A stretch of 46,114 nt of DNA from Candidatus Fervidifonticultor secundus. Its GTDB lineage: Bacteria > Sysuimicrobiota > Sysuimicrobiia > Sysuimicrobiales > Humicultoraceae. A program made the translations under genes and the position numbers. Of this stretch, positions 1 through 46,114 are shown one piece after another. The stretch covers positions 1 to 46,114 of the forward strand of contig JAVKIP010000024.1 of the NCBI GenBank assembly GCA_031459385.1. The letters run 5' to 3'. How positions within the stretch are numbered: the first letter of the stretch is position 1; each line of letters starts with the position of its first letter. Below the pieces are notes generated by a model, which was not told the DNA's origin, made no database searches, and saw nothing but the letters and a program-made list of their open reading frames with translations.

Positions 1-415
1 GGTCATCTGCGGGGTGAGCGAGGCGATTATGGCCGCCATCCTCACCCTCACCGAAGCCGGCGACGAAGTGGTCATCTTCGAGCCCCGGCACGAGGACTAC
101 GTCCCAGACTGCCTGATAGCCGGCGTGTGCCGGCGCTTCGTGCTCCTCTCTCGGCCCGAGTACCGGAGCGAGCCCGCGGCGCTGCCCCGGGCCATTACGC
201 CGCGGACACGCGTGGTGATCCTTAACGCCGCGCACAAGCCCACCGGACGCGTCTTCACGCGGGGGGAACTGGAGGTCGTGGCCGGGATCTGCCACCGTCA
301 CGGCCGGGTCGGCGGGGGCAGCCGCTACGTCAGCTTCAACTGCGCCAAGAAGGCAGCGACCCTGCGGGAGGCCGCCACCCGCCTGACCTGCCTGGGCGCC
401 GGCAGAGGGCGATGA
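1..415 (+). pseudogene. Class I/II PLP aminotransferase remnant, internally deleted; continues past the window start
   Basis: EAIMAAIL..GDEVVIFEP and degenerate ILNAAHKPTG (canonical NxPxNPTG) are joined directly to a C-terminal-like RYVSFNCAKKAATLREAATRL. The central DE(V)Y segment and PLP-lysine region are absent. Confidence 0.7.
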
Positions 416-1181
416 GGCGGAGCTACGCCAGCGTCACCGAGCTGCCGGGGATGGGCGCGACGCGGGAGCAGCTGAGTATGCTGTACACGCGGTATCGGCT
501 GGCCGTCCGGCACGCCGCGGGCAAGGACGTGCTGGAGGTGGCCTGCGGGCCGGGGATCGGGCTCGGCTACCTAGCCCGGGCGGCGCGGACCGTCGTGGGC
601 AGCGATTTCGATGAGGCGCTGCTCGGGCAGGCCCGCGCCACCTATGGGCCGACGATGCGCCTGGTCCGCCTGGACGCCCACACCCTGCCCTTCGCCGGCC
701 GCACCTTTGACCTGGTCCTGCTGTACGAAGCCCTCTACTACCTCTCCGCCCCCGAGCGGTTTCTGCGCGAGGCCCGTCGGCTGTTGAGGCCTGACGGCAC
801 GCTGCTCATCAGCACGGTGAACCGGCTCTGGAGCGGCTTCAATCCCAGCCCCTACACCTTCCGGTACTTCACGGCCCCGGAACTGCGCGCGTTGCTCCGG
901 GCGGAGGGGTTTGATGTTGCGCTGTATGCCGCGTTCCCGGCGCGTTCCCGCGGGGCCAGGGAGGCGATGCTGGCGACTCTGCGCCGCGCGGCGGTCTCCC
1001 TCCATCTGATCCCGCCCAGCATGAGGGGCAAGACGGTGCTCAAGCGACTGGTCTACGGCCCCCTCGCGAAGCTGCCTGCGGAGGCGCGCGACGGCATGGC
1101 GCCGGAGGCGCCGCTGGTCCGTCTGGAGGAGGAGGACGGGGCGGCCGGGTTCAAGGTCCTGTACGTGGTGGCGCATCCGTC

Positions 1182-1185
<4 letters not shown>
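412..1185 (+). CDS. Class I SAM-dependent methyltransferase
   Basis: Motif I VLEVACGPG, LDAHTLPF..FDLV, LLRPDGTLLI; ATGA overlap with the upstream ORF. Confidence 0.88.
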
Positions 1186-3065
<1,880 letters not shown>

Positions 3066-3565
3066 AATCCGCCATCCATGTGGCCGGCAGGCGAGCTTGG
3101 CAGGGCGCCGAAAAACCGCAGGTCCTTTCCGACCCGTGATACTCGTTCTCTCATGCACGCGGAGCAACTGCTCCCGGGGACACTGGCGGTGTCCCGTGTT
3201 GGTATGGGGCCTGTCGGCCCAGCGAGAGTTCGGGGGCGACCGCACTCGCTCAAACCCCTCATACGACTTATACGGACTCACCTGATTCGCGGAGATTACC
3301 TGGGCAAACCAGGAGGGTCGGTTATCTTTCTCCCGAGAGGCAACTCCCCCAAGGACCATTCCCTGCAGCCCTCCGGAAGATGCTCAATCCGCCCACTGCT
3401 GGCCCAGGCGTGGGGCCTGCTCCTGGAGATCTGCAATTTCATCCGGATCCGAAATCTAGCAATGCGACGGTGAACTACCACCATGAGTAGTAGCACGCGC
3501 CTGGAGATCAATGGGAGGACGTGTGTTGACCACATGAGGTCTGATGCGCGAGGGAGTGCTCGATT

Positions 3566-4711
3566 GTGAGAGTACTCATCACAGGCGGAGCCGGCTTCAT
3601 CGGGTCACACACAGCCGATGCGCTGCTGGCCGAAGGCCATGACGTTCGTGTGCTTGACAGCCTGGCGGAGCCTGTCCATCACGCCGGGTGGCCTGCGTAT
3701 CTCTCGCCGGACCTAGAGGTCGTTGCGGGCGATGTTCGGGAAAAGGCTGCGTGGGAACAGGCCCTGCGCGAGGTCGATGCGGTCGTGCACCTGGCTGCCT
3801 ACCAGGACTACCTTACCGATTTCAGCAGGTTCTTCCACGTCAACAGCGTGGGGACGGCCCTGCTCTACGAGGTCGCCGTCGAGCAGCGGCTGAGCCTGCA
3901 GCGCGTGGTGGTGGCGTCGTCACAGGCCGTGTACGGAGAAGGGCGGTACCAGTGCCGGAATCCGGCGTGCCCTGGGGCCGCGGCAGCGCGGGACTACTAC
4001 CCTGACATTCGCACCGAGGCGCAGCTGTCGGCCGGGCAGTGGGACCATCGATGTCCCGACTGTGATGCCGTGCTGCACCCGGTGCCGACCGACGAACGGC
4101 GCGTCAACCCGCAGAATCAGTATGCCATCTCCAAATACACGCAAGAGCTGATCGCCCTGAACCTGGGGCGACAGTACCATATCCCGACCGTGGTGGCCCG
4201 CTACTCGATCGTCCAGGGGCCGCGCCAGTCGTTCCACAACGCGTACTCGGGGGCGTGCCGGATCTTCAGCCTCAGCTACCTGCTGGGGCGGGCGCCCACG
4301 ATCTACGAGGACGGCCGGCAGCTGCGGGACTTCGTCAACATCGCAGACGTCGTGGCCGCCAACCTGCTGCTGCTGACCCACCCCGACGCGGTCTGGGGCG
4401 TGTTCAACGTGGGCGGGGGCCGGGCCTACAGCATGCTGGAGTTCGCGGAGATCGTGCGCAGGGTCGTGGGATCCGATCTGGCACCGGTAGTGCCCGGAGA
4501 GTACAGGTTTGGCGACACCAGGCATATCGTGTCTGATATCACGCGGCTGCAGGCGCTGGGGTGGAGCCCCCGGCACCCGCCCGAGAAGAGCGTGGCGGAT
4601 TACGTGGCCTGGGTGGGGTCTCAGACGGGGTTCGAGCGGGCGCTGGACGACGCGGAGGAGCGCATGCGCGCGCTAGGCGTGCTGAGACGGGTGCGCGGAG
4701 CGCCGCGGTAA
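3566..4711 (+). CDS. NAD-dependent sugar epimerase/dehydratase (extended SDR)
   Basis: ITGGAGFIGSH, ASSQAVYG, YAISK (YxxxK), RDFVNIADV; GTG start after GGGAG. Confidence 0.9.
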   Translation: MRVLITGGAGFIGSHTADALLAEGHDVRVLDSLAEPVHHAGWPAYLSPDLEVVAGDVREKAAWEQALREVDAVVHLAAYQDYLTDFSRFFHVNSVGTALLYEVAVEQRLSLQRVVVASSQAVYGEGRYQCRNPACPGAAAARDYYPDIRTEAQLSAGQWDHRCPDCDAVLHPVPTDERRVNPQNQYAISKYTQELIALNLGRQYHIPTVVARYSIVQGPRQSFHNAYSGACRIFSLSYLLGRAPTIYEDGRQLRDFVNIADVVAANLLLLTHPDAVWGVFNVGGGRAYSMLEFAEIVRRVVGSDLAPVVPGEYRFGDTRHIVSDITRLQALGWSPRHPPEKSVADYVAWVGSQTGFERALDDAEERMRALGVLRRVRGAPR

Positions 4712-4743
4712 CCGCTCGTGCGGGTGACGGGCCGCGGAGGCAC

Positions 4744-5436
4744 GTGAAGGCGTTCCTGCTGGCCGCAGGGCTGGGCACGCGGTTGCGCCCGCTGACCGCG
4801 ACGGTCCCCAAGTGCCTGGTGCCTGTTCGTGGGGTGCCCCTGCTGCGCATCTGGCTGACGCTCTGCGAGCGCCACGGGATCACGGACGTGCTCGTCAACC
4901 TGCACTACCTGGCAGACCGCGTCAGGGAGTACCTGGCGGGATATAGCCTGGGGGTGAGGGTGCACCTCGTCTACGAGCCCGTGTTGCTGGGCAGCGCCGG
5001 GACCGTGCGCGCCAATCAGGCGTTCGTGCGCGGCGAGCCCTATTTCTTCATCTTCTACGCGGATACCCTGACCAATGCAAACCTTGCGGCGATAGGGGCG
5101 TTGCACGCGTCGCGGGACCGGGTGCTCACCATGGCGCTGGCCCGGCTGCCGAACCCGCAAAGCCGGGGCATCGCCGAGCTCGACGCGAACGGCGTGATCG
5201 TGTCGTTCGTGGAGAAGCCGGCCGCGCCGCGGTCCGATCTGGCCAATGCGGGGATCTACGTGGCCGACCCGCGGATCTTTGCGTACATCCCCGAGCAACC
5301 GGTGGCGGACTTCGCATACGATGTGCTACCGCGGCTGGTGGGGAAGATGAACGGCTACGTGATTACCGACTACCTCCTGGACATCGGGACGCCGGCTGAC
5401 TACGCGCAAGCCGAGCGGGAGTGGGAGGGGTTGTGA
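4744..5436 (+). CDS. Sugar-1-phosphate nucleotidyltransferase (NTP transferase family)
   Basis: KAFLLAAGLGTRLRPLT..PKCL, FVEKP, DIGTP. Start moved to GTG 4744 after GGAGG at 4736-4740. Confidence 0.9.
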   Translation: MKAFLLAAGLGTRLRPLTATVPKCLVPVRGVPLLRIWLTLCERHGITDVLVNLHYLADRVREYLAGYSLGVRVHLVYEPVLLGSAGTVRANQAFVRGEPYFFIFYADTLTNANLAAIGALHASRDRVLTMALARLPNPQSRGIAELDANGVIVSFVEKPAAPRSDLANAGIYVADPRIFAYIPEQPVADFAYDVLPRLVGKMNGYVITDYLLDIGTPADYAQAEREWEGL

Positions 5437-5512
5437 TGGAGGCGGGCATGGGGCAAGGTGGGACGCAGGGGCGGCGAAGGCTCCTCGCCCATGGAACCTT
5501 CCGGCGGTCGGC

Positions 5513-6121
5513 GTGAGGATCTACCTGGTCCGACATGGTCAGACGGCATCCAACCTCGAGGGCCGCTACGCGGGCCGCAGCAAGGAGCCGTTGACACCGA
5601 CGGGTGTCGCGCAAGCCAGGCGGGCCGCCGAGCGGTTGCGGCCGTTCGGCATCGCGTCGCTCTGGACCAGCCCGATCGCCCGGGCGCGCCAGACGGCTGA
5701 GATCATCGGTCAGATGCTCGGCGTTCCGGTTGTGCTCGACGACGGCTTGACGGAGATGGCCATGGGGCCGTGGGAGGGGCTCGTGGAGGAGGAGGTGGCT
5801 GCGCGGTATCCGGCTGACTTCCAGGTGTGGCAGGAGCGCCCGAGCGCGCTGCGCCTGCCGGGCCGCGAGACGCTGGCAGCCGTGCAGGCGCGGGCACTCG
5901 ACGCGGTGCAGCGCATCGGCGAGCGCACCGGCGCGCAGCCGGCTGTCGCGGTCACGCACGTCGCGCTCATCCGGTGTCTGTACCTCTTCGCACGCGGCCT
6001 GCCACTGGACAGCTATAAGACCGTGGACGTACCGAACACCGCGATGTTCCTGCTGCAACAGGCCGGTGACGAGCTTACGATGGTCAGGCTGGACGAAGAG
6101 CCGCACGCACGCGATGCGTAG
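5513..6121 (+). CDS. Histidine phosphatase (phosphoglycerate mutase-like family)
   Basis: LVRHGQT, SPIARARQTA, LTEMAMGPWEG, VTH motifs. Confidence 0.9.
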   Translation: MRIYLVRHGQTASNLEGRYAGRSKEPLTPTGVAQARRAAERLRPFGIASLWTSPIARARQTAEIIGQMLGVPVVLDDGLTEMAMGPWEGLVEEEVAARYPADFQVWQERPSALRLPGRETLAAVQARALDAVQRIGERTGAQPAVAVTHVALIRCLYLFARGLPLDSYKTVDVPNTAMFLLQQAGDELTMVRLDEEPHARDA

Positions 6122-6148
6122 CCCGTCGGCGCCTGGTCGCCGGCCCCC

Positions 6149-6694
6149 TCACGGATTCCTCGGCGCCACCGTCGTCCGCACCTGCCCCCGCGCCCGGCCG
6201 CGCCGCACCTCGACCTCGACCGTGACGCCTCCATCGGCCGGCTGTACGGCAAAGGCGACCACCCCCGTGGCCACCGTGCGCGCGCTGCGCAGCACCGGCC
6301 GGCCCTGCGCGTCCGCGCCGACGATCTGCCGGACGACCTCGCCGCGGTCCTGCCGGTACACGTAGACGACCCACCCGGCGTGCGCATCCGGGCCGGCTAC
6401 CGGCGCAACCGCCAGCACCGCCTCGCCGTCCCCGGCCGAAAGCTGCGGCCGCAGCACGACGCCCGGCGCCTGGCTGGCGTTGCGCACGTCCCGCGCGACC
6501 GCGTCGGCGACGATGGCAGCATAGGCCTGGGCTTCCTGCAGGTCCCGGCCACGGCGCCAGGTGCCCAGGCTGGCCACCAGGAGCGCGCCGACCAGGCCGA
6601 CGACCACGGCGCCGAGCGCGGCCGCGACGACGATCTCGAGCAACGTCAGGCCGCGGGCAGCGCCTGCCGAGGCCCGTGTCCGGAGAGCGCTCAC
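6149..6694 (-). CDS. Prepilin-type protein (minor pilin/pseudopilin)
   Basis: Class III signal RG|LTLLE with Glu at +5, followed by a hydrophobic helix. Confidence 0.8.
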   Translation of the reverse strand: MSALRTRASAGAARGLTLLEIVVAAALGAVVVGLVGALLVASLGTWRRGRDLQEAQAYAAIVADAVARDVRNASQAPGVVLRPQLSAGDGEAVLAVAPVAGPDAHAGWVVYVYRQDRGEVVRQIVGADAQGRPVLRSARTVATGVVAFAVQPADGGVTVEVEVRRGRARGQVRTTVAPRNP

Positions 6695-6712
6695 CGGGCA
6701 GTCATTGGCGGC

Positions 6713-7111
6713 TCACTGGCCGACGAAGTCGCACGCGGCCGAGACGTGGCGCAGCGTCCCGAGGGTGACGGTGCGCGCGCGGCGCGCCTGGGTCCAGGTG
6801 ACGTTTACCGTCAGTTCCCACAGGCGCGGACCGACGCGCTGCACGCTGGTCTGGCGGTGGAACCGCAGCCCGCGCACCTCCACCTCGGCGGGTATTGCGG
6901 CCTGGAACGACGACCCGCAGGGCGCGGCGGACAGCGTCGCCAACGCCTCCTCGGCCAGACCTGTGGCGGTGTTCAGCCCTGAGGCCAGGGCCGCCGCGCG
7001 CAGGGCGACGGCAAAGGCGGAAAAGACCAGCACCGCCGCGACCCCCAGGAGCAGGGTCGCGACGAGGACTTCGAGCAGCGTCATGCCGTGTGCGTCCGGG
7101 CCTGTGCGCAC
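6713..7111 (-). CDS. Prepilin-type protein (minor pilin/pseudopilin)
   Basis: HG|MTLLEVLVA with Glu at +5, hydrophobic helix and two Cys. Start set at GTG 7111, preceded by GGAGG on the minus strand. Confidence 0.8.
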   Translation of the reverse strand: MRTGPDAHGMTLLEVLVATLLLGVAAVLVFSAFAVALRAAALASGLNTATGLAEEALATLSAAPCGSSFQAAIPAEVEVRGLRFHRQTSVQRVGPRLWELTVNVTWTQARRARTVTLGTLRHVSAACDFVGQ

Positions 7112-7166
7112 GCCCGACCCTCCAGCACAGTAGTTGCCCGCTTCGCGAGAAATCCCTGTCGGTGTG

Positions 7167-7195
7167 TTGACCCGGCTGGAGGCCGTCCCTATGAT
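7167..7195 (+). promoter_or_regulatory. Sigma70-type promoter for the 7218 gene
   Basis: TTGACC(7167-72)-17 nt-TATGAT(7190-95). Confidence 0.7.
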
Positions 7196-7217
7196 CACTG
7201 CGGAGAGGAGCGCACCG

Positions 7218-7928
7218 ATGGCTCTGGATCAACGTGTCGAGCGCTTAGAGCGCGCCCTGGTCGACTTGGCGGAAGCGCAGGCCAGGACCGAGCGTGTGCT
7301 GACCGCTCTGGTCGAAGCACAGGCGCGAACCGAAGCCCGCGTCGGCCGACTGGAAGAGCAGATGGAGCGGGTGGAGGCGGCGCTGGCGCGGCTGGCGGAG
7401 GCGCAGGCGCGGACCGAAGAGCGTCTGGATCGGCTGGCGGAGGCGCAGGCGCGGACCGAAGAGCGTCTGGATCGGCTGGCGGAGGCGCAGGCGCGGACCG
7501 AGGCGCGGCTGGCCGAAACTCAGACGGCGCTGCAACTGCTGGTGCAGCAGGTGGGTCGCCTGAGCGATACCATTGGCTTCACGCTGGAGGACCTCGCCCG
7601 CGAAGTGAGTCCAGCGTATCTGGCCCGCCACTACGGCATTGAGGTCGAGGTGTTGGAACGGCGCGTCTTCGTGATCGACGGTGAGGAGGTGGAGATCGAC
7701 TTCTTCGGTGTCGGCACGCAGCGCGGGGAGCCGGTGGCGGTGGTCGGAGAGGCTCGGAGCAGGATCTATGGCCGGGATGTCCGGGAGGCCGTAGATCGGA
7801 TAGCCCGTCTGCAGGATCAGCTGCCGGCCCGCGGCGTCCCCGTGCTCTTTGGATTCGTGGTCCACCCATCGGCGCGGGAGGTCGCGGGGCGATTGGACGC
7901 CATTCTCATTACGTCGTCAGGACGCTGA
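7218..7928 (+). CDS. Heptad-repeat coiled-coil protein with a C-terminal PD-(D/E)XK-like domain (DUF3782-like)
   Basis: ATG 7218 after GAGGAG; (R)LAEAQARTE repeats; C-terminal EEVEIDFFG...VVGEARSRI. Confidence 0.72.
   Translation: MALDQRVERLERALVDLAEAQARTERVLTALVEAQARTEARVGRLEEQMERVEAALARLAEAQARTEERLDRLAEAQARTEERLDRLAEAQARTEARLAETQTALQLLVQQVGRLSDTIGFTLEDLAREVSPAYLARHYGIEVEVLERRVFVIDGEEVEIDFFGVGTQRGEPVAVVGEARSRIYGRDVREAVDRIARLQDQLPARGVPVLFGFVVHPSAREVAGRLDAILITSSGR
7389..7501 (+). repeat. In-frame 42-nt tandem repeat, about 2.7 exact copies
   Basis: CGGCTGGCGGAGGCGCAGGCGCGGACCGAAGAGCGTCTGGAT at 7389-7430 and 7431-7472, partial at 7473-7501; encodes RLAEAQARTEERLD. Confidence 0.95.
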
Positions 7929-7977
7929 CAGAGCTCGATCCGCCGCGAGCACGATGCGCGACCGTCGTAGCACACAC

Positions 7978-8007
7978 TTGACACCCCCTCTGCCATCTCG
8001 ATACACT
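7978..8007 (+). promoter_or_regulatory. Sigma70 promoter of rplM-rpsI
   Basis: TTGACA(7978-83)-18 nt-TACACT(8002-07). Confidence 0.8.
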
Positions 8008-8019
8008 AACGCTCGGTTT

Positions 8020-8087
8020 CGCCGGGTGACCTCGGTGGTCCCCGGCGTTCTTGACGCCTGGTGCGCGGCGCGGCGTGGCATCAGGCG
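8020..8087 (+). promoter_or_regulatory. Two-hairpin 5' leader of rplM (putative L13 leader)
   Basis: Hairpins CGCCGGGtGACC/GGTCCCCGGCG (8020-8047) and CGCCTGGTGC/GCATCAGGCG (8055-8087) lie between the promoter and the RBS. Confidence 0.5.
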
Positions 8088-8114
8088 CAGCGAAGGAGTG
8101 GACGTCCGGATCCC

Positions 8115-8546
8115 ATGAAGACCTACGTCGCGCGGGACGCGGAGATCACGCGCCGGTGGCACCTGCTCGACGCCGACGGGCAGGTGCTGGGGCGCCTGGC
8201 CGCCCGTATCGCGACGCTGCTGCGAGGGAAGCACAAGCCGACGTTCAGCCCGCACCAGGACGGCGGGGACTTCGTCGTGGTGGTGAACGCGGCCAGGGTG
8301 CGCCTCACGGGCCGCAAGCTCCAGCAGAAGCGGCTGTACCGGCACTCCGGCTACCCGGGAGGTCTCAAGGAGATTCCGTACGAGGTGCTCCTGCGCAAGG
8401 CGCCTGAGCGGGTCATCGTCGAGGCGGTCAAGGGCATGCTGCCCAAGACCCGGCTCGCCAGCCGGCTCCTCAAGCACCTGAAGGTGTACCGCGGGCCGCA
8501 ACACCCGCACCAGGCGCAGAAGCCGGCGCCGCTCGCCGGAAGGTAG
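8115..8546 (+). CDS. rplM: 50S ribosomal protein L13
   Basis: MKTY...[15 protein letters not shown]...[23 protein letters not shown]...HSGYPGGLK. Confidence 0.98.
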
Positions 8547-8587
8547 GAGCGGGCCGCCGCGCCGCTCGAGGACACGGAGGACGGTTC

Positions 8588-8983
8588 GTGACGACACAGG
8601 TGCTCGCGCTCGCCTCTGGCGCCCGCAAGGAAGCGGTGGCCCGTGTTCGCCTCGTGCCGGGGACGGGGAAGATCGTCGTGAACGGGCGGCCGGTGGAGCA
8701 GTACTTTCCGACGACGCCCCTGCAAGTCATGGTCCGCGAGCCGCTGGCCGTAGCCAACGTCGAGGGACGCCTGGACGTCCACGTGAGCGTCGCCGGCGGC
8801 GGGGTCTCCGGCCAGGCCGGCGCCGTCCGGCACGGCATCGCCCGCGCGCTGCTGCGCATGGACCAGGGGCTGCGCGCGGCCCTGCGCCAGGCCGGGCTCC
8901 TGACCCGCGATCCCCGCATCAAGGAACGCAAGAAGTACGGCCACAAGCGGGCGCGCAAGGCCTTCCAGTACAGCAAGCGCTGA
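8588..8983 (+). CDS. rpsI: 30S ribosomal protein S9
   Basis: [19 protein letters not shown]...[23 protein letters not shown]. Confidence 0.98.
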
Positions 8984-9149
8984 CAGGCGCGCGCCGACCG
9001 GCGCGCGTTCGATCCTGCCGACGCTGCGGCGGCGTTCCCCGCCGATGTCCCGCGTTGGCCCCGGCCGGCGGCCGCTCAGGGTGCCCTGGCGGTCTGGAGC
9101 CGTCGGCATCCGGGCAATGTCAGGATGACACCCGTCGCCCGGAGGTCGC

Positions 9150-10178
9150 GTGCGCAGGGTTCTCGCCGCCGCAGCAGTCGGGACAGCCGTCGTCCTGGCC
9201 GGGGTGCTGCCTCGGGCGCAGGCGGCCCAGCGGGTCCACGTGGTGCAGCCTGGCGAGACCGCCTATCGTATCGCGCGCCGCTACGGCATCACCGTCGACG
9301 CGCTGGCGGCAGCCAACAGCCTCGCGGACCCCGCCAGGCTGCGTGTGGGCCAGCGCCTGCACATTCCCGTCCCTGCAGGCGGCGCAGGTGAGCCCGTCGC
9401 GCCTGTTGTCGCACGAGGTGCTTTTGGAGACAGCGCCGCGTCCCCGGCGCCCGCCAGGTTCCTCATCCCCAGGCCGGTCGCGGTCTTCGCGGAACCGCGG
9501 CTCGACAGCGCGATCAGCGCGGTGGTGGACGCGGGGAGCCCGGTGGCCCTCGGGCCGCGACTGGGGCGCTGGATCCAGGTCGCCCCGCCGGGCGCCGAGC
9601 CGGGATGGGCGCTGGCAGGCGACCTCGGGCTGGCACCGGCTCCGGCCGCTCCGGTGCCCGAGCGGGCGCCGCCGGCCGCCGAGACGTCCCGACCGGGCAG
9701 CGCGCTGCCTCCGCCATCGGGAAGCGCGTTGCCTCCCCCACCGGGAAACGTGCTGCCTGCCCAATCGGGAAGCCCCCTGCCCACCCGGCCCGCAGGCCGC
9801 CTGTCCTCCCGCGCAGAGGGCGCCGCGGCAGCGGCCCGCCGTCTGGTCGGCGTGCCCGTCGTCTGGGGCGGCACCTCCGCGCAGGGGGTGGACTGCTCCG
9901 GGCTGGTGTGGCTGGTCTACGCGCCGCTGTGGCCCGGGCTACCGCGCACGTCGTTCGACCTCTTCGAGGTGGGCGTGCGCGTCGACCCGGGGGATCTGCG
10001 GCCCGGCGACCTGGTGTTCTTCACGACCTACGCGCCGGGCGCCTCGCACGTGGGCATCTACGTCGGTGACGGTGCGTTCGTGCACGGCTCGGCGTCCGCC
10101 CGCAGGGTGATCGCGAGCCCCCTGGCCGATCCGTACTACGCCGCACGGTTCCTGGGCGCGCGCCGGCTGTTCCCCTGA
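9150..10178 (+). CDS. Secreted LysM / SH3-like / NlpC-P60 peptidoglycan hydrolase
   Basis: Signal peptide (AQA), LysM HVVQPGET..IARRYG, Pro-rich linker, GVDCSGLV and HVGIYVG catalytic motifs. Confidence 0.9.
   Translation: MRRVLAAAAVGTAVVLAGVLPRAQAAQRVHVVQPGETAYRIARRYGITVDALAAANSLADPARLRVGQRLHIPVPAGGAGEPVAPVVARGAFGDSAASPAPARFLIPRPVAVFAEPRLDSAISAVVDAGSPVALGPRLGRWIQVAPPGAEPGWALAGDLGLAPAPAAPVPERAPPAAETSRPGSALPPPSGSALPPPPGNVLPAQSGSPLPTRPAGRLSSRAEGAAAAARRLVGVPVVWGGTSAQGVDCSGLVWLVYAPLWPGLPRTSFDLFEVGVRVDPGDLRPGDLVFFTTYAPGASHVGIYVGDGAFVHGSASARRVIASPLADPYYAARFLGARRLFP
9696..9791 (+). repeat. Degenerate 24-nt (8-aa) tandem repeat x4 in the Pro-rich linker
   Basis: GSALPPPS GSALPPPP GNVLPAQS GSPLPTRP. 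Confidence 0.75.
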
Positions 10179-10213
10179 CGCGAGACGGGGCACACCGCCG
10201 GCGGCGCCGCAGG

Positions 10214-10242
10214 CTGCACTCCACGGGCCCGTATAGTATCAT
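10214..10242 (+). promoter_or_regulatory. Putative sigma70 promoter for the argF-cdaA operon
   Basis: CTGCAC-17 nt-TATCAT(10237-42) in a short AT-rich patch. Confidence 0.45.
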
Positions 10243-10277
10243 GCTGGCATGACGCCGACGCCCCCGCGTGTGCGGCC

Positions 10278-11207
10278 ATGACCCTGCGCGGCCGCGACTA
10301 CCTCTCGGTCGACGATCTCAGCCCCGACGAACTGCGCGCGGTGCTGCACTTCGGTGCCGATCTCAAGGCCCGCCACCGGGCCGGCGAGCGGCCGCCCCTG
10401 CTCGCCGGCAAGACGCTCGCCATGGTCTTCGAGAAGCCGTCGCTGCGCACGCGGGTCAGCTTCGAGACCGGGATGTTCCAGCTGGGCGGGATGGCCATCT
10501 ACCTGGGGCCGCAGGAGATCCAGCTGGGCGTGCGGGAGTCGGTCACCGATGCGGCCCGCAACCTCGAGCGCTTCGCCGACGCCATCATGGCCCGGACCTT
10601 TGCGCACGCGACCGTCGTGGAGCTGGCGGAGGGCGCGCGCTGCCCCGTGATCAACGGGCTCTCCGACCACGAGCACCCCTGCCAGGCGCTGGGTGACCTG
10701 CTGACGATCGGCGAGCGCTTCCCGCGGTGGGAGGATGTCCGCCTGGCCTGGGTCGGGGACGGCAACAACGTCTGCCACTCGCTGCTGCTGGGCGCCGCCA
10801 AGCTCGGGATGACCATGCGCGTGGCCAGCCCGCGGGGGTACACACCGGCAGAAGGGGTCGTCGACCGGGCTCGCGCGATCGCGGCGATGACCGGGGCCAC
10901 GATCGCGCTCGTGGCCGATCCCGGCGAGGCGGTCGCAGGCGCCGACGTCGTCTACACCGATGTGTGGACCAGCATGGGCCAGGAAGCCGAGCGCGAGGAG
11001 CGCGCCCGCGTCTTCCGGCCCTATCAGGTCAACGCGACGCTGCTGCGCGGGGCCAAGCCCACGGCGGTGGTGATGCACTGCCTGCCGGCCCACCGCGGCG
11101 AGGAGATCACCGACGACGTGCTCGACGGCCCGCAGTCTGTCGTCTACGATCAGGCTGAGAACCGCCTGCACGCGCAGAAGGCGTTGCTGGCCATGCTCAT
11201 GGCGTGA
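10278..11207 (+). CDS. argF: Ornithine carbamoyltransferase
   Basis: [43 protein letters not shown]. Confidence 0.95.
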
Positions 11208-11214
11208 GCCGCCC

Positions 11215-12024
11215 ATGTTGCAGCTGCGCCCGCGAGACCTGCTCGACATCGCCATCGTCACGCTGCTGATCTACCAGGTGCTCTGGCTGATCCGCGGCAC
11301 CCGGGCGGTCCAGCTGGCGATGGGGGTGGCCGTGCTCTTCGCAGCCTACACCGCCAGCCGGGTGCTCAAGCTCAGCACGCTGCAGTGGATCCTCTCGTAC
11401 CTGGGCGTGGTGATCCCCATCGCGATGCTCGTGATCTTCCAGCCCGAACTGCGGCGCATGCTGGAGCAGCTGGGGCGCGGCGGGGTGTTCGCCGCGCGCT
11501 TCGGCGGCGAACTCGGCCGCGAGGAGACGATCCGGCTGGTGAACGACGTGGCACGGGCCTGCCGGGTGCTCGCGGGCCGGCGCACGGGGGCGCTCATGGT
11601 CCTCGAGCGGCGCACGGGCCTCAACGACGTGGTCGAGTCGGGCATCAAGCTCGACGCGCTGGTCTCGGTGCAGCTGCTCATCACGACCTTCTTCCCCAAC
11701 ACCCCCCTGCACGACGGCGCCGCGGTCATTCGCGGCAACCGGCTGGTGGCCGCGGGCTGCCTGCTCCCGCTGTCGGAGAACCCCCACCTGAGCCGCACCC
11801 TCGGCACCCGCCACCGCGCGGCGCTCGGCATCTGCGAGGCCACCGACGCCGTGGCCGTGGTGGTCTCGGAAGAGACCGGCGTGATCTCCCTGGCCCAGGA
11901 CGGCCAGCTGAGGCGCGGGCTCTCGGAGGAGGAACTGAAGGTCACCCTGCTCGGCCTGCTGGCCCAGCCGACGCCCCGGCCGCAGGTACCGTGGCCGTGG
12001 CGGCGCGCGCAACGCTCGGCATGA
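11215..12024 (+). CDS. cdaA: Membrane diadenylate cyclase
   Basis: Hydrophobic N-terminal segments, IFQPELRR, LHDGA and GTRHRAA DAC motifs; cdaA-cdaR-glmM synteny. Confidence 0.95.
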   Translation: MLQLRPRDLLDIAIVTLLIYQVLWLIRGTRAVQLAMGVAVLFAAYTASRVLKLSTLQWILSYLGVVIPIAMLVIFQPELRRMLEQLGRGGVFAARFGGELGREETIRLVNDVARACRVLAGRRTGALMVLERRTGLNDVVESGIKLDALVSVQLLITTFFPNTPLHDGAAVIRGNRLVAAGCLLPLSENPHLSRTLGTRHRAALGICEATDAVAVVVSEETGVISLAQDGQLRRGLSEEELKVTLLGLLAQPTPRPQVPWPWRRAQRSA

Positions 12025-12416
12025 CGCGCTGGCGGTCGGCCGTGCTCTCCGAGCGCGTGCGCCTGCTGGCGCTCTCGCTGGCGATCGCCGTGACGATGTG
12101 GTACTACGTGAGCACGACACTGTCGCCGGCCGAGCAGGCCTCTGTGCGCTCGGTGCTGGTCCGCAACGTCGAGGTGGCAGTGACGGGCCTCGCCAGCGGG
12201 TGGACCGCGGTCGTGGCGCCGCCCACGGTCGACATCGAGATGCGGGGGCCCGAGCCGCTGCTGGCCCTGCGGGTGGCGGAGGTCCGCGCTATCGCCGAGG
12301 TGGGAACGCTGCCGCCCGGATCGCACCAGGTGGTGCTGCGCGTACAGATCCCCGATGGGGTCACCATGGTGCGCGTCACGCCGCCCGCGGTGCGGGTCAC
12401 GCTGACGCGGCCGTAA
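12021..12416 (+). CDS. cdaR: Short CdaR/YbbR-like regulator (one TM plus about one YbbR domain)
   Basis: ATGA overlap with the cdaA stop; LLALSLAIAVTMWYYV anchor; P.TVDIEMRGP...LPPGSH.V...V.P..VRVTL pattern. Confidence 0.8.
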   Translation: MTRWRSAVLSERVRLLALSLAIAVTMWYYVSTTLSPAEQASVRSVLVRNVEVAVTGLASGWTAVVAPPTVDIEMRGPEPLLALRVAEVRAIAEVGTLPPGSHQVVLRVQIPDGVTMVRVTPPAVRVTLTRP

Positions 12417-12420
12417 GCCG

Positions 12421-13752
12421 GTGGCCCGGCTGTTTGGCACCGACGGGATCCGCGGCGTGGCCAACGCCGACCTCACGCCGGAGCTGGCCTTCCGCGTGGG
12501 GCGGGCCGCGGGCGCGGCGCTCGGTGCCCATGCCCCGGTCGTCATCGGACGCGACACCCGGATCTCGGGGCCGATGCTGGAGGCGGCGCTGGCCGCCGGC
12601 CTGTGCTCGGTGGGCGCCTCGGTTGCGCTGGCAGGAGTCCTGCCGACGCCGGCGGTGGCGTACCTGGCGCGCGCGGAGCAGGCTGGCGGCATGGTCATCT
12701 CCGCGTCGCACAACCCCGTGGAGGACAACGGCATCAAGCTGTTCGGTGCCGACGGCTTCAAGCTCCCCGACGAGGTCGAGGACCGGATCGAGGCGCTCGT
12801 GGCGCGCGACGACCTGCCCCGACCCACAGGCGCGGCGCTGGGCACGGTGCGGCCCCTCCCCGACGCGGAGGACCGCTACGTGCGTTCCCTGCTGGCCCTG
12901 GCGCGCGGCCGCCTGGACGGGGTGCGCGTGGTCGTCGACTGCGCCTACGGTGCGGCTGTGCGCGTGGCGCCGCGGCTGTGGCAGGCGCTGGGCGCGACCG
13001 TGGTCGCCCTGCACGACGTTCCCGACGGCAGCCGGATCAACGTCGGATGCGGCTCGACCCACCTCGCGCCCCTGCAGGCGGCCGTGCGGGCGCACGGTGC
13101 CGACCTGGGCTTCGCGCACGACGGCGACGCCGACCGCGTGCTGGCCGTCGACGAGCGCGGCGACGTCGTCGACGGCGACGCGCTCATGGGGATCTGCGCG
13201 CTCGACCGCCGGGCCCGCGGGGCCCTCCCGGGCGACGTCGTCGTCGCCACCGTGATGAGCAATGCGGGGCTGGAGGAGGCCCTGCGTGCGGCCGGGATCA
13301 GGCTCGAGCGGACCCGCGTGGGCGACCGCTACGTGCTGGAGCGCATGCGCGAACTCGGGGCGGTCGTGGGCGGCGAGCAGAGCGGTCACCTCGTCTTTCT
13401 CGACCACGCCACGACAGGCGACGGGCTGATCACCGCGCTCGAGGTGGCCAACGTCGTGCTGCGCACCGGCCGGCGGCTGTCCGAGCTGCGGGCGGCGATC
13501 CCGCACTACCCCCAGGTGCTGGTCAACGTCCGCGTGCGGCACCGCCAGGGCGTCCTCGACGTCCCCGAGGTGGCGCGGGCGATCCAGGCCGCCGAGCGCC
13601 GGCTGCGCGCCGGCGGCCGGATCCTGGTGCGGCCCTCGGGCACCGAACCGCTGATCCGGATCATGGTCGAGGCGAAACGGCAGGATCTCGCCGAGGCTAT
13701 CGCCGCCGAGGTGGCGGGCGCGGTGGCCCGCACGGCGGGCGCGGCGCCGTGA
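12421..13752 (+). CDS. glmM: Phosphoglucosamine mutase
   Basis: LFGTDGIRG, ISASHNP, DGDADR, GGEQSGH, RPSGTEP. Confidence 0.97.
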   Translation: MARLFGTDGIRGVANADLTPELAFRVGRAAGAALGAHAPVVIGRDTRISGPMLEAALAAGLCSVGASVALAGVLPTPAVAYLARAEQAGGMVISASHNPVEDNGIKLFGADGFKLPDEVEDRIEALVARDDLPRPTGAALGTVRPLPDAEDRYVRSLLALARGRLDGVRVVVDCAYGAAVRVAPRLWQALGATVVALHDVPDGSRINVGCGSTHLAPLQAAVRAHGADLGFAHDGDADRVLAVDERGDVVDGDALMGICALDRRARGALPGDVVVATVMSNAGLEEALRAAGIRLERTRVGDRYVLERMRELGAVVGGEQSGHLVFLDHATTGDGLITALEVANVVLRTGRRLSELRAAIPHYPQVLVNVRVRHRQGVLDVPEVARAIQAAERRLRAGGRILVRPSGTEPLIRIMVEAKRQDLAEAIAAEVAGAVARTAGAAP

Positions 13753-14510
13753 CCACGGCCCTGCAGGCGGCCCGCGCGCCGCAGCGGCACGTGCTGCTGG
13801 GCACCGGCGTGGACGCCGTCACCCTCGCCGGGGCCCTGGCCTGGATCGACGCTGCCATCGCGCGCCGGCGGCCAGTCTACGTGGTCACGCTCAATGGTGC
13901 CATGCTGGTGCAGGCGGCCGGCGATGCGGCGCTGCGGACGCTGGTCAACGGCGCGGGCCTGGTGACCGCCGACGGCGTCGGGGTGCTGCTGGCTGCCCGT
14001 ATCCTCGGCGTGCGGCTGGCGCAGCGCGTGGCCGGGATCGACCTGATGCTGGCGCTGTGTGAGCGCGCCGCGGAGACCGGCTGGCGGATCTTCCTGCTCG
14101 GCGCGGCGCCCGGCGTGGCCGCCACTGCTGCCGAGGCTCTGCGCGCGCGGTTTCCCGGCCTGCAGATCGCCGGCGTCTGGCACGGGTTCTTCACGCCGGC
14201 AGACGAGTTGGCCGTGCTGGAGGCGATCCGGCGCGCCTCGCCCGACGTGCTGGTGGTGGGCATGGGGGCGCCCCGGCAGGAGGAATGGATCGGACGCTGG
14301 CACGGCGCGCTGGGCGTGCCCGTGTCGATCGGCGTGGGCGGGTCGCTGGACGTCATCGCGGGCCGCCTGCCCCGCGCCCCGCGGTGGATGCAGCGCCTGG
14401 GCCTGGAGTGGCTGTACCGGGCCGTGCGCGAGCCGCGGCGCTGGCAGGTCGTCCGCACGATTCCACGGCTTTTCTGGCTCGCCGTGCGCGAGCGGTGGCG
14501 GCACCGGTGA
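13749..14510 (+). CDS. WecB/TagA/CpsF family glycosyltransferase
   Basis: GTGA overlap with glmM; ADGVGV, RVAGIDL, VGMGAPRQE, GVGGSLD, RAP.WMQRLGLEWLYR. Confidence 0.92.
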   Translation: MTTALQAARAPQRHVLLGTGVDAVTLAGALAWIDAAIARRRPVYVVTLNGAMLVQAAGDAALRTLVNGAGLVTADGVGVLLAARILGVRLAQRVAGIDLMLALCERAAETGWRIFLLGAAPGVAATAAEALRARFPGLQIAGVWHGFFTPADELAVLEAIRRASPDVLVVGMGAPRQEEWIGRWHGALGVPVSIGVGGSLDVIAGRLPRAPRWMQRLGLEWLYRAVREPRRWQVVRTIPRLFWLAVRERWRHR

Positions 14511-14616
14511 CCGCCACTTGTGGCGCCGTGCGGGGCAGGAACCGCCGGCCGGCGCCGCGAATCTGCGGAACGAGACGCCGGCGGAGGGAGGTGAGGCAGG
14601 TTCGTCGCGTGCCGCA

Positions 14617-14783
14617 AGCGCCTGAACCCGGCGCTCGCCGGGTTGACGAGGGAGGGGAACTCGGAACGTTCGGCGGGTGACCCTAGGCCCGGTCCGGGCC
14701 TGCACCACCTCAGCCCACCACTCCCCGGCTGAGGCAAGGCCGCCTGCAAACCCCGGAGGCGACTCCGGCCCAAAGGGCGGACC
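14617..14783 (+). ncRNA. glmS ribozyme: glmS ribozyme (GlcN6P-activated self-cleaving riboswitch)
   Basis: A^GCGCC core at 14617-22; P1 AACCCGGC/GCCGGGTT; GACGAGG at 14645-51; P3 AGGCCC/GGGCCT with loop GGTCC complementary to GGACC at 14779-83; AAAC..CCGGAG-GCGA-CTCCGG..CAAAG (P4/P4.1); directly upstream of glmS. Confidence 0.92.
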
Positions 14784-14884
14784 AGGACGCGTCAGACCGT
14801 CACTGCCCGGTCATCGGGACCCCAGGCAACCATGCCATCTGCACGGTGGCCGTGGCAGGAACCTCGCTTCCGGAGGGCGCAGCC

Positions 14885-16732
<1,848 letters not shown>

Positions 16733-16789
16733 CCGACGGGTAGGGGTGGCCGCGGTCCGGCGCGAAGCTCCCCGGCGGGGGTGAAGGAC

Positions 16790-16954
16790 GTGACGATCGA
16801 CGCGGAGTTGCTGCAGATCCTGGCCTGCCCGGTGGACCACGCCCCCGTGGTGCTCGAGGGCGACCGCATCGTGTGCACGCAGTGCGGGCGGCGCTATCCC
16901 ATCCGCGACGGCATCCCGCACATGCTGGAAGACGAGGCCGAGCTGCCGCAATGA
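16790..16954 (+). CDS. Trm112/YcaR family small protein, 54 aa (not in the ORF track)
   Basis: Manual translation: MTIDAELLQILACPVDHAPVVLEGDRIVCTQCGRRYPIRDGIPHMLEDEAELPQ; its stop overlaps the acpS ATG. Confidence 0.9.
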   Translation: MTIDAELLQILACPVDHAPVVLEGDRIVCTQCGRRYPIRDGIPHMLEDEAELPQ

Positions 16955-17331
16955 TCGTGGGGGTCGGGGTCGATATCGTCGAGGTGGCGCGCATCCAGCG
17001 CGCCATTGCCCGCTGGGGCGACGGCTTCGTGCGCCGGATCTACACCGCGCGCGAGGTGGAGCGGGCGGCCGGAGCGGCCGTGCTCGGTCCCCGGCTCGCC
17101 GCCCGGTTCGCCGCGAAGGAGGCGGTGATGAAGGCGCTGGGGTGCGGGTGGCGCGAGCTGGCCTGGCGCGAGATCGAGATCACCAACGACCCGCAGGGCC
17201 GGCCCATGGTGCATCTCCACGGCGCCGCCCGGCGGATCGCCGCCGCGCGCGGCATCGCAGAAGTCTACGTGGCGCTCTCGCACACCCACGACCACGCCAT
17301 CGCCAACGCCGTGGCGGTCGGCCCGTCGTAA
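16951..17331 (+). CDS. acpS: Holo-ACP synthase
   Basis: MIVGVGVDIVE, LAARFAAKEAVMKALG, ALSHTHDHAIA. Confidence 0.96.
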   Translation: MIVGVGVDIVEVARIQRAIARWGDGFVRRIYTAREVERAAGAAVLGPRLAARFAAKEAVMKALGCGWRELAWREIEITNDPQGRPMVHLHGAARRIAAARGIAEVYVALSHTHDHAIANAVAVGPS

Positions 17332-17365
17332 CTGCAGGGTGTAGCGGAACAGGCGGGGGAAAGGA

Positions 17366-17534
17366 AGAGGGGCGCTCGCTGTGTCCGACTTTTCACCGTC
17401 TTCGGCTGCGCCGCCGGGTCGTACCGCCATCGAGCTGATCTCGGGAGTTACCCCCCAAGAAGACCGTCAGGCTCTCAGACTCCACGTGCGCAGCGTTTGA
17501 ATCGGCTACTTCGCCGTTAAGCTTGCGCCCCTCT
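17366..17534 (-). ncRNA. Unassigned structured ncRNA, ~169 nt, rod-like (6S-like or new class)
   Basis: 5' AGAGGGGCGC pairs perfectly with 3' GCGCCCCTCT; nested stems CCGATT/AGTCGG, GCTGCGC/GCGCAGC, GAGCcTGA/TCAGCTC; apical 9-bp hairpin with a GUAA tetraloop; 5' end coincides with the predicted TSS. Confidence 0.72.
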
Positions 17535-17541
17535 GTCAGGG

Positions 17542-17571
17542 ACCCTACCATGATCTTCCGGCGAGCGTCAA
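17542..17571 (-). promoter_or_regulatory. Sigma70-type promoter driving the antisense ncRNA
   Basis: Minus strand: TTGACG (17571-66)-18 nt-TAGGGT (17547-42) with an extended -10 TG. Confidence 0.65.
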
Positions 17572-17696
17572 TCCCCAACGATTGTTCCCATCTTGTGGAT
17601 TGTGTGGGCAGCCCGTGCGCGCCGGCGGGCCGCCGTGAAAGGAAACGCCGCACGTGGGCCAGAAGCCACGATCTAACGCACGGCCTGTGACGAACG

Positions 17697-19271
17697 ATGC
17701 GCGTGCCCACCAGCCAGCAGATGGTCGTCCTGGACCGCCGGGTCGCCGAGGAGTACGGCCTGCCCACGCTGTTGCTCATGGAGGCGGCAGGCCGGCGCGT
17801 GGCCGACGCTGCCTGCCGCCTGGTCCGGGGCGCCACCCCGCATGCCGTAGTCGTCGCCGGCAAGGGCAACAATGGGGGCGACGGCCTGGTTGCCGCGCGG
17901 GTGCTGGCAGCCCTTGGCTGGGACGTGCGCGTGCTCCTGCTGGCCCGCGACGTCGAGGTCGCGGGTGACGCGGCCGTTAACCTCCAGGCCGCGCGTCACG
18001 CCGGCGTCGAGGTGACCAACCTGGACAGTACCGGGGTGCGCGGCCTGCGGCCCGCGCTGGCCGCCGCCGACCTGATCATCGACGCGCTGTTCGGCACCGG
18101 CTTCCGCGGCCCGGCGGTCGGGCTGGCCGCCCGGGCGATCGAAGCAATGAACGCCTCTGGCCGTCCGGTGCTGGCCATCGACATTCCCTCCGGGGTGCAC
18201 GGCGACACGGGGGCGGTCGAGGGGCCGGCGGTCCGCGCTCGCGCCACGGTTACGATGGGGCTGCCGAAGCTGGGGCTGGTGCTGCTGCCCGGGGCCGAGT
18301 ACGCGGGCACCGTCTGGGTGGCCAGCGTCGGACACCCCCGCCGCCTGCTGGACAGCCCGGAGATCACGACCCGTCTGGTCACGCGGGCCATGGTCGATGC
18401 CGCCGTGCCCCCGCGGCCCCTCGACGCGCACAAGGGGCAGTTTGGCCGGGTGCTGGTCATCGCCGGTGCCGTGGGCTACACCGGTGCCCCGGTACTCGCG
18501 GCGCTCGGGGCCCTTCGGGGCGGCGCGGGGCTGGTCCGGCTGGCCGTGCCCGCCAGCATCTACCCTATTGTGGCCGCGTCGGTCATCGAGGGCATGCCCG
18601 TGCCCCTGGCCGATGAGGAGGGCGCGCTGGCTGCCTCTGCCGCGGATCAGGTCCTGGCGCTGGCCGGCGAGGCCGACGTGATCGCGTGTGGTCCCGGCCT
18701 GTCGCGTCTGCACGGACCCCGGCAGGTCGTCAGGCGCCTGCTGCTGGACAGCCGGCGGCCGCTCGTCCTGGACGCCGACGCGCTCAACTGCCTGGCCGAC
18801 GAAGCCGACGTGCTGGGCCAGGCCAGGGTCCCGGTGGTGCTGACACCACATCCCGGCGAGCTGGCCCGGCTGCTCGGCACTGACGCCGGGGCGATCCAGC
18901 GCGGCCGGCTGGATGCCGCGCGGGAGGCGGCCGCGCGGTTTCACGCGGTGGTGGTGCTGAAGGGGGCCCGCACCCTCGTGGCCTCGCCCGAGGGCGAGGT
19001 GTTCGTCGTGCCCACCGGGAATCCGGCCATGGCCACGGGTGGGATGGGTGACGTGTTGACGGGCGCGGTTGCGGCGTTCGTCGGGCAGGGGCTGGCACCG
19101 CTGGCCGCGGCATGGGTGGCCGCGTACCTGCACGGGCTGGCGGGTGACTTGGCGGCGGCCTCAAGGCCGGGTGGGTTGCTGGCCCGGGACGTGGCGGCGG
19201 CGTTGCCTCAGGCGCTCGGAGCCGTCCGGCGCGGCGAGGTGGAGGAGGCTGTGCGGGGGGAGCCATGGTGA
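17697..19271 (+). CDS. nnr: Bifunctional NAD(P)HX epimerase/dehydratase
   Basis: LME.AG, GKGNNGGDG, DALFGTG, DIPSG, HKG.FG, LTPHPGEL, LKGA.T, MATGGMGDVLTG. Confidence 0.96.
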   Translation: MRVPTSQQMVVLDRRVAEEYGLPTLLLMEAAGRRVADAACRLVRGATPHAVVVAGKGNNGGDGLVAARVLAALGWDVRVLLLARDVEVAGDAAVNLQAARHAGVEVTNLDSTGVRGLRPALAAADLIIDALFGTGFRGPAVGLAARAIEAMNASGRPVLAIDIPSGVHGDTGAVEGPAVRARATVTMGLPKLGLVLLPGAEYAGTVWVASVGHPRRLLDSPEITTRLVTRAMVDAAVPPRPLDAHKGQFGRVLVIAGAVGYTGAPVLAALGALRGGAGLVRLAVPASIYPIVAASVIEGMPVPLADEEGALAASAADQVLALAGEADVIACGPGLSRLHGPRQVVRRLLLDSRRPLVLDADALNCLADEADVLGQARVPVVLTPHPGELARLLGTDAGAIQRGRLDAAREAAARFHAVVVLKGARTLVASPEGEVFVVPTGNPAMATGGMGDVLTGAVAAFVGQGLAPLAAAWVAAYLHGLAGDLAAASRPGGLLARDVAAALPQALGAVRRGEVEEAVRGEPW

Positions 19272-20083
19272 TGCGCGTGGCGTTCCAGGGCGAGCCGGGC
19301 GCCTACAGCGAGGTGGCGGCGCTCGAGCAGTTCGGCGAGATCGTGCCGGTGCCGTGCCGCTCGCTGGCCGACGTCTTCGACGCTGTCGAGGGCGGGAGCG
19401 CCGACCGGGGGATCGTGCCCGTGGAGAACTCGCAGGCCGGGAGCATCAACGAGACCTACGACCTGCTCGTGCGCCGCAGCCTGCACATCGTCGGCGAGCG
19501 CAACCTCCGCATCGAGCACTGCCTGCTGGCCCTGCCCGGGGAGACGCTGGAGACGATCCGCACCGTCTGCTCCCACCCGCAGGCTCTGGCGCAGTGCGAC
19601 GCCTACCTGAGCCGGATGGGCTGGGAAGTCGTCGCCACCTACGACACCGCTGGCAGCGCGAAGCTCGTGGCCACCGAGCGGCGGCGCGGTGCCGCGGCCA
19701 TCGCCAGCCGGCGCGCGGCCGAGCTGTACGGCCTGCACATCCTGGCCGAGAACATCGAGACGAACCCGGTGAACTACACGCGGTTTCTGGCCCTGTCCCT
19801 GACGCCGGCGCCTGCCGCCGCCCGCGCCAAGACGTCGGTGGTTTTCACGACGGCGAACGTGCCGGGGGCCCTCTATCGCGCGCTGGGGACCTTCGCGACG
19901 CGCAGCATCAACCTGACGAAGCTCGAGTCGCGCCCTCGCCGCGACCGGCCCTGGGAGTACCTGTTCTACGTGGACTTCGAGGCCCACAAGGACTCACCCG
20001 AGGGCCGCGCCGCGCTCGCCGAGCTCGCCGGCGTCACCGCGTTCCTGCGGGTGCTGGGCTCGTACCAGCGCGCCGACGAGTGA
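19265..20083 (+). CDS. pheA: Prephenate dehydratase with ACT domain
   Basis: VAFQGEPGAYSE, PVENS, SHPQALAQC, NYTRF, INLTKLESRP. Confidence 0.96.
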   Translation: MVMRVAFQGEPGAYSEVAALEQFGEIVPVPCRSLADVFDAVEGGSADRGIVPVENSQAGSINETYDLLVRRSLHIVGERNLRIEHCLLALPGETLETIRTVCSHPQALAQCDAYLSRMGWEVVATYDTAGSAKLVATERRRGAAAIASRRAAELYGLHILAENIETNPVNYTRFLALSLTPAPAAARAKTSVVFTTANVPGALYRALGTFATRSINLTKLESRPRRDRPWEYLFYVDFEAHKDSPEGRAALAELAGVTAFLRVLGSYQRADE

Positions 20084-21711
20084 GCGGCATCGCGGGACGC
20101 TGGCCGCGCCTGCTGCCGCTGGGCGATTGCGGGCTGCTGGTCGAGTTCGCGCCAGAGGTCTCGCCCGAGGTCAACGCGCTGGTCCGCGGCGCCGAACCGG
20201 CGCTGGCGCGTCTGCCAGGGGTCTGCGAGACGGTGCCGGCGTTCCGGTCGGTCCTCGCGGTCTACGACCCGCGGCGCACCACGTTCGACCGGCTCGCCGA
20301 GGCAGCCGAGGCCGCCGTGCGCGCCGCCGGCCCGGCCCGCGATGACCTCGGCCGGCTGCACGAGATCCCCGTAGCGTACGGCGGCGAGTGGGGACCCGAC
20401 CTGGAAGCGGTCGCGGCCGCGCTGGGCCTGTCTGCGGCCGAGGTCGTGGCGTTGCACGCCGGGACGACCTACCGCGTCTACATGCTGGGGTTCTCGCCGG
20501 GGTTCCCCTACCTGGGGCTGCTGCCCGAGGCTTTGCGCCTTCCGCGGCGTGCCACGCCGCGGACCCGCGTGCCGGCTGGCAGCGTCGCCATCGCCGACGC
20601 CTTCGCCGGGATCTACGCGCAGGACACAGCGGGGGGCTGGCACCTGCTGGGACGCACGCCCGTCCGGCTCTTCGACCCGGCTCGACCCGATCCGTTCCTG
20701 CTCGCGCCCGGCGACCGGGTGCGCTTCGTGCCCGTGCCGGAGATCCGCATTTCGCCCGCGCCGCCGGCGGCGTCCTTCGTGCCCCGGCGGCCGGTGTTCG
20801 ACGTGCTGGACCCGGGCCTGTTGACCACGGTGCAGGACGCCGGCCGCTTCGGATGGCGGCGCTTCGGGGTGCCTGCCTCGGGCCCGATGGATCGCCGCGC
20901 GCATGCGGCGGCCAACCTGGCCGTGGGCAACGCCCCGGGCGCGGCGGCCATCGAGATGACGTTCCCGGGCCCGAAGCTGCGGGCGGTGGCCGATGCGGAG
21001 ATCGCCGTGGCCGGCGCGGACCTGGGCGCGCGCCTCAACCACTCGGATCTCGAGCCCGGGCGGCCGACGCGGGTCCGACCGGGAGACCTGTTCACGCTGG
21101 CTGCGCCGCGCGGCGGGCAGTGGCTCTACCTGGCCGTCGCCGGTGGCGTCGACGGCCCGGAGGTGCTGGGAAGCCGCGCCACCTGGACGCGCGGCGGCGC
21201 CAGCGGCGTGCTCGGCCGGCCGGTCCGGGCAGGAGAGATCCTGGGCGTGGGAGAAGGACCCGCCGGTCCCCGTCGTCGGCAGCCTGTGCCCCTGGTCCCC
21301 GCGGGCCGTCGCACCCTCACGGCGCGCGTGGTGCTGGGGCCGCAGGCGGACGCGTTTGCGCCCGAGGGGCTCGCCGCGTTGCTCGGGGCGACGTTCGAGA
21401 TCACCGTGCAGCGCGACCGCAGCGGCGCGCGGCTGCGCGGCGTCGTGCTCCGCCACCGCACCGGCGCCGACATCGCGTCCGACGGCCTGCTGCCGGGCGC
21501 GGTGCAGGTGCCGGCCGACGGCTCTCCGGTGGTGATCCTGGCCGACGGGCCCACCACCGGCGGGTACGTGAAGGCCGCGGCGGTCATCGGGGCGGACCTG
21601 GACGCCTTCGCCCAGCTCGCCCCGGGCGATCGGGTGCGGTTCGAGGCCGTGACGGTCGCCCGGGCGCACGACCTGCTCCGGACCGCGCAGGAGGACGCCC
21701 TGTGCAGCTAG
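20080..21711 (+). CDS. pxpBC: Fused 5-oxoprolinase subunits PxpB-PxpC (KipI-KipA-like)
   Basis: GTGA overlap with pheA; YGGEWGPDL, GFSPGFPY, GGWHLLGRT (B part); PGLLTTVQD.GR, SGPMD, PTTGGY (C part). Confidence 0.9.
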   Translation: MSGIAGRWPRLLPLGDCGLLVEFAPEVSPEVNALVRGAEPALARLPGVCETVPAFRSVLAVYDPRRTTFDRLAEAAEAAVRAAGPARDDLGRLHEIPVAYGGEWGPDLEAVAAALGLSAAEVVALHAGTTYRVYMLGFSPGFPYLGLLPEALRLPRRATPRTRVPAGSVAIADAFAGIYAQDTAGGWHLLGRTPVRLFDPARPDPFLLAPGDRVRFVPVPEIRISPAPPAASFVPRRPVFDVLDPGLLTTVQDAGRFGWRRFGVPASGPMDRRAHAAANLAVGNAPGAAAIEMTFPGPKLRAVADAEIAVAGADLGARLNHSDLEPGRPTRVRPGDLFTLAAPRGGQWLYLAVAGGVDGPEVLGSRATWTRGGASGVLGRPVRAGEILGVGEGPAGPRRRQPVPLVPAGRRTLTARVVLGPQADAFAPEGLAALLGATFEITVQRDRSGARLRGVVLRHRTGADIASDGLLPGAVQVPADGSPVVILADGPTTGGYVKAAAVIGADLDAFAQLAPGDRVRFEAVTVARAHDLLRTAQEDALCS

Positions 21712-22694
21712 GACGCCTGCCGCGCCTGCGGCTCGCCACCCTGCCGACGCCGCTCGAGGAGATGCCGACGCTGTCGGCGTACCTGGGCGGCCCGCGCCTG
21801 CTGGTGAAGCGCGACGACATGACCGGCCTGGCGTTCGGCGGGAACAAGGTCCGCAAGCTCGAGTACCTGCTGGGTGATGCCGTGGACCGGGGCTGCGATG
21901 TCGTGGTGACGGTGGGCGCGGCCCAGTCCAATCACGCCCGGGCTACGGCCGCTGCGGCGCGCCGCCTGGGTCTCGACGTGGTCCTGGTCCTGGCCGGCGA
22001 CGAGCCGCTCGAGCGGCAGGGCAACCTGCTGCTGGATGTGCTCTTCGGCGCCGACATCCGCATCGTGGATACCGACGACAACTACGTGCTGATGGGCGTC
22101 GTGGAGGACATCGCCCGCGACCTGCAGCGGCGCGGTCGCGTGCCCTACGTCATGCCCCCGGGCGGGAGCGCGGCCCTCGGCGCCGCCGCATACGCCAACG
22201 CCGGCCTCGAACTGCTGGACCAGCTCAACACGCGCGGCGTGCACGCTGACGCCATCGTCCATGCCACGGGGACCGGCGGGACCCAGGCCGGCCTGTACGC
22301 GGCATTCCGGTTGATGCAGGCGCGCATGGAGATCATCGGGGTCAGTGCCGGACCCTCGCGCGACGTGGTGACCGCGCGTGTGCGCAGCCTGGTCGAGGAG
22401 CTGTGCGGGCTGCTGGGTATTGACTGGCGGCCGCATCCGGATGATATCGTCGTAACGGACGAGTACGTGGGCGAACGCTACGCCGTCGCGACTCCCGAGG
22501 GCCTGGATGCCATCCGCCTGGTCGCCCGCACGGAAGGTCTGCTGCTCGACCCCGTCTACACCGGCAAGGCCATGGCCGGCCTGATCGACCTGGTGCGGCG
22601 CGGCCGGTTCCGCTCGGACCAGAGCGTCGTATTCTGGCACACCGGCGGCCAGCCCGCGCTCTTCGCCTACGCCGCCGCGCTCGGCGAGGGATGA
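21702..22694 (+). CDS. D-cysteine desulfhydrase / ACC deaminase family PLP enzyme
   Basis: VKRDD.TGLAFGGNKVRKLE, QSNHAR, GTGGTQAG, LLDPVYTGKA, HTGG; GTG after GGAGG. Confidence 0.92.
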   Translation: MQLGRLPRLRLATLPTPLEEMPTLSAYLGGPRLLVKRDDMTGLAFGGNKVRKLEYLLGDAVDRGCDVVVTVGAAQSNHARATAAAARRLGLDVVLVLAGDEPLERQGNLLLDVLFGADIRIVDTDDNYVLMGVVEDIARDLQRRGRVPYVMPPGGSAALGAAAYANAGLELLDQLNTRGVHADAIVHATGTGGTQAGLYAAFRLMQARMEIIGVSAGPSRDVVTARVRSLVEELCGLLGIDWRPHPDDIVVTDEYVGERYAVATPEGLDAIRLVARTEGLLLDPVYTGKAMAGLIDLVRRGRFRSDQSVVFWHTGGQPALFAYAAALGEG

Positions 22695-23419
22695 GGATGC
22701 GGTGCCCCCTGGCGGGGGGGATCGCGCTGCTGGTGGCCCTCTGCCTGGGGGCGCCGGCGGCGGCCGACGACGCGCTGCTGACGCAGGCGTTCGGCACCTT
22801 CCTGCGCCGGGCCGACGTCCTGCGCATCGAGGCGATCCCGGACCTCTACGAGGGGAGCTATGCACGCATCACCGTCACCGGCCGCGGGGTGCACCTGCAC
22901 CAGGGCCCGCGCGTGGACGAGGTGATGGTGCGGCTGGTGGGCGTCAGCCTCGACCCCGGGGCGCTGCGCGGCGGCCAGCTCAAGATCGTCGACTACCGGG
23001 GCAGCGCGCTCCGCGTGAAGGTCCTGCTGCGCAGCCTCCAGGACCACTTCAACGCCGGCGGCGTCGGCGACATCCGGCTGTGGGCCGAGCACGGCTACCT
23101 GTACGGCACCGGGACGGTCCCGTTCCGTGGGCAGCCCGCGCGGCTGCGAATGAAGGGGTTCTTCGCCGTGGCTGGCACGACCGAGGTATACTTTTACTTC
23201 GAGACGCTGCACGCCAACGGGCTGCCAGTGCCGACGGCGGTGATTCGCGACCTGGAGCGCCAGCTGAACCCCATCCTCCACCAGCGCGAGTGGCCGGTGC
23301 GGTTCCCGCTGCGCCTGCTGCGGCTCGACGCGGAGGCGCTGCTGCTCAGCAGCGAGGGCGATCCGTCGGTGCCGTGTCCGTCCTGTGGGGGCGGCCCCCA
23401 GACGACCTATGAGCCCTGA
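22691..23419 (+). CDS. Exported hypothetical protein (possibly DUF2993/LmeA-like)
   Basis: Signal-peptide-like N-terminus, beta-rich body, C-terminal CPSC; overlaps both neighbours. Confidence 0.6.
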   Translation: MRMRCPLAGGIALLVALCLGAPAAADDALLTQAFGTFLRRADVLRIEAIPDLYEGSYARITVTGRGVHLHQGPRVDEVMVRLVGVSLDPGALRGGQLKIVDYRGSALRVKVLLRSLQDHFNAGGVGDIRLWAEHGYLYGTGTVPFRGQPARLRMKGFFAVAGTTEVYFYFETLHANGLPVPTAVIRDLERQLNPILHQREWPVRFPLRLLRLDAEALLLSSEGDPSVPCPSCGGGPQTTYEP

Positions 23420-24137
23420 CCGTCCCCGGATTCTGATCACGACGAGGCGGCTTCCCGCGGAGGCCCGGGCGCGGGCGTGCGCGATGCGCGCGGCGGCATG
23501 CTACGCCGACGCCGTCCGCGAGGCCGGCGGCGACCCCATCCTGGTGGCGCCCGGTGACCCGCTGCCCACAGCGGTGGACGGCGTCCTGCTCTCGGGTGGC
23601 GTCGACGTGCACCCGCGGCACTACGGCCAGGCTGTCGACCCGGGCGCGGCCTCCACGCTCGCAGTGGACGAGCCGCGCGACCTGATGGAACTGGACCTGG
23701 TCCGCCACGTCCTCGACCGCGACACGCCCCTGCTCGGCATCTGCCGCGGCGCGCAGGTGCTCAATGTGGCCGCCGGCGGCACGCTCTGGCAGGACCTGTC
23801 GCTGGCGGGCGTGGACCCGCGGCGCCACGATCAGGACGGCTGGCGGCCCGACTGGGACGCGGCCCACGGCGTGACCGTCGAACGCTCAAGCCGCCTGGGT
23901 GACGCGGTGGGGGTCGGTGCCCTGGGCGTCAACAGCTTCCATCACCAGGCCGTGGCCGCTCCGGCGCCGGGCTTTTGCATCGTGGCCCGGGCAGACGACG
24001 GCACCGTCGAGGGGGTGGAGAGCACGCGCCACCGGTTCGTGGTGGGCGTGCAGTGGCATCCCGAGCGCATGGCCGCCCGCCACGCGGTCCAGCGCCGGCT
24101 CTTCGCGGCCCTGGTGGCCGCCACCCGCCGGGCCTGA
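23409..24137 (+). CDS. Peptidase C26 / gamma-glutamyl-GABA hydrolase family amidotransferase
   Basis: LLSGGVDV, LGICRGAQVLNVA.GGTL.QD, VNSFHHQA, GVQWHPE. Confidence 0.92.
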   Translation: MSPDRPRILITTRRLPAEARARACAMRAAACYADAVREAGGDPILVAPGDPLPTAVDGVLLSGGVDVHPRHYGQAVDPGAASTLAVDEPRDLMELDLVRHVLDRDTPLLGICRGAQVLNVAAGGTLWQDLSLAGVDPRRHDQDGWRPDWDAAHGVTVERSSRLGDAVGVGALGVNSFHHQAVAAPAPGFCIVARADDGTVEGVESTRHRFVVGVQWHPERMAARHAVQRRLFAALVAATRRA

Positions 24138-24141
24138 ACCG

Positions 24142-25506
24142 GTGGACGCGCCGCGGCGCCGCCCGATCCTCCGTCCCTGGTGGCGCTTGGTGCCGTGGCT
24201 GCCCGTGGCGGGCGCGCTGCTGGCCGGCGCGCTGGCGCCGGCGGCGCTGCCCGCGGCTCCCGCGCCCGAGGCGCCTGTGGTCGTCCGCATCACCATCGAC
24301 GGCGTCATCGCGCCGTCCACCGCGCGCTTCATCCTGCGCGCGATCCGCGAGGCGGAAGCGCAGCAGGCCGACGCCCTGGTGGTCATGCTCGACACGCCCG
24401 GTGGCCTGCTCAAGTCCACCGACGACATGACCCGGGCGATCCTCAACGCGAAGGTCCCGGTCGTCGTCTACATCGCCCCGCGGGGGGCCCGCGCGGCCTC
24501 CGCCGGCGTGTTCATCACCTACGCGGCCCATGTGGCGGCCATGGCGCCGGCCACGCACCTGGGCGCGGCCTCGCCGGTCGCCGTGGGCGGCGGCGAGGGC
24601 CGCGAGCCCGACAAGACCGCCATGGAGAAAGTGACCAACGACATGGTCGCCAACATCCGCGCCATGGCGCGGCGCCGCGGCCGCAACGCGGACTGGGCCG
24701 AGCGCGCCGTGCGCGAGGCCGTGTCGATCACCGAGGAGGACGCGGTGCGCCTGCACGTGGTGGACCTGGTGGCCAACGACCTGGCGGACCTGCTGCGTCG
24801 CCTGGACGGCCGCACCGTGGAAACCGACCTGGGGCCGCGGCAGCTGCGGACCGCGCGCGCCCGCATCGTGGACCTGAACATGGACCTCACCGAGCGATTC
24901 CTGGCGCTGCTCAGCGATCCCAACATCGGCTTCATCCTGTTGAACATCGGCATCCTGGGGGTGCTCGTCGAGCTGTACAATCCGGGCGCGGTGTTGCCGG
25001 GGGTCGTCGGCGGCATCGCCCTGATCCTGGGGCTCGCCTCGTTCGCCATCCTGCAGGTGAACGTCGCCGGGCTCCTGCTGATCGCCTTCGCCATCCTGCT
25101 CTTCATCGCCGACGTGAAGGTGCCAGGACACGGGGTCCTCACGGTGGGCGGCGTCCTGGCATTTATCTTCGGCGCGATCCTGCTCACCGAGCGGCAGGCG
25201 CCGGTGCTGCAGATCTCGCTGCGGCTCATCATCGCGGTCGCGGTCCTGCTGGCGGGGTTCTCGCTGTTCGCCGTGGGCGCCGGGCTCCGGGCGCAGCGCG
25301 GGGCGCCGCGCAGCGCCGAGACGCGCCTGATCGGGACGATCGGCGTGGCCCGCTCGCGCCTCGACCCCGAGGGGCAGGTGCACGTGCAGGGCGAGATGTG
25401 GTCCGCCGTGTCCACAGGCGGCGCCATCGAAGACGGCACCCCGGTGCGCGTCGTGGCGGTGGACGGGCTGCGGCTGCGCGTGGAGCCGGCGTCCGGCGGC
25501 CGCTAG
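24142..25506 (+). CDS. nfeD: Long-form NfeD (serine protease domain, TM region, OB fold)
   Basis: LDTPGG, AASAG, GAASPV, multiple TM segments, C-terminal G.V.VQGEMWSA; start codon approximate. Confidence 0.88.
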   Translation: MDAPRRRPILRPWWRLVPWLPVAGALLAGALAPAALPAAPAPEAPVVVRITIDGVIAPSTARFILRAIREAEAQQADALVVMLDTPGGLLKSTDDMTRAILNAKVPVVVYIAPRGARAASAGVFITYAAHVAAMAPATHLGAASPVAVGGGEGREPDKTAMEKVTNDMVANIRAMARRRGRNADWAERAVREAVSITEEDAVRLHVVDLVANDLADLLRRLDGRTVETDLGPRQLRTARARIVDLNMDLTERFLALLSDPNIGFILLNIGILGVLVELYNPGAVLPGVVGGIALILGLASFAILQVNVAGLLLIAFAILLFIADVKVPGHGVLTVGGVLAFIFGAILLTERQAPVLQISLRLIIAVAVLLAGFSLFAVGAGLRAQRGAPRSAETRLIGTIGVARSRLDPEGQVHVQGEMWSAVSTGGAIEDGTPVRVVAVDGLRLRVEPASGGR

Positions 25507-25580
25507 GTGCGCCGCGGGGTCGGGTCCGGGCGCACGGGGGCGGCTCCCGCACCGTGCGGCAGGAACCCGTGGGTCGGCTG

Positions 25581-26069
25581 ATGTCCGGGCCCGCACCGTC
25601 GGGCGCGAGCGTCCGGCGCGTCGTGCGCACGCGCTCCGCGCGCGCCACCGAGGGCCTGGGGGCGCGCCTCGGGCAGCGCCTGCGGTCGGGCGACGTCGTG
25701 GCGCTGATCGGTCCGCTGGGCGCCGGCAAGACGGTGCTGGCCCGTGGCCTCGCGCGCGGGGCCGGCGCCCGCGGTTACGTGGCGAGCCCGTCCTTCGTGA
25801 TCGTGCGCGAGTACGCCGGTCCGGTGCCCGTGGTGCACGTGGACCTGTACCGGCTGGAGCGCCCCGAGGAGATCGAGGCCCTGGGTCTCGACGACGTGCT
25901 GGCCGGCGGCGCGATCGTCATCGTGGAGTGGGCCGACCGGGCGCCCTGGCTGCTGCCCGCTGACCACCTCAGGATCGACTGCGCTCTGGGTCCGGGTCCT
26001 CGAGAGCGCATCTTCACGCTCACGGCACCCGCGCGGCTGGCGGGCATCGTGTCCGCGCTCGACCCGTAG
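25581..26069 (+). CDS. tsaE: t6A biosynthesis ATPase TsaE
   Basis: GPLGAGKT, SPSFVIVREY, HVDLYRL, IVEWA. Confidence 0.95.
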   Translation: MSGPAPSGASVRRVVRTRSARATEGLGARLGQRLRSGDVVALIGPLGAGKTVLARGLARGAGARGYVASPSFVIVREYAGPVPVVHVDLYRLERPEEIEALGLDDVLAGGAIVIVEWADRAPWLLPADHLRIDCALGPGPRERIFTLTAPARLAGIVSALDP

Positions 26070-26072
26070 CCG

Positions 26073-26864
26073 ATGCGCGTCCTCGCCATCGAAACGTCCA
26101 CTGCCCGCGGCAGCATCGCGCTCGTCGGTGCGGGCGGCCTGATCGCCGAGGCGCAGGCCCCCGCCCCGGGCGCGCACCTGGAATGGCTGGCCGGCGCCAT
26201 CGCGGACCTGCTCGCAGCCCACGACCTCACCGCCGCGGCTATCGAGGGTCTCGCGGTCTCCACCGGGCCCGGGAGTTTCACCGGCGTGCGCGTCGGCGTG
26301 GTCACGGCCATCACCTGGGCCGAGGCCACCGGCACACCCGTCGTTGGCGTCCCCACCCTGGAGGCGATCGCTGCAGGCGTCGCGGAGGAGGGCGCAGCCG
26401 CGCCGCTGCTGCTGGCCGCGGTGGACGTGCGCCGCGGCGAGGTTGCGGCGGCGCTCTTCGCGCTGCGGGGCGATGCCCGCCGCCTGTCCCCCGACGTCGT
26501 CGCCAGGCCGGCCGATCTCCCTGAGATGCTGTCGGTGCCCGGCGCGCTGCCGGTGCCCGATGCGGTGGTACTGGTCGCGGGCGATGCGCTGGAGCGCTAC
26601 GGCGAGGCGCTGCTGACCGCCGCGGGCCCCGGCGCGCGCGTGGCGCCTCGCGGGCAGTGGTGGCCGCGCGCCCGCGCAGTGGGCCGCCTCGGCCGGGCGC
26701 GGCTGCTGGCCGGGGCGCGGGCTGATCCGGCCACGGTGCAGCCGGTCTATCCGCGCCGCGAGGTCGCCCGCATCGCCGGGCAGCAGGAACCCCCTGCGGG
26801 CGGCCAGAACGCAGGCGACGGCAGCGGCGCGGACTGGCGCCCCGCGCCCTCGCCCGACCCATGA
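26073..26864 (+). CDS. tsaB: t6A biosynthesis protein TsaB
   Basis: LAIETST, GPGSFTGVRVG, D.RRGEV, P.Y.R. Confidence 0.93.
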   Translation: MRVLAIETSTARGSIALVGAGGLIAEAQAPAPGAHLEWLAGAIADLLAAHDLTAAAIEGLAVSTGPGSFTGVRVGVVTAITWAEATGTPVVGVPTLEAIAAGVAEEGAAAPLLLAAVDVRRGEVAAALFALRGDARRLSPDVVARPADLPEMLSVPGALPVPDAVVLVAGDALERYGEALLTAAGPGARVAPRGQWWPRARAVGRLGRARLLAGARADPATVQPVYPRREVARIAGQQEPPAGGQNAGDGSGADWRPAPSPDP

Positions 26865-27385
26865 AGCAGATCACCCGCATTCGAGTCACGCCCATGACGC
26901 TGGACGACCTCCCGCGCGTGCGCGAGATCGAGCGCGAGGCGTTCGCGTCGCCCTGGCCCAAAGATGCCTATCGGGCGGAGATCGAGGACAATCAGGTGGC
27001 CTGCTACATCGTGGCCCGCGACGTGCAGGACCGCGTGGTGGGGTTCGCCGGCATGTGGGTGATCTTCGACGAGGCCCACGTGACCACCATCGCCGTCGAC
27101 GCGCGCCGCCGCGGCCAGGGCATCGGCAAGCGGCTGCTGCTCGACCTCATCGACCGCGCGCTCGCCCGCGGGGCGCGCTGGATGACGCTCGAGGTCCGGC
27201 CCTCCAACACCGTGGCGCTGGCGATGTACCGGGCGTTCGGATTTCGGGACGTCGCGCTGCGCAAGCGCTACTACAGCGACAACGGCGAGGACGCCGTGGT
27301 GATGTGGAGCGGCAACCTGACCGAGCCGGCCGCCCGGGCGCGGCTGGAGGAGATTCGCCGCGACCTCGACGCCTCGCAGGCGTGA
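26861..27385 (+). CDS. rimI: Ribosomal-protein-alanine N-acetyltransferase
   Basis: [31 protein letters not shown]...EDA. Confidence 0.93.
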
Positions 27386-27395
27386 CGGCCGCGCG

Positions 27396-28391
27396 ATGCG
27401 CGTGCTCGGCCTGGAAACCTCGTGCGACGAGACGGCGGCCGCCATCGTGGCGGCCGGCCGGCCGGTCAGTAACGTCGTCGCCTCGCAGGCCGCCCTGCAC
27501 GAGCGCTACGGCGGCGTGGTGCCCGAACTGGCCTCGCGCCGCCACGTCGAGCGGGTGGTCCCGGTGCTGCGCCTGGCACTGGAGCAGGCTCGAGTACGCT
27601 GGGACGACCTGGACGGCATCGCGGTCACGACCGGGCCCGGGCTGGTCGGCGCCCTGGCGGTGGGCGTGGCCGCGGCCAAAGCGCTCGCCCTGGCCCGGGG
27701 GTTGCCCTGCGTCGGGGTCAACCATCTGGAAGGGCACCTGTTTGCCAACGTGCTGGCCTTCGGCACCCTGCCGAAGCCGACCCTCGCGCTGATCGTCTCC
27801 GGGGCGCACACCGACCTGGTGCTCGTGGAGGCGGCGCACCGCTACCGGGTGTTGGGCCGCACGCGCGACGACGCTGCCGGCGAAGCGTTCGACAAGGTGG
27901 CTCGCGCCATGGGGCTCGGCTACCCGGGCGGTCCGGCCCTGGATCGTCTGGGTCAGGTGGGCGACCCCCGGGCCGTGCCCCTGCCCGTGCCCTTCCAGGG
28001 ACCCGGGCTGGACTTCAGCTTCAGCGGCATCAAGACCGCGGCGCTGCGCGCGCTGGCCGCGCGGCCGGCGCCCGACCGGCAGTTCCTGGCGGATCTCGCC
28101 GCGTCGCTGCAGCGTGCGGTGGCCGAGGCGCTGGTGCGGCGGATGGCGCGGGCCGCCAGGCTGCACCGCCCGCGGGCGCTGGCGCTGGTCGGGGGGGTCG
28201 CCGCCAACTCGGTGCTCCGGCGCCGGCTCCACGACGAGGCCGCGCGGCTGCGCCTGCCCGTGCTGATCCCGCCCCCGGACCTGTGCACCGACAACGCCGC
28301 CATGGTGGCGGCCGCCGGCGCGTCCCGCCTGGCGCGAGGCGAGCGCGCCGGCTGGGACCTGGCGGCGCACGCCGACCTTCCCCTGGCGTAG
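27396..28391 (+). CDS. tsaD: t6A threonylcarbamoyltransferase TsaD
   Basis: [42 protein letters not shown]. Confidence 0.97.
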
Positions 28392-28470
28392 CCCCGCCAG
28401 CCTTCCCGGGCCGCACCCCCGGGCCGCGCCTCGCCGGCTGCCCTCCCGGCCGATTTTCTCCGCCGGGGGC

Positions 28471-28499
28471 TTGAACGAGGGCGCCCCCCTGCCTAAGAT
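28471..28499 (+). promoter_or_regulatory. Sigma70 promoter of groESL
   Basis: TTGAAC(28471-76)-17 nt-TAAGAT(28494-99). Confidence 0.75.
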
Positions 28500-28507
28500 G
28501 GGGATGA

Positions 28508-28534
28508 CTAGCACTCTAACCTCGAGAGTGCTAA
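28508..28534 (+). promoter_or_regulatory. CIRCE element (HrcA operator)
   Basis: CTAGCACTC-N9-GAGTGCTAA, one mismatch to TTAGCACTC-N9-GAGTGCTAA, upstream of groES. Confidence 0.96.
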
Positions 28535-28568
28535 TTCCCACATTCTTGGCGCAGGAGGGATGCGACAG

Positions 28569-30510
<1,942 letters not shown>

Positions 30511-30533
30511 GTCTCGGACGGCCACGGGAGGCT

Positions 30534-30576
30534 GCGGCGAGGCGGGGTGTGCCCCGCCTCGCCGCTTCGTTATTTT
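30534..30576 (+). terminator. Intrinsic terminator after groEL
   Basis: 14-bp stem GCGGCGAGGCGGGG/CCCCGCCTCGCCGC, 4-nt loop, tail TTCGTTATTTT. Confidence 0.88.
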
Positions 30577-30592
30577 GCGTTTACGGTTCAAC

Positions 30593-30621
30593 TTGCAAAT
30601 GTACGCCTTTTATGGTAGAGT
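30593..30621 (+). promoter_or_regulatory. Sigma70 promoter of the pur operon
   Basis: TTGCAA(30593-98)-17 nt-TAGAGT(30616-21) with an extended -10 TG. Confidence 0.75.
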
Positions 30622-30660
30622 GCGAACCGGGACGCGCAGCGAACTCCCCCACCGCAGACC

Positions 30661-30704
30661 AGAAGCCGAATTTTATACGTGAGACATGAGAACATTGTTC
30701 GTAA
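30661..30704. promoter_or_regulatory. Putative Bacillus-type PurR operator (paired PurBoxes)
   Basis: CCGAATTTT and inverted ATTGTTCGT give GAAT-N25-GTTC, similar to the B. subtilis GAAC-N24/25-GTTC arrangement. Confidence 0.5.
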
Positions 30705-31987
30705 TCGGGGGAGGGGGACGGGAGCACGCCGTCGTCTGGCACCTGGCCAGGCACTATCCCGGCGCCACGATCTACTGCGCGCCGGGCAATCCCGGGATTG
30801 CTCGCCTCGCCACCTGCCTGCCCCTGTCTGCCGGCGACCTGGATGGGCTCGCCGATGCCGTTGCCCGCTGCAACCCCGATCTGGTCGTGGTGGGCCCGGA
30901 AGCGCCGCTCGTGGGCGGCCTCGCCGACCGCCTGCAGGCGAGGGGCCTGCGCGTTCTGGGCCCCACGGCTGCGGCCGCACGCATCGAGGGCAGCAAGGCA
31001 TTCGCCAAGCAACTCATGGCACGCGCCGGGGTACCGACCGCGCCGTTTTTGGTCTTCGACGACCCCCGGGCGGCCGTCGCGCACGCGCGGCGCCTGCGCA
31101 CGCCGGCCGTCGTCAAGGCCGACGGCCTGGCGGCCGGCAAGGGCGTCGTGGTCTGCGACGGGCCTGACGAGGTCGAGGCGGCCATCCGGGCGATCATGGT
31201 TGACGCGATCTTCGGTGACGCCGGGCGCCGCGTCGTAATCGAAGAGCGCCTGGTAGGGCAGGAGGTGAGCGCCTTCGCCCTCGTGGACGGCGAGGCCGTG
31301 GCCTGGCTGGGCGCGGCCCAGGATCACAAGCGCCTGCAGGACGGCGACCGCGGCCCCAACACGGGCGGCATGGGCGCGGTGGCGCCGTATCCCATATCGG
31401 CCGCCCTGCGCGCGCGCATCGTGGGTGAGATCCTCCAGCCGGTGGCCAGCGCGCTGGCCAGCCAGGGCTGCCCCTACCGCGGGGTCCTGTTCGCCGGCTT
31501 GATGCTGACCGCGCACGGGCCGCGGGTGCTGGAGTTCAACTGCCGGTTGGGCGATCCCGAGGCGCAGGTCCTGCTGCCGCTGCTGCGCGCCGGTCTCCCG
31601 GACGCGTTCGACGCGGTGTGCCGGGGGGAGACCGGCGCCGACGGCCGGCTCGCCGGTGGCGACCTCACCGTATCCGACCGGGCGACCTGCGGCGTCGTGC
31701 TGGCCTCGGGCGGATATCCGGCCTCGACCCTGCCCGGCGTACCCATCGCCGGTGTGGAGGAGGCAGCCGGCGCGGCGGTGATCTTCCACAACGGGACCGC
31801 GGAGGCCGGCGGACGGCTCGTGACCGCCGGGGGACGGGTGCTGACCGTGGTGGGCCAGGGCCCGGATGTGGCTGCGGCGCGTGCGCGCGCCTACGCCGGC
31901 GTGGCGCAGATCACGTTCGAGGGCATGCGGTACCGCACAGACATCGGCGCCCGACTGCTGGCCACGGTCTCGGCAGGAGGCGGCTAG
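30686..31987 (+). CDS. purD: Phosphoribosylamine--glycine ligase
   Basis: [51 protein letters not shown]. Confidence 0.97.
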
Positions 31988-31989
31988 CC

Positions 31990-33279
31990 ATGCCGGTCAC
32001 GGCAGTCGTGGGCGGGCACTGGGGCGACGAGGGCAAGGGAAAGGTCGCAGACGTGCTCGCCGCGGAGATGGATCTCGTCATCCGGTACAACGGCGGGTCG
32101 AACGCCGGGCACACGATCGTCAGCGACCGGGGGCAGTTCGCGCTGCACCTGGTGCCCTCGGGCGTGCTGCACCCGTGGGTGACGTGCCTGATCGGGCCCG
32201 GCGTCGTGGTCAACCCCGACTTCCTCATCGACGAACTCGACCAGCTCGAAGCGCGCGGCGTCTCCACGCACAACGTGCTGATCTCCAGCCGCGCGCACAT
32301 CGTCTTCCCCTTCCACATCGCCCTCGATGTGCTGGAGGAACAGCGCCGCGGGCCCCGTCCCCACGGGACCACCAAGCAAGGCATCTGGCCGGCGTACGCC
32401 GACAAGGTGGCGCGCGTGGGGGTGCGCATGGGCGACCTGCTGCACGAGGGGCACCTCGCCACGCAGGTCCGCTACCTCGTGGCGCGCACCAACCGCCTGC
32501 TGGGCGCCGACCACCCGCCGGTGGACGCCGACGAGGTGCTGGCCCGCTGCGGCCGGTGGCGGGCGCAGCTGGGCGCGCGCATCGTGGACAGCCACCCGCT
32601 CGTGCAGCGGGCGCTGGCAGCCGACCGCCGCATCCTGCTGGAAGGCCACCTGGGCGTGATGCGCGACCTCGACTGGGGCGTCTACCCTTACGTCACGTCC
32701 TCCACCTGCCTGCCGGGGGGCGCGGCGGCGGGCGCCGGCATCCCCGCCGCGCGCATCACGCGCGTGGTGGGCGTCGTGAAGGCGTACACGACCGCCGTCG
32801 GCGCAGGGCCCCTCCCCACCGAACTGCACGGTCCCGTCGCCGACCGCATCCGCGAGCGTGGTCACGAGTTCGGGACGACCACCGGCCGGCCGCGGCGCTG
32901 CGGCTGGTTCGACGCCGTGGCCGCGCGCTTCGCCGCGGAGGTGGCCGGCTTCACGGAGCTCGCCGTGATGAAGCTCGACGTGCTGGCCGGCCTGGACGCC
33001 GTGCAGATCTGCGTCGGCTACCGGTATCGGGGCGACCTGCTCGAGGGGATGCCCGACGTCCCGGTGCTGGCGGACGTCGAGCCGGTGTATGAGACGCTGC
33101 CCGGCTGGCGCCTGGAGGAGCGCGTGCGGACGCTGGAGGATCTGCCGGCCGCTGCGCGGAGCTTCCTCGATCGGATCGCCGTCCTGGTGGGTGTGCCGGT
33201 GACCATGGCCGGGCTGGGACGCGACCGCGAGGCTCTGGTGCGGGCGGCGCCGGTGGCGGGCGCGCGGGGGACTGGATAG
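31990..33279 (+). CDS. purA: Adenylosuccinate synthetase (divergent active-site loop)
   Basis: WGDEGKGK, GG.NAGHT, YPYVTSS, EFGTTTGRPRRCGWFD, MKLDVL. Confidence 0.92.
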   Translation: MPVTAVVGGHWGDEGKGKVADVLAAEMDLVIRYNGGSNAGHTIVSDRGQFALHLVPSGVLHPWVTCLIGPGVVVNPDFLIDELDQLEARGVSTHNVLISSRAHIVFPFHIALDVLEEQRRGPRPHGTTKQGIWPAYADKVARVGVRMGDLLHEGHLATQVRYLVARTNRLLGADHPPVDADEVLARCGRWRAQLGARIVDSHPLVQRALAADRRILLEGHLGVMRDLDWGVYPYVTSSTCLPGGAAAGAGIPAARITRVVGVVKAYTTAVGAGPLPTELHGPVADRIRERGHEFGTTTGRPRRCGWFDAVAARFAAEVAGFTELAVMKLDVLAGLDAVQICVGYRYRGDLLEGMPDVPVLADVEPVYETLPGWRLEERVRTLEDLPAAARSFLDRIAVLVGVPVTMAGLGRDREALVRAAPVAGARGTG

Positions 33280-33335
33280 GTGCGGGCCGCGAACCGCCCG
33301 CGACGCGCAACCGTCGGGTGGAGCGGGGCGGCGCC

Positions 33336-34658
33336 GTGATCGACCGTTACGCCACGCCGGAGATGCGCGCGCTGTGGGCGCCGGAGGCCAAGTTCGCGCT
33401 GTGGCTCGAGATCGAACTGCTGGTGGTCGAGGCGCAGGCCGCCCGGGGGGAGATTCCCCTCGAGGTCGCCCGGCGCCTGCGCCAGCGCGCACGCGTCGGC
33501 ACACCGCAGCGCATCGAGGAGATCGAGCGCACCGAAACCCACCACGACGTCGTGGCCTTCCTGCGCTCGGTCACCGAACTGACCGGGCCCGAGGCCCGCT
33601 ACCTGCACCGGGGTCTGGGATCCACCGACGTGGTGGACACGGCCCAGAACGTGCTGCTGGTGCGGGCGGCGGACCTGATCCTCGAGGCGGTGGAGGACCT
33701 GCGGCAGGTGACGGCCCGCCTCGCCGACCGACACCGGCACACCGTCATGGTGGGCCGCACGCACGGCATGCACGCCGAGCCCATCACCTTCGGGGTCAAG
33801 GTGGCCCTGTGGCACGTGGAGCTCGAGCGCGCGGCCCGGCGATTGCAGGCTGCGCGCGAGGCGCTGCGCGTCGGCAAGCTCTCCGGCGAGGTCGGGACGT
33901 TCGCGCACCTGCCGCCTGAGATCGAGGCCGAGGTGTGCGCGCGGCTGGGGCTCGCGCCCGATCCCGTGAGCAGTCAGGTCGTCAGCCGCGACCGGCACGC
34001 CGAGTACCTAGCCGCGCTGGCGGTGCTGGCCGGCACCGTCGAGAAGATCGCCACCGAGATCCGGTCGCTCCAGCGCACCGAGATCGGCGAACTGGAAGAG
34101 CCGTTCGCCGCCGGGCAGACCGGGTCGTCGGCGATGCCGCACAAGCGGAACCCGATCCTCTGCGAGCGCCTGGTAGGTCTGGCCCGCGCGGTGCGGGGGG
34201 CGGCCCAGGTGGCGTTCGAGAACCAGGCGCTGTGGGGCGAGCGGGACATCAGCCACTCGTCCGCCGAGCGACTCATCTTCCCCCAGGCGACGACCCTGGT
34301 GCACTACATGCTGCGGACCCTCCGGCACGTGCTGGACGGGCTGCGCGTGGACACCGCAGCCATGCGCCGCAACCTGGAGGCGACCGGGGGGCTCGTCTTC
34401 AGCCACCGCGTGCTCCTGGCGCTGGTCGACAAGGGCCTGGCGCGCGAGGAGGCCTACCGGATCGTGCAGGACGCCGCCATGGCCGCGCTGGACGGCCGCG
34501 GCCGGTTCCGCGACCTGCTGGCGGCCTCGGGTGCGCTCAGCGCCGCCGAGATCGACGCGTGCTTCGACCTGGTACCCTTCCTGCGCCATGTCGACGCCAT
34601 CCTAGCGCGCGCCGGCATTCCCCGGCCCCCCGCGCCCTCCGCGGGTAGCGCGCCGTGA
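33336..34658 (+). CDS. purB: Adenylosuccinate lyase
   Basis: IDRYA, HDVVAF, GRTHGMHAEP, GSSAMPHKRNP, ERDISHSSAER. Confidence 0.97.
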   Translation: MIDRYATPEMRALWAPEAKFALWLEIELLVVEAQAARGEIPLEVARRLRQRARVGTPQRIEEIERTETHHDVVAFLRSVTELTGPEARYLHRGLGSTDVVDTAQNVLLVRAADLILEAVEDLRQVTARLADRHRHTVMVGRTHGMHAEPITFGVKVALWHVELERAARRLQAAREALRVGKLSGEVGTFAHLPPEIEAEVCARLGLAPDPVSSQVVSRDRHAEYLAALAVLAGTVEKIATEIRSLQRTEIGELEEPFAAGQTGSSAMPHKRNPILCERLVGLARAVRGAAQVAFENQALWGERDISHSSAERLIFPQATTLVHYMLRTLRHVLDGLRVDTAAMRRNLEATGGLVFSHRVLLALVDKGLAREEAYRIVQDAAMAALDGRGRFRDLLAASGALSAAEIDACFDLVPFLRHVDAILARAGIPRPPAPSAGSAP

Positions 34659-35587
34659 CCGCGCGCCCGGCCCCCCGCGCCCTCGTCGAGACCTCCCTGC
34701 CGCTGTCGCTGTACGCGCGCGGCAAGGTGCGAGATCTGTACGACGCCGGCGACTGCCTCCTGATGGTAGCCACCGATCGGATCTCGGCGTTCGACCACGT
34801 CCTGCCGACGCCGGTGCCGGGCAAGGGACGCATCCTGACGCAGCTGTCGGCCTTCTGGTTCGAGGCCACGCGCGGGCTCGCGCCCAACCACTATGTGACC
34901 GCCGATCCCGCACGCATGCCCGCGCGGCTCGGTGCGATGGCGGCACCGCTCGACGGCCGGGCGATGCTGGTGCGCCGCGCGCGCCGGCTCGACGTCGAGT
35001 GCATCGTCCGCGGCTACCTGGCCGGGGCAGGCTGGCAGGAGTACCGGCAGACCGGCGCCATCTGCGGGGTGCGGCTGCCGGCAGGACTGCGCGAGGGCGA
35101 CCGCCTGGCCGCGCCGATCTTCACGCCCGCGGCCAAGGCCGCGGGGGGCCACGACCACAACATCACGTTCGACGAGGTCGTCGCCCTGCTGGGCGCGCCG
35201 CTCGCCGAGCAGCTGCGTGCCCGCAGCTTGGCGCTCTACGCTCATGGCCACGCGCACGCCGCGGCCTGCGGTCTGGTGCTGGCCGACACCAAGTTTGAGT
35301 TCGGCCTGCTGCCCGGCGAGGGCGCCACGTGGCCGGGGGGGGCGGGCGCCGGGCTGCTCGTGATCGACGAGCTGCTCACCCCGGACTCGTCGCGGTTCTG
35401 GGAGGCCGCTGACTACCGCCGCGGCACCCTGGTGGCGCTCGATAAGCAGTTCGTGCGCGACTATCTGCTGCGCAGCGGCTGGGACCGGCAGAGCCCGCCC
35501 CCACCGCTGCCGCTCGACGTCGTGGAGGCGACGCAGCAGCGCTACCGCGAGACCTACCGCCGCCTCACGGGGAGGGAGATCACCTAG
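34655..35587 (+). CDS. purC: SAICAR synthetase
   Basis: GKVRDLY, TDRISAFD, ECIVRGYL.G, ADTKFEFG, DELLTPDSSRFW, DKQFVRD. Confidence 0.97.
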   Translation: MTARPAPRALVETSLPLSLYARGKVRDLYDAGDCLLMVATDRISAFDHVLPTPVPGKGRILTQLSAFWFEATRGLAPNHYVTADPARMPARLGAMAAPLDGRAMLVRRARRLDVECIVRGYLAGAGWQEYRQTGAICGVRLPAGLREGDRLAAPIFTPAAKAAGGHDHNITFDEVVALLGAPLAEQLRARSLALYAHGHAHAAACGLVLADTKFEFGLLPGEGATWPGGAGAGLLVIDELLTPDSSRFWEAADYRRGTLVALDKQFVRDYLLRSGWDRQSPPPPLPLDVVEATQQRYRETYRRLTGREIT

Positions 35588-35907
35588 TGCCGACGTTCCG
35601 CATCGTCGTGATGCTCAAGCCCGGGGTCCTGGACGCGCCCGGGCAGGCCGTGGCGCGCGGTCTGGCTGCGCTCGACTTCCCCGCCGCGCAGGTGCGCATG
35701 GGGAAGGTGATCGAGCTGGACGTGGCCGACGACCAGGTGCACCGTCTCGACGAGATGTGCGCGCGGTTCCTCGCCAACCCGCTGATCGAGACGTGGGAGA
35801 TCGCGCGCCGCCCCGAGCCGTCGCCGGTGGCGGGCGGGGGACCAGACGGCGGGGCATCGGACGGCACATCGGCGGGTGCGGCGCGGGTCCGGGAGGCAGG
35901 CACGTGA
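35587..35907 (+). CDS. purS: FGAM synthase subunit PurS
   Basis: LKPGVLD..GQAV, VRMGK.IEL, MC..FLANPLIE. Confidence 0.93.
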   Translation: MPTFRIVVMLKPGVLDAPGQAVARGLAALDFPAAQVRMGKVIELDVADDQVHRLDEMCARFLANPLIETWEIARRPEPSPVAGGGPDGGASDGTSAGAARVREAGT

Positions 35908-36629
35908 CCTGGGGCGTGGTGATCTTCCCGGGCTCGAACAACGACCGTGACACGGTCCATGTGTTGCGGCGCGTGGTGGGCGTCGACGTCGTGGAGGTCT
36001 GGCATGAGGACCGCGACCTGGCGGGCATCGACGCGCTCGTCCTCCCCGGCGGGTTCGCCTACGGCGACTACCTGCGGGCCGGCGCCATCGCCGCCACAGC
36101 TCCCGTGATGGACGCCGTGCGCGCCCTGGCCGCGGCCGGCCGCCCGGTCCTGGGCATCTGCAATGGGTTCCAGATCCTGGCCGAGGCGCGGCTGCTCCCG
36201 GGCACGCTCATGCGCAACGCGGGCCTGCGCTTCCGGTGCCAGCCGGTTTGGGTGCGGGTCGAGTCCCGACAAACGCCCTTCACGGCGGCCATCCCTGTCG
36301 GCACGGTGCTGCAGATGCCCATCGCGCACGGCGAAGGCGGGTACTTGGCCGCGGCCGACGAACTCGCCGCCCTCGAAGCTGCCGGCCGGATCGTCTTCCG
36401 GTACTGCGACCCCGCCGGCCGGGTCACACCCGAGACCAACCCCAACGGCTCCGTGGCCGGCGTGGCCGGGGTGGCCAGCGCGGCCGGCAACGTCGTCGGG
36501 CTGATGCCACACCCCGAGCGCGCGTCCGAGGCGATCTTGGGCTCGACCGACGGCCTGCGGCTGTTCGCATCTGCCGTGGCGTGGCTGGCCGAGCGGGCGG
36601 CCCCGGGGCGACGGGAGGTACGCCGGTGA
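35904..36629 (+). CDS. purQ: FGAM synthase glutaminase subunit
   Basis: FPGSN, PGGFAYGDYLRAGA, GICNGFQ, AHGEG, NPNGS, MPHPER; GTGA overlap. Confidence 0.97.
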   Translation: MTWGVVIFPGSNNDRDTVHVLRRVVGVDVVEVWHEDRDLAGIDALVLPGGFAYGDYLRAGAIAATAPVMDAVRALAAAGRPVLGICNGFQILAEARLLPGTLMRNAGLRFRCQPVWVRVESRQTPFTAAIPVGTVLQMPIAHGEGGYLAAADELAALEAAGRIVFRYCDPAGRVTPETNPNGSVAGVAGVASAAGNVVGLMPHPERASEAILGSTDGLRLFASAVAWLAERAAPGRREVRR

Positions 36630-38860
36630 GCGTGATCGCGCCAAAGACCGCAGAGCGCGCCGGGCTCACGCCGCGCGACTACGCACTGGTCTGCGAGGCC
36701 CTGGGCCGCGCGCCCACCCCGGTGGAGGCGCGGATGTTCGGCGTCATGTGGTCGGAGCACTGCGGCTACAAGCACTCCAAGCGCGTCCTCCGTCGGCTGC
36801 CGGTCGCCTCGCCGCGGCTCGTGCGCGGGCCCGGCGAGAACGCCGGGGTCGTGGCCGTGGGCGACGGGTGGGCCGTGGCGTTCAAGATCGAGAGCCACAA
36901 CCATCCCAGCGCGGTCGACCCGTACAACGGCGCGGCCACCGGCGTGGGTGGCATCATCCGCGACGTCCTGGCGATGGGTGCCCGGCCGATCGCCCTGCTC
37001 GACGCGCTGCGATTCGGCCCGCTGCACGAGCCACGGCCGCGACGCCTGCTGGCTGGCGTGGTGGCCGGGATCGCGGGCTACGGCAACGCCATCGGCGTGC
37101 CGACCGTGGGTGGGGAACTCCTGGTCGATCCCTGCCACCGCGACAACCCGCTGGTGAACGTCGCGTGCCTGGGCCTCGTGCGCGCCGACCGCGTGGCGTC
37201 CGCGGCGGCCGCGGGCCCCGGCAACGCGGTCCTCTACGTCGGGGCGCGCACCGGCCGCGACGGCATCGGCGGGGCCGCCTTCGCGTCCGCGGAGCTCGAC
37301 GAGCGGCGCGAGCAGGCCGACCGCGCGTCGGTCCAGATCGGCGATCCCTTCACCGGCAAGCTCCTCATCGAGGCCACCCTGCAGGCGCTGGAGACCGGGG
37401 CCGTGGTAGCGATCCAGGACATGGGTGCGGCGGGCCTGACCTGCGCGGCCAGCGAGATGGCCGCTCGCGGCGGCGTGGGCATGGAGCTCGACCTCGACCG
37501 GGTGCCGCTGCGCGAGCCGCAGATGCGGCCCGACGAGATCCTGCTCAGCGAGTCGCAGGAGCGCATGCTGCTCGTCGTGCGCCGCGACGGCCTCGCGCGC
37601 GTGGCCGGCATCTACCGCCGCTGGGGGCTCGAGGCGGCCGTGATCGGGACCGTGGTCGCCGAGCCCCGGCTGCGCGTGACGGCTGGGGGGCAGGTCGTCG
37701 CCGACCTGCCGCCGCAGGTGCTGGCCAGCGCGCCTGCCTACGAGCCGGCGGAGCAGGTGCCCGGGGACCTCGAGGCTCGCTGGGCGATCCCTGCCCTGCC
37801 GGCGTTGGACGATCCCGGCGCCGTCCTGCTGGCTCTGCTGGCGCACCCGAACGTCGCCAGCAAGCGGCCGGTGTACGAACAGTACGACCACATGGTGGGG
37901 ATCCGTACCGTGGTGCCGCCGGGCGCCGACGCCGCGGTGCTGCGCCTGATGGAGGCGCCGCCGCTGGGCGTGGCCGTGGTGGCCGACGGCAACGCGCGGT
38001 GGTGCGGCCTCGACCCCCGTCGTGGGGCTGCCCTCATCGTGCTCGAGGCGGCCGCCAACCTGGCGTGCGTGGGCGCAGAGCCCCTGGGGGTCACCGACTG
38101 CCTCAACTTCGGCAGCCCTGAGCGCCCCGAGGTCTTCTGGACGTTCCGCGAGACGGTCGACGGGCTCGCGGACGCCTGCCGGGCACTCGGCGTCCCCGTG
38201 GTCGGGGGCAACGTGTCGTTCTACAACGAAGCAGAAAGGTCAGCGGGAGGAGGCGCGCGTCCGGGCGGCGCGATCCTGCCCACCCCGATCGTGGCCATGG
38301 CCGGACTGGTCGAGGACGTGGCCGCGGTCGGGCGGATGGGGTTCGTGCACCCCGGCGATCGCGTCCTGCTTATCGGTCCCGATACCGCCACGCTCGGCGG
38401 CAGCCTCTACGTCCGCCTGAGGACCGGCCGGGACTGCGGCCGTCCGGCTGCCCCGAACGTGGCGACGGTCGTGCCCGCCCTGGCGCTGGTGCGGGACGTC
38501 GTGCGCCGCGGCCTGCTGCGCTCGGCGCACGACTGCAGCGAGGGCGGGATCGGCGTCGCGCTGGCCGAGGCCTGCATCTCCGGGGGCATCGGCGCGACGG
38601 TCGACTTGCCGGTGCCGCCAGGCGACGAGGCCGACCGGCTGTGGTTCGGGGAGGGATCGGGCCGGTTCATCGTCTCCTGCGCCCCGGCGCAGCTTGCGGC
38701 GGTCGCGGCCGCCGCGGCCGCGGCCGGCGTGGCGTGCTCGGTGATCGGCGAGGTCGGGGGCGATACGCTGCGCGTGACGTGGAGCGCAGGCGGCCGCGCC
38801 CGCGCGGCGGTGTTGCCGCTGCGCGGCCTGGCTGCCGCCTGGACGAGCCTGGAGGTCTAG
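36626..38860 (+). CDS. purL: FGAM synthase synthetase subunit
   Basis: MWSEHCGYK, ESHNHPS, DMGAAGL, LSESQERM, DCLNFGSP, GGNVSFYN. Confidence 0.97.
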   Translation: MSVIAPKTAERAGLTPRDYALVCEALGRAPTPVEARMFGVMWSEHCGYKHSKRVLRRLPVASPRLVRGPGENAGVVAVGDGWAVAFKIESHNHPSAVDPYNGAATGVGGIIRDVLAMGARPIALLDALRFGPLHEPRPRRLLAGVVAGIAGYGNAIGVPTVGGELLVDPCHRDNPLVNVACLGLVRADRVASAAAAGPGNAVLYVGARTGRDGIGGAAFASAELDERREQADRASVQIGDPFTGKLLIEATLQALETGAVVAIQDMGAAGLTCAASEMAARGGVGMELDLDRVPLREPQMRPDEILLSESQERMLLVVRRDGLARVAGIYRRWGLEAAVIGTVVAEPRLRVTAGGQVVADLPPQVLASAPAYEPAEQVPGDLEARWAIPALPALDDPGAVLLALLAHPNVASKRPVYEQYDHMVGIRTVVPPGADAAVLRLMEAPPLGVAVVADGNARWCGLDPRRGAALIVLEAAANLACVGAEPLGVTDCLNFGSPERPEVFWTFRETVDGLADACRALGVPVVGGNVSFYNEAERSAGGGARPGGAILPTPIVAMAGLVEDVAAVGRMGFVHPGDRVLLIGPDTATLGGSLYVRLRTGRDCGRPAAPNVATVVPALALVRDVVRRGLLRSAHDCSEGGIGVALAEACISGGIGATVDLPVPPGDEADRLWFGEGSGRFIVSCAPAQLAAVAAAAAAAGVACSVIGEVGGDTLRVTWSAGGRARAAVLPLRGLAAAWTSLEV

Positions 38861-38862
38861 CG

Positions 38863-40383
38863 GTGGCCGGCGTGGGCAGCGCGCTGGGGAAAGACCCCGA
38901 GGAGGTCCGCGTGGATCGCGCCGGCGCACGGGCTGGACGCGCGCCCGCCGCCGCGAGCCCGTGGAAGGAGGAGTGCGGGGTCACGGGCGTGCTGTGCACC
39001 GATGGGAGTGCGGCCGCCCCGCTGGTGCACGTCGCCCTCTATGCCCTCCAGCACCGGGGACAGGAGAGCGCGGGTATCGCCGCGTTCGAGGGCGCGCAGG
39101 TGCGCCTGCACCGGGGCATGGGGCTCGTGGCGCAGGTCTTCGACGCGTCCCGCATCGAGGCGCTGCCCGGCGCGGTCGCCGTCGGCCACGTGCGCTATGC
39201 GACCATGGGGTCGGCGCGCCTGGAGAACGCGCAGCCCATCGTGGTCTCCTCGCCGTGGGGGCCGGTGGCCATCGCGCACAACGGGAACCTGATCAACGCC
39301 CCGCGGCTGCGCCGCGACCTGGAGGCGCAGGGCGTGGGGTTCGCGGGCACCACGGACAGCGAGATGATCGCACACCTGATCGCACGCGCGCCTGCTGCCA
39401 GCGCAGACGATGCGATGGCGTCCTGCATGGCCCGCCTGGAGGGCGCCTACACGGTGGTGGCGACGGCGGCGGGCCGGCTCTACGGCTTCCGCGACGCGTA
39501 CGCCATCCGCCCCCTGGTGGTCGGGCGCGGCCCCTGGGGCTGGGCGCTGGCCTCCGAGACCTGCGCCTTCGACCACATCGGCGCCGAGTGCATCGCCGAC
39601 GTGGGACCGGGAGAGCTGGTCGTCCTCGATCAGGATGGCCTGCGGGCGCGCCAGGTGCTGCCGGTGGCGGAGCGCGCCGCCTGCGTCTTCGAGTACATCT
39701 ACTTCGCGCGGCCGGACACCGTGCTCGCCGGGCGCAACGTGCACCAGGCACGGCGGCGCATGGGGCGCATCCTGGCACGCGAGCACCCGGCCGAGGCCGA
39801 CATCGTCATCCCGGTGCCCGACTCCGGGACCTCGGCGGCCATCGGGTTCGCCGAGGCCGCGGGACTGCCGTTCGAGGTCGGGCTGATCAAGAACCGCTAC
39901 ATCGGCCGGACCTTCATCCAGCCCGACCAGGCCTCCCGCGACTTCGGTGTGCGCCTGAAGCTCAACCCCAATGTGGAGGTGATCGCAGGCCGCCGGGTCG
40001 TGCTGGTGGACGACTCCATCGTCCGCGGCACGACCTCGGGCCGCATCGTGCGGCTGCTGCGGGCTGCGGGTGCCCGCGAGGTCCACGTGCGCATCTCATC
40101 GCCCCCGATCCGCTTCCCCTGTTTCTACGGCATCGACACCAGCAGCCGGGGCGAGCTCGTGGCCGCGCGCCACGCGGTGGAAGAGATCCGCCGCCTGATC
40201 GACGCGGACAGCCTGGGCTACTTGAGCCAGGCGGGCCTGGCCGAGGCCGTGGCCCTGCCCCGCGGCGAGCTGTGCATGGCCTGTCTCGACGGGCGCTACC
40301 CGACCCGGATCCCCACCGAGGAGGAGGCGGGCCGCCAAGCGCTCGACGCGTTCGTCCGGTCGCCCGTGTCGAGCCGGTTGTGA
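38863..40383 (+). CDS. purF: Amidophosphoribosyltransferase (propeptide, Fe-S type)
   Basis: KEE|CG, LQHRGQESAG, CVFEYIYFARPD, DDSIVRGTT, PCFYGID, CMAC; alternative start at GTG 38911. Confidence 0.96.
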   Translation: MAGVGSALGKDPEEVRVDRAGARAGRAPAAASPWKEECGVTGVLCTDGSAAAPLVHVALYALQHRGQESAGIAAFEGAQVRLHRGMGLVAQVFDASRIEALPGAVAVGHVRYATMGSARLENAQPIVVSSPWGPVAIAHNGNLINAPRLRRDLEAQGVGFAGTTDSEMIAHLIARAPAASADDAMASCMARLEGAYTVVATAAGRLYGFRDAYAIRPLVVGRGPWGWALASETCAFDHIGAECIADVGPGELVVLDQDGLRARQVLPVAERAACVFEYIYFARPDTVLAGRNVHQARRRMGRILAREHPAEADIVIPVPDSGTSAAIGFAEAAGLPFEVGLIKNRYIGRTFIQPDQASRDFGVRLKLNPNVEVIAGRRVVLVDDSIVRGTTSGRIVRLLRAAGAREVHVRISSPPIRFPCFYGIDTSSRGELVAARHAVEEIRRLIDADSLGYLSQAGLAEAVALPRGELCMACLDGRYPTRIPTEEEAGRQALDAFVRSPVSSRL

Positions 40384-40417
40384 TCGAGCCAGACCCGATG
40401 ACCGGCAACACGCCCGC

Positions 40418-41470
40418 ATGACAGAGCCGCCCGCCGATCGCGCTGGCCTGCCGCCCGGCCTCTCGTACCGCGACGCCGGGGTAGATGTCGAGGGGAAGGA
40501 ACGGCTGCTGGAGCGCCTGGCATCCAGCATCCGCGCGACGCACTCCCCCAGGGTAATCGCAGGCCTCGGGGCGTTCGCGGGGGCTCTGGCGCTCTCGGCG
40601 GCGGACGCGGGCGCGCTCGTGGCCACCACCGACGGCGTGGGCACCAAGACCCTCCTCGCCCGGCGCCTGCGGCACGACGCGGTCATCGGCGGGGACATCG
40701 TCGCCCACTGCGCGAACGACCTCGCCGCCCAGGGCGCGCGCGCCGTGGCCTTCCTCGACTACATCGCGATGGCGCGGCTCGACGCGCCCCTGGTGAGCAC
40801 GCTCGTCGCCGCTATGGCCGACGCCTGTCGCGCACTGGGGGTGGTGATGCTCGGCGGCGAGACCGCCGAGATGCCCGGCGTGTACACCGCCGACGCCTAC
40901 GACGTCGTGGGCACCATGATCGGGCTCGCACCGGCCGAAGGGGTCATCACCGGCGCCGGCATCCGGCCCGGCGACCGCGTGCTAGGCCTGGCCTCGACCG
41001 GCCTGCACACCAACGGCTACGCGCTCGCGCGCCGCGTGCTCGAGGCCGCGCCGGCCGGCCTGCACGCGGTGCTGGATGAGCGCGGCACGACTGTCGCGGA
41101 AGCGCTCCTGGCGCCGCACCGGTGCTACGCCCCCGCGGTCCTGGCACTCCTGGGCGAGGTGCGGGTCAAGGGGATCGCCCACATCACGGGCGGTGGTCTG
41201 GGCGGGAACCTCCGCCGCGTGCTCCCGGAGGGGTGTACCGCGCGCCTGCAGCGCACCTGGCCCGAACCGCCGGTGTTCGCATGGCTACGGCGCGCGGGGC
41301 GCATCCCGGAGGACGAGATGGTCGCCACGTTCAACCTGGGGATCGGCATGGCCCTCGTGCTGGCGCGCCACGACGTGCCCGCGGCGCTGGCGCACTTCGA
41401 GCGGTGCGCCCTCCCCGCTTATGAGATCGGCGAGATCGTCGCCGGTGCCCGGGGGGTCGAGCTCGCATGA
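40418..41470 (+). CDS. purM: AIR synthase
   Basis: Y.DAGVD, TDGVGTK, GGETAEMPG, GLHTNGY, HITGGG, TFNLGIG. Confidence 0.97.
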   Translation: MTEPPADRAGLPPGLSYRDAGVDVEGKERLLERLASSIRATHSPRVIAGLGAFAGALALSAADAGALVATTDGVGTKTLLARRLRHDAVIGGDIVAHCANDLAAQGARAVAFLDYIAMARLDAPLVSTLVAAMADACRALGVVMLGGETAEMPGVYTADAYDVVGTMIGLAPAEGVITGAGIRPGDRVLGLASTGLHTNGYALARRVLEAAPAGLHAVLDERGTTVAEALLAPHRCYAPAVLALLGEVRVKGIAHITGGGLGGNLRRVLPEGCTARLQRTWPEPPVFAWLRRAGRIPEDEMVATFNLGIGMALVLARHDVPAALAHFERCALPAYEIGEIVAGARGVELA

Positions 41471-42180
41471 TGCGCCTGGCCGTGTACGTCTCGGGGTCCG
41501 GCACGATCCTGCAGGCCCTGCTCGATGCATTCGGCCCCGGCCGCAGCCCGGCCGCGGAAGTCGCGCTGGTCGTCTCCAACAACCCCGACGCCTTCGCGCT
41601 CACACGGGCCCGCAGCGCGGGCGTGCCCGTCGCCGTGGTCGACCACCGCGGGCGCAGCCGCCACGCGTTCGAAGCCGATCTGGTCGCGGCAACCGACGCC
41701 CATCGGGTCAACCTCGTCTGCCTGGCCGGATTCCTCCGGATCCTCTCCCCCGCGTTCGTAGGCCACTACCCGGACCGCATCCTGAACACCCATCCCGCAC
41801 TCCTCCCCGCCTTCGGCGGTCGGGGCATGTACGGCGAGCGGGTGCACGAGGCGGTGCTGGCGGCCGGCGCGGCGGTGAGCGGGTGTACCATCCACCTGGT
41901 GGACGAGGTGCCCGACGGTGGGCCGATCGTCGCGCAGGCGACGGTGCCGGTGCTGCCCGGCGACACCCCGGCGACGCTGGCCGCGCGCGTGCAGGCCGAA
42001 GAGCGACGCCTCTACCCCGAGGTCGTGCGCTGGTGGGCGGAAGGACGCCTGGTGGTGCGGGACCGCGCCGTGCTGTGGCTCCCCAGGCCGGAGGCCGCAG
42101 CGGCGCCAAACGGACCCGCGCACGCGCGCGGCCCCACCCCGGCCCGCGCCAGGGAACCCGTCCCGCAGACGACACCATAG
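41467..42180 (+). CDS. purN: GAR formyltransferase
   Basis: SGSG, LAGFLRIL, LNTHPALLP.FGG, GCTIH.V...D.GPI. Confidence 0.96.
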   Translation: MMRLAVYVSGSGTILQALLDAFGPGRSPAAEVALVVSNNPDAFALTRARSAGVPVAVVDHRGRSRHAFEADLVAATDAHRVNLVCLAGFLRILSPAFVGHYPDRILNTHPALLPAFGGRGMYGERVHEAVLAAGAAVSGCTIHLVDEVPDGGPIVAQATVPVLPGDTPATLAARVQAEERRLYPEVVRWWAEGRLVVRDRAVLWLPRPEAAAAPNGPAHARGPTPARAREPVPQTTP

Positions 42181-42191
42181 GAGGGAACGAC

Positions 42192-46114: not shown

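What the first reader, a model, noticed from the sequence alone, without database searches (positions are those of the whole stretch)
17366..17571. Unannotated ~170-nt rod-shaped antisense ncRNA with its own promoter between acpS and nnr
Seen: the 365-nt acpS-nnr gap carries a minus-strand promoter (TTGACG-18-TAGGGT, extended TG). Its predicted start (~17534-17536) falls on a perfect 10-bp terminal stem (AGAGGGGCGC/GCGCCCCUCU), followed by a pyrimidine tail. The interior folds as nested stems (GCU/AGC; CCGAUU/AGUCGG; GCUGCGC/GCGCAGC; GUC/GAC; GAGCcUGA/UCAGCUC) capped by UCUUGGGGG-GUAA-CUCCCGAGA (GNRA loop). No minus-strand gene follows, so it is not a riboswitch. I see no tRNA, tmRNA, SRP or RNase P signature. 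Inference: a stand-alone RNA whose size and shape fit 6S RNA, but the asymmetric loops are atypical, so it may be a lineage-specific new class.
Basis: partly seen in the sequence, partly recalled or inferred. Interest (0 to 1): 0.85.

Follow-up and report, generated by a model that had tools for sequence, protein, structure and literature searches.

The report
New rod-shaped RNA of phylum CSP1-3
This is a real gene for a roughly 169-base, rod-shaped non-coding RNA of a family not found in the RNA family library, kept throughout one uncultured bacterial phylum, and it is not 6S RNA; some environmental RNA assemblies show its two ends joined, so it may form a circle.

Summary
Window 17534..17366 (minus strand) encodes a 169-nt rod-shaped RNA with its own promoter (TTGACG-18-TGgTAGGGT). 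Only the minus strand folds better than shuffles (z -3.07 against -0.81).

It belongs to a conserved family. A covariance model finds it in 74 of 94 genomes of the window's whole GTDB phylum (CSP1-3 / Ca. Sysuimicrobiota), usually in one copy and up to six. On 85 distinct sequences, 96.4% of cells pair and 34 of 49 pairs show compensatory changes.

It is not 6S. No Rfam family matches it and it has no central bubble. A canonical 6S lies elsewhere, as does SRP RNA. No Ro60 gene was found.

Two metatranscriptome runs cover only the RNA. Their contigs are circular permutations of 162 and 169 nt, so the RNA is a discrete species whose ends are sometimes joined.

A conserved GAAC-N4-GTTC-like palindrome sits just upstream of the -35. 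It resembles the LexA box but is not identical to it.

Function is not shown. My best guess is a stable protein-binding RNA. It is a new RNA class, and the circular form is the boldest open reading.

The parts
17366..17534 (-). The RNA itself, from first to last paired base (169 nt): a rod of 9 helical segments capped by a GUAA loop
   Evidence: Fold z -3.07. Consensus of 29 and of 85 sequences. Metatranscriptome contigs cover 17365/17369..17530/17533 only.
17525..17534 (-). 5' arm of the closing stem P1 (AGAGGGGCGC); probable transcription start at A17534 or G17533
   Evidence: Pairs with 17366-17375. 5 of 8 pairs in this helix show compensatory changes. The joint in run X3 starts at 17533.
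17366..17375 (-). 3' arm of the closing stem P1 (GCGCCCCUCU)
17351..17365 (-). Pyrimidine/U-rich tail after the closing stem; probable termination zone (3' end about 17365)
   Evidence: T count is 4 or more in the first 10 nt after the stem in 75 of 85 copies, in a 72% GC genome. Contigs of X3 and X4 (two studies) stop at 17365.
17542..17550 (-). Extended -10: TG (17550..17549), g, TAGGGT (17547..17542)
   Evidence: Sequence. A TAnnn[T/A/G] hexamer is placed alike in 74 of 85 copies, with TGn in 56.
17566..17571 (-). -35 hexamer TTGACG
   Evidence: Sequence. TTG is invariant in the 63 class-1 upstream regions.
17576..17587 (-). Palindrome GAACAATCGTTG, 4 nt upstream of the -35: candidate operator (Cheo/LexA-box-like)
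   Evidence: GAAC in 63 of 63 and TT in 62 of 63 class-1 copies at fixed spacing. The lexA and recA boxes of the same genome are CGAACACGTGTTTG and CGAACATTTGTTTG.
17594..17599 (-). TCCACA element 6 nt upstream of the palindrome, part of the shared promoter module
   Evidence: Column counts. The same module stands before a second sRNA at G000:C23.
17495..17506 (-). Most conserved 5'-strand block GCCGAuUCAAAC (helix P4, 2-nt bulge, UC/GA pairs, 4x4 loop)
   Evidence: 97% or more conserved in 85 distinct sequences.
17389..17402 (-). Most conserved 3'-strand block AAGACGGUGAAAAG, opposite the block above
17507..17512 (-). 5' side (GAAGUA) of the 6x5 internal loop; 3' side GAAAA at 17390-17394. 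Reading it as loop-E / bulged-G-like is inference.
   Evidence: It is flanked by covarying helices CGGC/GYCG and GCCG/CGGU. The motif assignment is recalled, not tested.
17472..17476 (-). 5' side (UGAGA region, GAnAG conserved) of the 5x5 internal loop; 3' side GGUAC at 17421-17425 (CrGUA conserved)
17448..17451 (-). Apical GUAA (GNRA) tetraloop
   Evidence: Invariant in 29 sequences. The closing helix has 6 of 8 pairs with compensatory changes.

Best explanation
SHOWN. Window 17534..17366 (minus strand) is a stand-alone gene for a 169-nt rod-shaped structured RNA. The family has no match in Rfam 15 and was found only in the candidate phylum CSP1-3 (Ca. Sysuimicrobiota). It has its own sigma-70-type promoter with an extended -10, preceded by a conserved palindromic operator-like box. 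The RNA ends at its own closing helix plus a U/pyrimidine tail, so the whole rod doubles as the terminator hairpin. It appears in metatranscriptome assemblies as a discrete species of about 162-169 nt. Its helices are kept by compensatory changes, while several internal loops are nearly invariant. The gene sits in different neighbourhoods in different families and has 1-6 copies per genome.

INFERRED (about 0.4-0.5). It acts in trans as a stable protein-binding RNA, either a scaffold or a decoy. The invariant internal loops (GCCGAnUCAAAC opposite AAGACGGUG; GAnAG opposite CrGUA) would be the recognition surface, and the blunt closing helix would protect both ends. It does not appear to act by extended base pairing, and it does not mimic an open promoter as 6S does.

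INFERRED (about 0.3-0.5). Part of the pool is joined 3' end to 5' end, possibly by a cellular ligase; RtcB is encoded in the genome. That would give a dumbbell closed by a 4-nt loop at one end and GUAA at the other.

INFERRED (about 0.25). Transcription is controlled through the GAAC-N4-GTTC-like box, possibly by LexA.
For: Structure and strand. z -3.07 on the minus strand against -0.81 on the plus strand. The second own-genome copy gives z -3.76 against -0.79.

Family. A model built from the 2 own copies hits 34 of 41 relatives, and 74 of 94 genomes of the whole phylum, full length. The pattern scan of 185,579 species' genomes gave 63 loci. All are MAGs labelled Armatimonadota, Bacillota, ANGP1, CSP1-3, plain 'bacterium' or 'uncultured bacterium', one as Candidatus Nitrosymbiomonas sp., or with genus names (Ca. 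Fervidifonticultor, Geohabitans, Calidihabitans, Thermofontivivens), three of which I found by 'find' passages in the CSP1-3 paper PMC11604079. There were 119 stretches in metagenomes and 0 in viral contigs.

Covariation. On 85 distinct sequences, 96.4% of cells pair (shuffled 86.6). 34 of 49 pairs change on both sides (shuffled 21.6). The score is 0.363 against 0.187, reached by 0 of 500 shuffles. Slid controls give 31.6-48.6% paired and a score of 0.041-0.066.

Promoter and terminator conservation.

Expression. Runs X2 and X3 cover only 17365/17369..17530/17533 at word depth about 28-30, with flanks at 0. Their 192- and 198-nt contigs are cyclic permutations with joints 17530>17369 and 17533>17365. 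The contigs carry the letters of same-genus genome G002, where the gene is single and not tandem.

Other. The circular fold keeps the rod. RtcB is in G000 and in 82 of 94 genomes. No RNA-related neighbour gene was seen: 18 plus 44 flanking ORFs were scanned.
Against: No experiment and no partner protein. Nothing here shows binding to anything.

Contigs cannot give strand, level or exact ends.

The head-to-tail joints come from two runs of a single study, and the two runs give different joints (162 and 169 nt). They could arise from template switching or ligation during library preparation. The third study (X4, depth 2.4) shows no such joint, and run X1 has long contigs that run into flanks.

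RtcB shows no co-distribution with the RNA. It is present in 12 of 12 genomes of family f5, which lack the RNA.

The upstream box differs from the phylum's recA and lexA boxes at the inner positions (G..C instead of A..T). In family f4 its second half is TTTC.

The covariation alignment was fitted to the model, which favours the structure. The loop-E reading of the loops rests on recall.

Absence from f5 may be divergence rather than loss, since RF00013 also fails there (0 of 4).
Confidence: 0.5

Rival explanations
1. The functional form is a covalently closed circle (dumbbell). After transcription, and perhaps trimming of a few terminal bases, a cellular RNA ligase such as RtcB or an ATP-dependent ligase joins the juxtaposed ends, making an exonuclease-resistant housekeeping RNA. 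This extends the best explanation rather than excluding it.
For: Cyclic contigs of 162+30 and about 168+30 nt in two metatranscriptome runs, with no flank cover, at word depth 28-30. The sequence matches G002, whose assembly has one non-tandem gene. 5' and 3' ends meet in a blunt 10-bp helix, and the circular fold loses only 1-2 pairs. RtcB is present. Precedent, read as 'find' passages and abstract: DucS of Bacillus altitudinis forms circles that join the transcription start, or sites 26-35 nt downstream of it, to the base after the terminator (PMC10504365).
Against: Only one study, contigs only, and two different joints. There is no raw-read, RNase R or strand information. A primary transcript carries a 5' triphosphate, which RtcB cannot use without processing. 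The third study shows no joint. RtcB is not co-distributed with the RNA.
Confidence: 0.3
2. A damage-inducible (SOS, LexA-repressed) regulatory sRNA. The palindrome next to the -35 would be a LexA operator, and the RNA would act during DNA-damage stress.
For: GAAC-N4-[G/T/A]TT[C/G] is invariant in its half-sites in 63 class-1 copies. Many family f1 and f2 copies are perfect GAAC-N4-GTTC. The phylum's recA box is CGAACAnnnGTTTG-like in 27 of 29 loci examined. G000 lexA carries CGAACACGTGTTTG. A canonical CGAACACATGTTCG stands at the same distance from an ATTGACA -35 before a 48-aa ORF at G000:C18.
Against: The inner bases differ from every bona fide box seen (G/C instead of A/T). The family f4 second half is TTTC. 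Class-2 paralogs, including the genome's own copy B, lack the box and carry GAATAC-N9-11-CCGATGGCG instead. Another regulator could bind. The consensus CGAACRNRYGTTYC is recalled, not tested.
Confidence: 0.2
3. A divergent 6S-type RNA that binds RNA polymerase holoenzyme.
For: Size of about 170 nt, a mostly double-stranded rod, and paired ends. Some bacteria carry two 6S RNAs (recalled).
Against: No RF00013 or other 6S-family match at E<=10 at the locus, nor at E<=0.5 in 34 diverse members. The largest internal loops are 6x5 and 5x5 nt, so there is no central bubble. A canonical 6S is present in G000 and in 31 of 41 relatives, 28 of them above the cut-off.
Confidence: 0.07
4. A cis-acting element of the acpS-nnr gap: a bidirectional terminator for acpS, or an antisense or divergent-promoter regulator of nnr.
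For: The position divergent from nnr is conserved in family f1 and parts of f2. The rod is a strong hairpin 34 nt after the acpS stop.
Against: The same RNA with the same promoter module stands in unrelated contexts: DUF1844/DUF255 in family f4, PGA_cap/hydrolase for copy B, and beta-CASP, M50-CBS and PFK neighbours. 169 nt of covarying structure with invariant loops far exceeds what a terminator needs. It does not overlap either gene.
Confidence: 0.04
5. A selfish repeat (MITE-like element with 10-bp terminal inverted repeats) or another mobile RNA element.
For: Terminal inverted repeat. 2-6 copies in some genomes, with tandem pairs.
Against: Copies within a genome are diverged (80% identity), with compensatory changes that keep the RNA structure. 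One copy per genome is the rule, with stable synteny within families. A conserved promoter lies outside the repeat. There are no viral contigs and no transposase or reverse transcriptase next to it.
Confidence: 0.03

Closest known systems
6S RNA (SsrS, Rfam RF00013)
   Same: Stand-alone, about 170-190 nt, largely double-stranded, with 5' and 3' ends paired, and widely conserved within a lineage.
   Different: No model match. There is no large central bubble; the largest loop is 6x5 nt. The conserved sequence blocks are different. A canonical 6S coexists in the same genome and in 31 of 41 relatives.
DucS of Bacillus altitudinis (linear and circular sRNA; PMC10504365, abstract and 'find' passages read)
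   Same: A bacterial sRNA of about 200 nt whose RNA-seq reads map in permuted order, joining the transcription start region to the base after the terminator, with more than one 5' junction (circles of 200 nt and 165-174 nt). Here there are two junction variants (162 and 169 nt) in assemblies.
   Different: DucS circles were validated by RNase R, northern blot and RT-PCR, whereas the evidence here is contigs of one study. DucS is a base-pairing regulator of htrA translation, while this RNA is a nearly fully paired rod.
Orphan conserved structured RNAs of bacteria (OLE, raiA, ROOL/GOLLD, HEARO; recalled)
   Same: Lineage-restricted, strongly covarying, with invariant loops that suggest protein or ligand contacts, and function unknown at discovery.
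   Different: None of their Rfam models matches. This RNA is a simple unbranched rod and is confined to one candidate phylum.
Viroid-like / Obelisk-like rod-shaped circular RNAs (10.1101/2022.07.19.500677, 'find' passages read; others seen only in the search listing)
   Same: Rod shape with conserved internal loops. Cyclic contigs in metatranscriptomes.
   Different: This RNA is encoded in the bacterial chromosome with a promoter and stable synteny. It has no ribozyme match and no replicase, and it is much smaller than Obelisks.
Bacterial Y RNA / Ro60 (Rsr) particles
   Same: Paired 5' and 3' ends forming a stem with conserved bulges; a protein-scaffold function.
   Different: No TROVE (Ro60) gene in G000, which is 97.6% complete. 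No Y RNA model match. No tRNA-like domain.

Membership tests
6S RNA (RF00013 and related Rfam 6S families) | Match to the family covariance model | tested here: not met
   No match at the locus at the gathering threshold or at E<=10. None at E<=0.5 in 34 diverse family members. The genome-wide RF00013 search hits another place, C12:198426-198617.
6S RNA (RF00013 and related Rfam 6S families) | Large single-stranded central bubble between closing and terminal helices (open-promoter mimic) | tested here: not met
   The consensus of 29 and of 85 sequences is an unbranched rod. Its largest internal loops are 6x5, 5x5 and 4x6 nt.
6S RNA (RF00013 and related Rfam 6S families) | Binds sigma-70 holoenzyme and templates product RNAs | not testable with these tools
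   Needs co-purification and small-RNA sequencing.
SRP RNA (RF00169, RF01854) | Match to the model; one gene per genome | tested here: not met
   The SRP RNA is at G000:C9:4383-4648 (181.9 bits; 75.4 bits for the small model). There is no match at this locus.
Y RNA / Ro60 RNP | A Ro60 (TROVE) protein encoded in the genome | tested here: not met
   PF05731: 0 matches in G000 (97.6% complete). The control genomes gave matches.
Riboswitch / cis-regulatory leader | A co-oriented gene directly downstream, consistently across relatives | tested here: not met
   In the window and in family f1, the downstream minus strand is the antisense of acpS. Downstream genes differ or are opposed elsewhere. U-rich tails follow the closing stem.
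Retron ncRNA (msr-msd) | An adjacent reverse transcriptase gene | tested here: not met
   Flanking ORFs are acpS and nnr, and in other loci dehydrogenase, DUF255, DUF1844, M20 and others. No reverse transcriptase was found among the 18 plus 44 ORFs scanned.
Circular bacterial sRNA (DucS-like) | Reads or contigs that join the 3' end to the 5' end, not encoded as such in DNA | tested here: inconclusive
   Cyclic contigs in 2 of 4 runs laid, both from one study, with two different joints. The G002 assembly has a single non-tandem gene. No raw reads, and no RNase R data.
LexA (SOS) regulon of Gram-positive type | An operator matching the organism's own LexA box near the promoter | tested here: inconclusive
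   The half-sites GAAC and TT[C/G] and the 4-nt spacing are kept in 63 of 63 class-1 copies. The inner bases differ from the recA box (27 of 29 loci, CGAACAnnnGTTTG type) and the lexA box.
Intrinsic terminator only | A short GC-rich hairpin plus U tract, with no conservation beyond the pairing | tested here: not met
   The terminator scan found none. The element is 169 nt, with invariant loop sequences and its own promoter.

The most novel reading that the evidence does not exclude
CSP1-3 bacteria make a chromosomally encoded, viroid-shaped RNA that is covalently closed into a 162-169-nt dumbbell. If so, it would be the first phylum-wide housekeeping circular non-coding RNA of bacteria. Its invariant internal loops would dock a still unknown protein, and its synthesis would be set by an operator beside the -35 (possibly LexA) that it shares with a second small rod RNA.
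Probability: 0.25. Interest if true: 0.88.

Novelty: categorically new. Interest (0 to 1): 0.7.

Why it matters
New conserved structured RNA classes with this much covariation are rare: 34 of 49 pairs show compensatory changes, and the loops are invariant. Each earlier class (6S, OLE, raiA, ROOL) opened new biology.

This one is close to a signature molecule of an uncultured but widespread soil, subsurface and hot-spring phylum. It was found in 74 of 94 genomes and in 119 metagenome stretches, so it can serve as a marker and as a handle for RNA-protein biochemistry in CSP1-3.

If the head-to-tail joints are real, it gives a clean natural case for studying how bacteria circularise a primary transcript and why. 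That question is barely open beyond DucS.

The phylum already has a canonical 6S, so this RNA should not be annotated as 6S.

Tried and rejected
- Rfam at the gathering threshold and at permissive thresholds, on the locus and on 34 diverse members: nothing but chance hits (mir-378 14.2 bits, L31 leader 14.8 bits, archaeal RNase P 16.4 bits).

- The generic promoter and terminator scan found nothing. Conservation across relatives was used instead.

- The RNAalifold structure from only 2 sequences suggested a large bubble with two local hairpins. This was rejected with more sequences, because the 3' local hairpin GAC/GUC is broken by GUC>GCC, while the cross-strand pairing CGGC/GYCG covaries.

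- The 'class' and 'phylum' scopes returned the same 94 genomes, so one search added nothing.

- The metagenome contig scan was meant to find short permuted contigs, but all loci are ordinary DNA contigs.

- Viral contigs: 0.

- RtcB co-distribution gave no signal: 82 of 94 genomes, including f5 at 12 of 12.

- Neighbour-gene survey: no RNA-binding or RNA-processing partner recurs.

- K-turn, ECF-sigma promoter and T-loop readings of conserved blocks were considered by eye and dropped.

- The idea that the GAAC box marks stable-RNA promoters in general was dropped, because the rRNA promoter in the window lacks it.

- Earlier findings of this scan returned nothing.

- Runs X1 and X4 (hot spring) gave only long contigs that run into unlike flanks, or a 2.4-depth chimeric contig. 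They show no circular form and no clean ends.

- One search failed because it named more than 100 sources. It was re-sent with 100, and then with 84 and a stricter E-value to drop antisense hits.
Full report
1. WHAT IS IN THE SEQUENCE

The gap between acpS (16873-17331, +; PF01648) and nnr (17697-19271, +; YjeF_N plus Carb_kinase) holds the elements below on the minus strand:
- TTGACG at 17571..17566;
- an 18-nt spacer;
- TG at 17550..17549;
- TAGGGT at 17547..17542;
- 7 nt, then AGAGGGGCGC from 17534.

The complement of that stem, GCGCCCCUCU, ends at 17366 and is followed by UCCUUUCCCCC. The apical loop GUAA is at 17451..17448.

The minus strand folds to -97.5 kcal/mol, z -3.07, with 0 of 200 shuffles as good. 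The plus strand gives -85.7, z -0.81, with 47 of 200. The generic promoter and terminator scan found nothing, because TAGGGT matches the consensus at only 3 of 6 positions.

2. IT IS A GENE FAMILY, NOT A CHANCE HAIRPIN

The window's own assembly holds a second copy at C6:39760-39936. It is 80% identical over 154 bases, also 169 nt from stem to stem, with z -3.76 on its sense strand against -0.79 on the other. It carries compensatory changes, including one in the terminal stem.

A covariance model built from the two copies finds full-length matches in 34 of 41 relatives and in 74 of 94 genomes of the whole phylum. In this collection the phylum is a single class and order. These tallies include the unpublished genomes G010 and G019, each with one match; without them the count is 72 of 92.

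By family the counts are:

| Family | Genomes with a match |
|---|---|
| f1 | 31/33 |
| f2 | 17/22 |
| f4 | 23/23 (up to 6 copies, some tandem pairs) |
| f6 | 1/1 |
| f7 | 1/1 |
| f3 | 0/1 |
| f5 | 0/12 |

Five good f5 genomes, searched again with the better model at E<=1, gave only a 17-bit chance hit. RF00013 also fails in f5 (0 of 4), so divergence there cannot be excluded.

An exact-pattern scan of one genome per 185,579 species gave 63 loci. All are MAGs titled Armatimonadota, Bacillota, ANGP1, CSP1-3, plain 'bacterium' or 'uncultured bacterium', one Candidatus Nitrosymbiomonas sp., or Ca. Fervidifonticultor, Geohabitans, Calidihabitans or Thermofontivivens. The first three of those genus names occur in the paper that names CSP1-3 'Sysuimicrobiota' (PMC11604079, 'find' passages); Thermofontivivens was not looked up. 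Metagenome contigs gave 119 stretches and viral contigs gave none.

3. STRUCTURE

RNAalifold on 29 sequences gives an unbranched rod of 49 pairs, 21 of them with compensatory changes.

I then built an alignment of 86 matches (85 distinct) from 84 loci, including 20 divergent paralogs fetched for the purpose. On it:
- 96.4% of cells pair, against 86.6% when shuffled;
- 34 of 49 pairs change on both sides, against 21.6;
- the covariation score is 0.363 against 0.187, reached by 0 of 500 shuffles;
- sliding the partners gives 31.6-48.6% pairing and scores of 0.041-0.066.

One caveat applies: the alignment was fitted to the model.

In the window the helices are:
- AGAGGGGCGC/GCGCCCCUCU
- GC/GC
- CGGC/GUCG
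- GCCG/CGGU plus UC/GA
- GCUGCGC/GCGCAGC plus CGU/GCG plus G/C
- UC/GA
- GCC/GGC
- GGU/GCU
- CUUGGGGG/CUCCCGAG, capped by GUAA.

The internal loops are small: 2x2, 4x6, 6x5, 4x4, 5x5, 4x4 and 3x4.

The blocks conserved at 97% or more are GCCGAnUCAA and GA.aG on the 5' strand, and CrGUA and AGACgG on the 3' strand. Reading the loops GAAGUA/GAAAA and GAnAG/GGUAc as loop-E or bulged-G modules is my inference from recalled motifs and was not tested.

4. TRANSCRIPTION SIGNALS

Across 85 distinct copies, a TAnnn[T/A/G] hexamer lies 4-10 nt before the first paired base in 74, with TGn in front of it in 56. The first 10 nt after the closing stem hold 4 or more T in 75 of 85, in a genome of 72% G+C. 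The rod therefore ends like an intrinsic terminator.

Upstream regions fall into two classes.

Class 1 covers 63 of 84 distinct upstream regions and includes the window. It has the layout (A)TCCACA - N6 - GAAC - N4 - [G38/T16/A9]TT[C47/G16] - N2-5 - TTGAC/TTGTG/TTGCG. GAAC is present in 63 of 63 and TT in 62 of 63.

Class 2 covers most of the other 21 upstream regions, including the genome's copy B. It has GAATAC - N9-11 - CCGATGGCG and a weak -35, which suggests different control.

The class-1 palindrome has the half-sites and spacing of the Gram-positive LexA box; that consensus is recalled. In this genome, lexA carries CGAACACGTGTTTG, and recA carries CGAACATTTGTTTG between TTGACA and TAGCCT. 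A box of the CGAACAnnnGTTTG or CAAACAnnnGTTTG type precedes recA in 27 of 29 relatives' loci examined (the locus of unpublished G010 was left out). The RNA's box differs at the inner bases, so LexA control is possible but not shown.

A genome-wide scan for 'box plus -35' gave 7 hits:
- this RNA;
- two tRNA T-arms;
- two hits that I did not pursue (C1:39063, C39:6270);
- a canonical box before a 48-aa CxC..CxxC ORF;
- a near-identical promoter module before a second unannotated hairpin RNA at C23. That RNA is conserved with its promoter in 23 of 24 f1 genomes (the tally includes G010 and G019).

The rRNA promoter in the window lacks the box.

5. EXPRESSION

Four metatranscriptome runs hold part of the stretch and were laid at 85% likeness or more.

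Runs X2 and X3, both from one sediment study, cover only 17369..17530 and 17365..17533 at word depth about 28-30, with zero cover on the flanks. Their contigs are 192 and 198 nt long and are cyclic permutations, with joints 17530>17369 ('goes back 162') and 17533>17365 ('goes back 169'). These lengths equal the unit plus 30, which is what a closed cycle gives in a k=31 graph; that reading is my inference.

The variant letters in these contigs are those of the same-genus genome G002. All four listed differences match, and the 8 differences inside the RNA equal X2's 2+6 other letters. G002's assembly holds one non-tandem gene at this locus, so the joint is not encoded in that DNA.

X4, a second study at depth 2.4, has a contig that stops twice at 17365. 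X1 has long contigs of relatives that run into unlike flanks.

Taken together, the RNA accumulates as a discrete species with ends near 17533 and 17365, which agrees with the promoter and the tail. Contigs cannot give strand or level.

The joints could reflect true circles or library artefacts, and two different joints within one study call for caution. A circular fold keeps the rod and opens only 1-2 pairs into a 4-nt loop. RtcB is encoded at G000:C58 and in 82 of 94 genomes, but also in f5 at 12 of 12, so it gives no co-distribution signal. DucS of Bacillus altitudinis is a validated precedent for start-to-terminator circles with variable 5' joints (PMC10504365, abstract and passages).

6. 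WHAT IT IS NOT

- Not 6S. No model match and no bubble. A canonical 6S lies at C12:198426-198617 (40.2 bits, full length). RF00013 hits 31 of 41 relatives, 28 above the cut-off and up to 103.7 bits.
- Not SRP RNA. That gene is at C9, 181.9 bits.
- Not Y RNA. No Ro60 gene was found.
- Not a leader or riboswitch, a retron RNA, a bare terminator or a mobile repeat. Contexts differ between families: nnr/acpS in f1, nnr/dehydrogenase in f2, DUF1844/DUF255/M20 in f4, and PGA_cap/hydrolase for copy B. No reverse transcriptase, transposase or RNA-binding gene recurs.

7. HOW IT PROBABLY WORKS

Shown: an independently transcribed, self-terminating, strongly structured RNA under purifying selection on both its helices and its loop sequences.

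Inferred: a trans-acting protein-binding scaffold or decoy that uses the invariant loops (about 0.4-0.5). It is possibly circularised (about 0.3) and possibly stress-regulated through the box (about 0.2-0.25). No partner has been identified.

8. NOVELTY

- No Rfam 15 family matches.
- Full-text searches for CSP1-3 or Sysuimicrobiota returned 41 papers, of which 10 were listed, none on RNA.
- CSP1-3 together with 'noncoding RNA' returned 0 papers.
- A broader query returned 0 papers.
- Subscription journals and supplements were not searched.

I rate it a new RNA class. Its function, and the circle, remain to be shown.

Noticed in passing
G000:C23, locus L283 about 1866-1953 (minus), promoter 1965-2025: A second unannotated rod-hairpin sRNA of about 85-95 nt (GUCAGCGG...CCGCUGAC followed by AUUUUGUG; MFE -54.6 kcal/mol, z -4.0). 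It is driven by a promoter module nearly identical to the one in the window (TCCACA-N6-GAACGACCGTTT-CGG-ATTGACG-N17-TGATAGGGT). It has no Rfam match. It is conserved with its promoter in 23 of 24 family f1 genomes, more weakly in f5, f7 and f2.
   Followed up: partly
G000:C12:198426-198617 (minus), locus L003 1501-1692: Canonical 6S RNA candidate: full-length RF00013 alignment at 40.2 bits, just under the 46.4 cut-off. Same-genus genomes score 57.1 and 54.1 bits.
   Followed up: yes
window 14606-14713 (+): glmS ribozyme match (38.2 bits, cut-off 37) just upstream of a 628-aa ORF at 14846-16732. The ORF itself was not scanned.
   Followed up: no
window 45236-46114 (+), promoter about 45104-45135: The 5' part of a 16S rRNA gene runs off the window end. 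Upstream lie TTGACA and GGTATAAGAAT-type promoter hexamers, without the GAAC box.
   Followed up: partly
G000:C18, locus L282 1817-1963 (minus), box at about 2010-2023: A canonical LexA-type box CGAACACATGTTCG stands 2 nt before ATTGACA, upstream of a 48-aa ORF with CxC...CxxC (zinc-ribbon-like). It lies next to a 179-aa ORF.
   Followed up: partly
L093 1470-1649 and 1778-1957; L096 1471-1649 and 1806-1985; L149; L198; G067:C21; G068:C33: Tandem pairs of the RNA gene, each copy with its own promoter module, about 130-160 nt apart, in family f4-type genomes and in metagenome contigs.
   Followed up: partly
L002 1440-1480 and upstream of L067, L106, L110, L112-L127: Class-2 copies of the RNA share a different upstream motif, GAATAC-N9-11-CCGAT(G/A)GCG, with a weak -35. 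This suggests a second mode of regulation, either activator-dependent or using another sigma factor.
   Followed up: partly
Relatives G010, G012, G015, G016, G046, G047, G049, G057, G064, G089 (RtcB); G010, G011, G014, G029 (RecA): RtcB matches are split into profile positions 1-50 and 49-426 inside open frames of 936-1031 aa. RecA matches stop at position 198 inside frames of 632-747 aa. Both look like intein-type insertions. G010 is an unpublished genome.
   Followed up: no
G014:C32:19990-20147 (+) and 20206-20372 (minus): A copy of the second sRNA (C23 type) and a divergent copy of the rod RNA lie back to back within 60 nt in one relative.
   Followed up: no
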